Below are positions 1-48,375 of a stretch of DNA of 48,375 nucleotides, one piece after another. The stretch covers positions 194,082 through 242,456 of IMG/VR virus record IMGVR_UViG_3300038443_000660; one strand, given 5' to 3'. This DNA comes from a virus (taxonomy: Duplodnaviria; Heunggongvirae; Uroviricota; Caudoviricetes). How positions within the stretch are numbered: position 1 is the first letter of the stretch; each line of letters opens with the position of its first letter. The notes beneath the pieces were generated by a model, which worked only from the letters and a program-made list of their open reading frames with translations, did no database searches and was not told where the DNA came from. Made by a program: the position numbers and the translations under genes.

Positions 1-787
1 CAGGGATATCGATGTAGTGTTCCTCAAAGAGATTCTTTAGACCAATTAGGAATGATTCTGCGATTTCAGTTCTAACGTTTGACTGAATTTCAACACGGTT
101 TTCCTCAATCCAATCGGTAACGACCTTATCGAGATAAGAGTCCATCTTATCAATCATGCCTTCAACGAATACTTCTTGATCGGCTTCGTTCTGTTCAAGA
201 ATTTGTTCAACTACTTCTGAAATAACTTCGTTTGAAGCAGCAACAACGGCAGTTTCAAAGATAGACTTTACTCTATTCTTGAATTCTTCTGACAAGTCTT
301 CCTTACCGAACAGAGCGGCGAGATGTTCAGCAACGTCGATGTCTTCCTTAGTGACCTTACGAACCTTAATATCAACTTCTGAATTGTCGTCATCAGAGTC
401 TGAATTTGAATCGTCGTCATTTTCTTCGTCTGAATCCGCATCGGAAGGCTTCTTAATTGTAACTTCCTTGCCTTCTGTGTCGGAATCGTCTACATCGGTA
501 GCACCGTCATCATCATCTTCGTCTTCGTCAGCTTCGTTGACTTGCTTTAACTTCTTATGCTTGATGTCATCCTTATTCTCGGAATCGGCATTGCCTTTCT
601 TGGCTTCAAGCTTTTTATTCTTTTCAGCGTCGTCTTCCTTTTCCTTAACCTGCTTCAACTTGGTAGCAGGGGCAGACTTATCTAGAGCGGGATCAGGAAC
701 TTCTGAAACGCCGTCATCTGACTTGAAAGATTCTTCAAGAACTTTATTCTTAATCGTATTTTTGATTTCATTCAAAAGCTTTGACAT
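1..787 (-). CDS. gp22: Prohead core/scaffold protein (T4 gp22-like), runs off the left edge
   Basis: Not in the ORF track. ATG at 787 with AGGAGA RBS (799-804). Reads MSKLLNEIK..., then an acidic tract, then EDLSEEFKNRVKSIFETAV...MDSYLDKVVTDWIEEN...AESFLIGLKNLFEEHYIDIP. Directly downstream of gp21. Confidence 0.88.
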   Translation of the reverse strand, partial: MSKLLNEIKNTIKNKVLEESFKSDDGVSEVPDPALDKSAPATKLKQVKEKEDDAEKNKKLEAKKGNADSENKDDIKHKKLKQVNEADEDEDDDDGATDVDDSDTEGKEVTIKKPSDADSDEENDDDSNSDSDDDNSEVDIKVRKVTKEDIDVAEHLAALFGKEDLSEEFKNRVKSIFETAVVAASNEVISEVVEQILEQNEADQEVFVEGMIDKMDSYLDKVVTDWIEENRVEIQSNVRTEIAESFLIGLKNLFEEHYIDIP

Positions 788-880
788 TTTGTTTGTTTTC
801 TCCTAGAAATGGAATTATTTCATGTACTTCATGCATTATTTATCATTTTTATTTTTTTACATGATAAAAGTTGCAATGAA

Positions 881-1522
881 TTACTTGAAAAACTGTTCGA
901 AAGCTTTGAGAAACTTTTCTTCTCTAAGTTGACGATCTTTGGTATTCTTGATTTCTCTAATTTGTTCATTAATAGTTTCTTGACGCTTCCATTCTAGACC
1001 ATCGAAAATCCACTCTTGATTTTCAATGATGGCTTCCATGTATGCGCCGGGTGCTGATGGTGTAGCTACAATATCAACTGTAACGAGATTGAAATCGGGC
1101 TGAACAATTTTGAGGCCATTTGATTCCTTAATAGAACCAAGTCCTCTTGAAGAAACACCAAGACGAACACCCTCATTAATGAGAGTCTTGGCAATTTTGC
1201 CCATTGGAGTTTCCATGAGACGGGCCTTGCCATAGGCAATATTGCCGTCCATTTTCAGTTCAGTGATGAGATGCGATACTTTATCAAGATTGAGAGTAGG
1301 CCCGCCCATGGGATGGTTTAACTCACCCATGCTGCGATTTTCTTTAATAGCTTGCTGATATTTATTGACTTGGTTTTCCAGAACGCTTCTGGGGTAGACA
1401 CGTCCATTGCCGTTTCTTTCTTCGGCAACCATAAAACGGCCAGAAATAGTATATTTCTTTGCGCCGTTTACTTCTTCGGTAAGATATTCAACATCTTCTG
1501 TGGTTTCGTTAAGCAAAAACAT
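881..1522 (-). CDS. gp21: Prohead protease
   Basis: NGNGRVYP, GELNHP and GVSSRGLGS motifs; position in the head gene cluster. Confidence 0.96.
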   Translation of the reverse strand: MFLLNETTEDVEYLTEEVNGAKKYTISGRFMVAEERNGNGRVYPRSVLENQVNKYQQAIKENRSMGELNHPMGGPTLNLDKVSHLITELKMDGNIAYGKARLMETPMGKIAKTLINEGVRLGVSSRGLGSIKESNGLKIVQPDFNLVTVDIVATPSAPGAYMEAIIENQEWIFDGLEWKRQETINEQIREIKNTKDRQLREEKFLKAFEQFFK

Positions 1523-1526
1523 GAAA

Positions 1527-1561
1527 AATCTCCTAAATATTTCAATTATATTTAGGAGATT
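1527..1561 (-). promoter_or_regulatory. Late-promoter-like CTAAATA inside a 14-bp perfect inverted repeat that pairs with the gp21 RBS
   Basis: aatctcctaaatat (1527-1540) / atatttaggagatt (1548-1561). Confidence 0.65.
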
Positions 1562-1576
1562 CGATAGTTTAGGAAT

Positions 1577-1858
1577 TTAAACTCTATATTTTGTGTGTTT
1601 GGATTTGTCGTGAAAATCGTAATATTGCTGTTTTGGAGTGGTATCAGGTTCTTCTTTGTTTCTTATTTTTCGATTTGCTCTATTAATATTCTTGAAACGC
1701 TTAAAAATATACTTATCTGTTTCTTTCTGTTCTGGACTGTGCGGCGTTTGGTTATTATATTTTTGAACAGCCCTTGCTTTATCTTCCGATGCTTTTTCTA
1801 CATATCGTTTCATTAAAGATGGTGACAATTCACATAGATATTCTCTGAATTTAGCCAT
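1577..1858 (-). CDS. Putative internal head protein, basic, with a capsid-targeting-like N-terminus
   Basis: N-terminus MAKFREYLCE resembles the T4 internal-protein targeting sequence (MKTYQEFIAE-type); shares a module with 2009..3226. Confidence 0.55.
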   Translation of the reverse strand: MAKFREYLCELSPSLMKRYVEKASEDKARAVQKYNNQTPHSPEQKETDKYIFKRFKNINRANRKIRNKEEPDTTPKQQYYDFHDKSKHTKYRV

Positions 1859-1860
1859 CT

Positions 1861-2007
1861 TTATTCATCTTTAAAATATTCGGTAGCAACTCGTTCCTTG
1901 GAATTTTCGATTGCCAGTGATGCCTTTTCGTATAAAACATCCTTAACTTTTTCTGAAAAATTCAATGGTTGGTTGTTTTCTATTAATTCTTTGACTTCTT
2001 TCTTCAT
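1861..2007 (-). CDS. Small prohead core protein (gp67-like, 48 aa)
   Basis: Not in the ORF track. MKKEVKELIENNQPLNFSEKVKDVLYEKASLAIENSKERVATEYFKDE fills the gap between its neighbours and is paralogous to the N-terminus of 2009..3226. Confidence 0.65.
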   Translation of the reverse strand: MKKEVKELIENNQPLNFSEKVKDVLYEKASLAIENSKERVATEYFKDE

Positions 2008-2008
2008 A

Positions 2009-3226
2009 TTACTTATCTTCCGTGTTATCGTCTGACTCGTTTACGTGCTTATCCCAAGTAGTTTGCTTTGGCGTATTCTTCTTAATCAAATCAGACCATT
2101 TGCGTTGCGCAGCAGCTTTTGATGTTCTCTTTTTGTTAACAACAAAAGTAGAAAATGTCTTTCCTGACTTTCCACCATGAGAAGTAGAAATGTAATGAGC
2201 ACCCATATCTTCATTAGTTAGTTTACCAACAGCTTTATTGATAAATTTTTCTCTTTTGAGAATTTTTTCGTTGTTTTTTTCTATATGTGAAATATTCTTA
2301 GAGCGGTCCATAGTAAATAATCTTCTAGAATTGCTCATTCCAAGATTATCTAAAGCCTTGTTAAAATTGTCCATGCGTTTATCTGAATTACTTGATGTGG
2401 CTTTCTTGACATAATTGCCAAGCAACTGCTTTGATACTTCATTGATTTCTTCTTCATTCAGCTTTTTGTTGGTATCAACCATTCTGACATGAGGGAAACC
2501 ACCAAGTTCTTTACCTTTCTTGATTGCTTCATTTCTATCATCGTGTGAGTGAACAACATTACCGTTCTTGTCGATTAGACGATAACGACCAAGCATATTA
2601 ACATTTTGTTTTTCAGTAATTTCTTCTTCTGAAAGTTTATCTACAGCCTTAGCTATACCTTGACGACGCTTCCACGATTTATTGAAATTTTTATCGGCAA
2701 TGTAATCATCTTTCTTAGCTTGCATATATTCATCACCAGTATATTTTTCTTTGTTATTCAACTTATCTCTAAATTTATTTGCTCTTTCCGCATATCTAGC
2801 AGTAACAGCCGATCTAGTAGCAACATCATGTGAAGCTTTCTTGATATAAGAACCAAGTGTAGCCTTAGAGATTTCATCAATTTGTTCAATATCCTCATTG
2901 ACAGGCTTACCGTCTTTTTCAGCAAGTTTGACTGCAATCAAATACTGCTTTTTTGGTGGAACTTTAAGCATTGCTGCTACTTTGTTACGAGCATCCAAAG
3001 ATGATGGAGCATGGACTTCTACTCTTTTGCCATTGTAGAAACATACATACCCAAATTGCTGAAAATTAGCCTCTGAAAGTTCTTCTGATTCAAATACAGT
3101 AGGAGCAACAGCTTCAACCATGGAATCAAGTTTCTCTGCTACCTTATCGTACAATGTAGATTTAATATCTTCGAACAAATCCAAAGCTTGATTGTTTTCC
3201 AGAAGTTTCTTGACTGATTTCTTCAT
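2009..3226 (-). CDS. Prohead core/internal protein with a gp67-like N-terminus and repeated basic modules
   Basis: Between portal and protease. Repeats EISKATLGSYIKKA and EVSKQLLGNYVKKA are separated by acidic L/I-x-E segments. Confidence 0.6.
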   Translation of the reverse strand: MKKSVKKLLENNQALDLFEDIKSTLYDKVAEKLDSMVEAVAPTVFESEELSEANFQQFGYVCFYNGKRVEVHAPSSLDARNKVAAMLKVPPKKQYLIAVKLAEKDGKPVNEDIEQIDEISKATLGSYIKKASHDVATRSAVTARYAERANKFRDKLNNKEKYTGDEYMQAKKDDYIADKNFNKSWKRRQGIAKAVDKLSEEEITEKQNVNMLGRYRLIDKNGNVVHSHDDRNEAIKKGKELGGFPHVRMVDTNKKLNEEEINEVSKQLLGNYVKKATSSNSDKRMDNFNKALDNLGMSNSRRLFTMDRSKNISHIEKNNEKILKREKFINKAVGKLTNEDMGAHYISTSHGGKSGKTFSTFVVNKKRTSKAAAQRKWSDLIKKNTPKQTTWDKHVNESDDNTEDK

Positions 3227-3248
3227 TTTTTATTATTGTCCTTCGGAT

Positions 3249-3641
3249 TTATTCTGAACGCAATTGACGTTCATTTGTAGTGTAATTCTTACCAACAAAA
3301 TCATTATTCTTTTTGGTTAACTTGTTGGTAGGATTATCGCCAAGTTGATTGTAATCGTCTCTATACTTTCTATCGTCTTTCAACGCATTTTTGATGACAG
3401 AGACTGGATATTTTAAAATCTTGCCTAAGCCATCTTTCTCTTGTGGTGTGTAGTCAACAATAGAAAGATTGCTGTAATGCTGTTGCATCATGGCCTTGTG
3501 ACCATCAGTCATTTCCAGAATTGGTTCGGCGGTTTCGGCAATCAAATTGGCAACGGCGGTTTCGGCACGTTCTGTAATAATGTTGTCGATATGTCCAAGT
3601 TTTCCTTCCAGAAATTCTCGAAATTCTTTTTTATTAATCAT
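3249..3641 (-). CDS. Hypothetical head-cluster protein (possible core protein)
   Basis: AGGAAA RBS and upstream TAAATA motif; lies in the gp67/gp68 interval. Confidence 0.55.
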   Translation of the reverse strand: MINKKEFREFLEGKLGHIDNIITERAETAVANLIAETAEPILEMTDGHKAMMQQHYSNLSIVDYTPQEKDGLGKILKYPVSVIKNALKDDRKYRDDYNQLGDNPTNKLTKKNNDFVGKNYTTNERQLRSE

Positions 3642-3706
3642 GTCTATATGATTTCCTAAGATATGTATGGAACACTATTATTTATAGAATCTTGATATTC
3701 AGTTTT

Positions 3707-5392
3707 TTACGATATCCAATTGGAGTTTTCGTCGTCATCTTCGGGTTGTTGCTGCATTTGCTGTTGGTCCATGCCACCATCCATTGGCTGACCCCCGCCC
3801 ATTCCATCATCAAAACCACCGCCCATGCCGCCCATTGACGGGTCGCCAAAACCACCGCCCATGCCATCACCGAAACCACCGCCAAATCCGGCCATTTGAT
3901 ATGCCGGTTCTTCATCAATCTCTTTTTTCATTTTTTCCCATTCTTCTTCTGACAATCGAAGAATATTGGTTCTAACCCAATTCTGTGAATAGAATTTACC
4001 AATATATGGTTCGATAGAACGCAGATTGTTGATACGGTTCTGCATGATTTCACCTTCTTTTAGTTCGGTGAAATGTGTGTTTTCCAGATAGGTGATGATG
4101 ATATCGTCACGATACTTTTCCCATTCTGTAGAAGTCAGGACGGATTTGATAATTAATTGGTCGCCCAGAATATCGAGGAACAAATCAGAGAAACGAAGTC
4201 TCAATCGATTAACGAAGTTACCGAACTTCAATTCATCACGAGTAATTTCAGAAGGCCGCCCAAGATTAAAACCAGATTCAGAATCGAGTCGTGAAATAGG
4301 GACATTCAAAGCTTCATAAAGCTTCTTTTTCATGTAGTCGATGTCTGCAATCTGGTCCAGATTTTGTCCACCGGGAAGTGACGTTACAGAAGTGCCTTTA
4401 CCATCTCTTTGAGGAAACCAGAAATCTTCGAGCATAGTCGAAATTCTTTTATCATCTGAAACTTCGCCAGTTTCAGTATCAAACTTCAACTTTTTGTTAT
4501 GTTTCTTCATGATTTCAGCGACGTATTGTTCAGCTTTCGTTTTAGGAAGCTGACCAATCTCAATGTTGAATATTCTTCTTTCTGGCGCTCTGGAAATACG
4601 ATAGATAACCATCGCATCTTCAAGCATTCTTAAAGTCTGAAATGATTTGAGGGCTTTGTGAAGATTTGATAGAATAATCGAACCTGTCGAATCATAGATA
4701 CCAGAATGTGTATATACAATAGAACTAGCAGTAAGAGGGATACCAGATGGAGATTTAGGGCTTACACCATTAGCATTATAAACATAATATTCTATATATT
4801 TTTTGTTAACTTCAATCCCCGGAGTAACGATTCGAGCATAATCCGGAATCTTTTTGTTACTGCGAATCTGTTCACGTACTTTTTTGATTTTTCGAGGGTC
4901 GATATATCTTAATTCATAGATACCATTCTTGGTATTTTTAACATCAATATTTTTTTGATAATACAACCTGCCGTCAACATACCAATTGCGAAAGATTTTA
5001 TAACAATCTTTCTTGAAATTCATCATTCTTAGAATATTGTCAAACTCTTTCTTGATTTTTCCTCTAACAACATCTGGAATATCAATGTGAGATGTATCAA
5101 TATCGACTGGTCCATTTGGATTATCGTAAGCAAAAGCTTCATTGATAATATCGTCAATTGCTTTATCTACTTCCGGTTGACCGGCTAACTGTCTATACTT
5201 GGTTATCAAGGACATTTCGTCCATATTAACGGCGTCAAGATTTACGCCATAATTATAATAACCAGAGGCGGAAGACCCTATTTCAAGGGCACCATCATTA
5301 TTAGTTTTTTCGATGACATTGATTGTGGAACTTTCACGTTCCTTCTTTTCAACATCAACACCACGATTTAGTGAATAGCCCCAAAATCTCAT
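3707..5392 (-). CDS. gp20: Portal vertex protein
   Basis: WYVDGRLYY, YIDPRKIKKVR, LEDAMVIYRISRAPERRIF and EITRDELKF motifs. Confidence 0.97.
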   Translation of the reverse strand: MRFWGYSLNRGVDVEKKERESSTINVIEKTNNDGALEIGSSASGYYNYGVNLDAVNMDEMSLITKYRQLAGQPEVDKAIDDIINEAFAYDNPNGPVDIDTSHIDIPDVVRGKIKKEFDNILRMMNFKKDCYKIFRNWYVDGRLYYQKNIDVKNTKNGIYELRYIDPRKIKKVREQIRSNKKIPDYARIVTPGIEVNKKYIEYYVYNANGVSPKSPSGIPLTASSIVYTHSGIYDSTGSIILSNLHKALKSFQTLRMLEDAMVIYRISRAPERRIFNIEIGQLPKTKAEQYVAEIMKKHNKKLKFDTETGEVSDDKRISTMLEDFWFPQRDGKGTSVTSLPGGQNLDQIADIDYMKKKLYEALNVPISRLDSESGFNLGRPSEITRDELKFGNFVNRLRLRFSDLFLDILGDQLIIKSVLTSTEWEKYRDDIIITYLENTHFTELKEGEIMQNRINNLRSIEPYIGKFYSQNWVRTNILRLSEEEWEKMKKEIDEEPAYQMAGFGGGFGDGMGGGFGDPSMGGMGGGFDDGMGGGQPMDGGMDQQQMQQQPEDDDENSNWIS

Positions 5393-5425
5393 GTGATATT
5401 TTCTTTGCTGTTTATAAAAATTCTG

Positions 5426-5455
5426 CTATAAGAAATTTGCATTTTCCTTATAGTA
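5426..5455 (-). terminator. Stem-loop after the tail tube gene
   Basis: ctataag / cttatag inverted repeat just past the gp19 stop. Confidence 0.4.
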
Positions 5456-5456
5456 A

Positions 5457-6017
5457 TTAGGCATCCAGATTTCCGGCAAAACCAGTTGCTGATAGGTCGC
5501 CAAGTGTCCAGTAATCGACAGAAAATGTTACGTCATAACGAATGATATCGTCTTGACCCCAATCAAGACCAGCAGCAGCAACAGAAACGGGCCAAATGCC
5601 ATAAAATTTATATTGACGAAGCACTTGTCCAGTCTGTGAATACTGAATCACATCACCGGTAGACTTATACAAGGATTGGTCTGAACTTGTAGTTCTACGG
5701 ATGTTTCCAATTGGCGAGTTAATCGCATGTGACCATTCTTCCAAAGCATTACGAACAAGCCAATCTTCGTCATTGATGATGGTGACGCTCCAATCTGGAT
5801 AATTTTGTGTAACACCAGCAACTTTGATGCTTCTACCAAAATAAGGTACTTGAATTTGGTTTATGTCTCTTTGTGGTACTTGCGTGGCCTGTGCTGTCAT
5901 TCTTAATTTCTGGTCGCCAGTACTATTGATAGGGTTGGTGACGATAATTTCGAAAAGGTTGGCTCTTGCTCCACCATTGGTAAGAGAAGATTTGAATTCG
6001 TTAATATTGAATGGCAT
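5457..6017 (-). CDS. gp19: Tail tube protein (start reassigned to MPFNINEF)
   Basis: GGARANLF, PYFGRSIKVAG, WSVTIINDED and FYGIWP motifs; GGAG RBS before 6017. Confidence 0.95.
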   Translation of the reverse strand: MPFNINEFKSSLTNGGARANLFEIIVTNPINSTGDQKLRMTAQATQVPQRDINQIQVPYFGRSIKVAGVTQNYPDWSVTIINDEDWLVRNALEEWSHAINSPIGNIRRTTSSDQSLYKSTGDVIQYSQTGQVLRQYKFYGIWPVSVAAAGLDWGQDDIIRYDVTFSVDYWTLGDLSATGFAGNLDA

Positions 6018-6104
6018 TGTATTACTTAGTCTCCAAAAATATAAATATGCTTCATCTTTATTTATCAAAAATGACGCTCTATCTTGTCTAGAAATACACA
6101 ATAT

Positions 6105-6140
6105 AGAGAAAGAAAAGGCCGATCATAAAGACCGGCCTGT
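6105..6140 (-). terminator. Rho-independent terminator after the tail sheath gene
   Basis: Minus strand aggccggtc-tttat-gatcggcct followed by tttctttct. Confidence 0.65.
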
Positions 6141-6183
6141 TAATCATCGAATATTTGATTATTGTTATGTAGTTATTTATTGC

Positions 6184-8100
6184 TTAACCGAATTTACCAG
6201 CAATTTCGTCAAAGTTGACGCCAGTTCTGGTAGCAATGAAGTTAAGGCGAATGAACTCGATTGCTCTTGCTGGCTGAATGTAGATATCAGCAACAAATTC
6301 ATTTCTATCAATAACTTCCGATGTATTATTTGAACCATCGCATATTACTTTGAAGTTATAGATACCACGTCTACCTTGCACGTCTCTCAAATATGGTTCA
6401 ACCATATTTCTGAATTGCGCTCTGGTAAAATCATCGTTGAATTCGAAAAGCTGATATTTCGCAGCTTTGGCGATAGCTTTTTCGAGAACGATGAACAATC
6501 TGCGAACGTTGATGCGGTCGAAAGCCGATGGCTTGGCCAGCAATGTCTTTTGACCGAACAGAACCGTCCCGTCACCGGCAAATGTTGCAACGTTGTTTAC
6601 AGAGTTCTTGTAAAGAATATCACGGTCATCAACTTTTGGATTCCACGCCAGCTTTACAACATTCTTGATGTTACCACGATTGAAACCGGCAGCAGCCCAC
6701 CAAGGGTCACGGTCCATATCTGTCTTAACATGAACACCAGCAATATCGGCATTCATAGGAACAAATCTGAAAATATCGTTATATCTATCGTATTGCCACT
6801 TCCAATTGTTGTCGAGAGAAGCATAAGAAGTAGAAGGCAAAGTATTACGATAATTGATAATATCTACAGCTTCGTCACCCTTGTTATTGACACAATATTC
6901 CTTTGGCGGAGAGAAGAACGCAATGCAATCGGCTCTCTTTTCACAAATGTTATTAATGATATATGTAGCAACAGTCTGTGTAACATCAGAACCAATGATA
7001 ATTGAAACATCTGATTCTTCTGGTGAATCGAAGTATGAATAACCACGAATTTTTTCATCAGCACCAATATTGTTGCCATTTGAACCATTTGTAAGCGTTA
7101 CGTTTACCGGCTGAATGTTTCCGGTAAACACCGTAGAAACAGAACCACCAGCGCCAACAATAGCGTTAGAGTGACCAGCCCAACGGACATAATCTGAACG
7201 TTGATTGATTACTTCCTTATAATATGAAGTAGAACCATCAGGATATTTACCATCAGCAGCCATTGAAATTTGTTGATAAACTTCAAGAATTTCACCTTTA
7301 CGTCCAGTGAATAATCCACCAGCATCAACTACAACAATGTGCATTTCATCGTTTCCGCCGCCCATGTTTGCGGCAACAGTCGAAGTGCCGGGAGCGATAT
7401 CTACTGAATTATAGTATTCCCAACGGCGAACAGCGCTTACACCAGTAGAAGCAGTCACAAAGTTTGAAACAGTTGTGAGCGACGTAGCGTTGGCAATTGT
7501 ATCCACCTTTTGTGTTTCGTTATTGACAATAATCAAATCACCAACAGTCAATTGGGTATTGAAGTTGGTTCCAACGCCAGTAACTACATTTGAATTAATT
7601 GTAGTGGAAACTGTACCAGTTAGATTAGATTGATATGCAGCCGCTGATGGACATACAGAAATTTTCAGTGAGTTACCAATTTCACCAGCATATTTCGCAA
7701 CCCATGGGCCGGTTGCGAACGAAGCTTGCAATTGACCGTTGCTGTATGACGCATTGTACTCGTCATCATTGCGAACCAAGAAACCCGACGCACCGGCAGT
7801 AGCATTCGTTGCTCTTGATGTAGTGTTAGCAGATGTTTCATCCGCTACACGAACAATCCAAAGTTTATTGGCATAAGCGAGAAAGTTGGCACAAGAAAAC
7901 CAGTCATTGGCGACATCATTATCAGGCTTACCAAATGTATCAAGCAACTCCTGTTCAGATGAAATCATTACTCTTTCGTTAATTGGACCCCAATTAAATT
8001 GACCGGCAATACCCGCTTCGGTTGTGGCAACGCCGGGTACGACCGTGGAAAGATCAAATTCCCGAGTCCAGACCCCCGGAGATAAAGAATTTACAAACAT
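6184..8100 (-). CDS. gp18: Tail sheath protein
   Basis: SPGV...GQFNWGP, AAGFNRG, FDRINVRRLF and FEFNDDFTR motifs. Confidence 0.97.
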   Translation of the reverse strand: MFVNSLSPGVWTREFDLSTVVPGVATTEAGIAGQFNWGPINERVMISSEQELLDTFGKPDNDVANDWFSCANFLAYANKLWIVRVADETSANTTSRATNATAGASGFLVRNDDEYNASYSNGQLQASFATGPWVAKYAGEIGNSLKISVCPSAAAYQSNLTGTVSTTINSNVVTGVGTNFNTQLTVGDLIIVNNETQKVDTIANATSLTTVSNFVTASTGVSAVRRWEYYNSVDIAPGTSTVAANMGGGNDEMHIVVVDAGGLFTGRKGEILEVYQQISMAADGKYPDGSTSYYKEVINQRSDYVRWAGHSNAIVGAGGSVSTVFTGNIQPVNVTLTNGSNGNNIGADEKIRGYSYFDSPEESDVSIIIGSDVTQTVATYIINNICEKRADCIAFFSPPKEYCVNNKGDEAVDIINYRNTLPSTSYASLDNNWKWQYDRYNDIFRFVPMNADIAGVHVKTDMDRDPWWAAAGFNRGNIKNVVKLAWNPKVDDRDILYKNSVNNVATFAGDGTVLFGQKTLLAKPSAFDRINVRRLFIVLEKAIAKAAKYQLFEFNDDFTRAQFRNMVEPYLRDVQGRRGIYNFKVICDGSNNTSEVIDRNEFVADIYIQPARAIEFIRLNFIATRTGVNFDEIAGKFG

Positions 8101-8105
8101 ATCGA

Positions 8106-8156
8106 CTCCTTTTATTCAAAAATGAATTATTTCTGAATCTATTTAGAAAAAAGGAG
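8106..8156 (-). promoter_or_regulatory. Late-promoter-like CTAAATA with an RBS-pairing inverted repeat upstream of gp18
   Basis: ctcctttt (8106-8113) / aaaaggag (8149-8156); tatttag at 8140-8146. Confidence 0.55.
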
Positions 8157-8206
8157 ATTTTGGTTTGATAAATATTAGGTCAATGTCTGTAAATTGGAGA
8201 TTATAG

Positions 8207-8524
8207 TTGGCCAAATCTAATGGAATGCTTGGAAAACAACATTCACCTGAATCAAAACTTGCAATGTCTCAAAAAAAGAAAGATTTATACAATGGAGAGA
8301 ATAATCCGATGTTTGGTAAATCTCATTCTGATGCTGCGAAGAAAAAGGTTGCAGCGTTTCGCAAAGGAAAGATATGGATTCACAAAGACATGGTTTGCAA
8401 ATCGGTTTCTTTAGATGAATTGGAAGAATTTTTATCCGATGGTTGGTCTAGAGGTCGAACCATGGATATACGAGCATCCGAAAAATACATCATGTCTTTA
8501 ATAGAAAATGGATTGACAGATTGA
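8207..8524 (+). CDS. NUMOD3-motif DNA-binding protein without a visible nuclease domain (homing endonuclease remnant)
   Basis: GKQHSPESKLAMS, GENNPMFGKSHS and C-terminal GKIWI...GWSRGR; GGAG RBS with TTG start. Confidence 0.7.
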   Translation: MAKSNGMLGKQHSPESKLAMSQKKKDLYNGENNPMFGKSHSDAAKKKVAAFRKGKIWIHKDMVCKSVSLDELEEFLSDGWSRGRTMDIRASEKYIMSLIENGLTD

Positions 8525-8541
8525 GAATTTTCTGAAACAAT
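8513..8541 (+). promoter_or_regulatory. Sigma70-like early promoter
   Basis: TTGACA-17-AACAAT ahead of the plus-strand gene block. Confidence 0.5.
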
Positions 8542-8565
8542 GGTAAAAAATGTGGAGTTTTTGTT

Positions 8566-8874
8566 ATGACTAATAATGATTTTGAAAGTGTGCTGAAAAA
8601 TGCGGTCATTACCAAGAAAGAACGTATCGTATATGACTATACGATCAAGATTGGTGATGATGTATTTGATTTGGACGATTTGATTGAAACTATTGAGGAA
8701 ACAATGTCTATGTCCGATATTGTTTGGACAGACAAAAAGATGATTGATGCAATGAAAAAGATTGGTGTATTAGAGCATGAAGGAAATTCTAAATGGTATG
8801 TAACGGCTGAACTTGGTGCTAATGGCAAATCATTTTTGGAATTTTTAAAGAAAGAACGATATAAAGATGAATGA
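8566..8874 (+). CDS. Hypothetical early protein
   Basis: GGAG RBS; tightly packed operon. Confidence 0.7.
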   Translation: MTNNDFESVLKNAVITKKERIVYDYTIKIGDDVFDLDDLIETIEETMSMSDIVWTDKKMIDAMKKIGVLEHEGNSKWYVTAELGANGKSFLEFLKKERYKDE

Positions 8875-9211
8875 ACCAAAATTAGAAGGTTTCTGGTATT
8901 CTTCACGAGAACCGCATTTTCCAATGCCTATTCCTTCTGTTTTGTCCGATGATGAAGCGAAAAAAATTCATGATTTGATAAAACAGAAGGAACGAACTGC
9001 TTATCTCTGCCTTTATAGAGGAATGTCACCATCTAGATTGGAAAAATCTCATGTTGGTAATGGAACGTATGAAACACCTGAATGGCATTGGCCAGAAGGT
9101 TTCGCAGAACATTACGTTTTAAAACATAAAGTGAAGCCGACTGACGAATTCCTTAAATTTATTGGATATAATGATGAACAAGCGCAAACCGATTCCACCA
9201 ACGACATGTGA
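8867..9211 (+). CDS. Conserved hypothetical phage protein (YRGxSxSR...G...WxWPEG..HYV type)
   Basis: Overlaps the upstream stop; motif pattern typical of small phage proteins. Confidence 0.7.
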   Translation: MNEPKLEGFWYSSREPHFPMPIPSVLSDDEAKKIHDLIKQKERTAYLCLYRGMSPSRLEKSHVGNGTYETPEWHWPEGFAEHYVLKHKVKPTDEFLKFIGYNDEQAQTDSTNDM

Positions 9212-9232
9212 AATTTTGGATGAATATTCAAC

Positions 9233-9427
9233 ATGACCAAAATGGTATTGTACAACGGAGCAATAGAAGTTGATGTTCCGATAACAGAAGAATACCTTAT
9301 CAAACTGATGTATAAAAATTCTCTTGGCATGATTTCAGTTGAAGAATGTAAATATATTCTTGAACAAGAAAAAATTTCAGGAAAGTTTGATCTTGAAACT
9401 TCAATAAAATGTATGTTGGAAGCATAA
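9233..9427 (+). CDS. Hypothetical protein
   Basis: Operon packing. Confidence 0.55.
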   Translation: MTKMVLYNGAIEVDVPITEEYLIKLMYKNSLGMISVEECKYILEQEKISGKFDLETSIKCMLEA

Positions 9428-9627
9428 TGAAAAAATTAAGAGTTAAGCGATACATCAGCCGAACAAATTGGTCTGGCTATCAGCTATTACAAGAAAAGCG
9501 ATGGTATGGTTGGAAAACTATCGACCGTGAGGAAATTCCGGGTGATGTCGCTATTATGTTTGCATGTTTTGGTGATACCGGAAGTTGGAAATCAAAATTT
9601 TCGGAACATATTCAAATATCCTATTGA
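9427..9627 (+). CDS. Hypothetical protein (start at MKKLRV)
   Basis: TAATG stop/start overlap. Confidence 0.6.
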   Translation: MKKLRVKRYISRTNWSGYQLLQEKRWYGWKTIDREEIPGDVAIMFACFGDTGSWKSKFSEHIQISY

Positions 9628-9651
9628 CATTCTATAAAAACATATTATTGT
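9624..9651 (+). promoter_or_regulatory. Sigma70-like early promoter
   Basis: TTGACA-16-TATTGT. Confidence 0.45.
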
Positions 9652-9690
9652 GCTGAATATAGTCATTTGTTTATGAGAAAGGTGATTTTA

Positions 9691-9924
9691 ATGACTGATA
9701 AGGTAAATCGGGTTCGGATGGCACAGATTGTAGCGTATGCTAATTTTCCTGAACTCAAGCGATTCCCCGCTGAAAACCATGTGACGGTGAAGAAGGAACT
9801 TCGCCGCAACTTTGGCAATCTCAAGGAACGCTATGTTCAGGCTGTCCAGCGGCTCAATGAGGAACAGCGTGGTTGCCCTGTCGAAATGCCAGTGCTAAAC
9901 GGGTTGTTGCCAATGGCCGCATAA
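9691..9924 (+). CDS. Hypothetical early protein ending in LLPMAA
   Basis: AAAGGTG RBS before ATG 9691. Confidence 0.7.
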   Translation: MTDKVNRVRMAQIVAYANFPELKRFPAENHVTVKKELRRNFGNLKERYVQAVQRLNEEQRGCPVEMPVLNGLLPMAA

Positions 9925-9942
9925 CCTGATAATGGAGTAACA

Positions 9943-10194
9943 ATGAACGTAAAGTGGCGAACGGTCCCCGATGGCCGGGAATTGTTGGAACACCGAATCT
10001 TGACTGAAATGGTCAATGATTCAAATCTCCGAAAATTCTGGGAACGAAGGGATTATCGAGATTTGATATATCATGTCATCCTTTTGACGGGCGACATGAA
10101 TGGTCCTTCTATAGTCATTTGGGGTGACGAGAGGGACAGCGAATCGATACGTGCCGATTTTGAAGAAGAAACACATTGGAAATTTGGAGTCTAA
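9943..10194 (+). CDS. Hypothetical protein
   Basis: GGAG RBS; last ORF before the CRISPR mini-array. Confidence 0.65.
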   Translation: MNVKWRTVPDGRELLEHRILTEMVNDSNLRKFWERRDYRDLIYHVILLTGDMNGPSIVIWGDERDSESIRADFEEETHWKFGV

Positions 10195-10213
10195 ATAATA
10201 CTTGCGGTAGACA

Positions 10214-10312
10214 GTCACGCCTCGTGCGGGCGTGTGGATTGAAACCAGTTGGCGGAAGGCGGCGCTGAATTGGTGTTGGCGTCACGCCTCGTGCGGGCGT
10301 GTAGATTGAAAC
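10214..10312 (+). CRISPR. CRISPR mini-array with type I-C-like repeats (2 x 32 bp, one 35-bp spacer); no cas genes in the window
   Basis: GTCACGCCTCGTGCGGGCGTGTGGATTGAAAC (10214-10245) and a copy with one mismatch (10281-10312). Internal hairpin CACGCCT/GGGCGTG and ATTGAAAC end. Spacer CAGTTGGCGGAAGGCGGCGCTGAATTGGTGTTGGC. Confidence 0.9.
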
Positions 10313-10359
10313 GCCTTTTCAAAGCGATTCATTTCATTGTTGTAGACGAGGCAAAGAAA

Positions 10360-10462
10360 ACAGAACTAAGTCGGCGCAACTCACGCCTGTTTCCGTTAAA
10401 TCCGGTTAGGTTACGCAGGCTCCTTCGATGGGAATACCGGATTCGTCCCGACTTAGTTCTGT
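10360..10462 (+). ncRNA. Unidentified structured RNA candidate
   Basis: Perfect 15-bp closing stem (10360-10374/10448-10462); inner 8-bp helix (10399-10406/10436-10443); crossing helix GCCTG/CAGGC; T-rich tail. Strand is uncertain. Confidence 0.55.
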
Positions 10463-10484
10463 CCCATTTTTATTAAATAATTGC

Positions 10485-10515
10485 TTGACTCTAGATTTTA
10501 ATTATAGTATAAATA
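10485..10515 (+). promoter_or_regulatory. Composite early/late promoter for tmRNA
   Basis: TTGACT-17-TATAAA, where the -10 lies within a perfect T4 late consensus TATAAATA (10508-10515). Confidence 0.65.
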
Positions 10516-10519
10516 CTAC

Positions 10520-10828
10520 GTTATGTTGAAGGTGACTAAAAGGTAGGCAGGACCGGAAGGGCGGTGCTTCCGCATCTCCACCATGAATACATCGCCACCT
10601 GTTATCGAAGGTGCAACCACGTCCCGGAGTCTGGCCGGTGTACTCATGATGGGGATGAAATAGGATCGACTGATACTAAGTAGGAATCCAGAGTAACCGT
10701 GCGCAAGCTACGATATCGCAAGAAACACTATAAATGCCAACGATAATGTTGCATTTGAGAACCGCCTAGCGGCGTAATCTCATTGGGTTTGACAGTTTTC
10801 CTCGAAACAGAAAAACTGTCATTTTTTA
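10520..10828 (+). ncRNA. ssrA: Circularly permuted two-piece tmRNA (alphaproteobacterial type); tag (A)ANDNVAFENRLAA
   Basis: Acceptor piece ends CATCTCC-A-CCA (10573-10583) after T-loop GGCGGTG. Intervening segment 10584-10650. Coding piece starts GGGGATG at 10651, giving a G3.U70 pair. Tag frame 10736-10777. Terminal hairpin 10790-10821. Confidence 0.93.
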
Positions 10829-10830
10829 TA

Positions 10831-10859
10831 TTGACAATGTACTATACATATAGTAATAT
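10831..10859 (+). promoter_or_regulatory. Sigma70-like promoter
   Basis: TTGACA-17-TAATAT, 6 nt before ATG 10866 (possibly a leaderless mRNA). Confidence 0.55.
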
Positions 10860-10865
10860 AATTGC

Positions 10866-11195
10866 ATGATGATAGTTGCAGAAAAAGATTTTAGTTTCCT
10901 GATTAAGCAATTACTCGCTGATTCTAGATTCGCTAAATTCAAATCTGTTACTGGTCCCGGTAGATCGGGTGCTGTTGCTTCTGCGTATGCATCCTATATT
11001 CTTAAAATTCCTTTTGTTCCCTATGGAGAACAAATTCCCGAAAATATTAAACCCGTCCTTATCATTGATACGGTTGAAAATTCAGGAAGGACGTTAAGAA
11101 AAGCCAGTGCCAGATACACTAAAAACAGTATCGAAAATGAAACTGCATTTGTCATTAAAGAACCACCAAGAGTCCATTTTTTCTACGAAGTATAA
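10866..11195 (+). CDS. Small type I phosphoribosyltransferase-fold protein
   Basis: GPGRSG loop and VLIIDTVENSGRTL resembling the PRPP-binding motif. Confidence 0.6.
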   Translation: MMIVAEKDFSFLIKQLLADSRFAKFKSVTGPGRSGAVASAYASYILKIPFVPYGEQIPENIKPVLIIDTVENSGRTLRKASARYTKNSIENETAFVIKEPPRVHFFYEV

Positions 11196-11203
11196 TTGTA
11201 AAT

Positions 11204-11446
11204 ATGACATTACCGAATATCTCTAATAGAGAAAGCTTTTCCAAAGACGTTGAACAATTTGTAATCAGAACCGGCACGGACTATATGGATGCTATTCTGC
11301 ATATATGCGAACAACGCAATATAGAGCCGGAAACGGCGGCAAAACTAATCAACACCAACATCAAGAACATGTTGGAACGACAAGCGTCCGACCAGAATCT
11401 TTTGAATCATGATTCAGTAGTTTCCGATGAAATAGAATTTGAATGA
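11204..11446 (+). CDS. gp33: Late transcription coactivator
   Basis: FSKDVE...YMDAILHICEQRNIEPETAAKLI; directly upstream of gp59 and gp32 as in T4. Confidence 0.88.
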   Translation: MTLPNISNRESFSKDVEQFVIRTGTDYMDAILHICEQRNIEPETAAKLINTNIKNMLERQASDQNLLNHDSVVSDEIEFE

Positions 11447-12024
11447 TAGAACTAGAAGCGTGTAAAACACGATTTGTTGCACTGAAATTACATTTTACCT
11501 CGAATTACGATTATGTGAAATATTCGGGTGCTGTGAAGCGACAGGTCATCAATAAGAATGAAAAATGGGCCGTCTCAAAGATTTGCAAGAAATTTGAAAA
11601 TGAAGATGCTGTATTCAGTTTCTTTCTATCAACCATGCTTGATATGTATGGACGAAATGGCAAGATAGAAACCTATATCGGCCACTATGCTTCACCAGAT
11701 GCTTTCGATAATTTTGAAAAAAACATTGGCTGGTGGAAATCACTTTCTGATAACTTCCATGAAGCCGTACCAAATATGTTTGATGCGATGGTAATCAAGG
11801 AAAATGAAAACCATCCCCAGATATTTGTGAAATACTTGGATAAAGAAGTCAGTTTTAATATCATAGTAGCAATAGTTCTAGCAATGCCAAAAGTTATCGA
11901 GTATTGGCGTTCACATTCTGCCGACACTATTTTGTTTGGTGAATATTTAAATTTCTTCGATAAGTATATCCCATTGGTTCCCATAGAAAAAAGAAAGAAG
12001 ATTAAAGAAAAAATATTAGAATAA
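11443..12024 (+). CDS. gp59: Helicase loader
   Basis: ALKLHFTSNYDYVKYSG and HPQIF motifs; synteny. Confidence 0.85.
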   Translation: MIELEACKTRFVALKLHFTSNYDYVKYSGAVKRQVINKNEKWAVSKICKKFENEDAVFSFFLSTMLDMYGRNGKIETYIGHYASPDAFDNFEKNIGWWKSLSDNFHEAVPNMFDAMVIKENENHPQIFVKYLDKEVSFNIIVAIVLAMPKVIEYWRSHSADTILFGEYLNFFDKYIPLVPIEKRKKIKEKILE

Positions 12025-12027
12025 TAC

Positions 12028-12056
12028 TTGACTTTAAGATTTTAATATGCTAAATA
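12028..12056 (+). promoter_or_regulatory. Composite early/late promoter upstream of gp32
   Basis: TTGACT-17-TAAATA followed by an A/T-rich leader. Confidence 0.5.
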
Positions 12057-12173
12057 TAAAGACTTACTATGATACTTCTGTGGATACGAAAATAAACTGA
12101 AATACAAATAAACTCAACCAATATATTATTATGAAAGGAAAGTGGATAAGATAAATGAAGGAAATACAAATAC

Positions 12174-13091
12174 ATGTCACTATCTCTAGCAGATTTGAAG
12201 AAAAGCAAGCAATCACGTTTAGATAACGCCATTGCAAAGTCTCAAAAGACTTACGAAAACAGCGGTTCCAATAAGGATGAACGTTTCTGGTATCCGACCG
12301 TTGATAAGGCAGGAAATGGTTCTGCCGTAATTCGACTTCTCCCTCCATCACCACAAGACGGCTTGGAATCACTTCCGTGGACCAAATACTTTGAACATTC
12401 GTTCAAGGGTCCAACCGGCAAATGGTATATTGAGAAGTGTCTGTCATCAATCGGCAAGCCCGATCCGGTAACAGATTACAACAGCAAGCTTTGGGCTACT
12501 GAAAACGAAACGTTCAAGGAACAGGCACGTAAGCAGAAGCGCAAGCAATACTTTGTGTCTAATATCATGGTTGTCAATGACCCTGCCAATCCTGAAAATA
12601 ACGGTAAGGTTTTCTTGTTCCGTTATGGTCAGAAGATTTTCGAAAAGATTAAGGCAGTCATGACTCCCGATGAACAGTTGGGTGAAGAACCTAACGATCC
12701 GTTTGATTTCTGGACCGGCCAGAATTTCAAGATCAAGATTAAGCAAGTCGGTGGTTTCCGTAACTACGACGACTCGTCTTTCTCTAATCCTTCGGCTATT
12801 TCGAAGGATGATGCGGAAATTGATAAAATCTGGAATTCACAGTATTCACTTGCTGAATTTACAGACCCATCAAAGTATGAAACCTATGAAGTGCTTGAAG
12901 CCAAGTTGGCTAAGGTACTCGATTTGAACAATGAACCTTTGGCAAAGACCGCCGAAAGAGCGTCATTGCAGATGGATACGGATTATCATACTGACTCGTC
13001 GGAATCGGATGACCATTATCAATCTGATAGTTCTGATGATGACGATTCAGACGATGATTTGGACAAAATCTTAGCAGATTTGAAGGACTAA
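12174..13091 (+). CDS. gp32: Single-stranded DNA-binding protein
   Basis: DERFWYP..DKAGNGSAVIRLLP, DPANPENNGKVFLF, NYDDSSF and an acidic C-terminal tail. Confidence 0.96.
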   Translation: MSLSLADLKKSKQSRLDNAIAKSQKTYENSGSNKDERFWYPTVDKAGNGSAVIRLLPPSPQDGLESLPWTKYFEHSFKGPTGKWYIEKCLSSIGKPDPVTDYNSKLWATENETFKEQARKQKRKQYFVSNIMVVNDPANPENNGKVFLFRYGQKIFEKIKAVMTPDEQLGEEPNDPFDFWTGQNFKIKIKQVGGFRNYDDSSFSNPSAISKDDAEIDKIWNSQYSLAEFTDPSKYETYEVLEAKLAKVLDLNNEPLAKTAERASLQMDTDYHTDSSESDDHYQSDSSDDDDSDDDLDKILADLKD

Positions 13092-13097
13092 GAAAAT

Positions 13098-13126
13098 AAA
13101 AGGGGAAGATTAATCTTCCCCTTTTT
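13098..13126. terminator. Bidirectional terminator between convergent gp32 and gp16
   Basis: aaaaggggaagat-ta-atcttcccctttt palindrome. Confidence 0.75.
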
Positions 13127-13652
13127 CATCTACATCACCATTATCATTTTCATCTTCATGTTCTATTGACGAAATCATTTGGTCGAGTGTCCCTGTAAAC
13201 ACAGCCTTGTCGATATAGACACCCTGTTTTCGATTTTCGTCTTTTCCCTTATCATCTGGAAAAAATATTTTTTTCTTCTTTTCCAGATATTCAATCTTTC
13301 TCGTATAAAGCGATACGCTTTTTTCAGAACCATCAATGATAGTTTTCACAAGATTATTTACGGCTATGAAATCTTTATCCTTTTCGGATTCATGAGCGAT
13401 TGCCGCCATTTTTTCCAAAGCTTCTTTGGCAATTTCCAGAGCATCCATGATGTTGTTTCTAGAATCGTCAAAATCTTTTTGAATTTTCATATCTTCCGAA
13501 TCTTGTGGAAAAGCTGCTGACCCACCAAGAACGGGCAATTCATTTTCACTAGAAACCTCATTTTCACTGTTCAGTGAAACTGGTGGTTTTGCTGAAATTT
13601 CATCTTCATCAGCATCAATATCCAAAATTTCGTGTAATAATTTCTTTTCCAT
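13110..13652 (-). CDS. gp16: Terminase small subunit
   Basis: DFDDSRNNI...ALE...AHESE and AVFTGT motifs; follows gp15. Confidence 0.75.
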   Translation of the reverse strand: MEKKLLHEILDIDADEDEISAKPPVSLNSENEVSSENELPVLGGSAAFPQDSEDMKIQKDFDDSRNNIMDALEIAKEALEKMAAIAHESEKDKDFIAVNNLVKTIIDGSEKSVSLYTRKIEYLEKKKKIFFPDDKGKDENRKQGVYIDKAVFTGTLDQMISSIEHEDENDNGDVDEKGED

Positions 13653-14539
13653 TAATTTTTCTTTTCTTCATCTTTTCCAGTAACAGGATTATAATGCAAG
13701 GAATCCTGAAATTCATTAATAGATTCTATGAAACCATAGTCGTCAAATTTATCAATATCTTTCCACGGAATCGATTTATTTGGGTCTGATGTTGGTTGAC
13801 CGTCCGGGGTTAAACCGGGAGTCACGACAATTCTGGCTATGCGACCATGTTGGTTCATATCTTCATAGGTAATGATTTGGTCGCCCGGTAGTGAATGCAA
13901 GTCAACCTGAACACGCTTGATTACACCAGATTTTTGTACAGGACCAAAATACCAAACATCAAGGTCGAAACTCATGGAATATTCCAAAACACGTCTTTCT
14001 TGGAAAGAACCATCATAGATATCTTGCTTGTTAATTGTCTCACTCATGTTCACTCTGATATCATATTTATAGTCGAGTGCAGGAATCAAATTCATGGTCG
14101 CTGAAAAATCTGGATTAAAAAACGGAATAATCTGTTCCACAATTTGCATAACGTCATCCGTATTCACGGACATTACGTATAACTCAAATGATAATTTGTA
14201 TGGAATAGGAAAAAATTGAGCGTATACTTTTCCTGTATCATCTGTGACATTGACCAGCTTGTGAACTGCATTATTTTTCCTAGAGTCGTCTCTAGTCATA
14301 CCAGTGATTTCAAAACCTATTCTAGGTAATTGAATTTTAACCGCTGGTGTATCTGCCGGATGTTTGTTTAATAATGCATACCATTTTTGTTTTGGTGAAT
14401 AGGCAATAGGCACCTTGAATTGTTGTAATTCGTCACCAGATGCCGACTTTCTGACAACATAGATATCATCAAAAAGCGCTCCAAACAGCGCAACATACTT
14501 TCTTGTGGTTGAGGAATAAAAATTTGAAAATCCTAACAT
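13652..14539 (-). CDS. gp15: Tail sheath terminator/completion protein
   Basis: FGALFDDI, VPIAYSPKQK, LPRIGFE and QIVEQIIPFF motifs. Confidence 0.93.
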   Translation of the reverse strand: MLGFSNFYSSTTRKYVALFGALFDDIYVVRKSASGDELQQFKVPIAYSPKQKWYALLNKHPADTPAVKIQLPRIGFEITGMTRDDSRKNNAVHKLVNVTDDTGKVYAQFFPIPYKLSFELYVMSVNTDDVMQIVEQIIPFFNPDFSATMNLIPALDYKYDIRVNMSETINKQDIYDGSFQERRVLEYSMSFDLDVWYFGPVQKSGVIKRVQVDLHSLPGDQIITYEDMNQHGRIARIVVTPGLTPDGQPTSDPNKSIPWKDIDKFDDYGFIESINEFQDSLHYNPVTGKDEEKKN

Positions 14540-14545
14540 ATTATA

Positions 14546-15397
14546 TTACCACTTGAATGCTTCGTTACGTTTCACCCAAGGATTCAATTCAGAGAAATCG
14601 ATAACGCCATCATTTTCTTTATCAAACAATGAATTATCAGCTTGTTTGTCTGAATCTTCTGGATTAATATCTTCTGAAACGATTTGCCCGGTTGAATCTT
14701 CAAGACCAATATTCTTATCATCTTCCATGGTAACGGAATCTCGCATAATATCACCAGAAAACAAATCTTCGATGGAATCGATGACTGGTGAGCCTGTATC
14801 CAATTTTTCGTGAGAGTATTCAAACAATTCAACAAATAAGTCAAACGTAGGCAAGTGACCGCCCTGATAGAATATAGCATCATTCTGAACAAATTTTATT
14901 TCGAACATTCTCTGCATGATTGGTATCCACAGCAAGTCACCTTCTCGTGGCCGGGAATATTCGATGGAATATCCTTCATTGTTGCCATCTTCTAGAAGAA
15001 TGCCGCCAGATTGATCGGGCCAAAACTGATAGACGTACTCTGCTTCAATATTGTCTCCATTCTCATTAACAACATATTCAAGCCTGACTTCTTCAAATCT
15101 TTTTCTGGCCACAGTCAATTTCATTTCATCTTGGATTGTTACACCAAGTTTGGACATTAGTCTTTGCCCGTCGAAGCCTTCGGTATTATGGATATACATT
15201 TCTACTTCAACCGCATCATTAAATTCATTGACAGTAGATTCGCCAAACAAATCGTCAATATTGACGGCAGTTTTTGGTAAATACTTAGTCCACACGCCAT
15301 GAAACTTGATTGCTTCAATAATCAAGTCTTCCTGTAGCTTTTGTGTAGGCCCATATACATAATTATTAACATATTTATTAGGAGAAAGTGATGACAT
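14546..15397 (-). CDS. gp14: Neck protein
   Basis: LIIEAIK, RPREGDLL, FEIKFV and ELFEYSHE motifs. Confidence 0.93.
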   Translation of the reverse strand: MSSLSPNKYVNNYVYGPTQKLQEDLIIEAIKFHGVWTKYLPKTAVNIDDLFGESTVNEFNDAVEVEMYIHNTEGFDGQRLMSKLGVTIQDEMKLTVARKRFEEVRLEYVVNENGDNIEAEYVYQFWPDQSGGILLEDGNNEGYSIEYSRPREGDLLWIPIMQRMFEIKFVQNDAIFYQGGHLPTFDLFVELFEYSHEKLDTGSPVIDSIEDLFSGDIMRDSVTMEDDKNIGLEDSTGQIVSEDINPEDSDKQADNSLFDKENDGVIDFSELNPWVKRNEAFKW

Positions 15398-15421
15398 TTA
15401 TTATTCCGTTTACTCTAATAT

Positions 15422-18400
15422 TTATGCTGATTTCTTTTTATTCTTTGTGTACGGGTCTATCACAGAACCATTCAAATATTGCCCAATATAATCGTCATAG
15501 GTGAACGTTTGTTTTTGTACCTGTCTAGCACTTAAAGTATCGTTCGCATCAGTTGAATTTACAACAGCAACAATACCTTTCAAAGCTTCTGATACGATAT
15601 TATCATCATCTTCATCTACTTCTAGAGATAGATAAACACGTCTCTGGAATTTGATTTCTATTGTGTCATCATCTTCTTGATTTACAGACTCGCCATGATT
15701 GAATACTTCATAGCTACCAACAAGCGTATCATTTCCTTCTGGTATAACTGAATTTGAACCAATTGAAATCTTCGATTGACTGCTAATTGTATCATCGTTT
15801 TCAGTAATATTCACATATGCTCTCGTGGTGTTGAAAGCATTAGATATGATTGTATCAGAGTTTTCAGTTACGTTCAGAACACCACGAGTAGTATTGACAT
15901 ATGTCGATGATAGAGTGTCGTTACCTTCAATAGTCGTTAATTGTGCTTTGATGAGAATTGTTGACTTAATAGAACTCGTATCATTATTTTCATCGATATT
16001 TGTATTTGCTGCTACTACAATTTCTGCGGTGAATAAAGACGTGTCCGAATCATCGGTTTTCGAGAAGCTACCAGAAATTTGTGAATTCGAATCTGTTGAA
16101 ACAGTATCATGCATGTCAAAAGTAAACGACTGTCCAACAATCGGATTTTTTGAGATGTTAGTTACAGTATCATTCGCATCTGTATTATTAGATACACCAA
16201 ATGTTGTAGATTTAACTGCAAATGTTGTTGTATCATTAGCTTCTGCAATATTTACATTGGCAGCAATCGGATTATTGGCTGTTGACGAGAATGTATCTGA
16301 ATCTTCGGCTATATTAGAGATACCAGAAGCAATTGCTCTTGTTATCGATGTCAATGTATCATCTAATTCTGTATTTGCAGCAGAACCAGTAATGTTTGAC
16401 GTTGCCGAAGTACCTAACGTGTCATGAGGCTCAACGATGTTGACATTTGCGGCAATATTTGATTTGCCAGAAGAATTAACCGTGTCATTTTCTTCTGTTA
16501 TGGATACATATGAACCTGCCGTGGTCATGAGCGATGTGAACACAATTCCATCGTCATCTATTGTGACCGAAAGCGATGCTCTTGTGTTCTTGAATGAACC
16601 AGAAACAAGTGTATCGTTACTTTCCGTTGCTGTAAAGTTGCCAGAAACTAAAATCGAAGCCGATATCAATATATCATCTTCTTCCGAAACACCGGTTCCG
16701 GCTGAACTTGTCATTTCTGTAGAATATACGTAACCACCAGAACTATTACCATCTGCCACGGCATAATTCAAACCGTCACCAGATACAGCTACACCAGTCC
16801 AATAATGTTCAAAGCTAGTCGATATTGAGAAGCTTTCCCATGTCGCCCCAAAATCTTTGGACATGTAATATCCATCATAACGAGCAGCCGTAAGAATAAC
16901 AGAACAATCATTAGAGCAAGCGATGAATTGGAAAGTAGGATAATTGTATTCGTCAAAGAAATCATGCGCAACCCAAGTAGTACCAGCGTCATTTGACGTG
17001 TAAATTGAACTACCACCAGTAGCAACTAGATTATTACCATCTGTAGATGAAGCAACATCAAACCAGTAATTCCAAGTAGTATGTTCGGTCCAAGTAGCAC
17101 CAGAGTTTGTTGACGTATAAATGTAGCCATTATAAACAACAGCAACCAACTTTGTTCCATCAGCAGATGATGCAACAGAATACCAACTTCTAGAACCGGC
17201 ACTGGTTTGTTCTGTCCAAGTTGCACCAGAGTCTGTTGACGTGTAAATATATCCACCGTTCACAACAGCAATTAATTTTGTACCATCAGCCGACGAAGCA
17301 ATAGCATTCCACTCTCTGATACCGGAATTCGTTCGTGCCGTCCAAGTCGCACCGGAGTCGGTTGATGTATATACATAATCATTGTAGATAACAGCGGCTA
17401 ACTTTGACCCATCATCCGATGTTGTTATATACTGCCAATCTTTTACGCCAACTGTAGTTTGTTCTGTCCAAGTCTCACCTGAATCTGTTGAACTATATAG
17501 ATATCCGCCGTAAACAGTGGCATATTGTTTAGTTGCGTCTTTCGACATAACCATCTGATAAAATTCATGAAGTCCTGATGATGTTCTTTCAACAAGGTCA
17601 TATGAAGGTTCGCCACTTCCGGCAACAGTCGGGTCGAGTTTACCAGTTATTAATATAGTTGAATTTGCGTTTATAGAATCATCATTTTCGACATTTTCTA
17701 CAGAGCCATGAAGAGTCGTGCCTGCCACAAAAACTACTGTATCACTGATTTCTGTTTTAATCAGAGCACCACTATTCGCAACTCTAGACGTTGTGGTAGT
17801 AGAATCATTATCTTCAACATAGTTAAATGACGCCTTAAGCGACGTTAAGGCGGTAGACGTAATAGTATCACTGTCTTCCAACCATTCACCAGCCGTTGAT
17901 TTAACAGCGATTACAGAAGCACCAGAGAAGGTATCGGAATCTTCTGTATTTGTAGCAGCAGAAGCAACGATATTTTTTGCGTTCGCAACAAATGTGTCTG
18001 AATCTTCAACATTCACAGAAGACGATTTTATAGAAACTTTAGATGAGCCGGATAGAGCATCGTTTATTTCGATAACATTCACACTTGCTCTATTATTAGA
18101 GAAACCATAGGCATTTGAAATATAATCGTCACTATCAGATTTGTTAAATTGAGCGTGTACTGTAGTTACAGCAGTTGACGAGAATGTATCATCATCGTCG
18201 GTTGCACTTCCGCTTGCTTTAATTGTAATTTTTGTTGTAGAAGTTACCGTATCGGAAGCTTCCGTTACATTCAATTGAGTTGTTGAAGCAAGTTTTGCAG
18301 TAAAATTTACAGTATCAGAATCTTCAATACCGTTCAAAGATGCTCTATTTGAACTGAAACCATAGGAATCCGAAATATAATCATCTTCTTCAATGCCAAT

Positions 18401-21400
18401 ATAAGCACTAACATAGATATGGTCCTCGCCACTAGGAGTACCAATTAACGTCGAACCGTCATCGGAAATTCCAAAATAATTCCAATATTTACCAGATGTT
18501 GTCGGCAATGAAATCCATGTACCACCGGAATCATTTGACATATAGTTGTATGTCGCACCCATACCAGCCAGTTTTGTTCCATCGGATGACATGGAAATAT
18601 CGTACCATTCTCCGTCTACTTTTGGAATGATACTCCAACTTGTTCCAGAATTGTTTGAATAATATAGTTCATTACCAAGTATAACGATAGAACTTCCGTC
18701 ATAACTTACATCAATAGTGTATGGAAATGCACTGCCTGTTGGGGAAGCGCTTGCGCTCCATGTCACACCGTAATCAGTAGACTTTAGTATATTTGTTTCG
18801 TTACCGATAGCATATATTATAGAACCGTCATAATTGGATACGATTTTTTTCCAAATATGATTGCCACCACCTACTTGGTCCGTCCAAGTTACACCGTCAT
18901 CGCTTGATGTCCACACATGATTATTGTATACACCAGCTATCAGCAAAGAACCATCGGGTGTGTAACGGATGCCATTCCATGATGCTGTGGGAGAACCTAA
19001 TTGTTCGGTCCATGTCACACCATAGTCGTTCGATGTCCAAACATGACCACCGTCCACGCCGAAAGCCACCTTTTTACCATCAGCACTAGATGTTACCGTA
19101 TTCCAAGCTGTATTAGTATCAATTAATGATGCGTTCCAAGTGTTACCATAATCGTTTGACACTTGCACCGAATCGTAACCAATAGGTGCAACGATATGTT
19201 GTCCATTTTCAGATATTGTAAAATTTGACCAATATTTTAATGGAGAATTTTCTTTTGAATTAAAGCCAAAAGTTTTATCAAATTCAGCAGTAATAGATAT
19301 TGACGAAATTGCGTTGCTAGTATCATCTTGTTCAATAGAAGTTAACGAACCGACTATAGGATTATCAGAAGTAGCTAACATTGTGTCAGAAGCTTCCGTT
19401 CTTGTGACACTCGCCTTAATCGATGATGTAGCAGTTGCTGATAGAGTATCATTAGCTTCTGTAATGTTTGCTGATGCTCTAGTATTCTTGAAGGCCGATG
19501 ATATTGAAGTATCGTTATCTTCCGAACCAATTGAAGCAGAACTTATTGCAATAGTTGCTGTAGAAGAACTTGTATCGTTAGCTTCTATATTAGAAAAAGA
19601 TGCTCTATTATTAGAGAAACCAGTTGCAGTAAATGTGTCCGAAGCTTCTGTATGAGTCGAAGAAGCTTTGATTGCTGTTGTAGCATTTGATGATACTGTA
19701 TCACCAGCTTCTGTAATATTTGCCGCCGCTCTTGTGTTTTTGAAAGCAGATGATGAAATAGTATCGTTTGATTCGATAACAGAAACCGATGCCTTGACCG
19801 GCAATGTAGTCAATGCGATTATCGTGTCGCCAGTTTCTGTGATAGTAGCATATCCATTAAGGGCTTTCAATTCGCCAGTAAATGTAACGGTATCGTTATC
19901 TTCTGTGATAGTCGCATATGCTCGATTGGTTCCAAAACCAGATGCAGAAATGGTGTCGGAATCTTCCGAAGATGTAGCAGTTGCTGAAATTCGAGCAATC
20001 GACGCCGCAGTTATAGTATCCGATTGTTCTAGAAATAGTGTCGTGTTGGTATAAACATATCCAAGCGAATACGACGATGCAATAGTTCTCAAACCATCAC
20101 CAGATACGGCTACGTCTGACCAATTAATTGTGCTTCCAAATGATTGTGATGTAAAATTATTTCCATAATCTTTAGAAACATATAGCGTGTCATTATAAAC
20201 AGCCGAAATAGCTGCACCATCATCAGATATAGATGCGTAGTTGGCAGATACGGATAAAGTCGTCCATGAGTTTCTTGCTGTAGTTGAACTATAGCAAACA
20301 TATAAATTCGCTAAATTGTCGGTAACGGTAATTATATTCCCGTCTGCCGACATTGAAAGAGATTTACAATTAACAGAACCTAGGCCGGTTATTTCGAAAA
20401 AGCTGACTCCGGAATCATATGAAATCCATAGAGAACCACCAGAAGTACCGCCAATTATAATAGAACCATCCGCTGAACATGCTACAGTAGTCCATCCCCT
20501 TAAACCGGCAGAAGTTAGAGAATTCCAAGTAACACCAGAATCTGTTGACTGCCAAATATATTGGAAATTGACTGCCGCCACGAGTTTTGTACCATCAGCA
20601 GATGAAGCGATGCTATACCATTGACGAGAGTTGCTTGTCGCCCTTGCCGTCCAAGTTAAACCAAAATCATTTGATGTATAGATAAAGTTATTATATGCAA
20701 CAGCAGCCATTTTTTGGCCGTCATCTGAACAAGTAATAGCTTGCCACGTTCGTGAACCTGATGCTGTTCGTTCTACCCAAGTCTGACCATAATCATTTGA
20801 AGTATAGATATATCCACCATTGACAACCGCCGCCTGAACAGAACCATCCAATGATGCTGTTACAGACCACCAATTTCTGGAACCTGCACTTGTTTGATTG
20901 ATTGTACTAGATACTTGGTCAGATACTGTTGCTCGAATTTGTTTGAAACCAACAGCAGAAATTGTATCACCAGCTTCTGTAATATAAGCACTTGCCAACG
21001 CTTGCTTGACAACCGTGGACGACAGGGTATCATCTTGGTCTACACCAACCATGCCCGTTGTGTAGATATATTCACTATTTACAACACCAGCAAGTTTTGT
21101 GCCATCAGAAGATGAAGCAAGTCCATTCCATTTTCTTGAACCAGCATTAACGTCTTGTGTCCATGTTACGCCAGAATCTGTAGAAGTATACAATCCTCCA
21201 ATACTCATAACAGCGGCGAGTTTTGAACCATCGGAAGATGAAGCTACATTCACCCAAGGCCCTGTAGCACTAGCCGTTTGTGCCGTCCAAGTTGCGCCAG
21301 AGTCTGTTGATGTATAGACATAACTATTATTAACTAAGGCAGCAAGTTTTGTTCCATCAGAAGATGAAGCAATGCCTCGCCAACTTCTAGAACCAGCACT

Positions 21401-22054
21401 TGTTTGTTCAGTCCAAGTTGCACCAGAGTCTGTTGACGTGTAGACGTATCCGCTTGAAACTACAGCGGCAAGTTTTGTCCCGTCAGAAGACGAAGCGATA
21501 GATATCCAGCTTCTGGCACCAGCGCTAGTTTGCTCTGTCCAAGTTGCACCAGAGTCAGCCGAAGTATAGATGTAAGTTCCCGATACTATGGCGGCGAGTT
21601 TTGTGCCGTCATCGGATGAAGCTACACCAAACCAGTTTCGTGCGCCAGAAGCCGTTCTTTGTGTCCAAGTCACACCTGAATCGGCAGATGTAAATATAAA
21701 CGAGCCTAGCGTGCCAGCAACTAATTTTGAACCATCAGCAGATGAAGCAATACCATACCAACTTCTAGCGCCAGATGATGTTCTTTGTGTCCAAGTAATA
21801 CCGGAATCTGTTGACGTAAAAACGTAGGAACTTCCGTCGATGGCAGCAAGTTTTGAACCATCGGCAGAAGATGCAATGCCCCGCCAGTTTTTTGTTCCTG
21901 TACTAGTTCTCGGCAACAGAGTAGAATACGGCTGAACCTTACCCTTGGTATGAGTTGCCATCAAGGTGTCGGAATCTTCCATAATAGAAGCTACACCCTG
22001 ATTAACAGTAGATAGCAATCTTTGAGATTCAGTTAATCCAGAAAATACCCACAT
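15422..22054 (-). CDS. Giant (2210 aa) virion fibre/adhesin with Asp-box beta-propeller blocks and ~24-aa TExxDT stalk repeats
   Basis: Many W..IASSxDGxKL...YTSxDSGxTW repeats arranged in four blocks, alternating with Ser/Thr/Ala-rich E-x-x-D-T repeats. Confidence 0.75.
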   Translation of the reverse strand: MWVFSGLTESQRLLSTVNQGVASIMEDSDTLMATHTKGKVQPYSTLLPRTSTGTKNWRGIASSADGSKLAAIDGSSYVFTSTDSGITWTQRTSSGARSWYGIASSADGSKLVAGTLGSFIFTSADSGVTWTQRTASGARNWFGVASSDDGTKLAAIVSGTYIYTSADSGATWTEQTSAGARSWISIASSSDGTKLAAVVSSGYVYTSTDSGATWTEQTSAGSRSWRGIASSSDGTKLAALVNNSYVYTSTDSGATWTAQTASATGPWVNVASSSDGSKLAAVMSIGGLYTSTDSGVTWTQDVNAGSRKWNGLASSSDGTKLAGVVNSEYIYTTGMVGVDQDDTLSSTVVKQALASAYITEAGDTISAVGFKQIRATVSDQVSSTINQTSAGSRNWWSVTASLDGSVQAAVVNGGYIYTSNDYGQTWVERTASGSRTWQAITCSDDGQKMAAVAYNNFIYTSNDFGLTWTARATSNSRQWYSIASSADGTKLVAAVNFQYIWQSTDSGVTWNSLTSAGLRGWTTVACSADGSIIIGGTSGGSLWISYDSGVSFFEITGLGSVNCKSLSMSADGNIITVTDNLANLYVCYSSTTARNSWTTLSVSANYASISDDGAAISAVYNDTLYVSKDYGNNFTSQSFGSTINWSDVAVSGDGLRTIASSYSLGYVYTNTTLFLEQSDTITAASIARISATATSSEDSDTISASGFGTNRAYATITEDNDTVTFTGELKALNGYATITETGDTIIALTTLPVKASVSVIESNDTISSSAFKNTRAAANITEAGDTVSSNATTAIKASSTHTEASDTFTATGFSNNRASFSNIEANDTSSSTATIAISSASIGSEDNDTSISSAFKNTRASANITEANDTLSATATSSIKASVTRTEASDTMLATSDNPIVGSLTSIEQDDTSNAISSISITAEFDKTFGFNSKENSPLKYWSNFTISENGQHIVAPIGYDSVQVSNDYGNTWNASLIDTNTAWNTVTSSADGKKVAFGVDGGHVWTSNDYGVTWTEQLGSPTASWNGIRYTPDGSLLIAGVYNNHVWTSSDDGVTWTDQVGGGNHIWKKIVSNYDGSIIYAIGNETNILKSTDYGVTWSASASPTGSAFPYTIDVSYDGSSIVILGNELYYSNNSGTSWSIIPKVDGEWYDISMSSDGTKLAGMGATYNYMSNDSGGTWISLPTTSGKYWNYFGISDDGSTLIGTPSGEDHIYVSAYIGIEEDDYISDSYGFSSNRASLNGIEDSDTVNFTAKLASTTQLNVTEASDTVTSTTKITIKASGSATDDDDTFSSTAVTTVHAQFNKSDSDDYISNAYGFSNNRASVNVIEINDALSGSSKVSIKSSSVNVEDSDTFVANAKNIVASAATNTEDSDTFSGASVIAVKSTAGEWLEDSDTITSTALTSLKASFNYVEDNDSTTTTSRVANSGALIKTEISDTVVFVAGTTLHGSVENVENDDSINANSTILITGKLDPTVAGSGEPSYDLVERTSSGLHEFYQMVMSKDATKQYATVYGGYLYSSTDSGETWTEQTTVGVKDWQYITTSDDGSKLAAVIYNDYVYTSTDSGATWTARTNSGIREWNAIASSADGTKLIAVVNGGYIYTSTDSGATWTEQTSAGSRSWYSVASSADGTKLVAVVYNGYIYTSTNSGATWTEHTTWNYWFDVASSTDGNNLVATGGSSIYTSNDAGTTWVAHDFFDEYNYPTFQFIACSNDCSVILTAARYDGYYMSKDFGATWESFSISTSFEHYWTGVAVSGDGLNYAVADGNSSGGYVYSTEMTSSAGTGVSEEDDILISASILVSGNFTATESNDTLVSGSFKNTRASLSVTIDDDGIVFTSLMTTAGSYVSITEENDTVNSSGKSNIAANVNIVEPHDTLGTSATSNITGSAANTELDDTLTSITRAIASGISNIAEDSDTFSSTANNPIAANVNIAEANDTTTFAVKSTTFGVSNNTDANDTVTNISKNPIVGQSFTFDMHDTVSTDSNSQISGSFSKTDDSDTSLFTAEIVVAANTNIDENNDTSSIKSTILIKAQLTTIEGNDTLSSTYVNTTRGVLNVTENSDTIISNAFNTTRAYVNITENDDTISSQSKISIGSNSVIPEGNDTLVGSYEVFNHGESVNQEDDDTIEIKFQRRVYLSLEVDEDDDNIVSEALKGIVAVVNSTDANDTLSARQVQKQTFTYDDYIGQYLNGSVIDPYTKNKKKSA

Positions 22055-22065
22055 TTTCTAAAATA

Positions 22066-22413
22066 TTATCCTACGGTTCTGATTGACCACGCAATATTTC
22101 GAGCGGTGCCAGAGACAAGTTGCATAGTCATCTCCCAACCATTTACAAGAATGAGAGAAGGCGACACCCAATTGGGCATACCTTGAGCACCAGAAAATGT
22201 AACAGAAAATAAAGGTCTTTGAGTAGACGTTGACTGAACTTTTTCATAAACGACAAATTTATATGTCTCTGTAGAAGTCAATGCACTCAAATCAAGATAG
22301 CATTGATATATCCCAACTTCGGCCTTTGATGTCAGTGTGGTCGAATTTGTCGTTAATGAATATTCAGTAGTTGAAATCGTGGCATTATTTGTATAAGCTT
22401 CATAAATTGCCAT
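22066..22413 (-). CDS. Hypothetical virion protein of the fibre locus
   Basis: Late-promoter motif upstream; Thr/Ser-rich, beta-type sequence. Confidence 0.6.
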   Translation of the reverse strand: MAIYEAYTNNATISTTEYSLTTNSTTLTSKAEVGIYQCYLDLSALTSTETYKFVVYEKVQSTSTQRPLFSVTFSGAQGMPNWVSPSLILVNGWEMTMQLVSGTARNIAWSIRTVG

Positions 22414-22487
22414 GGGTTATTGTCCCTAAGATAGTAAATGTGTATCACTACTATTTAGGGATAACGGAAATTCAAATTTCGGAAATA

Positions 22488-23339
22488 TTAATAAACACCA
22501 TATATAGAACCGTTTAGCGCTTCCTGTGTTCCAGATGCTTTTCCTCGCATCTGGAATGTAGTTCCGGCAGGAGTATCACAAAATATTGGCATGGCTGGCA
22601 TTGTTATCATGCCTGTTTCGGTTGTCGATAATGTTCTATGGATTGTATGTGAACCGGCAAGTTTATTTCCATCGACCCCTACTTGAAACAAATATCCATT
22701 TGCGGTTGATGCCGAGTCAGAACCATTAATTCCGAATTGCAAAGCACCATATCTTTGTGTTGATGTTCCAATATTAGTCCATGCGCCCCAAGCATTGCTT
22801 GAGCCGGATGTAATGTTTATTCCTCTGGAATTATCTGTAATGCCTAGACGTTCAACGTTTTGACCACACCACCACATTTCTGGCCTAGATGGATCACCAT
22901 ACAACCACATGATGACTCTACCAGTGGTTCCTAATCCGGTTCCACCATTTTTGGATGCAGAAACACCGACTGAACTTCCCGCCTTTATATAAATTGGAAA
23001 GGCATATTGGTTTGCAAAACAAGCTGTAGCAGTTAAGGTAGCAGTATATCCTACCATCAAACTATTAATTAGGTCAGACCAAGTAGTTCCACCAGTAGGG
23101 TCAGTAACAACTCTTAACGCTGCATTTGAATCAATAGAGGATGCATTATATCCGCCAGCAGTTATTACCATATAATGGACATCAAATGGCAAAGCATCAA
23201 AAAGTTTAACAACAGTACCGTTGTTATTATTTGTGCCAGCCGTTACTTGTGACCCAATTTGGTTTGTGCTACTTGGACTACCACTTTCCAGATTATCGAT
23301 GGAATTGGTAAATCCAAATGGAAAACGCATTAATGACAT
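22488..23339 (-). CDS. Hypothetical virion protein, paralogue A
   Basis: Colinear similarity with 23354..24214. Confidence 0.7.
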   Translation of the reverse strand: MSLMRFPFGFTNSIDNLESGSPSSTNQIGSQVTAGTNNNNGTVVKLFDALPFDVHYMVITAGGYNASSIDSNAALRVVTDPTGGTTWSDLINSLMVGYTATLTATACFANQYAFPIYIKAGSSVGVSASKNGGTGLGTTGRVIMWLYGDPSRPEMWWCGQNVERLGITDNSRGINITSGSSNAWGAWTNIGTSTQRYGALQFGINGSDSASTANGYLFQVGVDGNKLAGSHTIHRTLSTTETGMITMPAMPIFCDTPAGTTFQMRGKASGTQEALNGSIYGVY

Positions 23340-23353
23340 GTAAAATTTCCTAA

Positions 23354-24214
23354 TTAATAAACGCCGTAAACATTACCGTTCAACATCTGATTTGTACCAG
23401 ATGCCATTCCTCGCATCTGGAATGTAGTTCCGGCTGGTGTATCGCAAAAAATTGGTGTAGCTGGTGTTGTGACGGCACCAGTTTCAGCCGTTGTCAATGT
23501 TCTATGAATCGTATGCGACCCCGGAAGTTTATTTCCATCAACGCCGACCTGAACAAAATATCCGATAGCTGTTGCGGCAGTAGGAGTCGTGATCGGCCCA
23601 TTAACACCAAATTGGAGCGCTCCATATCTTTGTGTCGAAGTACCAATATCAGTCCACGCACCCCAAACGTTTGTATTTCCGGGTGTAAAAGAAGCGCCAG
23701 CGTCGATTGCAGTAGAATTCACTCGTTCAACTTTTTGTCCACACCACCACATATCAGGACGATTAGGATCACCATACAACCACATGACAACTCTAGGAGT
23801 TGTACCAAGAGTCGTTGAACCTCTTTTGACTGCACCTATACCAATAGATGTTCCTGCTTTTATGAACAAAGGAAATGCATATTGGGCACAAAAATTTGTA
23901 AAATAATCTAATGTTGGCGTATATCCGACTTGAAGATATGGGATAAATTCCGACCAAGAAGTTCCGCCCGTAGGGTCAATAAACACGGTAAGCGTAGCAT
24001 TAGAATCAACACCAGAAGCGTTGAAACCAGCAGCAGATATAATCACATGATGTACATCGAATGGTAATGCATCAAAAACTTTGACGATTGTTCCCATAGT
24101 TGAAGGAAAACCAGCAGTTACTTGCGTTCCGATTTGATTTGTGGCATTAGGGTTTGCCGATTCTAAGCTATCTATAGAATTATTGAATTTGAACGGCGAA
24201 AGCATCAATGACAT
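23354..24214 (-). CDS. Hypothetical virion protein, paralogue B
   Basis: Shares FDALPFDVH, MWLYGDP.RP.MWWCGQ and PIFCDTPAGTTFQMRG with 22488..23339. Confidence 0.7.
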   Translation of the reverse strand: MSLMLSPFKFNNSIDSLESANPNATNQIGTQVTAGFPSTMGTIVKVFDALPFDVHHVIISAAGFNASGVDSNATLTVFIDPTGGTSWSEFIPYLQVGYTPTLDYFTNFCAQYAFPLFIKAGTSIGIGAVKRGSTTLGTTPRVVMWLYGDPNRPDMWWCGQKVERVNSTAIDAGASFTPGNTNVWGAWTDIGTSTQRYGALQFGVNGPITTPTAATAIGYFVQVGVDGNKLPGSHTIHRTLTTAETGAVTTPATPIFCDTPAGTTFQMRGMASGTNQMLNGNVYGVY

Positions 24215-24226
24215 GTATAAAAAGAC

Positions 24227-24991
24227 CTATTTGTATTCACAGATATTTATAACATTATCATTTAACATCTTTTGCTTTTGTCTTTCTCTATATTCTCTTT
24301 GTCTTTGTGCGGCAGATTTTCCAGTCTTTGGTCTGCCATAGGTCCAATGATTTTCGCCAGTAGTATTAGGCATCTTCTTGCCTAAATGAGATTGCCTATT
24401 CTTTTCTTTCGATTCTTCGGAATGCCCGCCCTTTTTGACAATCCAGTGATTTTCGCCCTGAATCTTTTTGTTCTCTCCACCTTTACACCATCCTTCTTGA
24501 AGACCGGTTTTGCCTTTATTCCAAGATTCTTGACCGGGTAAGAATTGGGTTTCCTTACCATATTGCTTACCCAATTCAGACATATGAGATTTTCTTTTAG
24601 CCGCATATTCTGAATCTGTATCGTATTTCTCTTGGATAGAAGCAGAAATTTTTTGTCGAATATTGAGTTTATCTTTTTCTGATGCAACCCAATGATTAGC
24701 GGTCCTATGAAGATTATAATATTTTTTTCTGATTTCACTATCTTTAATCATTTGTAGATAGCGAGTCTCTTCTTCGTATAAATCTTTTCTAGAAGTATAA
24801 ATGAATTTAATTATACGTCTTTTAAAATCTTCTGGTCGTTTCCTATAAGTATCACGCATCCAATTAGATGAACAAATGTAACCATCATCAGGATATCCCC
24901 AATGACTTCCCACATAATATCTTTTACGTTTGCGGTCATACCAAATATAAATGAAACCAGATGTGCTTTTACGACTTCTTTTACTAGACAA
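24227..24991 (-). mobile_element. Free-standing GIY-YIG (Seg-like) homing endonuclease
   Basis: GFIYIW...YYVGSH, DDGYICSS, YYNL and NUMOD3-like HSEESKEKNRQSHLGK; TTG start. Confidence 0.85.
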
Positions 24992-24995
24992 TAAA

Positions 24996-25057
24996 AATAC
25001 CCTTATAAAATTGTTCTATAAGGGTATTATGTTACTATAGTATTAGCTTATAGTCAA
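24996..25057 (-). promoter_or_regulatory. Promoter plus RBS-occluding hairpin of the GIY-YIG gene
   Basis: Minus strand TTGACT-17-TAACAT, then aatacccttata...tataagggtatt immediately before the start. Confidence 0.5.
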
Positions 25058-25173
25058 GTATAAATTCAGTATTTAAAATTCTATACTTTCTAATGCTGCA
25101 CGTTCAAAATATATCTTAACGTAGTAGTTTAAGACATTCCTCTAAGTTATTGATTTTAAAGGGTTTTAGTGTC

Positions 25174-25578
25174 TTATGCATTGCCCGCATTGAGCGTAAA
25201 AACAGTGACCGTGAAAGCCTGTCCGGTAGCGAATGACGTGTTGTCAACAGTCATATCTCCACCACCACCAGTAGCGGTTACTGTACCCTGCATGTGGCAT
25301 GTACCATCAGAAGCATAAATTCTAAAGTGACCGGCTGTACCAGAAGCATCAGCCGCTGTATCCTGCCAAGTACCAGTCATTGTCTTTGAGCCGTTAGAAG
25401 CATTAGCCATCCAGTCAGTTGGCAAGCTACAGGTAGCCAAAACAGTACCCGTATTGGCTGTAGCACAAGATGCAGGAACAGCACCTGAACGAATTGTAAG
25501 AGTTGGTGCGGTGCCAATAGCAGTTTCAACAGCATCAAGTTTGGCATTACGAACCGTTACGCTATATTGTAAAGTCAT
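25174..25578 (-). CDS. Conserved virion structural protein (start at MTLQYS)
   Basis: GAGGA RBS and TAAATA late motif; RNAKLDA...GTAGHFRI...QGTV...GGDM pattern. Confidence 0.7.
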   Translation of the reverse strand: MTLQYSVTVRNAKLDAVETAIGTAPTLTIRSGAVPASCATANTGTVLATCSLPTDWMANASNGSKTMTGTWQDTAADASGTAGHFRIYASDGTCHMQGTVTATGGGGDMTVDNTSFATGQAFTVTVFTLNAGNA

Positions 25579-25665
25579 ATTTGTATTTCCTCTTGTGAAA
25601 AATGAGTTATATTTCACAAGTATTTATGCAAATTTAGACTTTACCAAGCGTATTTTCTTAAATTT

Positions 25666-25848
25666 TTATTTGGAATACTGATTCAAAAATTTCTGGGCTT
25701 CCGTCTTTCTAGTGAAGATTCGTCTGACAAACTTGTTACGATAATATCCCTCGACATAATATGATTTGTACCATTTCGAAAGAATTACACCGCCTTTTTG
25801 GTCCAGCTTTCGTCCCTTTGGAAGAAACATGTCAAAGACTCCTATCAT
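25666..25848 (-). CDS. Hypothetical small protein
   Basis: Overlaps the upstream stop; the true start may be MFLPK. Confidence 0.5.
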   Translation of the reverse strand: MIGVFDMFLPKGRKLDQKGGVILSKWYKSYYVEGYYRNKFVRRIFTRKTEAQKFLNQYSK

Positions 25849-26182
25849 CGGTAGGAAACAAGACGTGAGACATATAATGACCCACGATTAACCAATCACG
25901 AAAACCGGGAATATTTTTAGCTTCTGATTTTTCAATCGTCTTTATTTCCAGATAATCATAAAATTCTTCATCCATGCCATAGCCGAATTCATAGATGAAA
26001 CGAAAATATTGAATTTCTTTCGTTTCGGTGTTCATTACAGCTACAGGAAAATCCTTTTCTCCATATCCCTCATACTCACGATGATACGAATCGAAAAAAT
26101 CTGTAGCGGCGTCATAATGAGTTGGGCCATCATTACAGAAATCCATGAATGAGTAATTGCGATGGATAACAAATTTTGACAT
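25832..26182 (-). CDS. Hypothetical protein (start reassigned to MSKFV)
   Basis: A minus-strand TTGACA...TACTAT promoter (26250-26223) lies inside the longer called ORF. Confidence 0.6.
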   Translation of the reverse strand: MSKFVIHRNYSFMDFCNDGPTHYDAATDFFDSYHREYEGYGEKDFPVAVMNTETKEIQYFRFIYEFGYGMDEEFYDYLEIKTIEKSEAKNIPGFRDWLIVGHYMSHVLFPTDDRSL

Positions 26183-26263
26183 GTCTTTAACCCTGAAATT
26201 CACTTGACTAATACATGATTCGATAGTATACGATTTTTTAAAAATGTCAATAGGTACAATACA

Positions 26264-26575
26264 ATGAATTATCAACTTTTTATTGATGATGAACGATTTC
26301 CAGCTACAAATGGTTGGGTTATTGTCCGTTCATATAAATCCGCAATCGATTGGATTGAGCGATATGGCTTTCCATATTTTATCAGTTTCGATCATGATTT
26401 GGGATTGGATTCATTAACTGGCTACGATATCGCTAAATGGATTGTGGAATACGATTTGGACCATGACGTGATGGATGAATATTTTCAATTTTATGTTCAC
26501 AGCATGAATCCAATCGGGAAAATCAATATTGAAAAACTTCTGAATTCGTACCTAGATAAAAAATTTCAAAAATAG
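26264..26575 (+). CDS. Cyclic-phosphate-processing receiver (cREC-like) domain protein
   Basis: LFIDDER, WVIVRSY, ISFDHDLG, GYDIAKW and VHSMNPIG motifs. Confidence 0.75.
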   Translation: MNYQLFIDDERFPATNGWVIVRSYKSAIDWIERYGFPYFISFDHDLGLDSLTGYDIAKWIVEYDLDHDVMDEYFQFYVHSMNPIGKINIEKLLNSYLDKKFQK

Positions 26576-26578
26576 TGG

Positions 26579-26607
26579 TTGACAACCGATAAACGATGTT
26601 CTACATT
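26579..26607 (+). promoter_or_regulatory. Sigma70-like promoter for the interrupted tRNA
   Basis: TTGACA-17-TACATT. Confidence 0.6.
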
Positions 26608-26673
26608 ACGGTCATGGTTACGAAACAAGAAGAATTTTACGAATGCAAAGAAATCATTATGAATAAAAGATAA

Positions 26674-26894
26674 CCCGCCTTAGTTCAGTTGGTAGAACAA
26701 CAAGACTGGTAGTAAGAAAAGCAAGTAGCCCGAAAGTATATTTGGGGGTTGCAAACCTTAAATATATAAGTAGACCAAAGCGAAGTATTACGTGGAAGAT
26801 GAATGTCATAGGCAGATAGCACCTGTAATGGCTTAATCTGAAAATCCAGATGAAACCTTGTGTGTCCGTGGTTCAAATCCATGAGGCGGGACCA
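26674..26894 (+). tRNA. tRNA gene (Phe-like body) with a 145-nt insertion in the anticodon loop
   Basis: Acceptor CCCGCCT/AGGCGGG-A-CCA; D arm GTTC-AGTTGGTA-GAAC; anticodon stem ACAAG/CTTGT; variable GTGTC; T arm CGTGG-TTCAAAT-CCATG. Total length 221 nt = 76 + 145. Confidence 0.82.
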
Positions 26895-26898
26895 AAAT

Positions 26899-26936
26899 AA
26901 AATGCCTATCAAACGAAAAATTTGATAGGCATTTTT
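26899..26936 (+). terminator. Rho-independent terminator after the interrupted tRNA
   Basis: aaaatgcctatcaaa / tttgataggcatttt 15-bp inverted repeat. Confidence 0.8.
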
Positions 26937-27007
26937 GCTATTGACATATCACTAATCAGTGATATTCTATCAAACAATCGAATAATATGTTTGAACGGTG
27001 ATAAAAT

Positions 27008-27490
27008 ATGAATGTGAAACTTGCTGCCAAACCGGTAGAAACACCAGTGAATATAGCCAAGTTAATGGTAGAAATGGCTGGCGTTAAGAAAAATGATTCG
27101 GTTCTTGAACCTTCTGCTGGCTTTGGAAAAATTGCTTTGGTGGCAGCATCAGTCGGTGCAAAGGTCACATGTGTCGAATTAAATCAGCATTGCTTTGATA
27201 CACTCAAATCATACAAATATTTTCACAAACTTTATCACAAAGATTTTCTGAAATTTGATACAGAAGAACGCTTTGATGCTGTTCTAATGTGTCCACCACG
27301 GAATGCAATTCCGCATATCGAACACGCCCATAAGTTCGTTAAGAAGGGAAAATCTCTAATCGCTCTGGTTCGAAAAGATTCAGATGGCATGTCGAAATAC
27401 ATGCATAATTTCTTTGAGTTACCGCTTGAAACTTTTATGATGAACGGAGACTATGTTCGTTCTGGTTTCGTAATTCTAAAAGGATTGTAA
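27008..27490 (+). CDS. Class I SAM-dependent methyltransferase-fold protein
   Basis: TP...VLEPSAGFG, CVEL, DFL and FDAVLMCPPR (NPPF position); TTGACA promoter at 26941. Confidence 0.8.
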   Translation: MNVKLAAKPVETPVNIAKLMVEMAGVKKNDSVLEPSAGFGKIALVAASVGAKVTCVELNQHCFDTLKSYKYFHKLYHKDFLKFDTEERFDAVLMCPPRNAIPHIEHAHKFVKKGKSLIALVRKDSDGMSKYMHNFFELPLETFMMNGDYVRSGFVILKGL

Positions 27491-27493
27491 AAG

Positions 27494-27676
27494 TTGAAAC
27501 ATATTCCTCATTGGATTCCAATTGAAAATTGTGATATCTTCAATCACAAGATTTTCGTTAAGAACGCCGACAACGGTATATCCGGTTCATGTATCATAAA
27601 GAGTGATAAATTAGGCAATAAAACATTTGAGTGGGGATACAAAGATGTCATTCCTACTCATTATTGGAGTTTTTGA
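27494..27676 (+). CDS. Hypothetical protein (WIP...PTHY type)
   Basis: AGGA RBS and TTG start; operon packing. Confidence 0.55.
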   Translation: MKHIPHWIPIENCDIFNHKIFVKNADNGISGSCIIKSDKLGNKTFEWGYKDVIPTHYWSF

Positions 27677-27678
27677 AG

Positions 27679-27888
27679 ATGGAAGTACCCGAAGAACTTA
27701 AGCAAACTATTTTAAAAGAACTAGAAACCGTTCAGATAAAAACATTGGATGCTACCATAAAAATGGTCGAATCACTCTTGACAAATAAGCAGGGATTTGA
27801 TTTAGATGATTATACTATTACACAATGTGCTAACTTGGTGAGAAATTTACGTGACCGAATTGTTAAAAAGCGTGAATCGGCTTTGTAG
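27679..27888 (+). CDS. Hypothetical protein (start at MEVPE)
   Basis: GGAG RBS. Confidence 0.6.
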   Translation: MEVPEELKQTILKELETVQIKTLDATIKMVESLLTNKQGFDLDDYTITQCANLVRNLRDRIVKKRESAL

Positions 27889-28378
27889 CAAGTTTCCAAA
27901 AATAACTTGGAAACAAGCTGGTGGTTTGCCAGAATGTCCATATTTTTATCGGTACATCATCAATTTTGGCCCATTTGCTATTCGTTTGCACAACTGGCTT
28001 GGTGACGATGACCACCGAGCCTATCACGATCACCCATATTGGTTTCTTACCATCGTTTTGAAGGGCGGCTATACCGATGTTTCACCTAAAAAAGAAACAT
28101 GGGAATATCCATTGGATACACCAATAGAAGTTGTTCATAAGGACATATTAAGAATCGGTTCCATTCGCTTTCGTCCTGCTGAATTCAAACATTCCGTTCA
28201 GGATGTGATTCCCGGTACTTGGACATTGTTGATTTCTGGTAAGCCATCTCGCCGTTGGGGATTTTGGGTTGGTGGCAAGTTGATTAAACGTGACAAATAT
28301 TTTGCGGTTTATGGCCATCATCCTTGTGATCCCGAAGATTCTGGCATTCGTATGAAACCGGGTGGAGAAAGAATATGA
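27851..28378 (+). CDS. Cupin-like (double-stranded beta-helix) protein
   Basis: RLH...DD..AYHDHPYWF...LKGGY...FRPAEFKHSV...WGFW pattern. Confidence 0.65.
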   Translation: MTELLKSVNRLCSKFPKITWKQAGGLPECPYFYRYIINFGPFAIRLHNWLGDDDHRAYHDHPYWFLTIVLKGGYTDVSPKKETWEYPLDTPIEVVHKDILRIGSIRFRPAEFKHSVQDVIPGTWTLLISGKPSRRWGFWVGGKLIKRDKYFAVYGHHPCDPEDSGIRMKPGGERI

Positions 28379-28653
28379 AAATGAAGGACAACTTTTACAC
28401 AGTTCCTATAAAAGAACTAATCACTCCAAAAACTGGATTGGTGGTATTGGTAGATTATTACTGGTTTGTTAAGGATGACGCTGTTTTGTGCTATAAACTT
28501 GAACCTTACGGCACGAATTTAAACCAATGCAACAGAGATAAAATTGTTTTGGAGTATATCCAAAATTCTTTTGATGTAATTGATTCGTTCAACCCTTATA
28601 AGGATGGATTTGAAATAGTTAAAATTCCTCTAGCTTATGTAGAAAGAATGTAG
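28375..28653 (+). CDS. Hypothetical protein
   Basis: ATGA overlap and GGAG RBS. Confidence 0.65.
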   Translation: MKMKDNFYTVPIKELITPKTGLVVLVDYYWFVKDDAVLCYKLEPYGTNLNQCNRDKIVLEYIQNSFDVIDSFNPYKDGFEIVKIPLAYVERM

Positions 28654-28654
28654 A

Positions 28655-29134
28655 ATGTCAGAATTCAAAGTATCAAAAACATCATGGCACTATCGATTCT
28701 ATCGATGGATGGAATACATGAGTTCAGTTCCTTATTCGTCATGGCACGATGAAGGTGATAATAAACAGTATCATTATCGATATTTCGATAATACCGTATC
28801 CTATCAATCTAAGAATTTTTGCCAGTATTGGCGTCATGTTCTTCTTTTCCCCGCAATCAGGTTTGGTTGCTCATTTGCCATGGACGCTATTATTATCGGT
28901 TCTTTATTCATCACAATTTTTTTGGTTGTGACCAATCCGATGATGGTAGCCTTCACGTTCTTGAGCGTACTTCTTGCTGGTATTGGTGTTTTTGTAGCGC
29001 TTGTAATGATATCTTTGTTGTTCAAGGCGAGTGAAAAGGCAGTGATAACGAATAACACATTCATTCATACAGCATATGATGCTTATAAGAATAAATATTG
29101 CCCTGTAGTTACCTATAACAAGGATGATGAATAA
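28655..29134 (+). CDS. Hypothetical membrane protein
   Basis: Two long hydrophobic segments. Confidence 0.7.
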   Translation: MSEFKVSKTSWHYRFYRWMEYMSSVPYSSWHDEGDNKQYHYRYFDNTVSYQSKNFCQYWRHVLLFPAIRFGCSFAMDAIIIGSLFITIFLVVTNPMMVAFTFLSVLLAGIGVFVALVMISLLFKASEKAVITNNTFIHTAYDAYKNKYCPVVTYNKDDE

Positions 29135-29136
29135 TC

Positions 29137-29376
29137 ATGAATAAGATTGAAACGATTATTTCTTACCATTCATTCCATTTGGGCAACAAATTCGTTGTTA
29201 TGCTTTCGTGCATCGGCCTTATGGTAGTTACCGGAATTGCTATATTTCCCAAAGAAAAAAGTAGTTCTCCGGTAAAGGCTAAAATATATAGTATGATTCC
29301 GAAGAATTGCACTATTGATAATGTATCAACAACTGATGCTAATACGACCATCTATACAGTCGCTTGTAAGAAATAA
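29137..29376 (+). CDS. Hypothetical membrane-anchored protein
   Basis: One hydrophobic segment and two C-terminal Cys. Confidence 0.6.
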   Translation: MNKIETIISYHSFHLGNKFVVMLSCIGLMVVTGIAIFPKEKSSSPVKAKIYSMIPKNCTIDNVSTTDANTTIYTVACKK

Positions 29377-29377
29377 T

Positions 29378-30055
29378 TTAATACCACGATATAATCATTT
29401 TTCCGGGAGCGCCAGCCCCGGAAAAAACTGTATTGCTATTAGATGCCCTAGAAGCACCACCAGCACCAATTACAATTGATACTATAGAACCGGGCAATAT
29501 GAGAATCGGACTAGTATCTCTGGACCATGTTTTTTTTACATAACCACCAGCACCACCACCAGCCATACCATAAATACCGAAAGATGTCTTTCTGAACATA
29601 CCAGAGCCACCAGCACCGGGAGAAGTTCCTGCTATGCCAGAAGCCCAACCTGACCCAGAAACAGGCGGGCCACCTGTACCACCTAAATAAGCATCACCGC
29701 CATATCCAGATTCCACTTGGTTAAATGGACCACCTTTAGCGCCAGCAACGTTTACATCGCCGCCAGAAGCAGTTCCACCAGCACCACCACTCGTACTTGT
29801 CATGGAAAATTTAGCTGCCCCACCACCAATTAGTGTAAATGCATTTGGTCCTGAACAGGTAAAACTTGTGGCACCACCAGCTAATCCACCACGGTCATCT
29901 GTGTCAGAATAACCAGCACCTGATGCACCGCCGCCCCATAACTCAACAACAAAATTGTCGTAGTCGGGAACAGTAAAAGACGATGTGCCGGGTGATGATA
30001 ATATCAAACTTCCCGGTTGGACTCTCTGTAGTGGACGAACGATAGGTATAAACAT
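29378..30055 (-). CDS. Glycine-rich virion/tail-associated protein
   Basis: FTVP...VELWGGGASG...GGGAGGY...IVIGAGG pattern. Confidence 0.7.
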   Translation of the reverse strand: MFIPIVRPLQRVQPGSLILSSPGTSSFTVPDYDNFVVELWGGGASGAGYSDTDDRGGLAGGATSFTCSGPNAFTLIGGGAAKFSMTSTSGGAGGTASGGDVNVAGAKGGPFNQVESGYGGDAYLGGTGGPPVSGSGWASGIAGTSPGAGGSGMFRKTSFGIYGMAGGGAGGYVKKTWSRDTSPILILPGSIVSIVIGAGGASRASNSNTVFSGAGAPGKMIISWY

Positions 30056-30125
30056 ATATGTTGAACTTCTTTATTTTTTATGATAAATATTCCGTGTAAA
30101 TATATTTATAAAGCCACTTTGAACT

Positions 30126-31448
30126 ATGCCAAAGAAATATACCAAAGAAAAAATATGTGTTCAATGCAACAAACTCTTTGTTAATCGAAGAAACGCATTA
30201 TTTTGTTCTAGAGTATGTTCCAATAAGTATATGAATGCTGACAAGAATCGAAAAATTGGTGAAAGTAAAACCAAAAAAGTTAATGAACTAATATTTTCTA
30301 TTAAAGAAAATGTCATCACTGATTATAAAAATGGAAATGTTAAAATGCGAGAATTGGCGATAAAATATAACACCAATTACGCAGTAATCCAAAAAATTAT
30401 CAGTTCATACGATAAGAGTTTTCCGAAAGGAAGATTCAAAAGACACGATTTTGTTAAGAATAATCCGAAAATCTCTGATACATTTTTACTTCAACAATTA
30501 ATTGATGAGAAATATACGTGTAAAGAGATCGCATCAAAGATTGGTGTTTCTCCAAATTCGGTAGCTGTATTTTTACGAGAGTATAATATTAAAACATTAC
30601 ATGGTGGTCCATCATCTATCGAACGAATTTGTAGGAGTTTCATTCCAGAAAACATTCAATGTGATTTCAATTCTCGTATCCTAGACGGGCTGGAAATTGA
30701 TATATTTTTACCAAAATTTTCGTTCGGTATCGAAACGAATGGTAATTATTTTCATTCATCTAAATTTAGAGATAAGAGATTTCATTTAAATAAAACCAAT
30801 ATTGCCGAAAACAAAGGATTAAAATTATTTCATTTTTTTGAAGATGAAATTTTAGGCAAGCCAAACATCGTTCGTTCTATGATATTGTCTGCGATAGGAC
30901 AAACCGAAAATCGAATTTTTGCTCGTAAATGTAAGATTAAACATGTTGAAAAAACAGAAAAAACAGATTTCTTAAACACAAACCATTTGAAGGGTGATTG
31001 CCTTAGTTCTGTGAATATTGGGTTATATTTCGAAGATAAATTAGTATCGTTAATGACATTTGGAAAATCACGGTTTTCCAAAAAGTACACATGGGAATTA
31101 TTAAGGTTTTGCTCTTTGCTAAATCATTCTGTGGTTGGCGGTGCAACAAAACTTTTAAAATATTTTCGGAGTATCTATGATGAAGATATCATTACTTATG
31201 CCGATAGGAGATATTCACGAGGATTAGTGTACGAAAAAATGGGATTTGAATTCGTTAAAAATACACCACCAAACTATTTTTACATAAAAGGTAATTGTTT
31301 AGATAGAATGTCTCGATTATTATTTCAAAAACACAAATTACGAGATTTTCATAATTATTCTGATAACAAAACAGAAGAAGAAATCATGAAAGAATCTGGA
31401 TACTACAAAATATATGATTGCGGCACGAGTGTATTTAAAATACCGTAA
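30126..31448 (+). mobile_element. Hef-like homing endonuclease (Zn-ribbon/HTH plus a PD-(D/E)xK-like domain)
   Basis: CxxC...FCSRVC, EIDIFLP...IETNGNYFHS, IFARKC, ELLRFC, YADRRYS and KIYDCG motifs; antisense to the flanking late genes. Confidence 0.75.
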
Positions 31449-31449
31449 C

Positions 31450-31621
31450 AGATGCTGATTATTATATCATCCCCGTAACTCTACTTATTTCCTAATTTAT
31501 AATTTTTTCTGTTACCTACCGCACTCCAATAATGTTCTTGAAACCGTCTCTCAATGCTCTTTTTCGTTTATCCTACGTAAATAACTTTGTTGTTTAGTAA
31601 TATTTTGTATATATTAATCAT
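31450..31621 (-). pseudogene. Decayed GIY-YIG endonuclease N-terminus
   Basis: ATG overlaps the gp13 TGA; reads MINIYKILLNNKVIYVG*TKKSIERRFQEHYW...NK*SYGDD. Confidence 0.7.
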
Positions 31622-32373
31622 ATTAATCCGGGAGAAATAAAATCTGTTACTGGTAGTGAATACGAATTTATCATTTCGTCTTCGAGTTTGGTAATTTCAT
31701 CAACAGCCGAACTATAGATTTGCTGACCATTCAAAGTTTGTCCACCAAGAATGACTATATTTTGAAATTTAGATAAATTTTCACCCCACTGCCGCTTTAC
31801 CAAAGCAGTCGCATATCTCAATAGCCATCTATCAGACCATATTTCTGGATATTCATCTGGGTTAGCTACTTGATAAGCTTCGAAAACAATCCAGTCATTT
31901 ACCTTATATTTGCTCCATCGACCGTCGATAAAAATTTTGTCAGTCTTTCTATTGAAACGAATTCCGGGTGTTGAAGAAAACAGTTCCTGAAATAAAGCAA
32001 TATGCCTCAAAGCCAAGTAATAAGGAACAATAGAAGTTGAAGTTATGTTAAAGAAGTCATTCAACATCAACTGATAGGTAACATCGAACAATGACGATGA
32101 TGAAGAAGCCAAACCATATGAGTCAACTAACTTTGTTATACCAGTAATTTCATCCGGTACGGGAATATATTGATTATCAAGGTCTTGTTGCGTTATTTGG
32201 TGCTTATAGTATATTTGGAGTGTACCATCAAAATGATATTCTTGAAAATACGCAATAGCATCGTCTATGCGGTCATCAATCTGTTCAGGAGTGACGTTGA
32301 TTTCAATCATCGGAAAACCAAGTCGTCTGACTATGTAATCTCTGAACGTCTTTCTATTGGTTGGTAATGCCAT
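31618..32373 (-). CDS. gp13: Neck protein
   Basis: RRLGFPMIEINV..EQIDDRIDDA...YHFDG and KRQWGENLSKF motifs. Confidence 0.95.
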   Translation of the reverse strand: MALPTNRKTFRDYIVRRLGFPMIEINVTPEQIDDRIDDAIAYFQEYHFDGTLQIYYKHQITQQDLDNQYIPVPDEITGITKLVDSYGLASSSSSLFDVTYQLMLNDFFNITSTSIVPYYLALRHIALFQELFSSTPGIRFNRKTDKIFIDGRWSKYKVNDWIVFEAYQVANPDEYPEIWSDRWLLRYATALVKRQWGENLSKFQNIVILGGQTLNGQQIYSSAVDEITKLEDEMINSYSLPVTDFISPGLI

Positions 32374-32385
32374 TTTTTGTTTACT

Positions 32386-32850
32386 TTATAATTTGGAAGC
32401 GTCAATGAAAAATTGTTTGATTTGTTCATCGGTCAATCCCAATTCAACAAATCCAGCCTTCATCATTGGTTCATCCATGACAAATGTTCCTGAATTTTGA
32501 TAAGCGATTTGGATTGCTTTCGATTGAGATTGTACCCATTCTTCGACAACATCGATTAGCCCATAAAAATATAGCTGCATTTTGAATTGTCTCGCCGTAA
32601 CCCTATCCGGCGCTGTAACGTCCTGATAAGTATACACAAATGTTGGAATACCAGATTTCATTTTTAATGTTCGTGTAGCAACTTCTTTTCCATCTGGGAT
32701 TGATGGATTATCAACAATTGTTACCAAACTATAACCATTGTACGTCCAATTTGCTTGTGCTGGCATAAGTGTTTCACCAGTCGGCAATTGAAATTTTGCA
32801 CCTTCGGCAACTGTATCGATTATTTTATTACTTTTGATTAATGCTAACAT
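32386..32850 (-). CDS. Putative tail fibre assembly/chaperone-like protein
   Basis: VTARQFKMQL...LGLTDEQIKQFFIDASKL C-terminus; follows a fibre-like gene. Confidence 0.5.
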   Translation of the reverse strand: MLALIKSNKIIDTVAEGAKFQLPTGETLMPAQANWTYNGYSLVTIVDNPSIPDGKEVATRTLKMKSGIPTFVYTYQDVTAPDRVTARQFKMQLYFYGLIDVVEEWVQSQSKAIQIAYQNSGTFVMDEPMMKAGFVELGLTDEQIKQFFIDASKL

Positions 32851-32859
32851 TCTGATATC

Positions 32860-34125
32860 TTACTGTAATTTTTGAATAAACACATGAGTAAACCCGTTCA
32901 CCTTAGTAATAAACGCCATGTACTTAAAGTTCGCAGTGGTGAGAATAGTTTCTCCATCCACTCTTGTGTAACCGTTAAAAACAAAGGTTCCACCACCAGA
33001 AGATGAGTTGGTTATCTGAACTACCATTGTATAATCACCAGCAGCGGATGGAGCGGAGAACGTGATGTTTCCAGAAACGACAATTTTTCGGAAATTACCG
33101 CCAACTGGCGTTGGAATATAATTTGCTCCCGCCGATAAGGTTCCATCATCTACAACCGTAGCTGTAAATCCACCATTCAATGTGTCACCATCTCGCAATA
33201 CCAATTTATCGACATTGGCTGGTGTCAACACTTTATTGGTAACTGTTCTGGCGACAACTTCTGTATTAGATGCGACCGAAACCGCTATTGTAGGATTTCC
33301 ACCAACACCATTTGCGTTAGTGATGGAAACGGCACCCATCGCTTCAATGTTTCTAAGAATCCATGTATCACCGGCATTTCTTACGGCGATACCAAAACCT
33401 GAAAGTCCTTCTATTGCTTGAAGGTCATTCGTAAGAGCAAAAGTCGGATTACCGGAAATACCATTTGAATTGGTTATAGTAATACCGGCTGATGGAGCAA
33501 CTAGCGTTCTCTGTGCCCATGTGTCGTTCGCCGTTCTGACTGCAAATCCAGAGCCTGAAAGATTTTCCAGAGCATTCAAATCATTAGCGAGTGTGATTGT
33601 TGGATTACCGGCTATACCGTCAGCATTCGTAATCGTGATACCAGATGTTGGTTGAACAAAGCTTCTTTGTGCCCATGCATCAGCGGAAGTTCGAACAGCG
33701 AAACCAGAACCGGAAAGATTTTCCAGAGCGTTCAAATCGTTTGATAATGAAATCGTTGGATTTCCATTTATACCATTACCATTCGTAATCGTGATGCCGT
33801 TCGCAGGACCAATAATCGTTCTGGAAACAGCATTTGAAGAAGAATTCTTGACAATAATTCCGGTTGCGGCATTTGGAAATGCCTTATATGCATCAGAATT
33901 TAACGTGCTTTTTACAGCATTTACATCAACAACGATAGCGCTTACTGTCACATAAAGATTGTTTGTGTTACTCGTTAATGCATCAACTTTACCGCTAATA
34001 ACAGCAAGTTCACCATTGATATTTCTGGTATCACCAACAATAAGGTTGTCGTTGTTTGCAGACTGTCTAAGAGTCGTTGTGGAAGTATCAGAAATATCAA
34101 GTATCTGGGAAGTTAATGTTGCCAT
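32860..34125 (-). CDS. Fibre-like virion protein with tandem ~51-aa repeats
   Basis: GITITN.NG..GNPT..L.NDL.A.E.LSG.G.AVR repeated three times plus a partial fourth; occupies the gp12/wac position. Confidence 0.65.
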   Translation of the reverse strand: MATLTSQILDISDTSTTTLRQSANNDNLIVGDTRNINGELAVISGKVDALTSNTNNLYVTVSAIVVDVNAVKSTLNSDAYKAFPNAATGIIVKNSSSNAVSRTIIGPANGITITNGNGINGNPTISLSNDLNALENLSGSGFAVRTSADAWAQRSFVQPTSGITITNADGIAGNPTITLANDLNALENLSGSGFAVRTANDTWAQRTLVAPSAGITITNSNGISGNPTFALTNDLQAIEGLSGFGIAVRNAGDTWILRNIEAMGAVSITNANGVGGNPTIAVSVASNTEVVARTVTNKVLTPANVDKLVLRDGDTLNGGFTATVVDDGTLSAGANYIPTPVGGNFRKIVVSGNITFSAPSAAGDYTMVVQITNSSSGGGTFVFNGYTRVDGETILTTANFKYMAFITKVNGFTHVFIQKLQ

Positions 34126-34133
34126 TTATATTT

Positions 34134-34340
34134 CTACTTATTATTTTCCAGAAATTCTATTCTCTTTGTCAATTGTTCTATCACAGATTTCATTTCCTGA
34201 ATTTCTTTGTACATGTTAGGAACGAGTCTAGCTGCATTTCGTCTTTTCTTGTATGCAGCTAGACTCTCGTTATCCTTATTTATAAGGGCCTTGCTTTCTT
34301 GTGACCGGTAAATACCGGGGACAGTGGTCTTTTCATCCAT
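34134..34340 (-). CDS. Conserved small protein downstream of the VrlC-like gene
   Basis: YR...SKALINKD...AYKKRR followed by a coiled coil. Confidence 0.65.
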   Translation of the reverse strand: MDEKTTVPGIYRSQESKALINKDNESLAAYKKRRNAARLVPNMYKEIQEMKSVIEQLTKRIEFLENNK

Positions 34341-34349
34341 TTAAAATCC

Positions 34350-37300
34350 TCACATTTGCAAGCACAAACATTGCAAATCTGCTACTCTAGGAACAGATGC
34401 TGAATTGTATGAACCTAGCACAATCTTGATGGCAAATTGCTTGTATCCAGAAAACGCTACACCATTCGAATTTGTATATTCAACAGCACCATACAATCCA
34501 GTCATTAATTCAGTATTAAAACCAAAAGCAAATTCCATAAAATCGTTGGTATTGGACGTTGATGAATAGCTATTATTTGTCGATACAAGTTCTATCCAAT
34601 TATGACTTGCAAAATCATCTGAATCTTCGGCGTGAACAATCTTTGCATATACTTTGATATCTGTTGATGGTGGACGATACGCAGTTAGATGCACTTGCAA
34701 ATCTTCGGCATCTTGACCTTCCGCTAGTGTTACAACTTTTGAAATATATTTATTCCAAGAGTTGCCACCACTTGACTTATCTTCATCAGTGAAATCAAAA
34801 TTCACAACATTATGAACAAACACGCCATGAGTTCTATGCAAATCAATCACTGGTGACACATATGACGAATTTGAATTCATAACTATTTGAACCTGATTCG
34901 ATTTATTACCTGATATCAAGGAATTTTCTTGTGTTCTTCCCAAAAGAACCTTTTCATCTGCAAGTGTTGTATTATCCCCTGCATTGATACCAGCAAAATT
35001 TGTATCCATAACATTTGTATTAGACGTAGTTTTCATACTATATGTTAATGCTGTGTTTGAGAACACAAGATTATTTGGTTCAAAATCAACAACGGAATAT
35101 TTAATAGGCTGTTTAGATTGTATTACACCATAATTACCTGATAATTCACCAATAATAGTTGAACTAACTGGAAAATCACCTGTAATGTTTCTAAGTTGTA
35201 TTTGAACGGTACTCGCATCAGGATTTTTGTATGAGTAGAGAGTGCCAGTCGGGTAAGTGATGTCACTTATAGAAGCAGTTCCCTTGGTAACATTTGAAGA
35301 ATCTTTGATAGTTACTACTTCACCCATCTTATACTTTTGGATAGTGTTCGCTGCCAAAGTATAGTTTGAACTCAATACATTAGAAACTGTTGCTGTAGCC
35401 GCTGATTCTTGGCCGATAATAATATCACCCGTCACAATTGACGTTGAACTTGAAGTAAGTGTTAATGTAGTTTGACCTCTTACAATTTCACCGATAGTTT
35501 CAAATGGTGCAGAAACAGATGACATTAAAAAGCGTTCGAAAGAAGCAGTTCCTAATGTTACTGTTGCAATTCCGGTATTAAAATTGGCTCTATAGAATGT
35601 GACCTTCAAATCCTGATTAGGGACAGGCACCCAATCTACGTTGTTATTCGTGTCAAATAACGTACCAGTTTGCTTACGATTTACTACCTTCTGACCGGTT
35701 ATGACATCATCTTGTCCCAATTCACAAGTCCAAAAATATGTATCTGGATTCATGGCGGTGGCATGAAGAATCAATGCATATTCAGTATTATTGTAAAGAA
35801 ATACTGGACATTTGAATTTTACATTAAGTGGGACGGATGCATCTTCCGATGTTGGCATGTCGTCTGGTTCAAGAGAAACCACAGAATATGGAACAGTGTT
35901 TCTAGTAATACCACCAGCATTATCAACTTCTCTCAATTCAAACCAAACACCAAGTGTTGGGTGCTTATCGGCCATAAACACGTCAAATGAAGTCAAGAAT
36001 ACACCATCTTCATTTTGGGGAGCATTGACCATAAAGGTATAACCCATACAGTCGGCCCCCTGATAAGCGGAACTCGTTATAGTATCCGAAATGACGGAGC
36101 CGTTAACCTTTGTCGTTGTTTGAGTAACGTTATCTTGTGTCATTACGACTTTATATGTCGATAAAATCGTATTTTGTTGTTGTTGCAATAATCCTTGGGC
36201 AACAAAATATGTGTTACCGAACGTTGTTGTTTCTCCACTGTTAGTTGGAGAATCAGAAACTCTAACTTTCTTTGTTCCTGTATAAAAACGCTTTCCTTCG
36301 GACGGCAAACGTAACAATCCGTATGCTTTACCATCAGCGTCGGTTCGCCAAGTCGAACCTTCCGAAACACCATCAACTACAACATAATCTGAATCTGTTG
36401 GTGTCAAATAATCAGACATTGGCGTTTCATCAAAATAAATCCATAACCTAGTGTTAGGTTTTAAGTCACGACAGAAAACTTTGATAATTTGTGGTCGTAT
36501 ATATGGAATAATTGATGTGTTGACAGTCTTGTTACCTAAGTTTTCTGTAGAGGTAGCAAATTCTGGAACAAGTTCGACACCAGTTCTGACAGATTCAGTT
36601 ATTGCAGAAGCTGTAGCATTTACAACAGTCTTGTAAGTAGTTATGTTATGACCAGCACCGCCCCAATGACCACCACCAGCGCCGCCGCCATGACCTGTAC
36701 CGCCCTGTGTCGTTCGTTCTGATGCAATCTTGGTTGTATATTTCTTGATAAGTTTGTTGGCATCGGATAAAGCATTATCTCCGTAAAACGTGCCGAGCAA
36801 CGCACCAGTTACGTTATGATAAACATTGTATCCAGTAATAGCAGTCTGCCATTGATTCCATTCGGTCTGCACCGGAGGAAGATATTCAGGTACTTCGCCC
36901 TGAATAATTTCATCTGGCATTTGTTCTGTATCAACCCACACGTCTGACTCTGGATCGAGTGTTACTAGACCAATATATCTATAAACGTTATTTTCGATAT
37001 TTCTGGTTGTCGTGGCATATGGTTGTGAAAACAGAACTTCTTCTGTATATGTCATAGTAATCAAATTATTTGTTGCAGAAATGCCAGACCCAGAAATAAA
37101 TTCATATGGAACAGATTCCATATTATAATATGGTCTAATAGACTGTTCTTTAGGGTCAACTACAATTTTATAATCTGGATTGCTAACATCGCCGTTAGTA
37201 TGGTCACGGAAAGTATCAACAAAAATACCATTCTTGAATCTATCAAGCCCGTTTTCATCTAGAACATTCATGTCAGCAGCTTGCTTTTCCAACAAGTTCA

Positions 37301-40268
37301 AGCGAGAGTAATATTCGAGTGATGCAACTCTGTCTTTAATAACTGCAATGTCACGCATTGTCGAACGAACGAACGAAGTTTTGCGGGACGTTGAAGCCAT
37401 ATCGGTTTTACCCAATTGAGCGGCATAAACTGGCGATAGTGAAGGATATGGCGTAATATTCAAAGTGGCCAAAGCCATACTATTATCTGGTGTTGATGGC
37501 GTAATCGGAACGACAGATGGTGTGCCTTCGATTACTGAAATTTTACCCAACGAATCCATAATCACAATATCTTTTCTGGAAAGATAATTTGAATAATCGA
37601 AAACGAACTCACCATTTGGTGCTGGTAAATGAAGACCACCAGCGGGAGCGGCAAATGTTGTCGAAGCGGCAGGATTTATTGTTGCCGCAGCTACGGTAGT
37701 TGCAGATGTTGCCGTATTCGTTCTAACTGGACGAAAATCAACACAAATTCTTAAATCATACTCAAATCCATCTATAGGAGAAGTAAATGTTGGGATTTCT
37801 TGTGTCTTTATTGTAGTGTCAGATGTTGTTGAATCATTGACCGGATAGGAATCGACAGAAAAATAACCAAGACCTTGTGTAAAATCAGGTTCGAAATAAT
37901 CAAGTTCTATTAGCAAATAATCGCTAGACGCTAGTGTTATGTTAGGAATAATTTTAGCATTATCATAGAAGAAATCACGTTGCCCATTATCCAGTACGAA
38001 TGAAGCGGTTACATCAGTTCCTTGGGTAGCACTGGTGAAATCACCCGTATTTTTTCTAATAGATCGGATTTTATATACATCAGAGAATCCAAGATTAAAC
38101 GGGCCAGTCGTTCCAGCCGTTGAACAATTAATTTTTACATATCTATGCGGTCTAAGTATTTTTGCAATTTCACGAGCCGTTGTTTTTGACAACTTTATTG
38201 TTGCAGTAGCCGACACCGTACTTGATAGTGTTTCCTTTAAATCAAAGGACATTGAAGTAGATGTATTCAATGTTACTGTTCTATCCAAACCAGCATCAGC
38301 ACCGTTACCCATAAGATTGAGTACATCACCAACATTATATTGTTTTACATAAGTTTGTGCTGATACCGCCGAAGCTGTATTCGCAGTGACAGTCATTTTA
38401 ATATCGGATTCAATCGTGTCCACATAATATACACCGGAGACTGTATTGATTTTAATACGGTCGCCGGGATTTAAATAAGTGAACTTTGTTGATGTTCCAT
38501 TGATTGTTGTATTTGCATATGTGGTCACAGTGCCTGCCATCGACTTAGTAGCGGCGGCATTCAAGGAAATAATGATGTCGGATTTTTCAATATCTGTTAA
38601 TGAACCAACAGAATATGGAAATATTTCATCCACCAAACCAGTAGAAATGTTAAATGTTCCGGTAGATGAAATCGATACTGGAAAGCTTTTCTTGAAATTG
38701 TATGTTGTATCCACATTATTTGACGAATCTCTAAGAGAACGAACATAATCGATGATAGGATACAACATCGAATCATAAGCAACTTCATTTACAGAAGCTA
38801 CATTGCTAGAAGGTACAACAATATCAGCCCCAATCGAAGCGGTTCCAGAGTTTGATTTGTAAATAGAGCGGGCACTAGCAAAACTATTACTAGACATCTT
38901 TATGTCAAACAAATACACATTATATTTGGCAGTCGGTGAACCGGGATTCCCTTCCACTAATTCAATACCACGTAGTTTTGCGGTTCCGATAACATTACCG
39001 GTTTGTGCGGCTGTTGAACCTCCACCAGAAGTTATTCTTAACTGTGGAGCATCATAAATGGTAATGACATCACCATTATTCAAATCCCAAGAACCAACCA
39101 ACTCGTTACATACGACATAATTACCCATTCTGGTAGATATAATTTGGTTTTCAATAGAATTGAAATCCACACCCTTACGAACGTTGATATTTTTTGTTAC
39201 CAACGTTTCTACATCATAACCTTTCACATAAGCCTTTCCGGGGGCCACTGCCGCTACCAATAAATTGGTGTTACCTTCTGGTGCTGGATAAACGCCTTGA
39301 TTGGTTCCGTTATCGAGATGTTCTCGAATGGCGACTGATAATCCTCTGACATAATAATCACCTGATTCATCATAAGTTCGGCCAGCTAATTCGTCACGGA
39401 TCAGTGAGTATTCAGTCTTTTCGTTTGAAACCTGAACAACGCCATCTTTGATAATAAACAGTTGAACAAAGTTTGGTGGACCTGCAACATCGTCAATATC
39501 AATTAATGTTAATACCGCATCAAGTTTAAATCTATCAGCACCGGGAGCGTTAAAGTTGTACGCTCCCATTGCCGGGTCATTCAATGTGGAATCATCAGCA
39601 GAAGTAACAATAGATTCCAGAACATCAAAGCCGACTCGACAAGTTGGTGTATTTGAATATCTTTCCAAAATAATAGTTTGTTTTGGAAATTTAATAAAAT
39701 GGTCTTTGGAGAACACTATACCATCATTAATAGTGAACATTGAACCAATACCGATAGCAGAAGCATCGGAATGAACAGTCAAATTACCGTATCCAGAAGA
39801 TAAAACCTCACCCGAAACAAATTTGTTAGTCACTCCATCTGTTCCCGATGACGTATACTTAACAAATAATGTTTTTGTCTTGTTAATATCAGATTGAGAA
39901 CCATCAGCAACTGCTACAACATAAGCAGTAATGCTGTTAGTCGCACCTGTAATAACAGAACCGACATAATTATTCAGAGTTATTGGATTACCGATATTGT
40001 CAGTATCATTGATTTTGACATAATCTATATTCTTGTCAATAGAAAACAAACCACCAGAAACTAAAGAACCTTCTTTAAAAATATGTTCTGCAAATCTGTC
40101 AATCTGGGTTTGCAGCATAGTTTGTGTTTGAGTGAGTTCACGAGCCTGAACAGCAATGCCCGGTTTATAAAGAATACGATAAAATCCTTTGTCGGCATCG
40201 TAATCGTCATAATATGGATTAGTGTTAAAATCCGTAATTGTCGTATAATTAGTAGTATTTCCAGCCAT
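34350..40268 (-). CDS. Large baseplate/tail structural protein (VrlC/DUF4815-like)
   Basis: NPYYDDY...YRILYKPG.AVQARELTQ, APGADR, RTYDESGDY and RFKNGIFVD motifs. Confidence 0.85.
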   Translation of the reverse strand: MAGNTTNYTTITDFNTNPYYDDYDADKGFYRILYKPGIAVQARELTQTQTMLQTQIDRFAEHIFKEGSLVSGGLFSIDKNIDYVKINDTDNIGNPITLNNYVGSVITGATNSITAYVVAVADGSQSDINKTKTLFVKYTSSGTDGVTNKFVSGEVLSSGYGNLTVHSDASAIGIGSMFTINDGIVFSKDHFIKFPKQTIILERYSNTPTCRVGFDVLESIVTSADDSTLNDPAMGAYNFNAPGADRFKLDAVLTLIDIDDVAGPPNFVQLFIIKDGVVQVSNEKTEYSLIRDELAGRTYDESGDYYVRGLSVAIREHLDNGTNQGVYPAPEGNTNLLVAAVAPGKAYVKGYDVETLVTKNINVRKGVDFNSIENQIISTRMGNYVVCNELVGSWDLNNGDVITIYDAPQLRITSGGGSTAAQTGNVIGTAKLRGIELVEGNPGSPTAKYNVYLFDIKMSSNSFASARSIYKSNSGTASIGADIVVPSSNVASVNEVAYDSMLYPIIDYVRSLRDSSNNVDTTYNFKKSFPVSISSTGTFNISTGLVDEIFPYSVGSLTDIEKSDIIISLNAAATKSMAGTVTTYANTTINGTSTKFTYLNPGDRIKINTVSGVYYVDTIESDIKMTVTANTASAVSAQTYVKQYNVGDVLNLMGNGADAGLDRTVTLNTSTSMSFDLKETLSSTVSATATIKLSKTTAREIAKILRPHRYVKINCSTAGTTGPFNLGFSDVYKIRSIRKNTGDFTSATQGTDVTASFVLDNGQRDFFYDNAKIIPNITLASSDYLLIELDYFEPDFTQGLGYFSVDSYPVNDSTTSDTTIKTQEIPTFTSPIDGFEYDLRICVDFRPVRTNTATSATTVAAATINPAASTTFAAPAGGLHLPAPNGEFVFDYSNYLSRKDIVIMDSLGKISVIEGTPSVVPITPSTPDNSMALATLNITPYPSLSPVYAAQLGKTDMASTSRKTSFVRSTMRDIAVIKDRVASLEYYSRLNLLEKQAADMNVLDENGLDRFKNGIFVDTFRDHTNGDVSNPDYKIVVDPKEQSIRPYYNMESVPYEFISGSGISATNNLITMTYTEEVLFSQPYATTTRNIENNVYRYIGLVTLDPESDVWVDTEQMPDEIIQGEVPEYLPPVQTEWNQWQTAITGYNVYHNVTGALLGTFYGDNALSDANKLIKKYTTKIASERTTQGGTGHGGGAGGGHWGGAGHNITTYKTVVNATASAITESVRTGVELVPEFATSTENLGNKTVNTSIIPYIRPQIIKVFCRDLKPNTRLWIYFDETPMSDYLTPTDSDYVVVDGVSEGSTWRTDADGKAYGLLRLPSEGKRFYTGTKKVRVSDSPTNSGETTTFGNTYFVAQGLLQQQQNTILSTYKVVMTQDNVTQTTTKVNGSVISDTITSSAYQGADCMGYTFMVNAPQNEDGVFLTSFDVFMADKHPTLGVWFELREVDNAGGITRNTVPYSVVSLEPDDMPTSEDASVPLNVKFKCPVFLYNNTEYALILHATAMNPDTYFWTCELGQDDVITGQKVVNRKQTGTLFDTNNNVDWVPVPNQDLKVTFYRANFNTGIATVTLGTASFERFLMSSVSAPFETIGEIVRGQTTLTLTSSSTSIVTGDIIIGQESAATATVSNVLSSNYTLAANTIQKYKMGEVVTIKDSSNVTKGTASISDITYPTGTLYSYKNPDASTVQIQLRNITGDFPVSSTIIGELSGNYGVIQSKQPIKYSVVDFEPNNLVFSNTALTYSMKTTSNTNVMDTNFAGINAGDNTTLADEKVLLGRTQENSLISGNKSNQVQIVMNSNSSYVSPVIDLHRTHGVFVHNVVNFDFTDEDKSSGGNSWNKYISKVVTLAEGQDAEDLQVHLTAYRPPSTDIKVYAKIVHAEDSDDFASHNWIELVSTNNSYSSTSNTNDFMEFAFGFNTELMTGLYGAVEYTNSNGVAFSGYKQFAIKIVLGSYNSASVPRVADLQCLCLQM

Positions 40269-40321
40269 TTAACAACTATATAGGTGAGAGAACATGTTCA
40301 GTATTATTTATGGTTATTGTT

Positions 40322-41830
40322 TTAGAATGTAGCCACGAAACGGAAATTTTCTTCCTGATTAATAGAACGAACGATAGGTGGTCTATTTTCCAGATACATA
40401 ACAGAACCTGAATACTTCTGGAATGGAGACGGCGTGACCGAAGTTACGGTAGCAGTAGCGCCAGATGTTCCACCAGTTATGGTTTCATTGGTAAAAGCCC
40501 CGACCACATTAGTAACAATAATAGAATTGGTGCCCTTATATTCTACTACAACACCAGAAGCGCCAGATGTTCCACCAGTTACTATTTCGTCGGCCAAAAA
40601 TGTACCAGATGAAGTAGAAAAGTTGAGAACGGGAGCAACAAGATATGTTGCTTCATCAGCCGGAAAACCAGTAGTCAGTTTCGGTTGTGAAATTAGAGAA
40701 ACTACACGGAAATCATTGTTGGCGAAGAACTTCCCTTCTTCGTCACCAGATAATTGGACGTACATAATGACATTATGTGCAGATAATTCATAAATTGGAT
40801 TAGAACCATGCCCTCCCATAGGAGACAATTGTGCAATGGCTTGCGCACCTGTACCGCCAGAAGTGGTATTTGCAGAAATAGTTACATTTGCTCTAGAATA
40901 TTGTGCGCCTTGATTGATTACTTCAATCGTTTTGAGTGCTGTTCCAGAAAGAGTTGAATAAGCAGAAAAACCAGTTCCGTCACCCGAAACACTAACTGTT
41001 GGTGAAATAATGTAAGCCGAAGTACCATTCAATGATGACGCAAATGCCGGAGAAACCGTAATTTTTCTTGATGGTCCGTCATACCCTGTAATCAAACGCT
41101 TCTGACCAGCGCCTGCACCAGAAGAAATGTAGATTGAACTACCAGTATATACACCGGAAGTGGTATTTGCAGATGGAGCAATTGTTAGTTGTGTTGTGTT
41201 ACCAGAAACGATTGAACCGACATGTTGTTTATAGCCAGTTCCGCCCGCCGTGACCTTTACAGTCGAAATAGAACCATTAACCGCAGCGGCTTGCACGTCC
41301 CATTGAAATGAACCATCATCGGAAGTCAATGTTTTGATTGGAATGAATTGCGTCGTCGCATATTTGATGGCTTCCGCAGCGGAAATTTCACACATAAATT
41401 TCCAACGATATCCATCCGCAGTCGTTACTACAGACGGAAGTCTACCAGTAGGTTTTACGGTAGAAACCGCTCCATTATTATTACCCATGCATTTGTAAAC
41501 ATTATACTCATCGGTAATTACAAAAAATTGACCATTCTGGAATTCTGTGGAAATATCATATTGATTGTAAACGTTGCCGGTTGTCCAGTTATAACGGATG
41601 GCAGCAAAAGAGACGTTGTTAGGGGCTATCTTTTTCGCTGAAATAATATTGTCCCAAACATTGTATTCAACGTTTTCAATAGAATCCAATGGTGGTGGTG
41701 GGTTGTTATCATCAGTCCATGGACGACTTTTACCAATACATAGGTACATGTTTTCTAATGGGTCTGTTAGCATCTCCATAAACTTTTCAGCGTTCAAAAG
41801 TCTAAATCTTTTTGTAATATTTCCAGCCAT
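40322..41830 (-). CDS. gp8: Baseplate wedge subunit
   Basis: YLCIGKSRPW, VYKCMGN, DGYRWKFM, GGHGSNP and YLENRPPI motifs. Confidence 0.9.
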   Translation of the reverse strand: MAGNITKRFRLLNAEKFMEMLTDPLENMYLCIGKSRPWTDDNNPPPPLDSIENVEYNVWDNIISAKKIAPNNVSFAAIRYNWTTGNVYNQYDISTEFQNGQFFVITDEYNVYKCMGNNNGAVSTVKPTGRLPSVVTTADGYRWKFMCEISAAEAIKYATTQFIPIKTLTSDDGSFQWDVQAAAVNGSISTVKVTAGGTGYKQHVGSIVSGNTTQLTIAPSANTTSGVYTGSSIYISSGAGAGQKRLITGYDGPSRKITVSPAFASSLNGTSAYIISPTVSVSGDGTGFSAYSTLSGTALKTIEVINQGAQYSRANVTISANTTSGGTGAQAIAQLSPMGGHGSNPIYELSAHNVIMYVQLSGDEEGKFFANNDFRVVSLISQPKLTTGFPADEATYLVAPVLNFSTSSGTFLADEIVTGGTSGASGVVVEYKGTNSIIVTNVVGAFTNETITGGTSGATATVTSVTPSPFQKYSGSVMYLENRPPIVRSINQEENFRFVATF

Positions 41831-41863
41831 TTATATTTCCAAGAATTTGAATTGTACTATTAT

Positions 41864-43156
41864 TTATGCGTTTGTTCGTGCAATGAAATGCAAATTGGTT
41901 GTTGGTCCATATGGATATGGTTCCGAAAGAATTAACATTGAATCGTCAATTATTGCTCTAACAAAAGCGAATGTGTTGACATCATTAGTATCATCAACAA
42001 TTTCAATGATATCCCACGGTTCTAAATCACCGAATGCAGAGATATTCGATTGAAAGATAATTGCTTTCGAAAGTTGAGAAATTGGAACGTCAAAGAATAG
42101 TGACGAAAACTGTTCATTCGCCCATGTTTTAATCAAATCACCGGAAACGATTTGTTGAGTACCTAAACCAAGCGTTTTAGTCACAAAATTGTCTGTTTCA
42201 ACAATTGGGTCAAAAATAAATTCCGGTTCTGGAAATACAATATCATAGTTGATAGAAATTTTACCGACCTGACCGGCAGGGCCAACTGTAATCACAGAAT
42301 TCAATTTAGGACTGACAATCGCATTATAAAACATGTCAACCGCACCAAACATTTTAGTGCCGGATGGATGGACCAGCTTATTCGCTATATGTTCATATTC
42401 AGAAATACCATGACTGGAAATAATCTGATATGAATATTCCTGATAAAAGAAATTATCCTGTAAATATTTATCCCATGATAGAAACCCATCAGTTCCTAAC
42501 CAATGTCCGGGATACTCGATAATGTCAACAATAGTACCAATAGGCTGTCCTGAATTAGAGCCGAATATTTGTTCGCCTTCAACAAAAGTTCCGAATACAT
42601 TATTAATATATAGTTCATCGATTTTGACCTCATTTTCGACATAAGATACAAATTTATCCTTTCTTGCCGTAGCACCTGAATTCTCGCCTCTAATTGCTAC
42701 GAGTTCTTCAATTTCTTCAATATCTGTCGTATTGATTATTTTAAGAGAACGTTCAACTAACCATTTACCATCGGATGCCCGCAGAATATCCTTTCCGGGA
42801 TAATATACAGAAACGTTTTCGTCTCCATATAGAATTCTGAACAACATTTGATAAGATTTTTCTGTTCCTCTTGACCTATAGAAGTCCAGAATATTCTTAA
42901 TCAACAATCTATCATCGACCTTAGTAACAGGTATCGATTTCATAAATTCAGTTCTCATAAACTGAAAATATTTTTCTGGTATCAAATCGGCGTCTTTGAA
43001 GTACGACAATTTTCTTGAAACATCGACCGGATTGTCAAACTGTTCCATCCACTTATAATAAGTTTCAATGAAATTAACAAATACAGGATTATCTCTCTTG
43101 ACAAAATCCGGTAATTGTGATTTTACAAATATAGAAACTGTATTGCCTGTCGTCAT
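41864..43156 (-). CDS. Baseplate wedge protein (gp7-like)
   Basis: QLPDFV, FYRSRGTEKSY..LFRILY, LQDNFFYQEYSY and VHPSG motifs; between gp6 and gp8. Confidence 0.75.
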   Translation of the reverse strand: MTTGNTVSIFVKSQLPDFVKRDNPVFVNFIETYYKWMEQFDNPVDVSRKLSYFKDADLIPEKYFQFMRTEFMKSIPVTKVDDRLLIKNILDFYRSRGTEKSYQMLFRILYGDENVSVYYPGKDILRASDGKWLVERSLKIINTTDIEEIEELVAIRGENSGATARKDKFVSYVENEVKIDELYINNVFGTFVEGEQIFGSNSGQPIGTIVDIIEYPGHWLGTDGFLSWDKYLQDNFFYQEYSYQIISSHGISEYEHIANKLVHPSGTKMFGAVDMFYNAIVSPKLNSVITVGPAGQVGKISINYDIVFPEPEFIFDPIVETDNFVTKTLGLGTQQIVSGDLIKTWANEQFSSLFFDVPISQLSKAIIFQSNISAFGDLEPWDIIEIVDDTNDVNTFAFVRAIIDDSMLILSEPYPYGPTTNLHFIARTNA

Positions 43157-45027
43157 TATAGTGTCACTGTATTAGATACACCGTTAACATCAATCAACGT
43201 GTTATTACCCAACACTTCGACTGTTTTATTGTACATTACCTTCATTCTGGTAATGTCGAACATTTCAACGTCAGGGTGAGAAAGTAAAATAATGTTATTT
43301 TGATATGAAAAAATGTCTGTGGTATCTGGTTTTACAAATATTGAAACTTCCTTATCATAGTCTAAAAATACAAAAGAATCAAGCGATACAACACCAGTAT
43401 TGTATGATACTGTTCCAACATTTGTGTTATAGTATGCTTTGGCATTACCAACGTAATAGTATAGTCTAAGAATACCTTTACCGTCATCATCCAAATATAA
43501 GGTATTATCTGAACCACCTATCTTGAATCCCGAAGATGATACACAACCTTGATATCCCGAATACGGATTATAAAGCGGATTTTGAAATTCAAGCTTGTAC
43601 GTGAATTTAGAGCCAATAATTGGAGCAAATCGTTTTTCTAAGTTAATCTCTATATCAGATGATTCAATTGAATTGTCAGATACGTCCACCATCGCAGTGA
43701 ACTTTGAAAGCTTGAATCTATTCCCAAAAATTCCAAGTTGGGTATCTTCATATTTTTGAACAGTGGTTTCAATTTTCGAGAAAATTTCATCCGCAGCCAA
43801 AGATGTTACATTAGGATTGTAATTGATTCGAATGTTTGGTTTTACGAATATGAATGCCGGGTCTATGATAATTGGGTCAATTGACATCGGCGTGTACTTC
43901 TCAATTTCATTGATGATAGTCTGCTTTCTGTCATTTGTAATCACGTAACCAGAATATGGTTTAATCGACATTATCGTTTTACCATACATTGGCGGAGTGT
44001 GGGTTTCCCCTCCCCAAACGTTGATTGATTGAATATCTGAATAATTTTCTAAGATAAAATTGATGTAGTCATCGGCAGTTATCAATCGATTTTGGATTTC
44101 ATAACTTCTTGGTGCATTGAACTTAATAGAATCTATCGATTCATCATCCTCGCCGTCCACCGCACGTTGATTTACCGAAAGAATGTTACAAGCGTATCTA
44201 TTTGTTGGAATGTCTTTAGAATATCCAGCAAATCCTACTTTAGAAAAGGATTGAGCGCCGTTGGCGGCAGAGCCGGAACACGCTCTTACTAAAATTCTGA
44301 CAATGTTTCCATTAGTTAATTTTTTCCCCAGAACACCATCACCGAAATATATCTCATAATTACCCCTGTTATTTTTTTGGAGATAATAAACTTCCGAAGA
44401 TGATGTTACATTTGTTGTGTCTTTAACTCGCTGATAAAATGTTGAACTCGATGACGTAATGTTTGGAGAAACAGTTACAATCATAGATGACGTATCAATG
44501 CCTTTAGCTGTCATTTCATAGAAATTTACACCATTTGACACGGTAAATGTATATTCTAACGTAGTTCCTTCAAATATATCAATACTCTTGATATATGCAC
44601 CATTGACTGGCGTCACCGAATAATCAGCACTAGTCGTGAATTCGTACAAAACGTTATTGATTTTCGCCGTGAATTTGGTGTTGGCTGGAATAACGATTTC
44701 AGAAGGTGAATCAGTTGGCGAAAATGAAATTGTTATGTTTGCCCTAGCCGAGCGTGACGAACGAGGCGTGTAGTTCAACATTTTGGAAATCGAATATACC
44801 GATTCTGGCATCATGGCTGAATCCAGAAAGGATTCATTAGCTGCCATGTTCACATAGAAACTATTGTAATATGTATTGTAAGATAGAACGTCCAGCATGG
44901 TAGACATCGCCGTACCTTCGAAATCATAATCAGAAAAATCTGAATTTGATCTTAAAAAGTTCTTGAGGTTATTCTTAATATCAAAGAAGTTTAATTCGGA
45001 AACTTGTAATGTTGTATTTGCAGTCAT
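43156..45027 (-). CDS. gp6: Baseplate wedge subunit
   Basis: FSDYDFEG...LDVLSYNT, NESFLDSA, YEIYFGDG and QNRLITADDY motifs. Confidence 0.94.
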   Translation of the reverse strand: MTANTTLQVSELNFFDIKNNLKNFLRSNSDFSDYDFEGTAMSTMLDVLSYNTYYNSFYVNMAANESFLDSAMMPESVYSISKMLNYTPRSSRSARANITISFSPTDSPSEIVIPANTKFTAKINNVLYEFTTSADYSVTPVNGAYIKSIDIFEGTTLEYTFTVSNGVNFYEMTAKGIDTSSMIVTVSPNITSSSSTFYQRVKDTTNVTSSSEVYYLQKNNRGNYEIYFGDGVLGKKLTNGNIVRILVRACSGSAANGAQSFSKVGFAGYSKDIPTNRYACNILSVNQRAVDGEDDESIDSIKFNAPRSYEIQNRLITADDYINFILENYSDIQSINVWGGETHTPPMYGKTIMSIKPYSGYVITNDRKQTIINEIEKYTPMSIDPIIIDPAFIFVKPNIRINYNPNVTSLAADEIFSKIETTVQKYEDTQLGIFGNRFKLSKFTAMVDVSDNSIESSDIEINLEKRFAPIIGSKFTYKLEFQNPLYNPYSGYQGCVSSSGFKIGGSDNTLYLDDDGKGILRLYYYVGNAKAYYNTNVGTVSYNTGVVSLDSFVFLDYDKEVSIFVKPDTTDIFSYQNNIILLSHPDVEMFDITRMKVMYNKTVEVLGNNTLIDVNGVSNTVTL

Positions 45028-45036
45028 CTAATGTGT

Positions 45037-45441
45037 TTACCTAATTCTCGAAAGGAATATATCGACAGTTACCGGAGTGTTGGAAGTCATGGGCACGAAT
45101 GTAATCTCGACTGATATTCCATTATGGTCCAAATCATTTTCTAGTGTCAGGGAAATCAATTCAGCACGATTTGATGAATAATTTTCGATAACATCCTTGA
45201 TTGCTGTCTTTATTTTTTGAACAGTAATCGGGTCAAAGCTGTCAAATTGCGCATCATAAATTCCGCCATACACGTCCGGTCGAAATAAAGTTTCATATCT
45301 GTTGGTTAAAACTAGATTTTTAATTTGTTGTTTAATAGCATTTTCATTTTTGAGAATAGACAATTGTCCTGTTTCCGGGTGCGCTAGAAAGTTCATGTTG
45401 ATATCTTTATAGGTATCTTTAGTAGAGCGAACAAAAAGCAT
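45037..45441 (-). CDS. gp25: Baseplate wedge subunit / sheath initiator
   Basis: YKDI...HP...AIKQQIKNLVLT...E..F.P pattern. Confidence 0.88.
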   Translation of the reverse strand: MLFVRSTKDTYKDINMNFLAHPETGQLSILKNENAIKQQIKNLVLTNRYETLFRPDVYGGIYDAQFDSFDPITVQKIKTAIKDVIENYSSNRAELISLTLENDLDHNGISVEITFVPMTSNTPVTVDIFLSRIR

Positions 45442-45445
45442 GATG

Positions 45446-45724
45446 TTAACCTATAGAAAATGTTGATTGAGACGTGACAATTGTACTTGCACCGCAATAT
45501 CGCCCATCGCCATGTCTATGAACAGCTTTACCCGCTATTGTCCATTTTGATTGACCGGTAGCCGCATTTGTTGCTCCGGGTGCATGTAACAGCCCATCTA
45601 TGGCGGCAACCGTATCTACGGTAGCTACCAGTTTTCCGCCAACGGTAAATTTTGTCTGTGGTGGAGTTTCTAGAGCACCACCACCATGGGAATTTAAGTC
45701 ACCGACCAATGCACACAGTGGCAA
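45446..45724 (-). CDS. PAAR-like spike tip protein (gp5.4-like)
   Basis: ALVGD..SH, VGGKLVA and IAGKAVHRHGD...CG; adjacent to gp25. Confidence 0.8.
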   Translation of the reverse strand: MPLCALVGDLNSHGGGALETPPQTKFTVGGKLVATVDTVAAIDGLLHAPGATNAATGQSKWTIAGKAVHRHGDGRYCGASTIVTSQSTFSIG

Positions 45725-45840
45725 TTATTATTATCCTATTGATATACTATCTCTTATATTTATCAAAAATTTGTAGGAAGCCACTTGACATTCTGGCTAG
45801 TTTCTATATCTTGAAATTACGAGATATGGAGTTGATGGAA

Positions 45841-46098
45841 ATGGTAACGATTAAAACCAGCCTTCCGTGGTGCGACATGAAAATTGCTTTTGGTGTCGAT
45901 GACGAAGATATGCTTTGGGATGCCTGTGACAATGGGACACTAAAACTCCCGGAAGGTTGGGAATTGAATGAAACGTGTTCAGCGGGAGCACGGAGTGTCG
46001 CAATCTTTCGGCTTACCAAACTACCGACTATCGAAGACGGTAATACAGTTATGGCCGCACTAGTCTCTGTTGGTGCATCATCACCGCCAGTAGTATAA
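45841..46098 (+). CDS. Hypothetical early protein (start reassigned)
   Basis: TTGACA promoter at 45785 and GGAG RBS at 45828. Confidence 0.6.
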   Translation: MVTIKTSLPWCDMKIAFGVDDEDMLWDACDNGTLKLPEGWELNETCSAGARSVAIFRLTKLPTIEDGNTVMAALVSVGASSPPVV

Positions 46099-46100
46099 AG

Positions 46101-46313
46101 GTGAATGAAATGGATATAGTCATTGCTCGACTCGATAAGATTTATCCATCTGGTGATTGGCATGATAAGCCAATGAAATGGGCTGTAATTGGCCCTCGTG
46201 GCGAGCAACAGCATTTTTCTACAAAAGCGAATGCAACAATCTATAAGCGTATTCGTGGAAAGGCAGAAAGTCAGTCTGACGCAATTACTCGTTATGTTCG
46301 GGGCATAAAATGA
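46101..46313 (+). CDS. Hypothetical protein
   Basis: Operon packing. Confidence 0.6.
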   Translation: MNEMDIVIARLDKIYPSGDWHDKPMKWAVIGPRGEQQHFSTKANATIYKRIRGKAESQSDAITRYVRGIK

Positions 46314-46480
46314 CCAACTTTATTGTTCTTCCTCGCTACACATTCAAGCGTGATAACAACATTTGGAAAACTGCCACGGTTTACAAAGATGGTGTAGAAT
46401 TTGGCCAGATGAACGAAAATACCGCTCGTGAATTTTGCTGGAAATGGAATGGCAATCGTGAAGATTGTGAAATAAAATGA
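46310..46480 (+). CDS. Hypothetical protein, 56 aa (MTNFIVLPRYTF...)
   Basis: Not in the ORF track; ATGA overlap and open frame to TGA 46480. Confidence 0.55.
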   Translation: MTNFIVLPRYTFKRDNNIWKTATVYKDGVEFGQMNENTAREFCWKWNGNREDCEIK

Positions 46481-46516
46481 CTTGACATGTTTGCACTATA
46501 GTGTATTATACAAATC

Positions 46517-46602
46517 GGCGGTTAGTTCAGGTGAACGTCCCACTTGATCAGTGGTTGCTTGATCACCGTAATTCTCTAGGTTCGAGTCCTAGATAATCGC
46601 CA
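46517..46602 (+). tRNA. Non-canonical tRNA-like RNA (apparent GAT anticodon)
   Basis: GGCGGTTA/TAATCGCC acceptor; GTTC-AGGT-GAAC; CCAC-TTGATCA-GTGG; long variable arm; TCTAGG-TTCGAGT-CCTAGA T arm; promoter TTGACA-16-TATTAT at 46482-46509. Confidence 0.65.
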
Positions 46603-46609
46603 GTCTTTG

Positions 46610-47203
46610 TTACATAAATCCGTTAATTGCTGATAACCCCGGAACCGATAGTCCGGTAGCTAGATTTGTCGTAACAAATGACGGGTCTGGTAGCATTGAC
46701 GATGAAACACCCAATTTTTCTGGGTTTACATTTACATGTAACCAAGACGAATCACCAAACACCAAATTCAAGGAATCAGCAACCTTGGTGAATTTGGAGA
46801 GTTCTTTCATTACTCCATACATGTTGTGTTCAAATCCTGCAATTTGAATATCAAACGAGTTGCCTATCAAGTGCTGAACTTCATTCGCTAAAGCCGAATA
46901 CGGAATATTATTTGAAAAGGCGGATTTGATTATCAAATCCCGACCAAAACCATTCAGCAATCCTTCTAGCATACCTTCCGCACCAGCCTGTAAATTTTGC
47001 ACAATCTTGTATAGTGGAATGTTCGCTCCACCAGTCAGGTTCATGACCAAAGACGAATCTGGAATCAGAGTTGACGTAAACCGTGGCATCCAAGATGCGG
47101 TTATAGGGGAATATGCGCCAGAAGTCAGGTGCGACAAGTTAAAATTTCTGGAAAGCTGCATCCCAACATCGATTATCGTTGAAGAATCTATTTTAAATGC
47201 CAT
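46610..47203 (-). CDS. Peptidase M15-like protein
   Basis: QLSRNFNLSHLT, QHLIGNSFDI and WLHV give the H-x6-D...H zinc-ligand pattern. Confidence 0.6.
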   Translation of the reverse strand: MAFKIDSSTIIDVGMQLSRNFNLSHLTSGAYSPITASWMPRFTSTLIPDSSLVMNLTGGANIPLYKIVQNLQAGAEGMLEGLLNGFGRDLIIKSAFSNNIPYSALANEVQHLIGNSFDIQIAGFEHNMYGVMKELSKFTKVADSLNLVFGDSSWLHVNVNPEKLGVSSSMLPDPSFVTTNLATGLSVPGLSAINGFM

Positions 47204-47960
47204 GTACTTTTCTCACTGTGAAGCCTTTAGAACAATTTCTAGTTATTAATGATGTATACGGTAAATTAAATTCTGAACAAAATAACTTTAGATTTTTTAT
47301 TTCCAATTCTTCTCCGGTTGGAAATGTTATTACCCATGTTTTTGCATGGGCCATTCGTATTTCGTTAGTTTTCTTTGCTAAACTTTGTTTCTTTTTGGTT
47401 TCTTCTGAATGCCGTCGCCCAAAAAATGGGTTTTTGTCACCATTATATCTATTTAACATCTTCTCGCTAACTAATTTCTTTTGTTGTTCACTCCATTTAT
47501 TACCGTAATTTGGGTTACTTTTGCCTTGAGTGTTATCAGACATTTTTTTCTTCGTCTCATCTGAGAATTTCTTCCCGTACCAATATGCATTAGAACCAGA
47601 AACAGAAGAAGCATACTGTTTTCTAAAAAAATCAAATGAATTTGACGTATGTCGATCCACAAGATGTTTGTTTTTACGCATTAATAAAAAAGCCCAATAC
47701 ATATCACGTTTGCGTTTTCCTTCACACATTTTCAATAATAGAAGATGACAAATGTAATGTTCTTTTGCAGTTAGCAATACAGTGTTGCTTTTTTTATTGG
47801 AGCCGCCAAATGATTTTGATTTTGGAATTACGTGATGCAATTCGTAATAATTACCGTCTTTTTTACTTCTATTAGCTGATTGTGCCTTATTAACTACGTT
47901 ATAATACCATTTGGCGTATTTGTTTACGAAAAATAAATTTTCATCTATTTTAAATGCCAT
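47186..47960. repeat. Exact 18-bp direct repeat flanking the HNH gene
   Basis: atctattttaaatgccat at 47186-47203 and 47943-47960. Confidence 0.9.
47193..47960 (-). mobile_element. Free-standing HNH (Mob-like) homing endonuclease with NUMOD3 repeats
   Basis: YELHHVIPKS..GGSN...N.VLLTAKEHYICHLLL; GKKFSDETKKKMS; NPFFGRRHSEETKKK. Confidence 0.9.
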
Positions 47961-48043
47961 CTTGACTTCCTATACAATGTGTACTATTATTTATGTGTGT
48001 CTGAAAGGACTTGGTGATTGTATTATTTATGAGGGTTAACATT

Positions 48044-48375
48044 ATGGTCAAGATTTTCAGTTTTGTGATGATTGCGTTATTTTCGATGATTGGATACGCA
48101 AATGCCTTTTCACTGAACAAAGCACAGGAACTATCAATCTTCCGTGTAGATCAGGTAATCTATCTGTCTACGCTTAACGATTTCTGTCATTTTGTCGATA
48201 ATTCCGAAATCGTAGTGCTTGATAGCATGACACGAGATTGGATGCAAAGTGTCGGTGTAACCAAAGATGTTTGGGATTGGTATCATTCCAATACTGAAAC
48301 TGGCAAAAAGAGTGTGTTTTACAATGTTGATACTATGCGGGCGCTGATTGAGGAAAAGACTGCCGGTCGCATTAA
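48044..48375 (+). CDS. Hypothetical exported protein, truncated at the right edge
   Basis: GAGGG RBS; signal-peptide-like MVKIFSFVMIALFSMIGYANA; frame stays open to the window end. Confidence 0.6.
   Translation, partial: MVKIFSFVMIALFSMIGYANAFSLNKAQELSIFRVDQVIYLSTLNDFCHFVDNSEIVVLDSMTRDWMQSVGVTKDVWDWYHSNTETGKKSVFYNVDTMRALIEEKTAGRI

Follow-up and report, generated by a model that had tools for sequence, protein, structure and literature searches.

The window analyzed here is a stretch of 48,375 nucleotides from the IMG/VR virus record IMGVR_UViG_3300038443_000660 (positions 194,082 to 242,456). Between positions 10195 and 10865, it holds no credible CDS; the ORFs in this interval are at most 75 aa long and have no Pfam or PHROG match. 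Three RNA genes lie there: a CRISPR mini-array, a structured RNA (the middle RNA below), and a two-piece tmRNA (Table 1). The sequence-only reading had described a stretch of ~640 bp lacking a credible CDS and carrying three adjacent RNA modules. Both points were borne out, the second by the CRISPR repeats, the Rfam tmRNA scores, and the closing helix and folding z-score of the middle RNA. In contigs of three further sequencing runs, the gene calls leave the same gap of ~672 bp. The ORFs on either side (9667-9924 and 10866-11195) also occur at the loci of relatives, and Pfam and PHROG annotation places the gp33 coactivator gene downstream of the tmRNA, within a gp33-gp59-gp32 module.

The carrier is a T4-like phage with a genome of 242 kb and 38% GC. 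Its gp32 is closest to cyanophage gp32 (~50% identity). The psbA gene is absent from the genome, and the carrier is therefore not a typical cyanophage. The mini-array and the tmRNA are of known kinds, and the middle RNA is a small structured RNA that matches no Rfam family.

Table 1. Features of the intergenic locus and the preceding ORF (window coordinates).
Feature	Position	Strand	Description
83-aa ORFan	9943-10194	+	Ends 19 nt before repeat 1; lineage-specific like the array
CRISPR repeat 1	10214-10245	+	32 nt; type I-C family; hairpin and 11-nt 3' handle ending GATTGAAAC
Spacer 1	10246-10280	+	35 nt; target is a tail or tail-fibre gene of a 36-kb temperate phage
CRISPR repeat 2	10281-10312	+	32 nt; 1 mismatch to repeat 1 (G-to-A)
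Spacer 2	10313-10347	+	35 nt; target is a virion structural/tail-fibre-like gene of the same 36-kb phage
Structured (middle) RNA	10360-10462	+	Helix P1 (10360-10374 with 10448-10462) enclosing the conserved core 10375-10447
CCCATTTTTATT	10463-10474	+	T-run after P1; with P1, terminator-like end of the array/RNA transcript
Sigma-70-type promoter	10485-10513	+	TTGACT-17-TATAAA
tmRNA acceptor piece	10519-10583	+	3' half of the tRNA-like domain; alpha-type T-loop
Intervening segment	10584-10650	+	Insert in the Rfam alignment; removal at maturation inferred from the family
tmRNA coding piece	10651-10789	+	Rfam alignment and sequence reading
Intrinsic terminator of the tmRNA gene	10790-10828	+	13-bp hairpin and T-run

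The two-piece tmRNA

Two Rfam models recognize the tmRNA, tmRNA_permuted (RF04321; 95.3 bits, gathering score 47, 10519-10777) and alpha_tmRNA (RF01849; 82.1 bits, threshold 50, 10465-10823). ARAGORN does not detect it. The acceptor piece ends with the strand CAUCUCC (10573-10579), a discriminator A (10580), and an encoded CCA (10581-10583). The 5' acceptor strand of the coding piece, GGGGAUG (10651-10657), pairs with 10573-10579, and G10653·U10577 is the equivalent of G3·U70. The tag frame (10736-10777) reads ANDNVAFENRLAA, followed by a stop.

A late-type motif had been noted before the tmRNA at 10508-10515. It is actually the -10 element of the promoter at 10485-10513, and a late-promoter reading is doubtful for what is a sigma-70-type early promoter. 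In each of the five related IMG/VR contigs (gp32 61-64% identical), a tmRNA gene occupies the same position immediately after a CDS and a promoter, and the promoter is of the same type. The tmRNA is ancestral in this phage clade. The sequence-only reading had counted SmpB among host proteins not encoded in the window, and the whole phage genome lacks it as well. The tmRNA would be transcribed from its sigma-70-type promoter and charged by the host AlaRS, for which the G3·U70 pair is present. Host SmpB would then deliver it to rescue or tag stalled ribosomes.

In the OM43 phage Melnitz, ssrA follows an early promoter and lies directly upstream of the late-transcription coactivator gene gp33 (PMC9004378). 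The carrier resembles Melnitz and the pelagimyophages in its alpha-type permuted ssrA, the early-type promoter, the position upstream of gp33, the prevalence of the gene in the clade, and the lack of SmpB (PMC9004378). Unlike in the Melnitz-type phages, an Rfam search detected no glutamine riboswitch, the tag is ANDNVAFENRLAA, the genome reaches 242 kb, and a gp32 nearest to that of cyanophages (~50%) is found, yet psbA is absent.

The mini-array and the phage it matches

The repeats have the properties of those found beside type I-C cas operons: they are 32 nt long, form a GC hairpin, and terminate in GATTGAAAC at the 3' side. In L021 and L041, arrays with repeats 1 nt different adjoin Cas3-Cas5d-Csd1/Cas8c-Cas7-Cas4-Cas1 operons. 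A search of 185,579 species genomes did not return the exact repeat; the nearest repeats there are 1 nt off and belong to Bacillota and Spirochaetota MAGs, and the repeat family spans many phyla. The hairpin is intact in both repeats, as is the handle that would enter crRNA 1. The G-to-A change in repeat 2 falls in the 3' handle, a part of that repeat that would not enter crRNA 1. No third repeat follows spacer 2.

The 242-kb genome has no Cas5d family match and no tblastn match for six I-C Cas proteins. Repeat 1 begins just 19 nt after the upstream stop codon, and the array is leaderless. Lacking both adjacent cas genes and an AT-rich leader, it is thus an orphan mini-array. No self-target and no further repeat occur elsewhere in the phage genome. 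The sequence-only reading had counted the partner of the guide RNA (Cascade/Cas5d) among host proteins not encoded in the window, which agrees with these searches. With neither I-C Cas proteins nor SmpB encoded by the phage, its guide RNAs and tmRNA would have to rely on those of the host. As for the TAAATA late-type motif proposed before the array, TATAAATA shows no enrichment across the window (7 found vs. 4.6 expected). At 10191-10197, CTAAATA shares bases with the stop codon that ends the upstream ORF, and a promoter role is only putative.

That upstream ORF is an ORFan. Among 5.8 billion proteins its sole match is itself, it has no Pfam, PHROG, or PDB match, and it is absent at the loci of relatives. 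The ORFan and the array could be co-transcribed, and the ORFan may be regarded, as an idea only, as a candidate anti-CRISPR.

Both spacers match the same phage. TTC on the 5' side is the canonical type I-C PAM. Spacer 1 matches an IMG/VR phage (L067/G001) at 35/35 positions with the 5' flank GAC, and a 92%-identical variant of this phage (L068/G002) at 34/35 with the 5' flank TTC. Spacer 2, which had been listed separately as a possible second spacer, is real. It matches G001 at 8232-8266 (30/35, 5' flank TTG; E = 4.6e-8 for that genome), and the match is confined exactly to the 35 nt following repeat 2. A pattern scan that varied only every sixth position missed this target, which local blastn found. 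The target phage is complete in IMG/VR (35,973 bp) and carries a large serine integrase. The array combines two uniform 35-nt spacers, within the ~33-37 nt expected of type I-C arrays, a match to another, foreign virus, TTC beside one spacer 1 variant, and the absence of cas genes. IMG/VR samples 3300037418 and 3300037419 yielded the targets; the carrier's relatives stem from 3300037312, 3300037423, and 3300037466. We infer that the carrier and the target phage share a host.

Judged by its sequence, the mini-array is a virus-borne array that appears to be aimed at a competitor phage. It would represent a repeat-spacer-repeat-spacer fragment of a type I-C array, most likely recombined out of a host array. 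Host Cas5d would cut its transcript at the base of each repeat hairpin, and the predicted product, crRNA 1, would consist of an 11-nt handle, spacer 1, and a 21-nt hairpin. crRNA 1 would enter the host Cascade, and Cas3 would degrade the 36-kb temperate phage, whether co-infecting or resident, within the tail genes. The function of spacer 2 is uncertain because its 5' handle is mutated once and the 3' repeat is missing. Interference today may be weak or escaped, since the 35/35 target is flanked by GAC and spacer 2 has five mismatches and a TTG flank. A separate consideration against a guide function is the short time window that a virulent T4-like phage has for loading host Cascade.

Cas-less viral mini-arrays with one or two spacers target other viruses (Medvedeva et al., 2019, PMC6858448; Iranzo et al., 2020, PMC7099407). 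Host-type leaders are missing from phage mini-arrays, which probably acquired their spacers by recombination (PMC6858448; PMC7099407). Iranzo et al. (2020, PMC7099407) modelled mini-arrays, drawing on the survey of Faure et al. (2019). Published cases are mostly prophages or chronic viruses that target close relatives (PMC6858448; PMC7099407). The array of the carrier is similar in its spacer number, the absence of cas genes, its cellular-type repeats, and the lack of a host-type leader, and the matched virus comes from IMG/VR samples numbered close to those of the carrier's relatives. It differs in that the carrier is a large, presumably virulent T4-like phage, the target is an unrelated 36-kb phage bearing an integrase, and the array stops after spacer 2 with no terminal repeat.

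The middle RNA and its homologues

P1 of the middle RNA is a perfect 15-bp helix, and the folding z-score of the element is -3.96. The enclosed core (73-74 nt) is 90% identical to a sequence in the roseophages DSS3P8/V10 (146 kb), and it recurs in L080, a 130-kb AT-rich metagenomic phage-like contig, with ~92% identity to the DSS3P8 core. Across these three independent sequences (carrier, DSS3P8/V10, and L080), 62 of the 74 core columns are invariant. The closing helices differ at the same place in the three lineages (15, 10, and 5 bp), and the T-run that follows is present in the carrier, whereas DSS3P8 and L080 lack it. The core is the sole nucleotide match of at least 87% between the carrier (38% GC) and DSS3P8 (56% GC), whose shared proteins are at most 50% identical and whose tmRNAs are 55% identical. 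Between DSS3P8 and the two AT-rich copies, every change runs from GC to AT.

Compensatory changes occur in the core at columns 5/37 and 27/67, and one-sided pairing-compatible changes at 18/58, 23/53, and 24/70. This covariation is thin, with 62 of 500 shuffles reaching the observed score, a sample of three, and competing pairings that are not separable. In every case, the middle RNA lies on the strand of the neighboring tRNA or tmRNA genes. In DSS3P8 and L080 it forms part of tRNA operons, and in DSS3P8 it lies within 2.5 kb of both a permuted tmRNA and GOLLD RNA (RF02032). No tmRNA occurs in the 7 kb of L080 examined.

The L080 copy was found by one metagenome exact-pattern scan; other such scans of IMG/VR, 185,579 species genomes, and JGI metagenomes gave no homologue, and blastn against plasmids gave nothing. 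A covariance model (R1) recovered only the three known lineages in ~768 kb of DNA (including four DSS3P8 relatives, I-C array loci, and the target phage) and had no match in 151 Pseudomonadota genomes. A 25-nt match in the relative G010 is not a homologue, as it lies within coding sequence and the rest of the motif is missing.

None of the known classes examined accounts for the element. Rfam 15 gave no covariance-model match for 10340-10470 on the plus strand at E up to 10, ribozyme families included, and ARAGORN found no tRNA or tmRNA there. A coding function was rejected because substitutions are spread across all codon positions, L080 has an in-frame stop just upstream of the core, and no ATG, GTG, or TTG start lies inside. 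Hand fitting of an HDV-like fold and of a tRNA cloverleaf was unsatisfactory. A Y RNA/YrlA assignment was set aside since neither the carrier nor DSS3P8 has a Ro60/Rsr TROVE domain. A plain intrinsic terminator was also rejected, as the U-run is confined to the carrier and the helix encloses a conserved 73-nt core. Searches of five bacterial genomes by blastn returned only chance matches, and the middle RNA is therefore no obvious rRNA or tRNA mimic. No partner protein common to DSS3P8 and the carrier was found. The core and the repeat arm share 8 identical nt (TCACGCCT), which was judged to be chance because DSS3P8 has the same core without repeats and L080 differs at the site.

Small stable RNAs encoded in phage tRNA clusters have a precedent in the species 1 and 2 RNAs of T4. 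The middle RNA resembles these and GOLLD in its setting, as a non-tRNA among phage tRNA and tmRNA genes on the same strand. Unlike GOLLD (RF02032), it is much smaller and has no Rfam sequence or model match. The middle RNA is probably a separately mobile, sequence-constrained small RNA of ~75-100 nt that travels with the tRNA-type genes of large phages. Tentatively, with a chance somewhat short of even, the core represents a new class of structured phage RNA that moves horizontally between unrelated tRNA-rich large phages. Its near-invariance would then reflect an intricate fold, possibly pseudoknotted and with a UUCRA T-loop-like hairpin, that binds a conserved host factor or acts catalytically in tRNA or translation biology. 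As a conjecture, its most likely role is to act in trans as a stable structured RNA, either in translation or in tRNA-centered conflict between phage and host, perhaps as a decoy or a scaffold.

Probably independent genes and competing explanations

The reading we favor, with a probability of roughly 0.6, is that three independent RNA genes have gathered in a variable intergenic slot upstream of gp33-gp59-gp32. The sequence-only reading had instead proposed an RNA-only host-takeover cassette. This was not supported, because the relatives keep the tmRNA without the array or the middle RNA. A single co-selected and co-transcribed cassette seems scarcely plausible, even though the three RNAs are adjacent on one strand within ~640 bp lacking a CDS, all depend on host proteins, and DSS3P8 likewise groups the middle RNA, a permuted tmRNA, and GOLLD within 2.5 kb. 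The tmRNA has its own promoter and terminator, and the array and the middle RNA finish in a helix and T-run ahead of that promoter. Moreover, the array and the middle RNA are absent from all five relatives, two of them complete genomes. Outside the carrier, the middle RNA occurs with no CRISPR repeat, as neither DSS3P8 nor L080 contains one, and is not adjacent to a tmRNA; the examined part of L080 contains none. It is distinctly unlikely that the tmRNA is the only functional gene of the three, with the array an inert, recent scrap of host DNA and the middle RNA a neutral transferred fragment. The missing leader and third repeat, the mutation in repeat 2, and the relatives without an array would fit inert scrap, and transfer by itself could give 90% identity in the core. 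However, the repeat hairpins and the crRNA 1 handle are intact, and the same ~672-bp gap appears in the gene calls of the contigs from three other runs. A neutral fragment would not gain three different closing helices in three genomes, nor would it be far better conserved than any gene its carriers share.

Two further alternatives concern single elements. The array could chiefly be an RNA anti-CRISPR or decoy (a Racr or viral crRNA-like RNA) with its spacers as passengers, in which case abundant phage repeat RNA would soak up Cas5d/Cas7 or displace host crRNAs directed against the carrier. RacrIC1 provides experimental type I-C inhibition by phage repeat units, and one such unit follows an acr gene at a distance of 11 nt (Camara-Wilpert et al., 2023, PMC10651486). 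Like the Racrs, the array is a phage type I-C repeat RNA with no cas genes right after a small ORF (repeat 1 follows the ORFan by 19 nt), and a solitary I-C repeat is present in another IMG/VR phage (L053). A decoy is nevertheless unlikely. Racrs are solitary repeats without spacers (PMC10651486), whereas here two repeats stand at CRISPR spacing with genuine spacers; the two spacer-length units match a single rival phage, one of them exactly, one target variant has the canonical PAM, and crRNA 1 would be fully canonical. The ORFan resembles no known protein. For the middle RNA, a new self-cleaving ribozyme or processing element that frees tRNAs, crRNA 2, and the tmRNA from polycistronic precursors is very improbable. 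Phage tRNAs with self-cleaving ribozymes next to them are known, conservation of the core is very high and pseudoknots are possible, and the element is embedded in the tRNA operons of DSS3P8 and L080 and occupies the spot where a third repeat would set the 3' end of crRNA 2. Against this, no Rfam ribozyme family matched at E up to 10, no HDV-like fold could be fitted by hand, and relatives process the same tRNAs without the middle RNA.

Parts of the favored arrangement of three independent genes have been published separately, namely a phage two-piece tmRNA in the same gene context (PMC9004378) and virus-borne mini-arrays (PMC6858448; PMC7099407). The tmRNA adds a further clade to the aquatic T4-like phages with an alpha-type two-piece ssrA. 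The mini-array offers a metagenomic example of a large, presumably virulent T4-like phage with guides that appear to be directed against an unrelated temperate phage, which would widen the known range of virus-against-virus CRISPR use. Both protospacers and the PAM-bearing variant were recovered from IMG/VR, and the spacer-target pair is directly testable. Conservation of the middle RNA greatly exceeds that of any gene common to its carriers, making it a candidate new RNA family.

The island and its surroundings

The window spans bases 194082-242456 of a complete, 242,456-bp virus record in IMG/VR; the record has direct terminal repeats, a GC content of 38%, and 24 tRNA genes. The carrier is a T4-like phage. 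The closest cultured gp32 to its own is from a cyanophage (~50% identity), and psbA is absent from its genome. As the sequence-only reading had described, the island (10191-10828) contains three RNA modules, confirmed by the CRISPR repeats, a long helix, and an Rfam tmRNA match, and no credible coding sequence: its ORFs are at most 75 aa long, none with a family match.

Features in and around the island (window coordinates)
Feature	Position	Location	Remarks
ORFan	9943-10194	just upstream of array	83 aa; found in carrier phage only
CRISPR repeats 1, 2	10214-10245, 10281-10312		32 nt each; 1 mismatch between copies
Spacer 1	10246-10280	between repeats	35 nt
Spacer 2	10313-10347	after repeat 2	35 nt
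Small PRTase-like ORF	10866-11195	3' of island, between tmRNA and gp33	109 aa
gp33, late-transcription coactivator	11204-11446	downstream of island	
gp59, helicase loader	11443-12024	downstream of island	
gp32	12174-13091	downstream of island	

An alpha-type permuted tmRNA occupies the same relative position in all five related IMG/VR contigs (gp32 61-64% identical). In these relatives, which include two complete genomes (256 and 196 kb), a CDS and a promoter immediately precede the tmRNA, and neither the array nor the middle RNA was found. The ORFan is missing from the relatives and has no homologue found anywhere; the neighboring ORFs beyond the ORFan and the island are kept on both sides. 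Because the relatives retain only the tmRNA, the ORFan is carrier-specific, and the ORFs flanking this stretch are shared, the island is best read from these comparisons as a variable slot upstream of the tmRNA gene, itself ancestral; an ORFan, a piece of an array, and a mobile small RNA have gathered there. By gene calls only, the same gap length is seen in contigs from three other sequencing runs.

The island had also been proposed to be an RNA-only host-takeover cassette. Its RNA-only, host-protein-dependent character stands, as the carrier has no cas genes and no SmpB gene. The modules do not, however, form a co-functional or conserved cassette: of the three, only the tmRNA recurs in the relatives. 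The argument from TAAATA late-type motifs is weak: with 7 sites vs. 4.6 expected, TATAAATA shows no enrichment in the window, and the copy preceding the tmRNA forms the -10 box of a TTGACT-17-TATAAA promoter. Novelty as a combination of mechanisms is not upheld either; the array and the tmRNA belong to known kinds. What is gained over the earlier observation is a second spacer and the identity of the targets.

Two side observations concern the surroundings. The region 9700-10700 has 45-53% GC vs. a background of ~35%; besides the ORFan, array, and RNAs, it takes in ORF 9667-9924, which is conserved and, in the relative L056, likewise GC-rich. The PRTase-like ORF has a weak match to PRTase-CE (E = 0.003, below the cut-off) and is kept in 5/5 relatives at ~50% identity.

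The CRISPR mini-array and its targets

Repeats of the array's family are widespread, occurring across many phyla. The closest ones in cells are a single base away from the array repeat and adjoin Cas3, Cas5d, Csd1/Cas8c, Cas7, Cas4, and Cas1, so the mini-array is assigned by repeat similarity to type I-C. The carrier genome has no Cas5d family match, a tblastn search with six I-C Cas proteins found none, and it contains no further repeat and no self-target. The G-to-A change of repeat 2 sits in the 3' handle portion, outside crRNA 1, which would therefore be fully canonical. L053 (IMGVR_UViG_3300037882_001495), a very AT-rich 30-kb viral contig, also has a lone type I-C repeat (219-248, minus strand) without another nearby; it may be a solitary repeat unit or an RNA anti-CRISPR.

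Spacer 1 matches two IMG/VR contigs, L067/G001 (35/35, 5' flank GAC) and its 92%-identical variant L068/G002 (34/35, 5' flank TTC). TTC is the canonical I-C PAM. The 47 nt after repeat 2, earlier noted as a possible second guide, indeed include 35 nt matching G001 (8232-8266, 30/35, 5' flank TTG). The similarity ends precisely at the edges of a spacer-sized unit, and the target sequence is the same in a second assembly of G001. G001 is a complete 35,973-bp phage whose genes include terminase, portal, and major head genes; it encodes a large serine integrase and is thus probably temperate. Protospacer 1 lies within a tail or tail-fibre gene and protospacer 2 within a gene for a virion structural protein that carries an S74 chaperone domain. 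The PAM site of protospacer 1 differs between the target variants (GAC at 717-719 of L067 vs. TTC at 329-331 of L068), which turns a Ser of the tail protein into Asn; this change would fit escape from I-C targeting.

No third repeat was found after spacer 2. Two adjacent spacers against one phage, the lack of a leader, and the truncation past spacer 2 are consistent with recombination having captured part of a host array, which is a proposed origin route for phage mini-arrays (PMC6858448, PMC7099407). Published cases are mostly prophages or chronic viruses targeting close relatives (PMC6858448, PMC7099407), whereas here the carrier is T4-like and the target an unrelated, probably temperate phage. 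The mini-array is a further example of an already known kind.

The permuted tmRNA

Rfam scores the gene at 95.3 bits as permuted tmRNA and 82.1 bits as alpha_tmRNA. ARAGORN did not detect it (10519-10823), though it is well above the Rfam threshold; phage surveys based on ARAGORN will undercount permuted genes of such kind. The acceptor strand 10573-10579, followed by an encoded ACCA (10580-10583), pairs with 10651-10657, the third pair being G·U. The tag frame (10736-10777) reads ANDNVAFENRLAA and then a stop, and a hairpin and T-run terminate the gene. The relatives' tmRNA genes share its promoter type, and one relative's tag is ANDNVAHEFAVAA. In two relatives (L054 2190-2228, L056 2310-2348), the frame seems to resume with GAC instead of an alanine codon, giving DNDNFVPLAIAA; this is either an unusual resume codon or a misplaced frame. 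Among 53 phage two-piece tmRNAs counted, 50 are aquatic (PMC9004378). Given these published examples and the same-position copies in relatives, the window tmRNA is of a known kind.

The middle RNA

Positions 10360-10374 pair perfectly with 10448-10462 to form a 15-bp helix around 73 nt, and a T-run comes next; folding gave a z-score of -3.96. Unannotated DNA of Roseobacter phage DSS3P8 and Ruegeria phage V10 shares 90% identity with the core (10376-10448), and a third copy lies on L080, a metagenomic contig of 130.7 kb and 38% GC. The closing helices, 15 (window), 10 (DSS3P8), and ~5 bp (L080) long, differ wholly in sequence, and 62 of 74 core columns are invariant. Between the carrier and DSS3P8, the core is the only nucleotide match of at least 87%; the proteins they have in common reach no more than 50% identity, and their tmRNAs only 55%.

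Among the variable columns, 5/37 and 27/67 change in a compensatory way, and three other changes affect one side while preserving the pairing. RNAalifold favors a nested model, with helix 25-32/62-69 around two small hairpins, one bearing a UUCRA T-loop-like loop; crossing helices fit the covariation as well. The covariation score was reached by 62 of 500 shuffles, and three independent sequences give the test little power. There was no Rfam family match at E up to 10 and no tRNA call. A coding role was rejected, as substitutions spread across all codon positions, L080 has an in-frame stop just before the core, and no start codon lies inside it.

In DSS3P8, the middle RNA sits between tRNA-Tyr and more tRNA-like genes, with a permuted tmRNA and a GOLLD RNA ~1.8 kb upstream; in L080, tRNA-Trp and tRNA-Pro flank it within a same-strand group of nine tRNAs. 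Its neighbors encode an RlaP-type RNA-repair nucleotidyltransferase (DSS3P8) and a TilS-like PP-loop enzyme (L080), which places it in a tRNA and RNA-repair setting. It was not found in four DSS3P8 relatives, where tRNA-Tyr is followed by another tRNA or by an empty slot, nor in the carrier's relatives, plasmids, I-C loci, or 151 Pseudomonadota genomes.

The roseophage GOLLD RNA (~151 bits) and permuted tmRNA (tag ANINNAPMEMAIAA), at 212-645 and 806-1227 of DSS3P8 (KT870145) and likewise in V10, have no GenBank annotation; several tRNA-like sequences near the middle RNA are also unannotated. The AT-rich 130-kb L080 (JACCDP011264196.1; sites of interest 1728-1802 and 4577-5182, both minus strand) has a tRNA with anticodon CUA (amber suppressor; tRNA-Pyl in ARAGORN), and its nine-tRNA region also encodes, with the TilS-like protein, Hsp20. 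L080 may be a stop-codon-recoding large phage.

The middle RNA is a genuine small RNA gene, mobile and constrained in sequence, and a candidate new RNA family, the part of the island most deserving follow-up. By conjecture, it may act as a decoy or scaffold in a tRNA-centred conflict, or as a ribozyme.

Follow-up and report, generated by a model that had tools for sequence, protein, structure and literature searches.

A cas-less type I-C mini-array in a T4-like jumbo phage, with two spacers matching an unrelated 36-kb phage

Virus-borne CRISPR mini-arrays that lack cas genes are an established kind of element. Those of viruses hold one or two spacers and target other viruses by way of the Cas proteins of the host (PMC11656645, PMC6858448), and targeting by a mini-array has been validated for the Saccharolobus portogloboviruses SPV1 and SPV2 (Medvedeva et al. 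2019, PMC6858448). The locus described here lies in the last 48 kb (48,375 nt, the stretch that was analysed, referred to below as the window) of a 242,456-bp IMG/VR record. It resembles the arrays of SPV1 and SPV2 and the phage mini-arrays (PMC11656645) in being limited to one or two spacers, in the absence of viral cas genes, in having spacers that match another virus, and in the presumed use of host Cas proteins. It differs from them in its target, its repeat and its carrier. Their targets are mostly close relatives of the carrier, whereas here the match is to an unrelated 36-kb phage with serine recombinases. Their repeats are identical to those of a known host, whereas the nearest repeats found here in bacteria are 1 nt off. 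Finally, this array is carried by a T4-like jumbo phage of lytic type and has neither a leader nor a terminal repeat.

CRISPR arrays or partial CRISPR-Cas loci are also carried by huge metagenomic phages, a statement for which PMC11656645 cites its reference 13. Like those loci, the present one is a CRISPR component, with spacers directed at other phages, in a metagenomic genome of more than 200 kb. Many huge phages encode some Cas proteins, in contrast to this jumbo phage, which matched none of five Cas families. Al-Shayeb et al. are said to have described, in 2020, CRISPR arrays or partial CRISPR-Cas loci in metagenome-assembled huge phages. A different kind of phage element, RacrIC1 (PMC10651486), likewise places an I-C repeat hairpin just after a small ORF, and like RacrIC1 the present hairpins would compete for Cas5d and Cas7; however, RacrIC1 is solitary, while the element here has two repeats, and protospacers were identified for both of its genuine spacers. 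The mini-array architecture that hijacks host Cas proteins recalls the Cracr RNAs of phages (bioRxiv 10.1101/2024.10.29.618823), but the spacers of Cracrs are partial matches to host promoters, of cas or toxin genes, whereas the matches found here are full-length and lie in virion genes of another phage.

The array, its surroundings and its carrier

The record that holds the window, with its direct terminal repeats, carries a completeness rating of 100%. Its genome is that of a T4-like myovirus, which also encodes baseplate wedge proteins. The features of the array region and the main phage genes around it are as follows.

3707-5392, portal of the carrier phage; closest to that of Ochrobactrum phage vB_OspM_OC (49% identity)
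6184-8100, tail sheath of the carrier phage
9624-9651, + strand, sigma-70-like promoter (TTGACA, 16 nt, TATTGT), the nearest upstream on the array strand; a consensus match only
9943-10194, + strand, acidic ORF of 83 aa that stops 19 nt short of repeat 1; without a match in Pfam or PDB
10214-10245, + strand, repeat 1, type I-C family; its last 11 nt are the predicted 5' handle of crRNA 1
10246-10280, + strand, spacer 1, 35 nt; match in a tail-fibre-like gene of the target phage (G001 and G002, see below)
10281-10312, + strand, repeat 2; its first 21 nt are the predicted 3' hairpin of crRNA 1
10313-10347, + strand, spacer 2, 35 nt, with no repeat after it; match in a gene for a 359-aa virion structural protein of G001
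10360-10474, + strand, stem and T-run: perfect 15-bp stem (10360-10374 with 10448-10462), 73-nt core, T-run at 10467-10474
10465-10823, + strand, two-piece (permuted) tmRNA of alphaproteobacterial type (RF01849, 82 bits; RF04321, 95 bits) with the tag ANDNVAFENRLAA; not part of the array
11204-11446, gp33-like late-transcription coactivator of the carrier phage
12174-13091, gp32 of the carrier phage

The elements are ordered repeat-spacer-repeat-spacer and run rightward, in the same direction as the small upstream ORFs. The two direct repeats are 32 nt each and identical at 31 positions, the sole difference being a G>A change at repeat position 23 (10303), within the tail of repeat 2, where it would affect only the handle of crRNA 2. 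In each repeat, a GC-rich stem of 7 bp closes a loop of 5 nt (-10.6 kcal/mol), and the last 11 nt form a tail with ATTGAAAC at its end. An earlier note on this DNA had described two 32-bp repeats, one base apart and with intact hairpins, which agrees with the 7-bp stem seen in each; its figure for the GC content of spacer 1 (22/35, 63%, in an AT-rich genome) is also accurate (62.9%, against 38.1% for the genome). It had listed both repeats and the first spacer correctly and overlooked the second spacer at 10313-10347. Downstream of spacer 2 no third repeat was found, degenerate ones included, and the array has no leader. The octamer TCACGCCT at 10381-10388 was considered as a repeat relic and rejected, being part of the conserved 73-nt core that is also present in Ruegeria phages. 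The I-C repeat occurs nowhere else in the 242,456-bp genome. The only other CRISPR-like interspaced repeat is an AT-rich pair outside the window (genome positions 68369-68402 and 68454-68487; 34 nt, 85 nt from start to start), which is unrelated to the I-C repeat.

The layout is that of type I-C, with a repeat of ~32 nt, a GC-rich hairpin and an 11-nt 3' tail. Both spacers, at 35 nt, lie within the 33-36 nt usual for I-C, and the 5'-TTC PAM of this type is present at the protospacer of spacer 1 in G002, while the corresponding bases are GAC in G001 and TTG at the protospacers of spacer 2. The identical repeat was absent from viral contigs, from one genome per species (185,579 species) and from 241 million metagenome records. 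A relaxed search, in which the distinctive A-T pair of the stem was kept and the loop freed, returned 52 array-bearing stretches from many phyla. The closest variants are one base off, with C for T at position 9, by which a U-G wobble becomes a C-G pair; they are located in MAGs of Bacillota and Spirochaetes, and none is from the Alphaproteobacteria. All five tested bacterial genomes with variants 1-2 nt away encode Cas5d, which in one of them lies ~5 kb from the array and in another ~95 nt from a solitary repeat. Because the nearest bacterial variants sit in Cas5d-encoding genomes, and adjoin Cas5d where this could be checked, the repeat can be assigned to the type I-C family, as the earlier note had proposed. 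No spacer of the arrays from the relaxed search matched the jumbo phage, G001 or G002 beyond chance. Since these arrays hold no spacer against carrier or target, and since the repeat type is spread across phyla, they do not name the host. Two low-GC MAGs with similar repeats were considered as host and rejected, since a search of both for an alpha-type tmRNA found none.

Six-frame profile searches of the complete 242-kb genome gave no match at E<=1 to Cas5d, Csd1/Cas8c, Cas7, Cas1 or Cas3_HD, while the control genomes did give matches. The absence of cas genes from the window, noted earlier, therefore extends, for these five families, to the rest of the genome, and the full cas operon elsewhere in the phage that would have contradicted a borrowing of host proteins was not found. 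A TnpB- or Cas12-like nuclease near the array was likewise looked for and not found.

Transcription of the array probably comes from read-through of the ORFs that precede it. No supported promoter was found directly upstream of it, and the number of sigma-70-like matches in the region equals that expected from shuffled sequence. The heptamer CTAAATA does lie 16 nt before repeat 1 (10191-10197), where the earlier note had placed it. With 16 and 17 copies on the two strands of the genome, against ~41 expected per strand, it is not enriched, so that its proposed role as a promoter lacks statistical support. An upstream motif, TCTAAATA, agrees with the T4 late-promoter consensus at 7 of 8 positions and the phage has a gp33 homologue; this motif is not enriched in the genome. 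On the downstream side, a long stem begins 12 nt after spacer 2, and the array transcript probably ends at this hairpin and its T-run. The 73-nt core within the stem (10376-10448) is 90% identical to unannotated DNA in the tRNA clusters of two phages, Roseobacter phage DSS3P8 (11256-11328) and Ruegeria phage vB_RpoS-V10. The copy in DSS3P8 stands between the arms of another perfect inverted repeat, CATCCGCCGA / TCGGCGGATG, and for this reason the closing stem appears to covary. The core looks like a conserved structured RNA. It had no match in Rfam at E<=1, no further copies were found in viral contigs, and a consensus fold of the two sequences was uninformative.

The 83-aa ORF had no homologue other than itself among 5.8 billion proteins. 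Its gene is present on 11 contigs (JGI and Logan assemblies), and in both contigs of other assemblies whose gene calls span the array the distance from this ORF to the next gene is unchanged. The array region is no assembly artefact, and since the spacing is unchanged in these two contigs there is no sign of growth or loss of the array among sister strains. Five related jumbo phages (gp32 identity 61-64%; two of the records rated complete) all keep the order sheath, small ORFs, tmRNA, gp33, gp32. None has an I-C repeat in that interval or elsewhere in its record. Kept upstream of gp32 in all five, the tmRNA is therefore an ancient trait of this group; the array, absent from them, is a recent and lineage-specific gain in a variable spot just upstream of the tmRNA. 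Two copies of the hexamer GTAGAC flank the unit: one (10207-10212) lies just ahead of repeat 1, the other (10342-10347) closes spacer 2 and coincides with the point where its match to G001 ends. Tentatively, the unit may have been acquired through recombination between short homologous stretches, the 3' break falling within spacer 2.

Protospacers and the target phage

When the viral collection was searched with spacer 1, every sixth base being left free, two contigs matched. In G001 (IMGVR_UViG_3300037419_000651, 34033-34067) the match is 35/35 and the PAM position reads GAC. In G002 (IMGVR_UViG_3300037418_001111, 1510-1544, minus strand) it is 34/35, with a mismatch at position 18 and a TTC PAM that stands 5' of the protospacer, the side predicted from the orientation of the repeat. 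As no repeats adjoin either match, these are protospacers rather than parts of arrays. Type I Cascades leave every sixth spacer position flipped out and unpaired. As position 18 is one of these positions, and the PAM is TTC, G002 should be fully targetable. The earlier note had held that a spacer match with a 5'-TTC PAM would support targeting; of the two copies found, both outside arrays, the one in G002 has it. Against isolate phages and plasmids, BLAST with spacer 1 gave only partial matches at chance level (E>=0.08), and metagenome contigs gave none. Self-targeting by spacer 1 was considered and rejected, its best match in the jumbo phage genome having 13 mismatches.

The gene that contains protospacer 1 encodes a tail-fibre-like protein of 318 aa, with matches to PHROG tail proteins and a CBM_5_12-like motif; an exact look-up of the protein found nothing. 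Its coding frame, GCC AAC ACC ..., gives ANTNSAPPSANW. The suggestion in the earlier note that the reverse strand of the spacer is coding thus proves correct for the strand in the target, but not for the frame, which had been read as QHQFSAAFRQL. An origin from high-GC DNA, also suggested there, does not hold: the target phage has 45% GC and is GC-rich only in the local tail-fibre segment. The PAM position of G001 differs from that of G002 by a codon in which two bases are changed, from AAC (Asn) to TCC (Ser); the difference at position 18 is synonymous. The altered PAM of G001 is suggestive of escape, although it is no proof by itself, because the two tail-fibre-like genes differ at 8% of their bases overall.

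The second protospacer came from a comparison of the whole genomes of G001 and the jumbo phage, in which a short match begins exactly at the first base after repeat 2. Spacer 2 agrees with G001 8232-8266 at 30 of 35 positions, with mismatches at 3, 21, 27, 33 and 35, and TTG at the PAM position. The chance of a match of at least 30/35 anywhere in 36 kb is ~5e-9. The gene concerned encodes the 359-aa virion structural protein, which has a faint Peptidase_S74 match, and the protospacer sequence is found again in a third contig (IMGVR_UViG_3300037418_002048) from the G002 sample. Both spacers have as their source the same phage lineage and the same DNA strand. G001 as sampled would probably escape both guides, because of GAC at the PAM position for spacer 1, and TTG together with a seed mismatch for spacer 2.

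G001 comprises 35,973 bp with direct terminal repeats, and G002 is a 19.9-kb fragment ~90% identical to it. The genes of G001 include a P22-type portal, a terminase, a capsid gene, an SU10-like adaptor, tail genes and Rz-like spanins. Two serine recombinases are encoded, one of them of the integrase type (575 aa). From this gene content, G001 is a small phage of a Gram-negative host, and probably temperate. Its architecture is unrelated to that of the jumbo phage. Nevertheless, the two have genes in common, including the following.

25174-25617, - strand, gene of 147 aa shared with G001 (82% amino acid identity)
32386-32850, - strand, gene of 154 aa; its counterpart in G001 (51% identity) is the immediate neighbour of the targeted tail-fibre gene

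Three proteins of the lysis region (38-71%), where the shared genes are spanin-like, and a further small protein (75%) are also common to both phages, and a 2210-aa fibre-like protein shares 876 residues with G001 at 34%. The shared regions include 15422-22054 of the window and positions 150427-151729 of the genome, and nucleotide identity in the shared genes reaches 80%. These similarities point to recent gene exchange, and because lysis and tail modules are shared, the two phages plausibly infect the same pool of hosts. The sample numbers (3300038393/Ga0395904 for the jumbo phage, 3300037419/Ga0395903 for G001 and 3300037418/Ga0395900 for G002) are nearly consecutive JGI numbers, which suggests that the three samples form one series; a literature search for the numbers gave no result. 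There are four hints of an alphaproteobacterial host, namely the two-piece alpha-type tmRNA with its tag, an Ochrobactrum phage as the nearest isolate, homologues of the G001 portal in MAGs of Parvibaculaceae and Hyphomicrobiales (~36% identity), and the RNA core of 73 nt shared at 90% with Ruegeria phages.

Proposed function and alternatives

The locus has two spacers, no cas genes in a complete genome, and spacers that match another virus, as is characteristic of viral mini-arrays. Its probable function is that of a two-spacer, cas-less, virus-borne I-C mini-array that uses the I-C Cascade and Cas3 of the host against a competing phage. This is the main proposal of the earlier note, a phage array borrowing host Cascade against a rival phage, and the spacer matches, the TTC PAM and the lack of a cas operon all support it. 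For the other options named there, a target in a host gene or titration of Cas proteins, the data speak neither way. For the steps in between, i.e. transcription, processing by Cas5d, a compatible I-C host and interference, we infer the following course. Host Cas5d would cleave both repeats on the 3' side of the hairpin, at its base, which is where Cas5d cuts according to Nam 2012 and Garside 2012, as these are cited in PMC10651486. The first crRNA would be canonical, with an 11-nt handle from repeat 1, the 35 nt of spacer 1 and the 21-nt hairpin of repeat 2. That the only repeat mutation lies outside this crRNA counts in favour of targeting. Guide 2 would be non-canonical, having a handle with the G>A change, then spacer 2, and no 3' repeat; in the absence of the terminal repeat it may not mature normally. 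Loaded into host Cascade, spacer 1 would steer Cas3 to the tail-fibre-like gene of the 36-kb phage, and genomes of the G002 type would be destroyed, while G001 as sampled would escape. The competitor would be removed at co-infection or attacked as a resident prophage. Several points speak against this reading: bacterial arrays with the identical repeat were not found in the collections searched, and the 1-nt variants lie outside the Alphaproteobacteria to which the tmRNA and the nearest relatives point; the array has neither a leader nor a supported promoter directly upstream; as a recent gain, absent from five related phages, it could be an unselected passenger; and the only complete target genome, G001, would probably escape both guides.

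In a narrower form of this proposal, the G001 lineage lives as a prophage in a shared host, and the guide of the lytic jumbo phage turns host Cascade and Cas3 on the resident prophage. The large serine recombinase encoded by G001 is the reason why the target may live as a prophage; as a specific account, however, this form is distinctly improbable. If true, it would imply processive degradation of the host chromosome by Cas3 from inside the prophage, a faster shut-off of the host, and the pre-emption of prophage induction or of prophage-encoded exclusion, and G001, with its GAC, would have escaped by a natural change of PAM from CRISPR pressure imposed by a phage.

It is unlikely that the unit is a mere passenger, that is, a fragment of a host I-C array (one spacer between two repeats, and most of another spacer) taken up by illegitimate recombination and of no selected function, in which case the spacers would match G001 only since the host had immunised itself against that phage. 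Such a history would suit the absence of the array from all five relatives that keep the flanking tmRNA and genes, the lack of both leader and terminal repeat, and the GTAGAC direct repeat at the two ends of the unit, which is like a recombination junction. Yet apart from one base outside crRNA 1 both repeats are intact, the unit is aligned with local transcription and followed by a terminator-like hairpin, and the gene spacing across it is the same in two contigs of other assemblies; moreover, an origin by capture is compatible with function.

The other alternatives accept a function but change its object. A Racr-like decoy, the hairpins of which would soak up Cas5d and Cas7 and weaken I-C immunity against the jumbo phage, would leave the spacers as incidental, whereas both of them match one foreign phage, and one has the canonical PAM. 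Racrs are solitary repeat units, and two full repeats with spacers of normal length are found here; on the sequence, membership in the solitary-repeat Racr family is excluded, since there are two repeats and genuine spacers with protospacers. Titration does have a precedent, as RacrIC1, a mimic of the I-C repeat, inhibits I-C immunity and Racrs often lie just downstream of small acr genes (PMC10651486), and the array begins 19 nt after an acidic orphan ORF of 83 aa. By position alone, in analogy to acr-racr pairs, this ORF is an anti-CRISPR candidate, but with no Pfam or PDB match nothing marks it as one. A decoy as the main role is very unlikely; some titration of Cas proteins could occur alongside targeting. 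Still further removed, and scarcely credible, is a regulatory RNA of the Cracr type, in which one guide, most plausibly the second, would send host Cascade to silence a host promoter (of cas or of another defence). Phage mini-arrays that encode such RNAs have been reported (bioRxiv 10.1101/2024.10.29.618823), and guide 2, with its altered handle and no 3' repeat, would be suited to such a role; both spacers, however, are full length and phage-derived.

Under the favoured reading, use of host Cascade and Cas3 against a competitor, the locus is a well-resolved addition to the short list of virus-borne mini-arrays, with carrier and target both available as complete genomes. What is new is that both spacers are traced to virion genes of one competitor lineage, and that a natural pair of targets, with TTC and non-PAM variants, is at hand. 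A large phage of lytic type would here direct host immunity not at its siblings but at an unrelated phage, its partner in the exchange of lysis and tail genes. If the host is found, the two phages would form a tractable pair for studying how phage-encoded guides shape competition between phages, and would allow a test of whether phages, as well as bacteria, drive PAM escape.

Two minor observations concern other loci. In the window, an ORF of 440 aa (30126-31448) is of the HNH/homing-endonuclease type, with HTH domains; GC content drops locally to 31% there, and the ORF probably represents a mobile insertion. In the proteobacterial MAG contig CAIPQN010000086.1, a solitary I-C repeat (6246-6276) is situated between an ORF of 762 aa and cas5d (6370-7002), and resembles the crRNA-like regulatory elements of cas loci. 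Elements of that kind were reportedly described by Shmakov et al.

Follow-up and report, generated by a model that had tools for sequence, protein, structure and literature searches.

A phage tRNA-Phe family interrupted in the anticodon loop and coupled to one methyltransferase: a possible tRNA intron of a new type, or a possible tRNA mimic acting with an enzyme

Background

To our knowledge, the tRNA introns described to date from bacteria all belong to group I, and no other way in which bacteria and their viruses interrupt tRNA genes is understood. Group I introns are about 205 nt long or longer. A tRNA mimic of another kind is the leader of E. coli thrS, a translational operator that is bound by ThrRS. 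In the Lak megaphages inserts have been described in Tyr, Thr and other tRNAs, one of the inserts being itself tRNA-like (PMC6784885).

The locus analysed here lies in a window of 48,375 nucleotides (by which we mean the whole stretch of DNA under analysis) that forms the final 48 kb of a complete phage genome of 242,456 bp with terminal repeats. The phage comes from soil and rhizosphere metagenomes and encodes a T4-type major capsid protein. Its genome holds 24 ordinary tRNA genes and a permuted alpha-type tmRNA, and an ordinary tRNA-Phe(GAA) is also present (ARAGORN). The interrupted tRNA-Phe in the window belongs to a family that is conserved, structured, easily recognised and always coupled to one enzyme. 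None of the known intron classes accommodates it, which leaves two options: a tRNA intron of a new type, or a molecule that resembles a tRNA and acts together with this enzyme.

Results

The interrupted tRNA gene and its surroundings

Neither ARAGORN in its default setting nor Rfam (up to E=10) made a call at 26674-26894. With introns allowed, ARAGORN reports at 26674-26894 on the plus strand a tRNA-Phe(GAA) of 76 nt with an insert of 145 nt. The features of the locus and of the tmRNA are the following.

10519-10777: permuted tmRNA of the phage, a real tmRNA and separate from the interrupted tRNA
26264..26575, +: cREC gene (predicted cyclic-phosphate-processing receiver domain; Pfam PF20274, E 1.9e-26), the upstream neighbour
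26579..26607, +: sigma-70-like promoter TTGACA-17-TACATT, 67 nt upstream of the tRNA
26674..26704, +: tRNA-Phe 5' part, nt 1-31 (ARAGORN -i; covariation, 11 sequences), with the acceptor 5' strand at 26674-26680, the D arm at 26683-26698 and the anticodon-stem 5' strand at 26700-26704
26705..26849, +: insert of 145 nt between nt 31 and 32, from the linker A at 26705 to the last nucleotide, G, at 26849
26850..26856, +: 7-nt anticodon loop AUGAAAC, contiguous and on the 3' side, with GAA at 26852-26854
26857..26894, +: tRNA-Phe 3' part, from the anticodon-stem 3' strand to CCA (ARAGORN, covariation)
26899..26935, +: terminator-like 16-bp hairpin followed by TTTTT, 5 nt past the tRNA
26941-26968: promoter-like site for the methyltransferase gene
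27008..27490, +: small SAM-dependent methyltransferase, 160 aa (motifs ETP..MV, LEPSAGFG, CPPRN)
27851..28378, +: conserved 175-aa protein in the same gene block, 67% identical to L146:3829-4314

The gene has a full class-I tRNA-Phe body whose CCA is encoded, preceded by the sigma-70-like promoter and followed by the terminator-like hairpin. Read from the sequence, it has the acceptor stem CCCGCCU/AGGCGGG, the D arm GUUC-AGUUGGUA-GAAC with U20, the anticodon stem ACAAG/CUUGU, the variable loop GUGUC (G44, U45) and the T arm CGUGG-UUCAAAU-CCAUG, followed by the discriminator A73 and the encoded CCA. Once the insert is notionally removed, the cloverleaf, the tertiary nucleotides, the GAA anticodon, A73 and CCA are those of a canonical elongator tRNA-Phe; in the gene as it stands, the hairpin loop of 7 nt is broken at 31/32. 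The insert is present as a single copy in the 242-kb genome, and DNA contigs aligned to the locus showed no joint and no variant within the RNA. A nucleotide search of the phage collection with the RNA of the window matched no record. A co-occurring strain that is about 12% divergent in the flanks is identical across 26282-27261.

Parts of the surroundings recur in homologues. A TTGACA -35 box also lies ahead of the RNA in L160, L161, L165, L166 and L167, and terminator-like hairpins similar to that of the window (W) follow the RNA in L148 and L159. The 175-aa protein has no match in Pfam and may, to judge from its language-model neighbours, be cupin- or cysteine-dioxygenase-like; Pfam was uninformative on the small neighbouring genes.

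Homologues and their carriers

A search of IMG/VR with the single methyltransferase sequence returned nothing, whereas an alignment-based search recovered homologues, and tblastn against cultured phages picked up more distant enzyme homologues, of 31-38% identity, whose loci carry this RNA in stretches left without annotation. Some 20 homologues of the interrupted tRNA-Phe are known in this way, each directly upstream of a member of one subfamily of small (about 160 aa) SAM methyltransferases. Their carriers are T4-like jumbo phages from soil, siphophages of Caulobacter and Brevundimonas, and one Rhizobium phage. The metagenomic members are L146/L147, L148 (3' end only), L153-L155, L156, L159, L160, L161, L162/L163, L164 (partial), L165, L166 and L167; unannotated copies lie in the cultured phages CcrColossus and CcrPW (Caulobacter), Bajun (Brevundimonas) and RHph_Y1_11 (Rhizobium). 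Two tandem RNA copies, both with inserts, precede CcrColossus gp358 and CcrPW gp366, and two copies precede the Bajun methylase, while RHph_Y1_11 has one copy within the annotated CDS of its methyltransferase. Standard annotation leaves "empty" gaps of 250-670 nt at these genes, for example upstream of CcrColossus gp358. The genome paper on CcrColossus describes gp358 as a possible rRNA methyltransferase and reports tRNAs as the sole RNA elements (PMC3556154), and our literature searches found no description of this interrupted tRNA-Phe family.

The RNA family always accompanies one subfamily of small methyltransferases. This subfamily comprises 14 clusters with scores of at least 200 bits, the next score being 136, and the RNA lies immediately upstream of the enzyme in every cluster for which upstream DNA is available. 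The close relatives G002, G004 and G005, which are complete or near-complete, have neither the enzyme nor the RNA. In G001, taken over the whole genome, the interrupted gene is the sole tRNA-Phe. The cREC gene adjoins the RNA in four members (the window, L146, L161 and L159) and lies elsewhere in G001. No tRNA was found near the cREC homologues at loci L005-L013, L144 and L145, and cREC is therefore not a constant partner. According to a prediction by Iyer et al. 2021 (PMC7824862), proteins of the cREC family process ends that carry a 2',3'-cyclic phosphate. Scans with patterns running from the D arm to the T arm or covering the 3' junction, and scans of metagenomes for the D arm plus the H1 loop (see below), gave chance matches or matches to adjacent tRNAs only.

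A shared cloverleaf with a displaced anticodon loop

Over 11 full homologues the cloverleaf together with Pa, the 4-bp helix that closes the insert, is 99.6% paired and shows compensatory changes in 18 of 25 pairs; no shuffled alignment equalled this pairing, and slid controls were 25-46% paired. The features common to the whole family are the cloverleaf, the covarying Pa, the G at the end of the insert and an intact loop of 7 nt on the 3' side, A-N-GAA-R-N. They are arranged from 5' to 3' as anticodon-stem 5' strand (nt 27-31), linker, Pa 5' strand, insert body, Pa 3' strand, 7 nt and stem 3' strand. The 5' strand of the anticodon stem ends in the invariant pair G31-C39, the linker that follows has 0-2 nt and is missing in L146 and L165, and Pa always begins with C on its 5' strand and ends with G on its 3' strand. 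Pa is paired in all of the 11 sequences, with double changes at three of its four pairs (variants CUGG/CCAG, CCGG/CCGG, CCAG/CUGG and CCGU/ACGG).

The loop segment on the 3' side is exactly 7 nt long in every member. Within it GAA never varies, position 37 is A or G, and A32, which is unusual for a tRNA, is nearly invariant. Position 33 is U in eight, C in three and A in two of the 13 metagenomic members; the window has U33, as do all members of the W type (W, L148, L159, L167). Since Pa starts directly after nt 31 and closes the insert, the loop nucleotides are left as a bulge, on one strand only, that separates Pa from the anticodon stem; in the unspliced RNA these two helices can stack on each other.

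The insert

Within the insert of the window the following elements were located.

26706..26709, +: Pa 5' strand CUGG, which pairs with 26846-26849
26736..26767, +: hairpin H1 with the invariant palindromic hexaloop UUGCAA at 26749-26754 (fold, covariation)
26797..26839, +: 3' hairpin domain, AGAU/AUCU around GUCAU..AUGGC plus GCAG-AUAGCAC-CUGU (MFE folds)
26840..26844, +: second GAA motif, GAAAA, just 5' of the Pa 3' strand
26846..26849, +: Pa 3' strand CCAG (covariation)

H1 is common to the insert of the window and to the inserts of group A, one of at least four sequence groups that differ widely in architecture and among which insert length ranges from 114 to 200 nt; the window insert groups with those of L159 and L148. 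The H1 stem shows compensatory changes in 9 of 12 pairs over seven sequences, and its self-complementary loop UUGCAA is unvarying. The 3' hairpin domain has a counterpart, a P5/P6 hairpin with a UAGC-type loop, in L159 and in group A. A second GAA lies a few nucleotides ahead of the Pa 3' strand in all of the 13 metagenomic members and is not evident in copy 2 of CcrColossus. When the insert is folded alone, UGGA at 26793-26796 and UCCA at 26845-26848 offer an alternative pairing that competes with Pa. For group A (five sequences) a model of seven helices, including a GAAA tetraloop hairpin, is 95.8% paired with 18 compensatory pairs, and none of 500 shuffles equalled it. RNAalifold also paired GAUGCCAA, which is invariant in group A, with the anticodon-stem 3' strand and the variable loop; this pairing was rejected and left out of the model because it shows no covariation and is absent from the other groups.

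No core common to all inserts was found, 4-mers being the longest universal motifs; GACGAU and GUUGCA occur in 8 of 11 inserts, and the window is without GACGAU. Rfam matched no family, ribozyme or intron model in the window or in 10 homologues, ARAGORN detected no tRNA nested in the insert, and inspection by eye for features of hammerhead ribozymes, BHB motifs and group I introns turned up none that fits. Scans for the spliced-junction pattern in IMG/VR and in GTDB representatives found no insert-less, uninterrupted allele. The insert also shows neither the additional genomic copies nor the presence/absence polymorphism of a mobile intron or MITE. In summary, the inserts are structured RNA with a function, but they do not resemble a single ribozyme with a fixed core.

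These results bear out much of what the first-pass annotation of this DNA had described, namely an intact tRNA body with encoded CCA, promoter and terminator (ARAGORN, sequence) and an insert of 145 nt without a group I or II core, no Rfam model being matched in the window or the homologues. The insert had been placed at 26706-26850, which is equivalent to 26705-26849; we adopt the latter register because the ambiguous A of the linker is missing from L146 and L165. The Phe register with the loop A-U-GAA-A-C was correctly chosen, GAA being invariant in the homologues, and both hairpins that had been named exist, one as H1 (26736-26767) and the other (26805-26832) as part of 26797-26839. Covariation among homologous inserts, proposed there as a check, is indeed found in group A (18 compensatory pairs) and in H1 (9 of 12 pairs). 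The competing register, built on the group I rule with an exon ending in U and the anticodon UAA, is not supported and fails in the homologues: in all of them G31 closes the 5' part, the GAA does not vary and the tRNA body belongs to class I. Out of reach of the first-pass annotation were the strict pairing with a methyltransferase and, in relatives, the overlap of the enzyme's frame with the tRNA.

The methyltransferase and its reading frame

The motifs of the subfamily, ETP..MV, LEPSAGxG and CPP(R/K)N, are of the amino-methyltransferase type. The nearest structures to a confident model of the enzyme (pLDDT 91.9) are base methyltransferases that act on tRNA, rRNA and DNA (TrmI, Trm11, M.TaqI, TrmN, Dim1), and the model resembles about equally the tRNA m1A58, m2G10 and m2G6 enzymes, M.TaqI, Dim1/KsgA and RumA (TM 0.66-0.70). 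According to this model the enzyme is predicted to be a bare catalytic core with no target-recognition domain. In Vibrio and Pseudomonas phages the homologous domain is found inside much larger proteins, and the loci there hold annotated protein-coding genes only.

In nine metagenomic members motif X (P-A-T-E-T-P) begins 14-17 nt past CCA with no intervening start codon. The motif varies mostly at third codon positions, and upstream of it no stop interrupts the frame across the 3' half of the tRNA as far as ATGs in the insert. In RHph_Y1_11, a strong AGGAGG and an ATG lie 10 nt before the tRNA, and the annotated CDS spans the whole 228-nt interrupted tRNA; the insert in this phage has 152 nt, and its excision would shift the frame. 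As the frame of the enzyme runs through the RNA in these relatives, the unspliced RNA is there the mRNA of the enzyme, and cutting out the insert would either take the start codon with it or throw the sequence out of frame. In the window, in L148, L159 and L167 and in the Caulobacter and Brevundimonas phages the enzyme has its own start downstream of the RNA; three of these, W, L148 and L159, also have a terminator-like hairpin behind the RNA.

Discussion

The locus is a stand-alone tRNA-Phe-shaped RNA of about 221 nt with an independently folded 145-nt domain that is closed by Pa. We tentatively favour the explanation that this structured RNA is the partner, mimic or operator of the methyltransferase, which we hold to be the best of those considered though somewhat short of probable. 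The RNA would be transcribed early from its host-type promoter and trimmed like a tRNA, by RNase P at the 5' end and down to CCA at the 3' end, with the insert being kept, and would then act as the RNA partner of the methyltransferase. The enzyme would bind the tRNA-Phe mimic and probably methylate it within the exposed GAA loop or beside it. In relatives with the start codon inside or just 5' of the RNA, the fold may work as an operator in cis, where binding of the enzyme or tRNA-type processing would compete with translation. In the window, the terminator and the second promoter would uncouple the two genes, and the RNA would therefore act in trans. A possible gain for the phage would be the protection or retuning of tRNA-Phe during an attack of the host on tRNAs. 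A related possibility, which we regard as improbable, makes the interrupted tRNA-Phe the RNA component of a methyltransferase that works as a ribonucleoprotein. Its bare-core enzyme would find or hold its target by means of the tRNA-scaffolded RNA domain, and the overlapping of gene and RNA seen in relatives would serve to have both produced jointly.

Partnership or mimicry is suggested by the strict co-occurrence of RNA and enzyme, both of which are missing from G002, G004 and G005, and by the relatives in which the unspliced RNA is the mRNA. Moreover, the loop is not kept in the way of a decoding loop, as only GAA is constant, and the insert is under structural selection of its own and never absent, being retained even in both tandem copies of CcrColossus and CcrPW. 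The phage of the window already has an ordinary tRNA-Phe(GAA), and the enzyme, whose model is nearest to base methyltransferases, is predicted to have no extra recognition domain. Yet exact removal of the insert leaves a flawless 76-nt tRNA-Phe in every member, as a true intron predicts. On that alternative, the main rival, which we consider possible but on the whole unlikely, the insert would be removed by proteins and the product would be a decoding tRNA-Phe, then modified by the neighbouring methyltransferase. An endonuclease of host or phage would measure from the tRNA body and cut after G31 and before A32, after which cREC and a kinase/phosphatase would heal the ends and a phage RNA ligase would join them. 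Such a scheme fits with a junction that is invariant (G31-C39, the outer C-G pair of Pa, the terminal G), with a loop that always has 7 nt although the linker varies from 0 to 2 nt, and with the retention of CCA and all nucleotides of tertiary interactions. The U33 that all four W-type members keep and the position of the interrupted gene as sole tRNA-Phe of G001 likewise speak for an intron, and the cREC gene adjoining the RNA in four members and the two RNA ligase genes of the phage that score above the Pfam cut-off would suit cutting and resealing. In addition, "enigmatic" tRNA introns have been reported from phages (Devoto 2019, PMC6784885). However, no endonuclease presents itself as a candidate, and the splicing endonuclease EndA (PF01974) and the ligase RtcB (PF01139) are both absent from the phage genome. 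The junction does not form a BHB either, the motif of archaeal and eukaryal protein-spliced introns in which 3-nt bulges on opposite strands flank a 4-bp helix: Pa has 4 bp, but its single-stranded flanks of 0-2 nt (5') and 7 nt (3') lie at the same end of Pa, on the wrong strands and with the wrong sizes, and in L146 and L165 two helices adjoin directly at the point of the 5' cut. Position 33 carries A or C in 5 of 13 members, at least 10 relatives would lose the methyltransferase frame through splicing, and the insert is conserved and structured well past the needs of a passive intron. The ligases, too, do not track the RNA, as G002 has ligases without the RNA and none were found in G006 (85% complete). 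The RNA as partner or mimic and the RNA as intron precursor are not fully exclusive, since a fraction could be spliced and the remainder act unspliced. For the window, the terminator between the RNA and the enzyme gene means that cis regulation cannot be the role of the RNA here.

The first-pass annotation had offered a new small intron class and a tRNA-scaffolded non-coding RNA or decoy as readings. The former may hold, but neither a core universal to the inserts nor an insert-less allele was found; the latter is still alive. A more specific version of the former, a new class of small self-splicing or self-cleaving RNA in which the terminal G plays an omega-G-like role, appears quite improbable to us. 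No member departs from the terminal G or from the C-G pair that closes the insert, and the insert is always present and structured, with several helices and, in group A, a GAAA tetraloop hairpin; but there is no sequence core common to all inserts, four subgroups of 114-200 nt differ widely in architecture, Rfam matched no ribozyme or intron in the window or 10 homologues, and the 5' part ends in a paired G instead of U.G. A decoy or sponge for an anticodon nuclease of the host, or for another defence protein that binds tRNA-Phe, would present the anticodon loop of tRNA-Phe, together with a second GAA, on a tRNA body unable to enter the ribosome. Although GAA is invariant while N33 is free, and a second GAA stands beside Pa in 13 of 13 metagenomic members, we know of no tRNA-Phe-specific nuclease, no second GAA can be made out in CcrColossus copy 2, and the pairing with the methyltransferase and the overlapping frame would be left unexplained; phage genes for cREC and RNA ligases do suggest a conflict over tRNA cleavage (PMC7824862), but overall we think a decoy improbable. 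Finally, a degenerate group I intron, a disrupted pseudo-tRNA and a tmRNA-like hybrid are already largely refuted, and we give them very little credence. In their favour one may say that the insert ends in G, that a short frame in it ends in a stop and that the known bacterial tRNA introns are group I. A group I intron is contradicted by the length of 114-200 nt, by the lack of a 5' exon ending in U and by Rfam, in which Intron_gpI (P3-P7-P8 core) matched neither window positions 26550-26990 at E<=10 nor 10 homologue loci at E<=1. The tmRNA idea, which the first-pass annotation had also raised, does not stand: the ARAGORN tmRNA search was negative, the short frame in the 3' hairpin has no counterpart in L159, and the real, permuted tmRNA sits at 10519-10777. 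Nor is the insert unique and unstructured, as that annotation had considered for a simple pseudo-tRNA, for there are about 20 homologues with structured, covarying inserts, and conservation and covariation over about 20 loci rule out a pseudogene.

Should the insert be spliced, the family would represent a new way of splicing tRNAs in the bacterial world. Should it not be spliced, the RNA would be a methyltransferase partner or regulator of a new, tRNA-scaffolded kind, including the unusual case of a protein-coding frame that runs through a folded tRNA. As some carriers are cultured and have tractable hosts, the question of what inserts in phage tRNAs are can be put to simple experiments.

Comparison with known systems

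The family consists neither of group I or BHB introns nor of tmRNAs, Y RNAs or relatives of T4 rnaC and rnaD. Group I introns in tRNA genes (Azoarcus tRNA-Ile, cyanobacterial tRNA-Leu(UAA), tRNA-fMet) are likewise structured inserts in the anticodon loop with a terminal G, and the inserts described here end in G in all members, which is, however, also explained by the invariant C-G pair of Pa. In contrast to group I introns, the inserts here have 114-200 nt and match no group I model, the 5' part ends in the Watson-Crick-paired G31, which faces C39 in 11 of 11 full sequences, and not in U.G, and the site is 31/32 rather than within or 3' of the anticodon. With the small stable RNAs rnaC and rnaD of T4 the RNA shares the setting of a T4-type phage and the lack of a known function. 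T4 rnaC ends in a T-arm-like CCGGGUUCGAAUCCCGG, but no D arm or Phe anticodon loop is seen in either RNA, neither ends in ACCA, and ARAGORN found no comparable interrupted tRNA in them. YrlA and tmRNA are likewise tRNA-shaped non-coding RNAs with a large extra domain, found in settings of RNA repair or rescue. Relative to YrlA the topology is opposite, in that the ends of the RNA form the acceptor stem here, and TROVE/Ro (PF05731) is absent from the carriers G000, G001 and G006; unlike tmRNA, the family keeps the D arm and the anticodon stem, and ARAGORN -m was negative at the locus. The thrS operator resembles the overlapping relatives in placing an anticodon-arm mimic at the translation start of a tRNA-binding enzyme. 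Here, however, the mimic is a whole cloverleaf with CCA, in the window it is a separate gene with its own terminator, and binding by the enzyme is hypothetical.

The "enigmatic" tRNA introns of the Lak megaphages (Devoto et al. 2019, PMC6784885) are, like the RNA of the window, phage tRNAs with an insert in the anticodon region. Like the members of this family, they match no intron class or Rfam model, are highly conserved and have no demonstrated route of removal (PMC6784885), and in both cases the insert in the anticodon region is non-group-I and conserved between genomes. The present family differs in that the tRNA is always Phe and the site always 31/32, in that ARAGORN finds no nested tRNA, the insert not being tRNA-shaped, and in that there is a methyltransferase partner whose frame can overlap the RNA. 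It is this combination of a fixed Phe identity, the 31/32 site, an insert that is not tRNA-shaped and an obligatory methyltransferase with an overlapping frame that sets the family apart.

Interrupted tRNA-Phe genes in published phage genomes and the likely host

Genes for the interrupted tRNA-Phe have gone unannotated in published phage genomes. Those of CcrPW, CcrColossus and Bajun each contain an unannotated gap of about 670-700 nt, and each gap holds two interrupted tRNA-Phe genes in tandem:

L189:1294-1964, gap of CcrPW (GenBank MH588545)
L190:1291-1964, gap of CcrColossus (GenBank JX100810)
L191:771-1467, gap of Bajun (GenBank ON529858)

In RHph_Y1_11 (MN988558) the RNA is engulfed by the annotated methyltransferase CDS. 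The cultured phages that carry the module of RNA and methyltransferase infect Caulobacter, Brevundimonas and Rhizobium. The window itself encodes a permuted two-piece tmRNA at 10519-10777 (10465-10823), which matches the Rfam models tmRNA_permuted (95.3 bits) and alpha_tmRNA (82.1 bits). Taken together, these matches and the hosts of the cultured module carriers point to an alphaproteobacterial host for the phage.

Surroundings of the RNA

Two reading frames lie close to the RNA and its partner gene:

26614-26673, 19-codon frame (ATG 26614, TAA 26671-26673)
27851-28378, 175-aa protein with the motif HRAYHDHPYWF

The 175-aa protein may form part of one functional block with the RNA and the methyltransferase. 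It is 67% identical to its counterpart in the metagenomic homologue locus L146 (L146:3829-4314) and thus better conserved than the methyltransferase (47%). Several relatives likewise have a gene for a protein of about this length (161-177 aa) after that of the methyltransferase; the comparison covered the L146 one only. Pfam gave no match for the 175-aa protein; the clusters that a language model places nearest to it are viral and of the 'cysteine dioxygenase family'.

The 3' end of the 19-codon frame exactly abuts the first base of the tRNA. As its ATG lies only 7 nt beyond the -10 hexamer the frame is possibly leaderless. Then again, it is not kept in the short-leader homologues L165 and L166, and may therefore be a chance occurrence.

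A second strain in run X7 diverges by about 12% in both flanks of the locus (26200-26311 and 27232-27468) and merges over 26282-27261 into a single identical 980-bp contig. This contig reaches from the cREC gene, most of which it covers, through the RNA into the first part of the methyltransferase gene. Either a recent exchange or a very strongly conserved block could account for the identity.

Other tRNA-like genes and T4 rnaC

Further tRNA genes of the phage, in the window and in the whole genome (G000), have features of their own:

46516-46601 (+), tRNA-Ile(GAU), 86 nt (ARAGORN; anticodon at position 31, without CCA)
G000:C1:82786-82861, outside the window, ordinary tRNA-Phe(GAA)

The former is an odd tRNA-like gene, isolated and distant from the main tRNA cluster. 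The latter has an unusual T loop, AUCGAAA, with A at position 54, and is located between two RNA-ligase genes (80219-80680 and 84593-85156). Separately, other interrupted tRNA-like genes came up incidentally in a pattern scan. They lie in unrelated IMG/VR phages, and in each an insert of about 40-110 nt separates a D-arm-like 5' part from a T arm:

L016:about 2043-2176 (= L021), tRNA-like gene with insert
L029/L033, about 75 nt past their tRNA-Pro, tRNA-like genes with insert

In phage T4, species 1 RNA (rnaC, L168:1909-2047) carries a canonical T-arm sequence, CCGGGUUCGAAUCCCGG, at its 3' end, and at a lowered threshold ARAGORN makes a forced tRNA-Leu-like call on the 3' two-thirds of rnaC.
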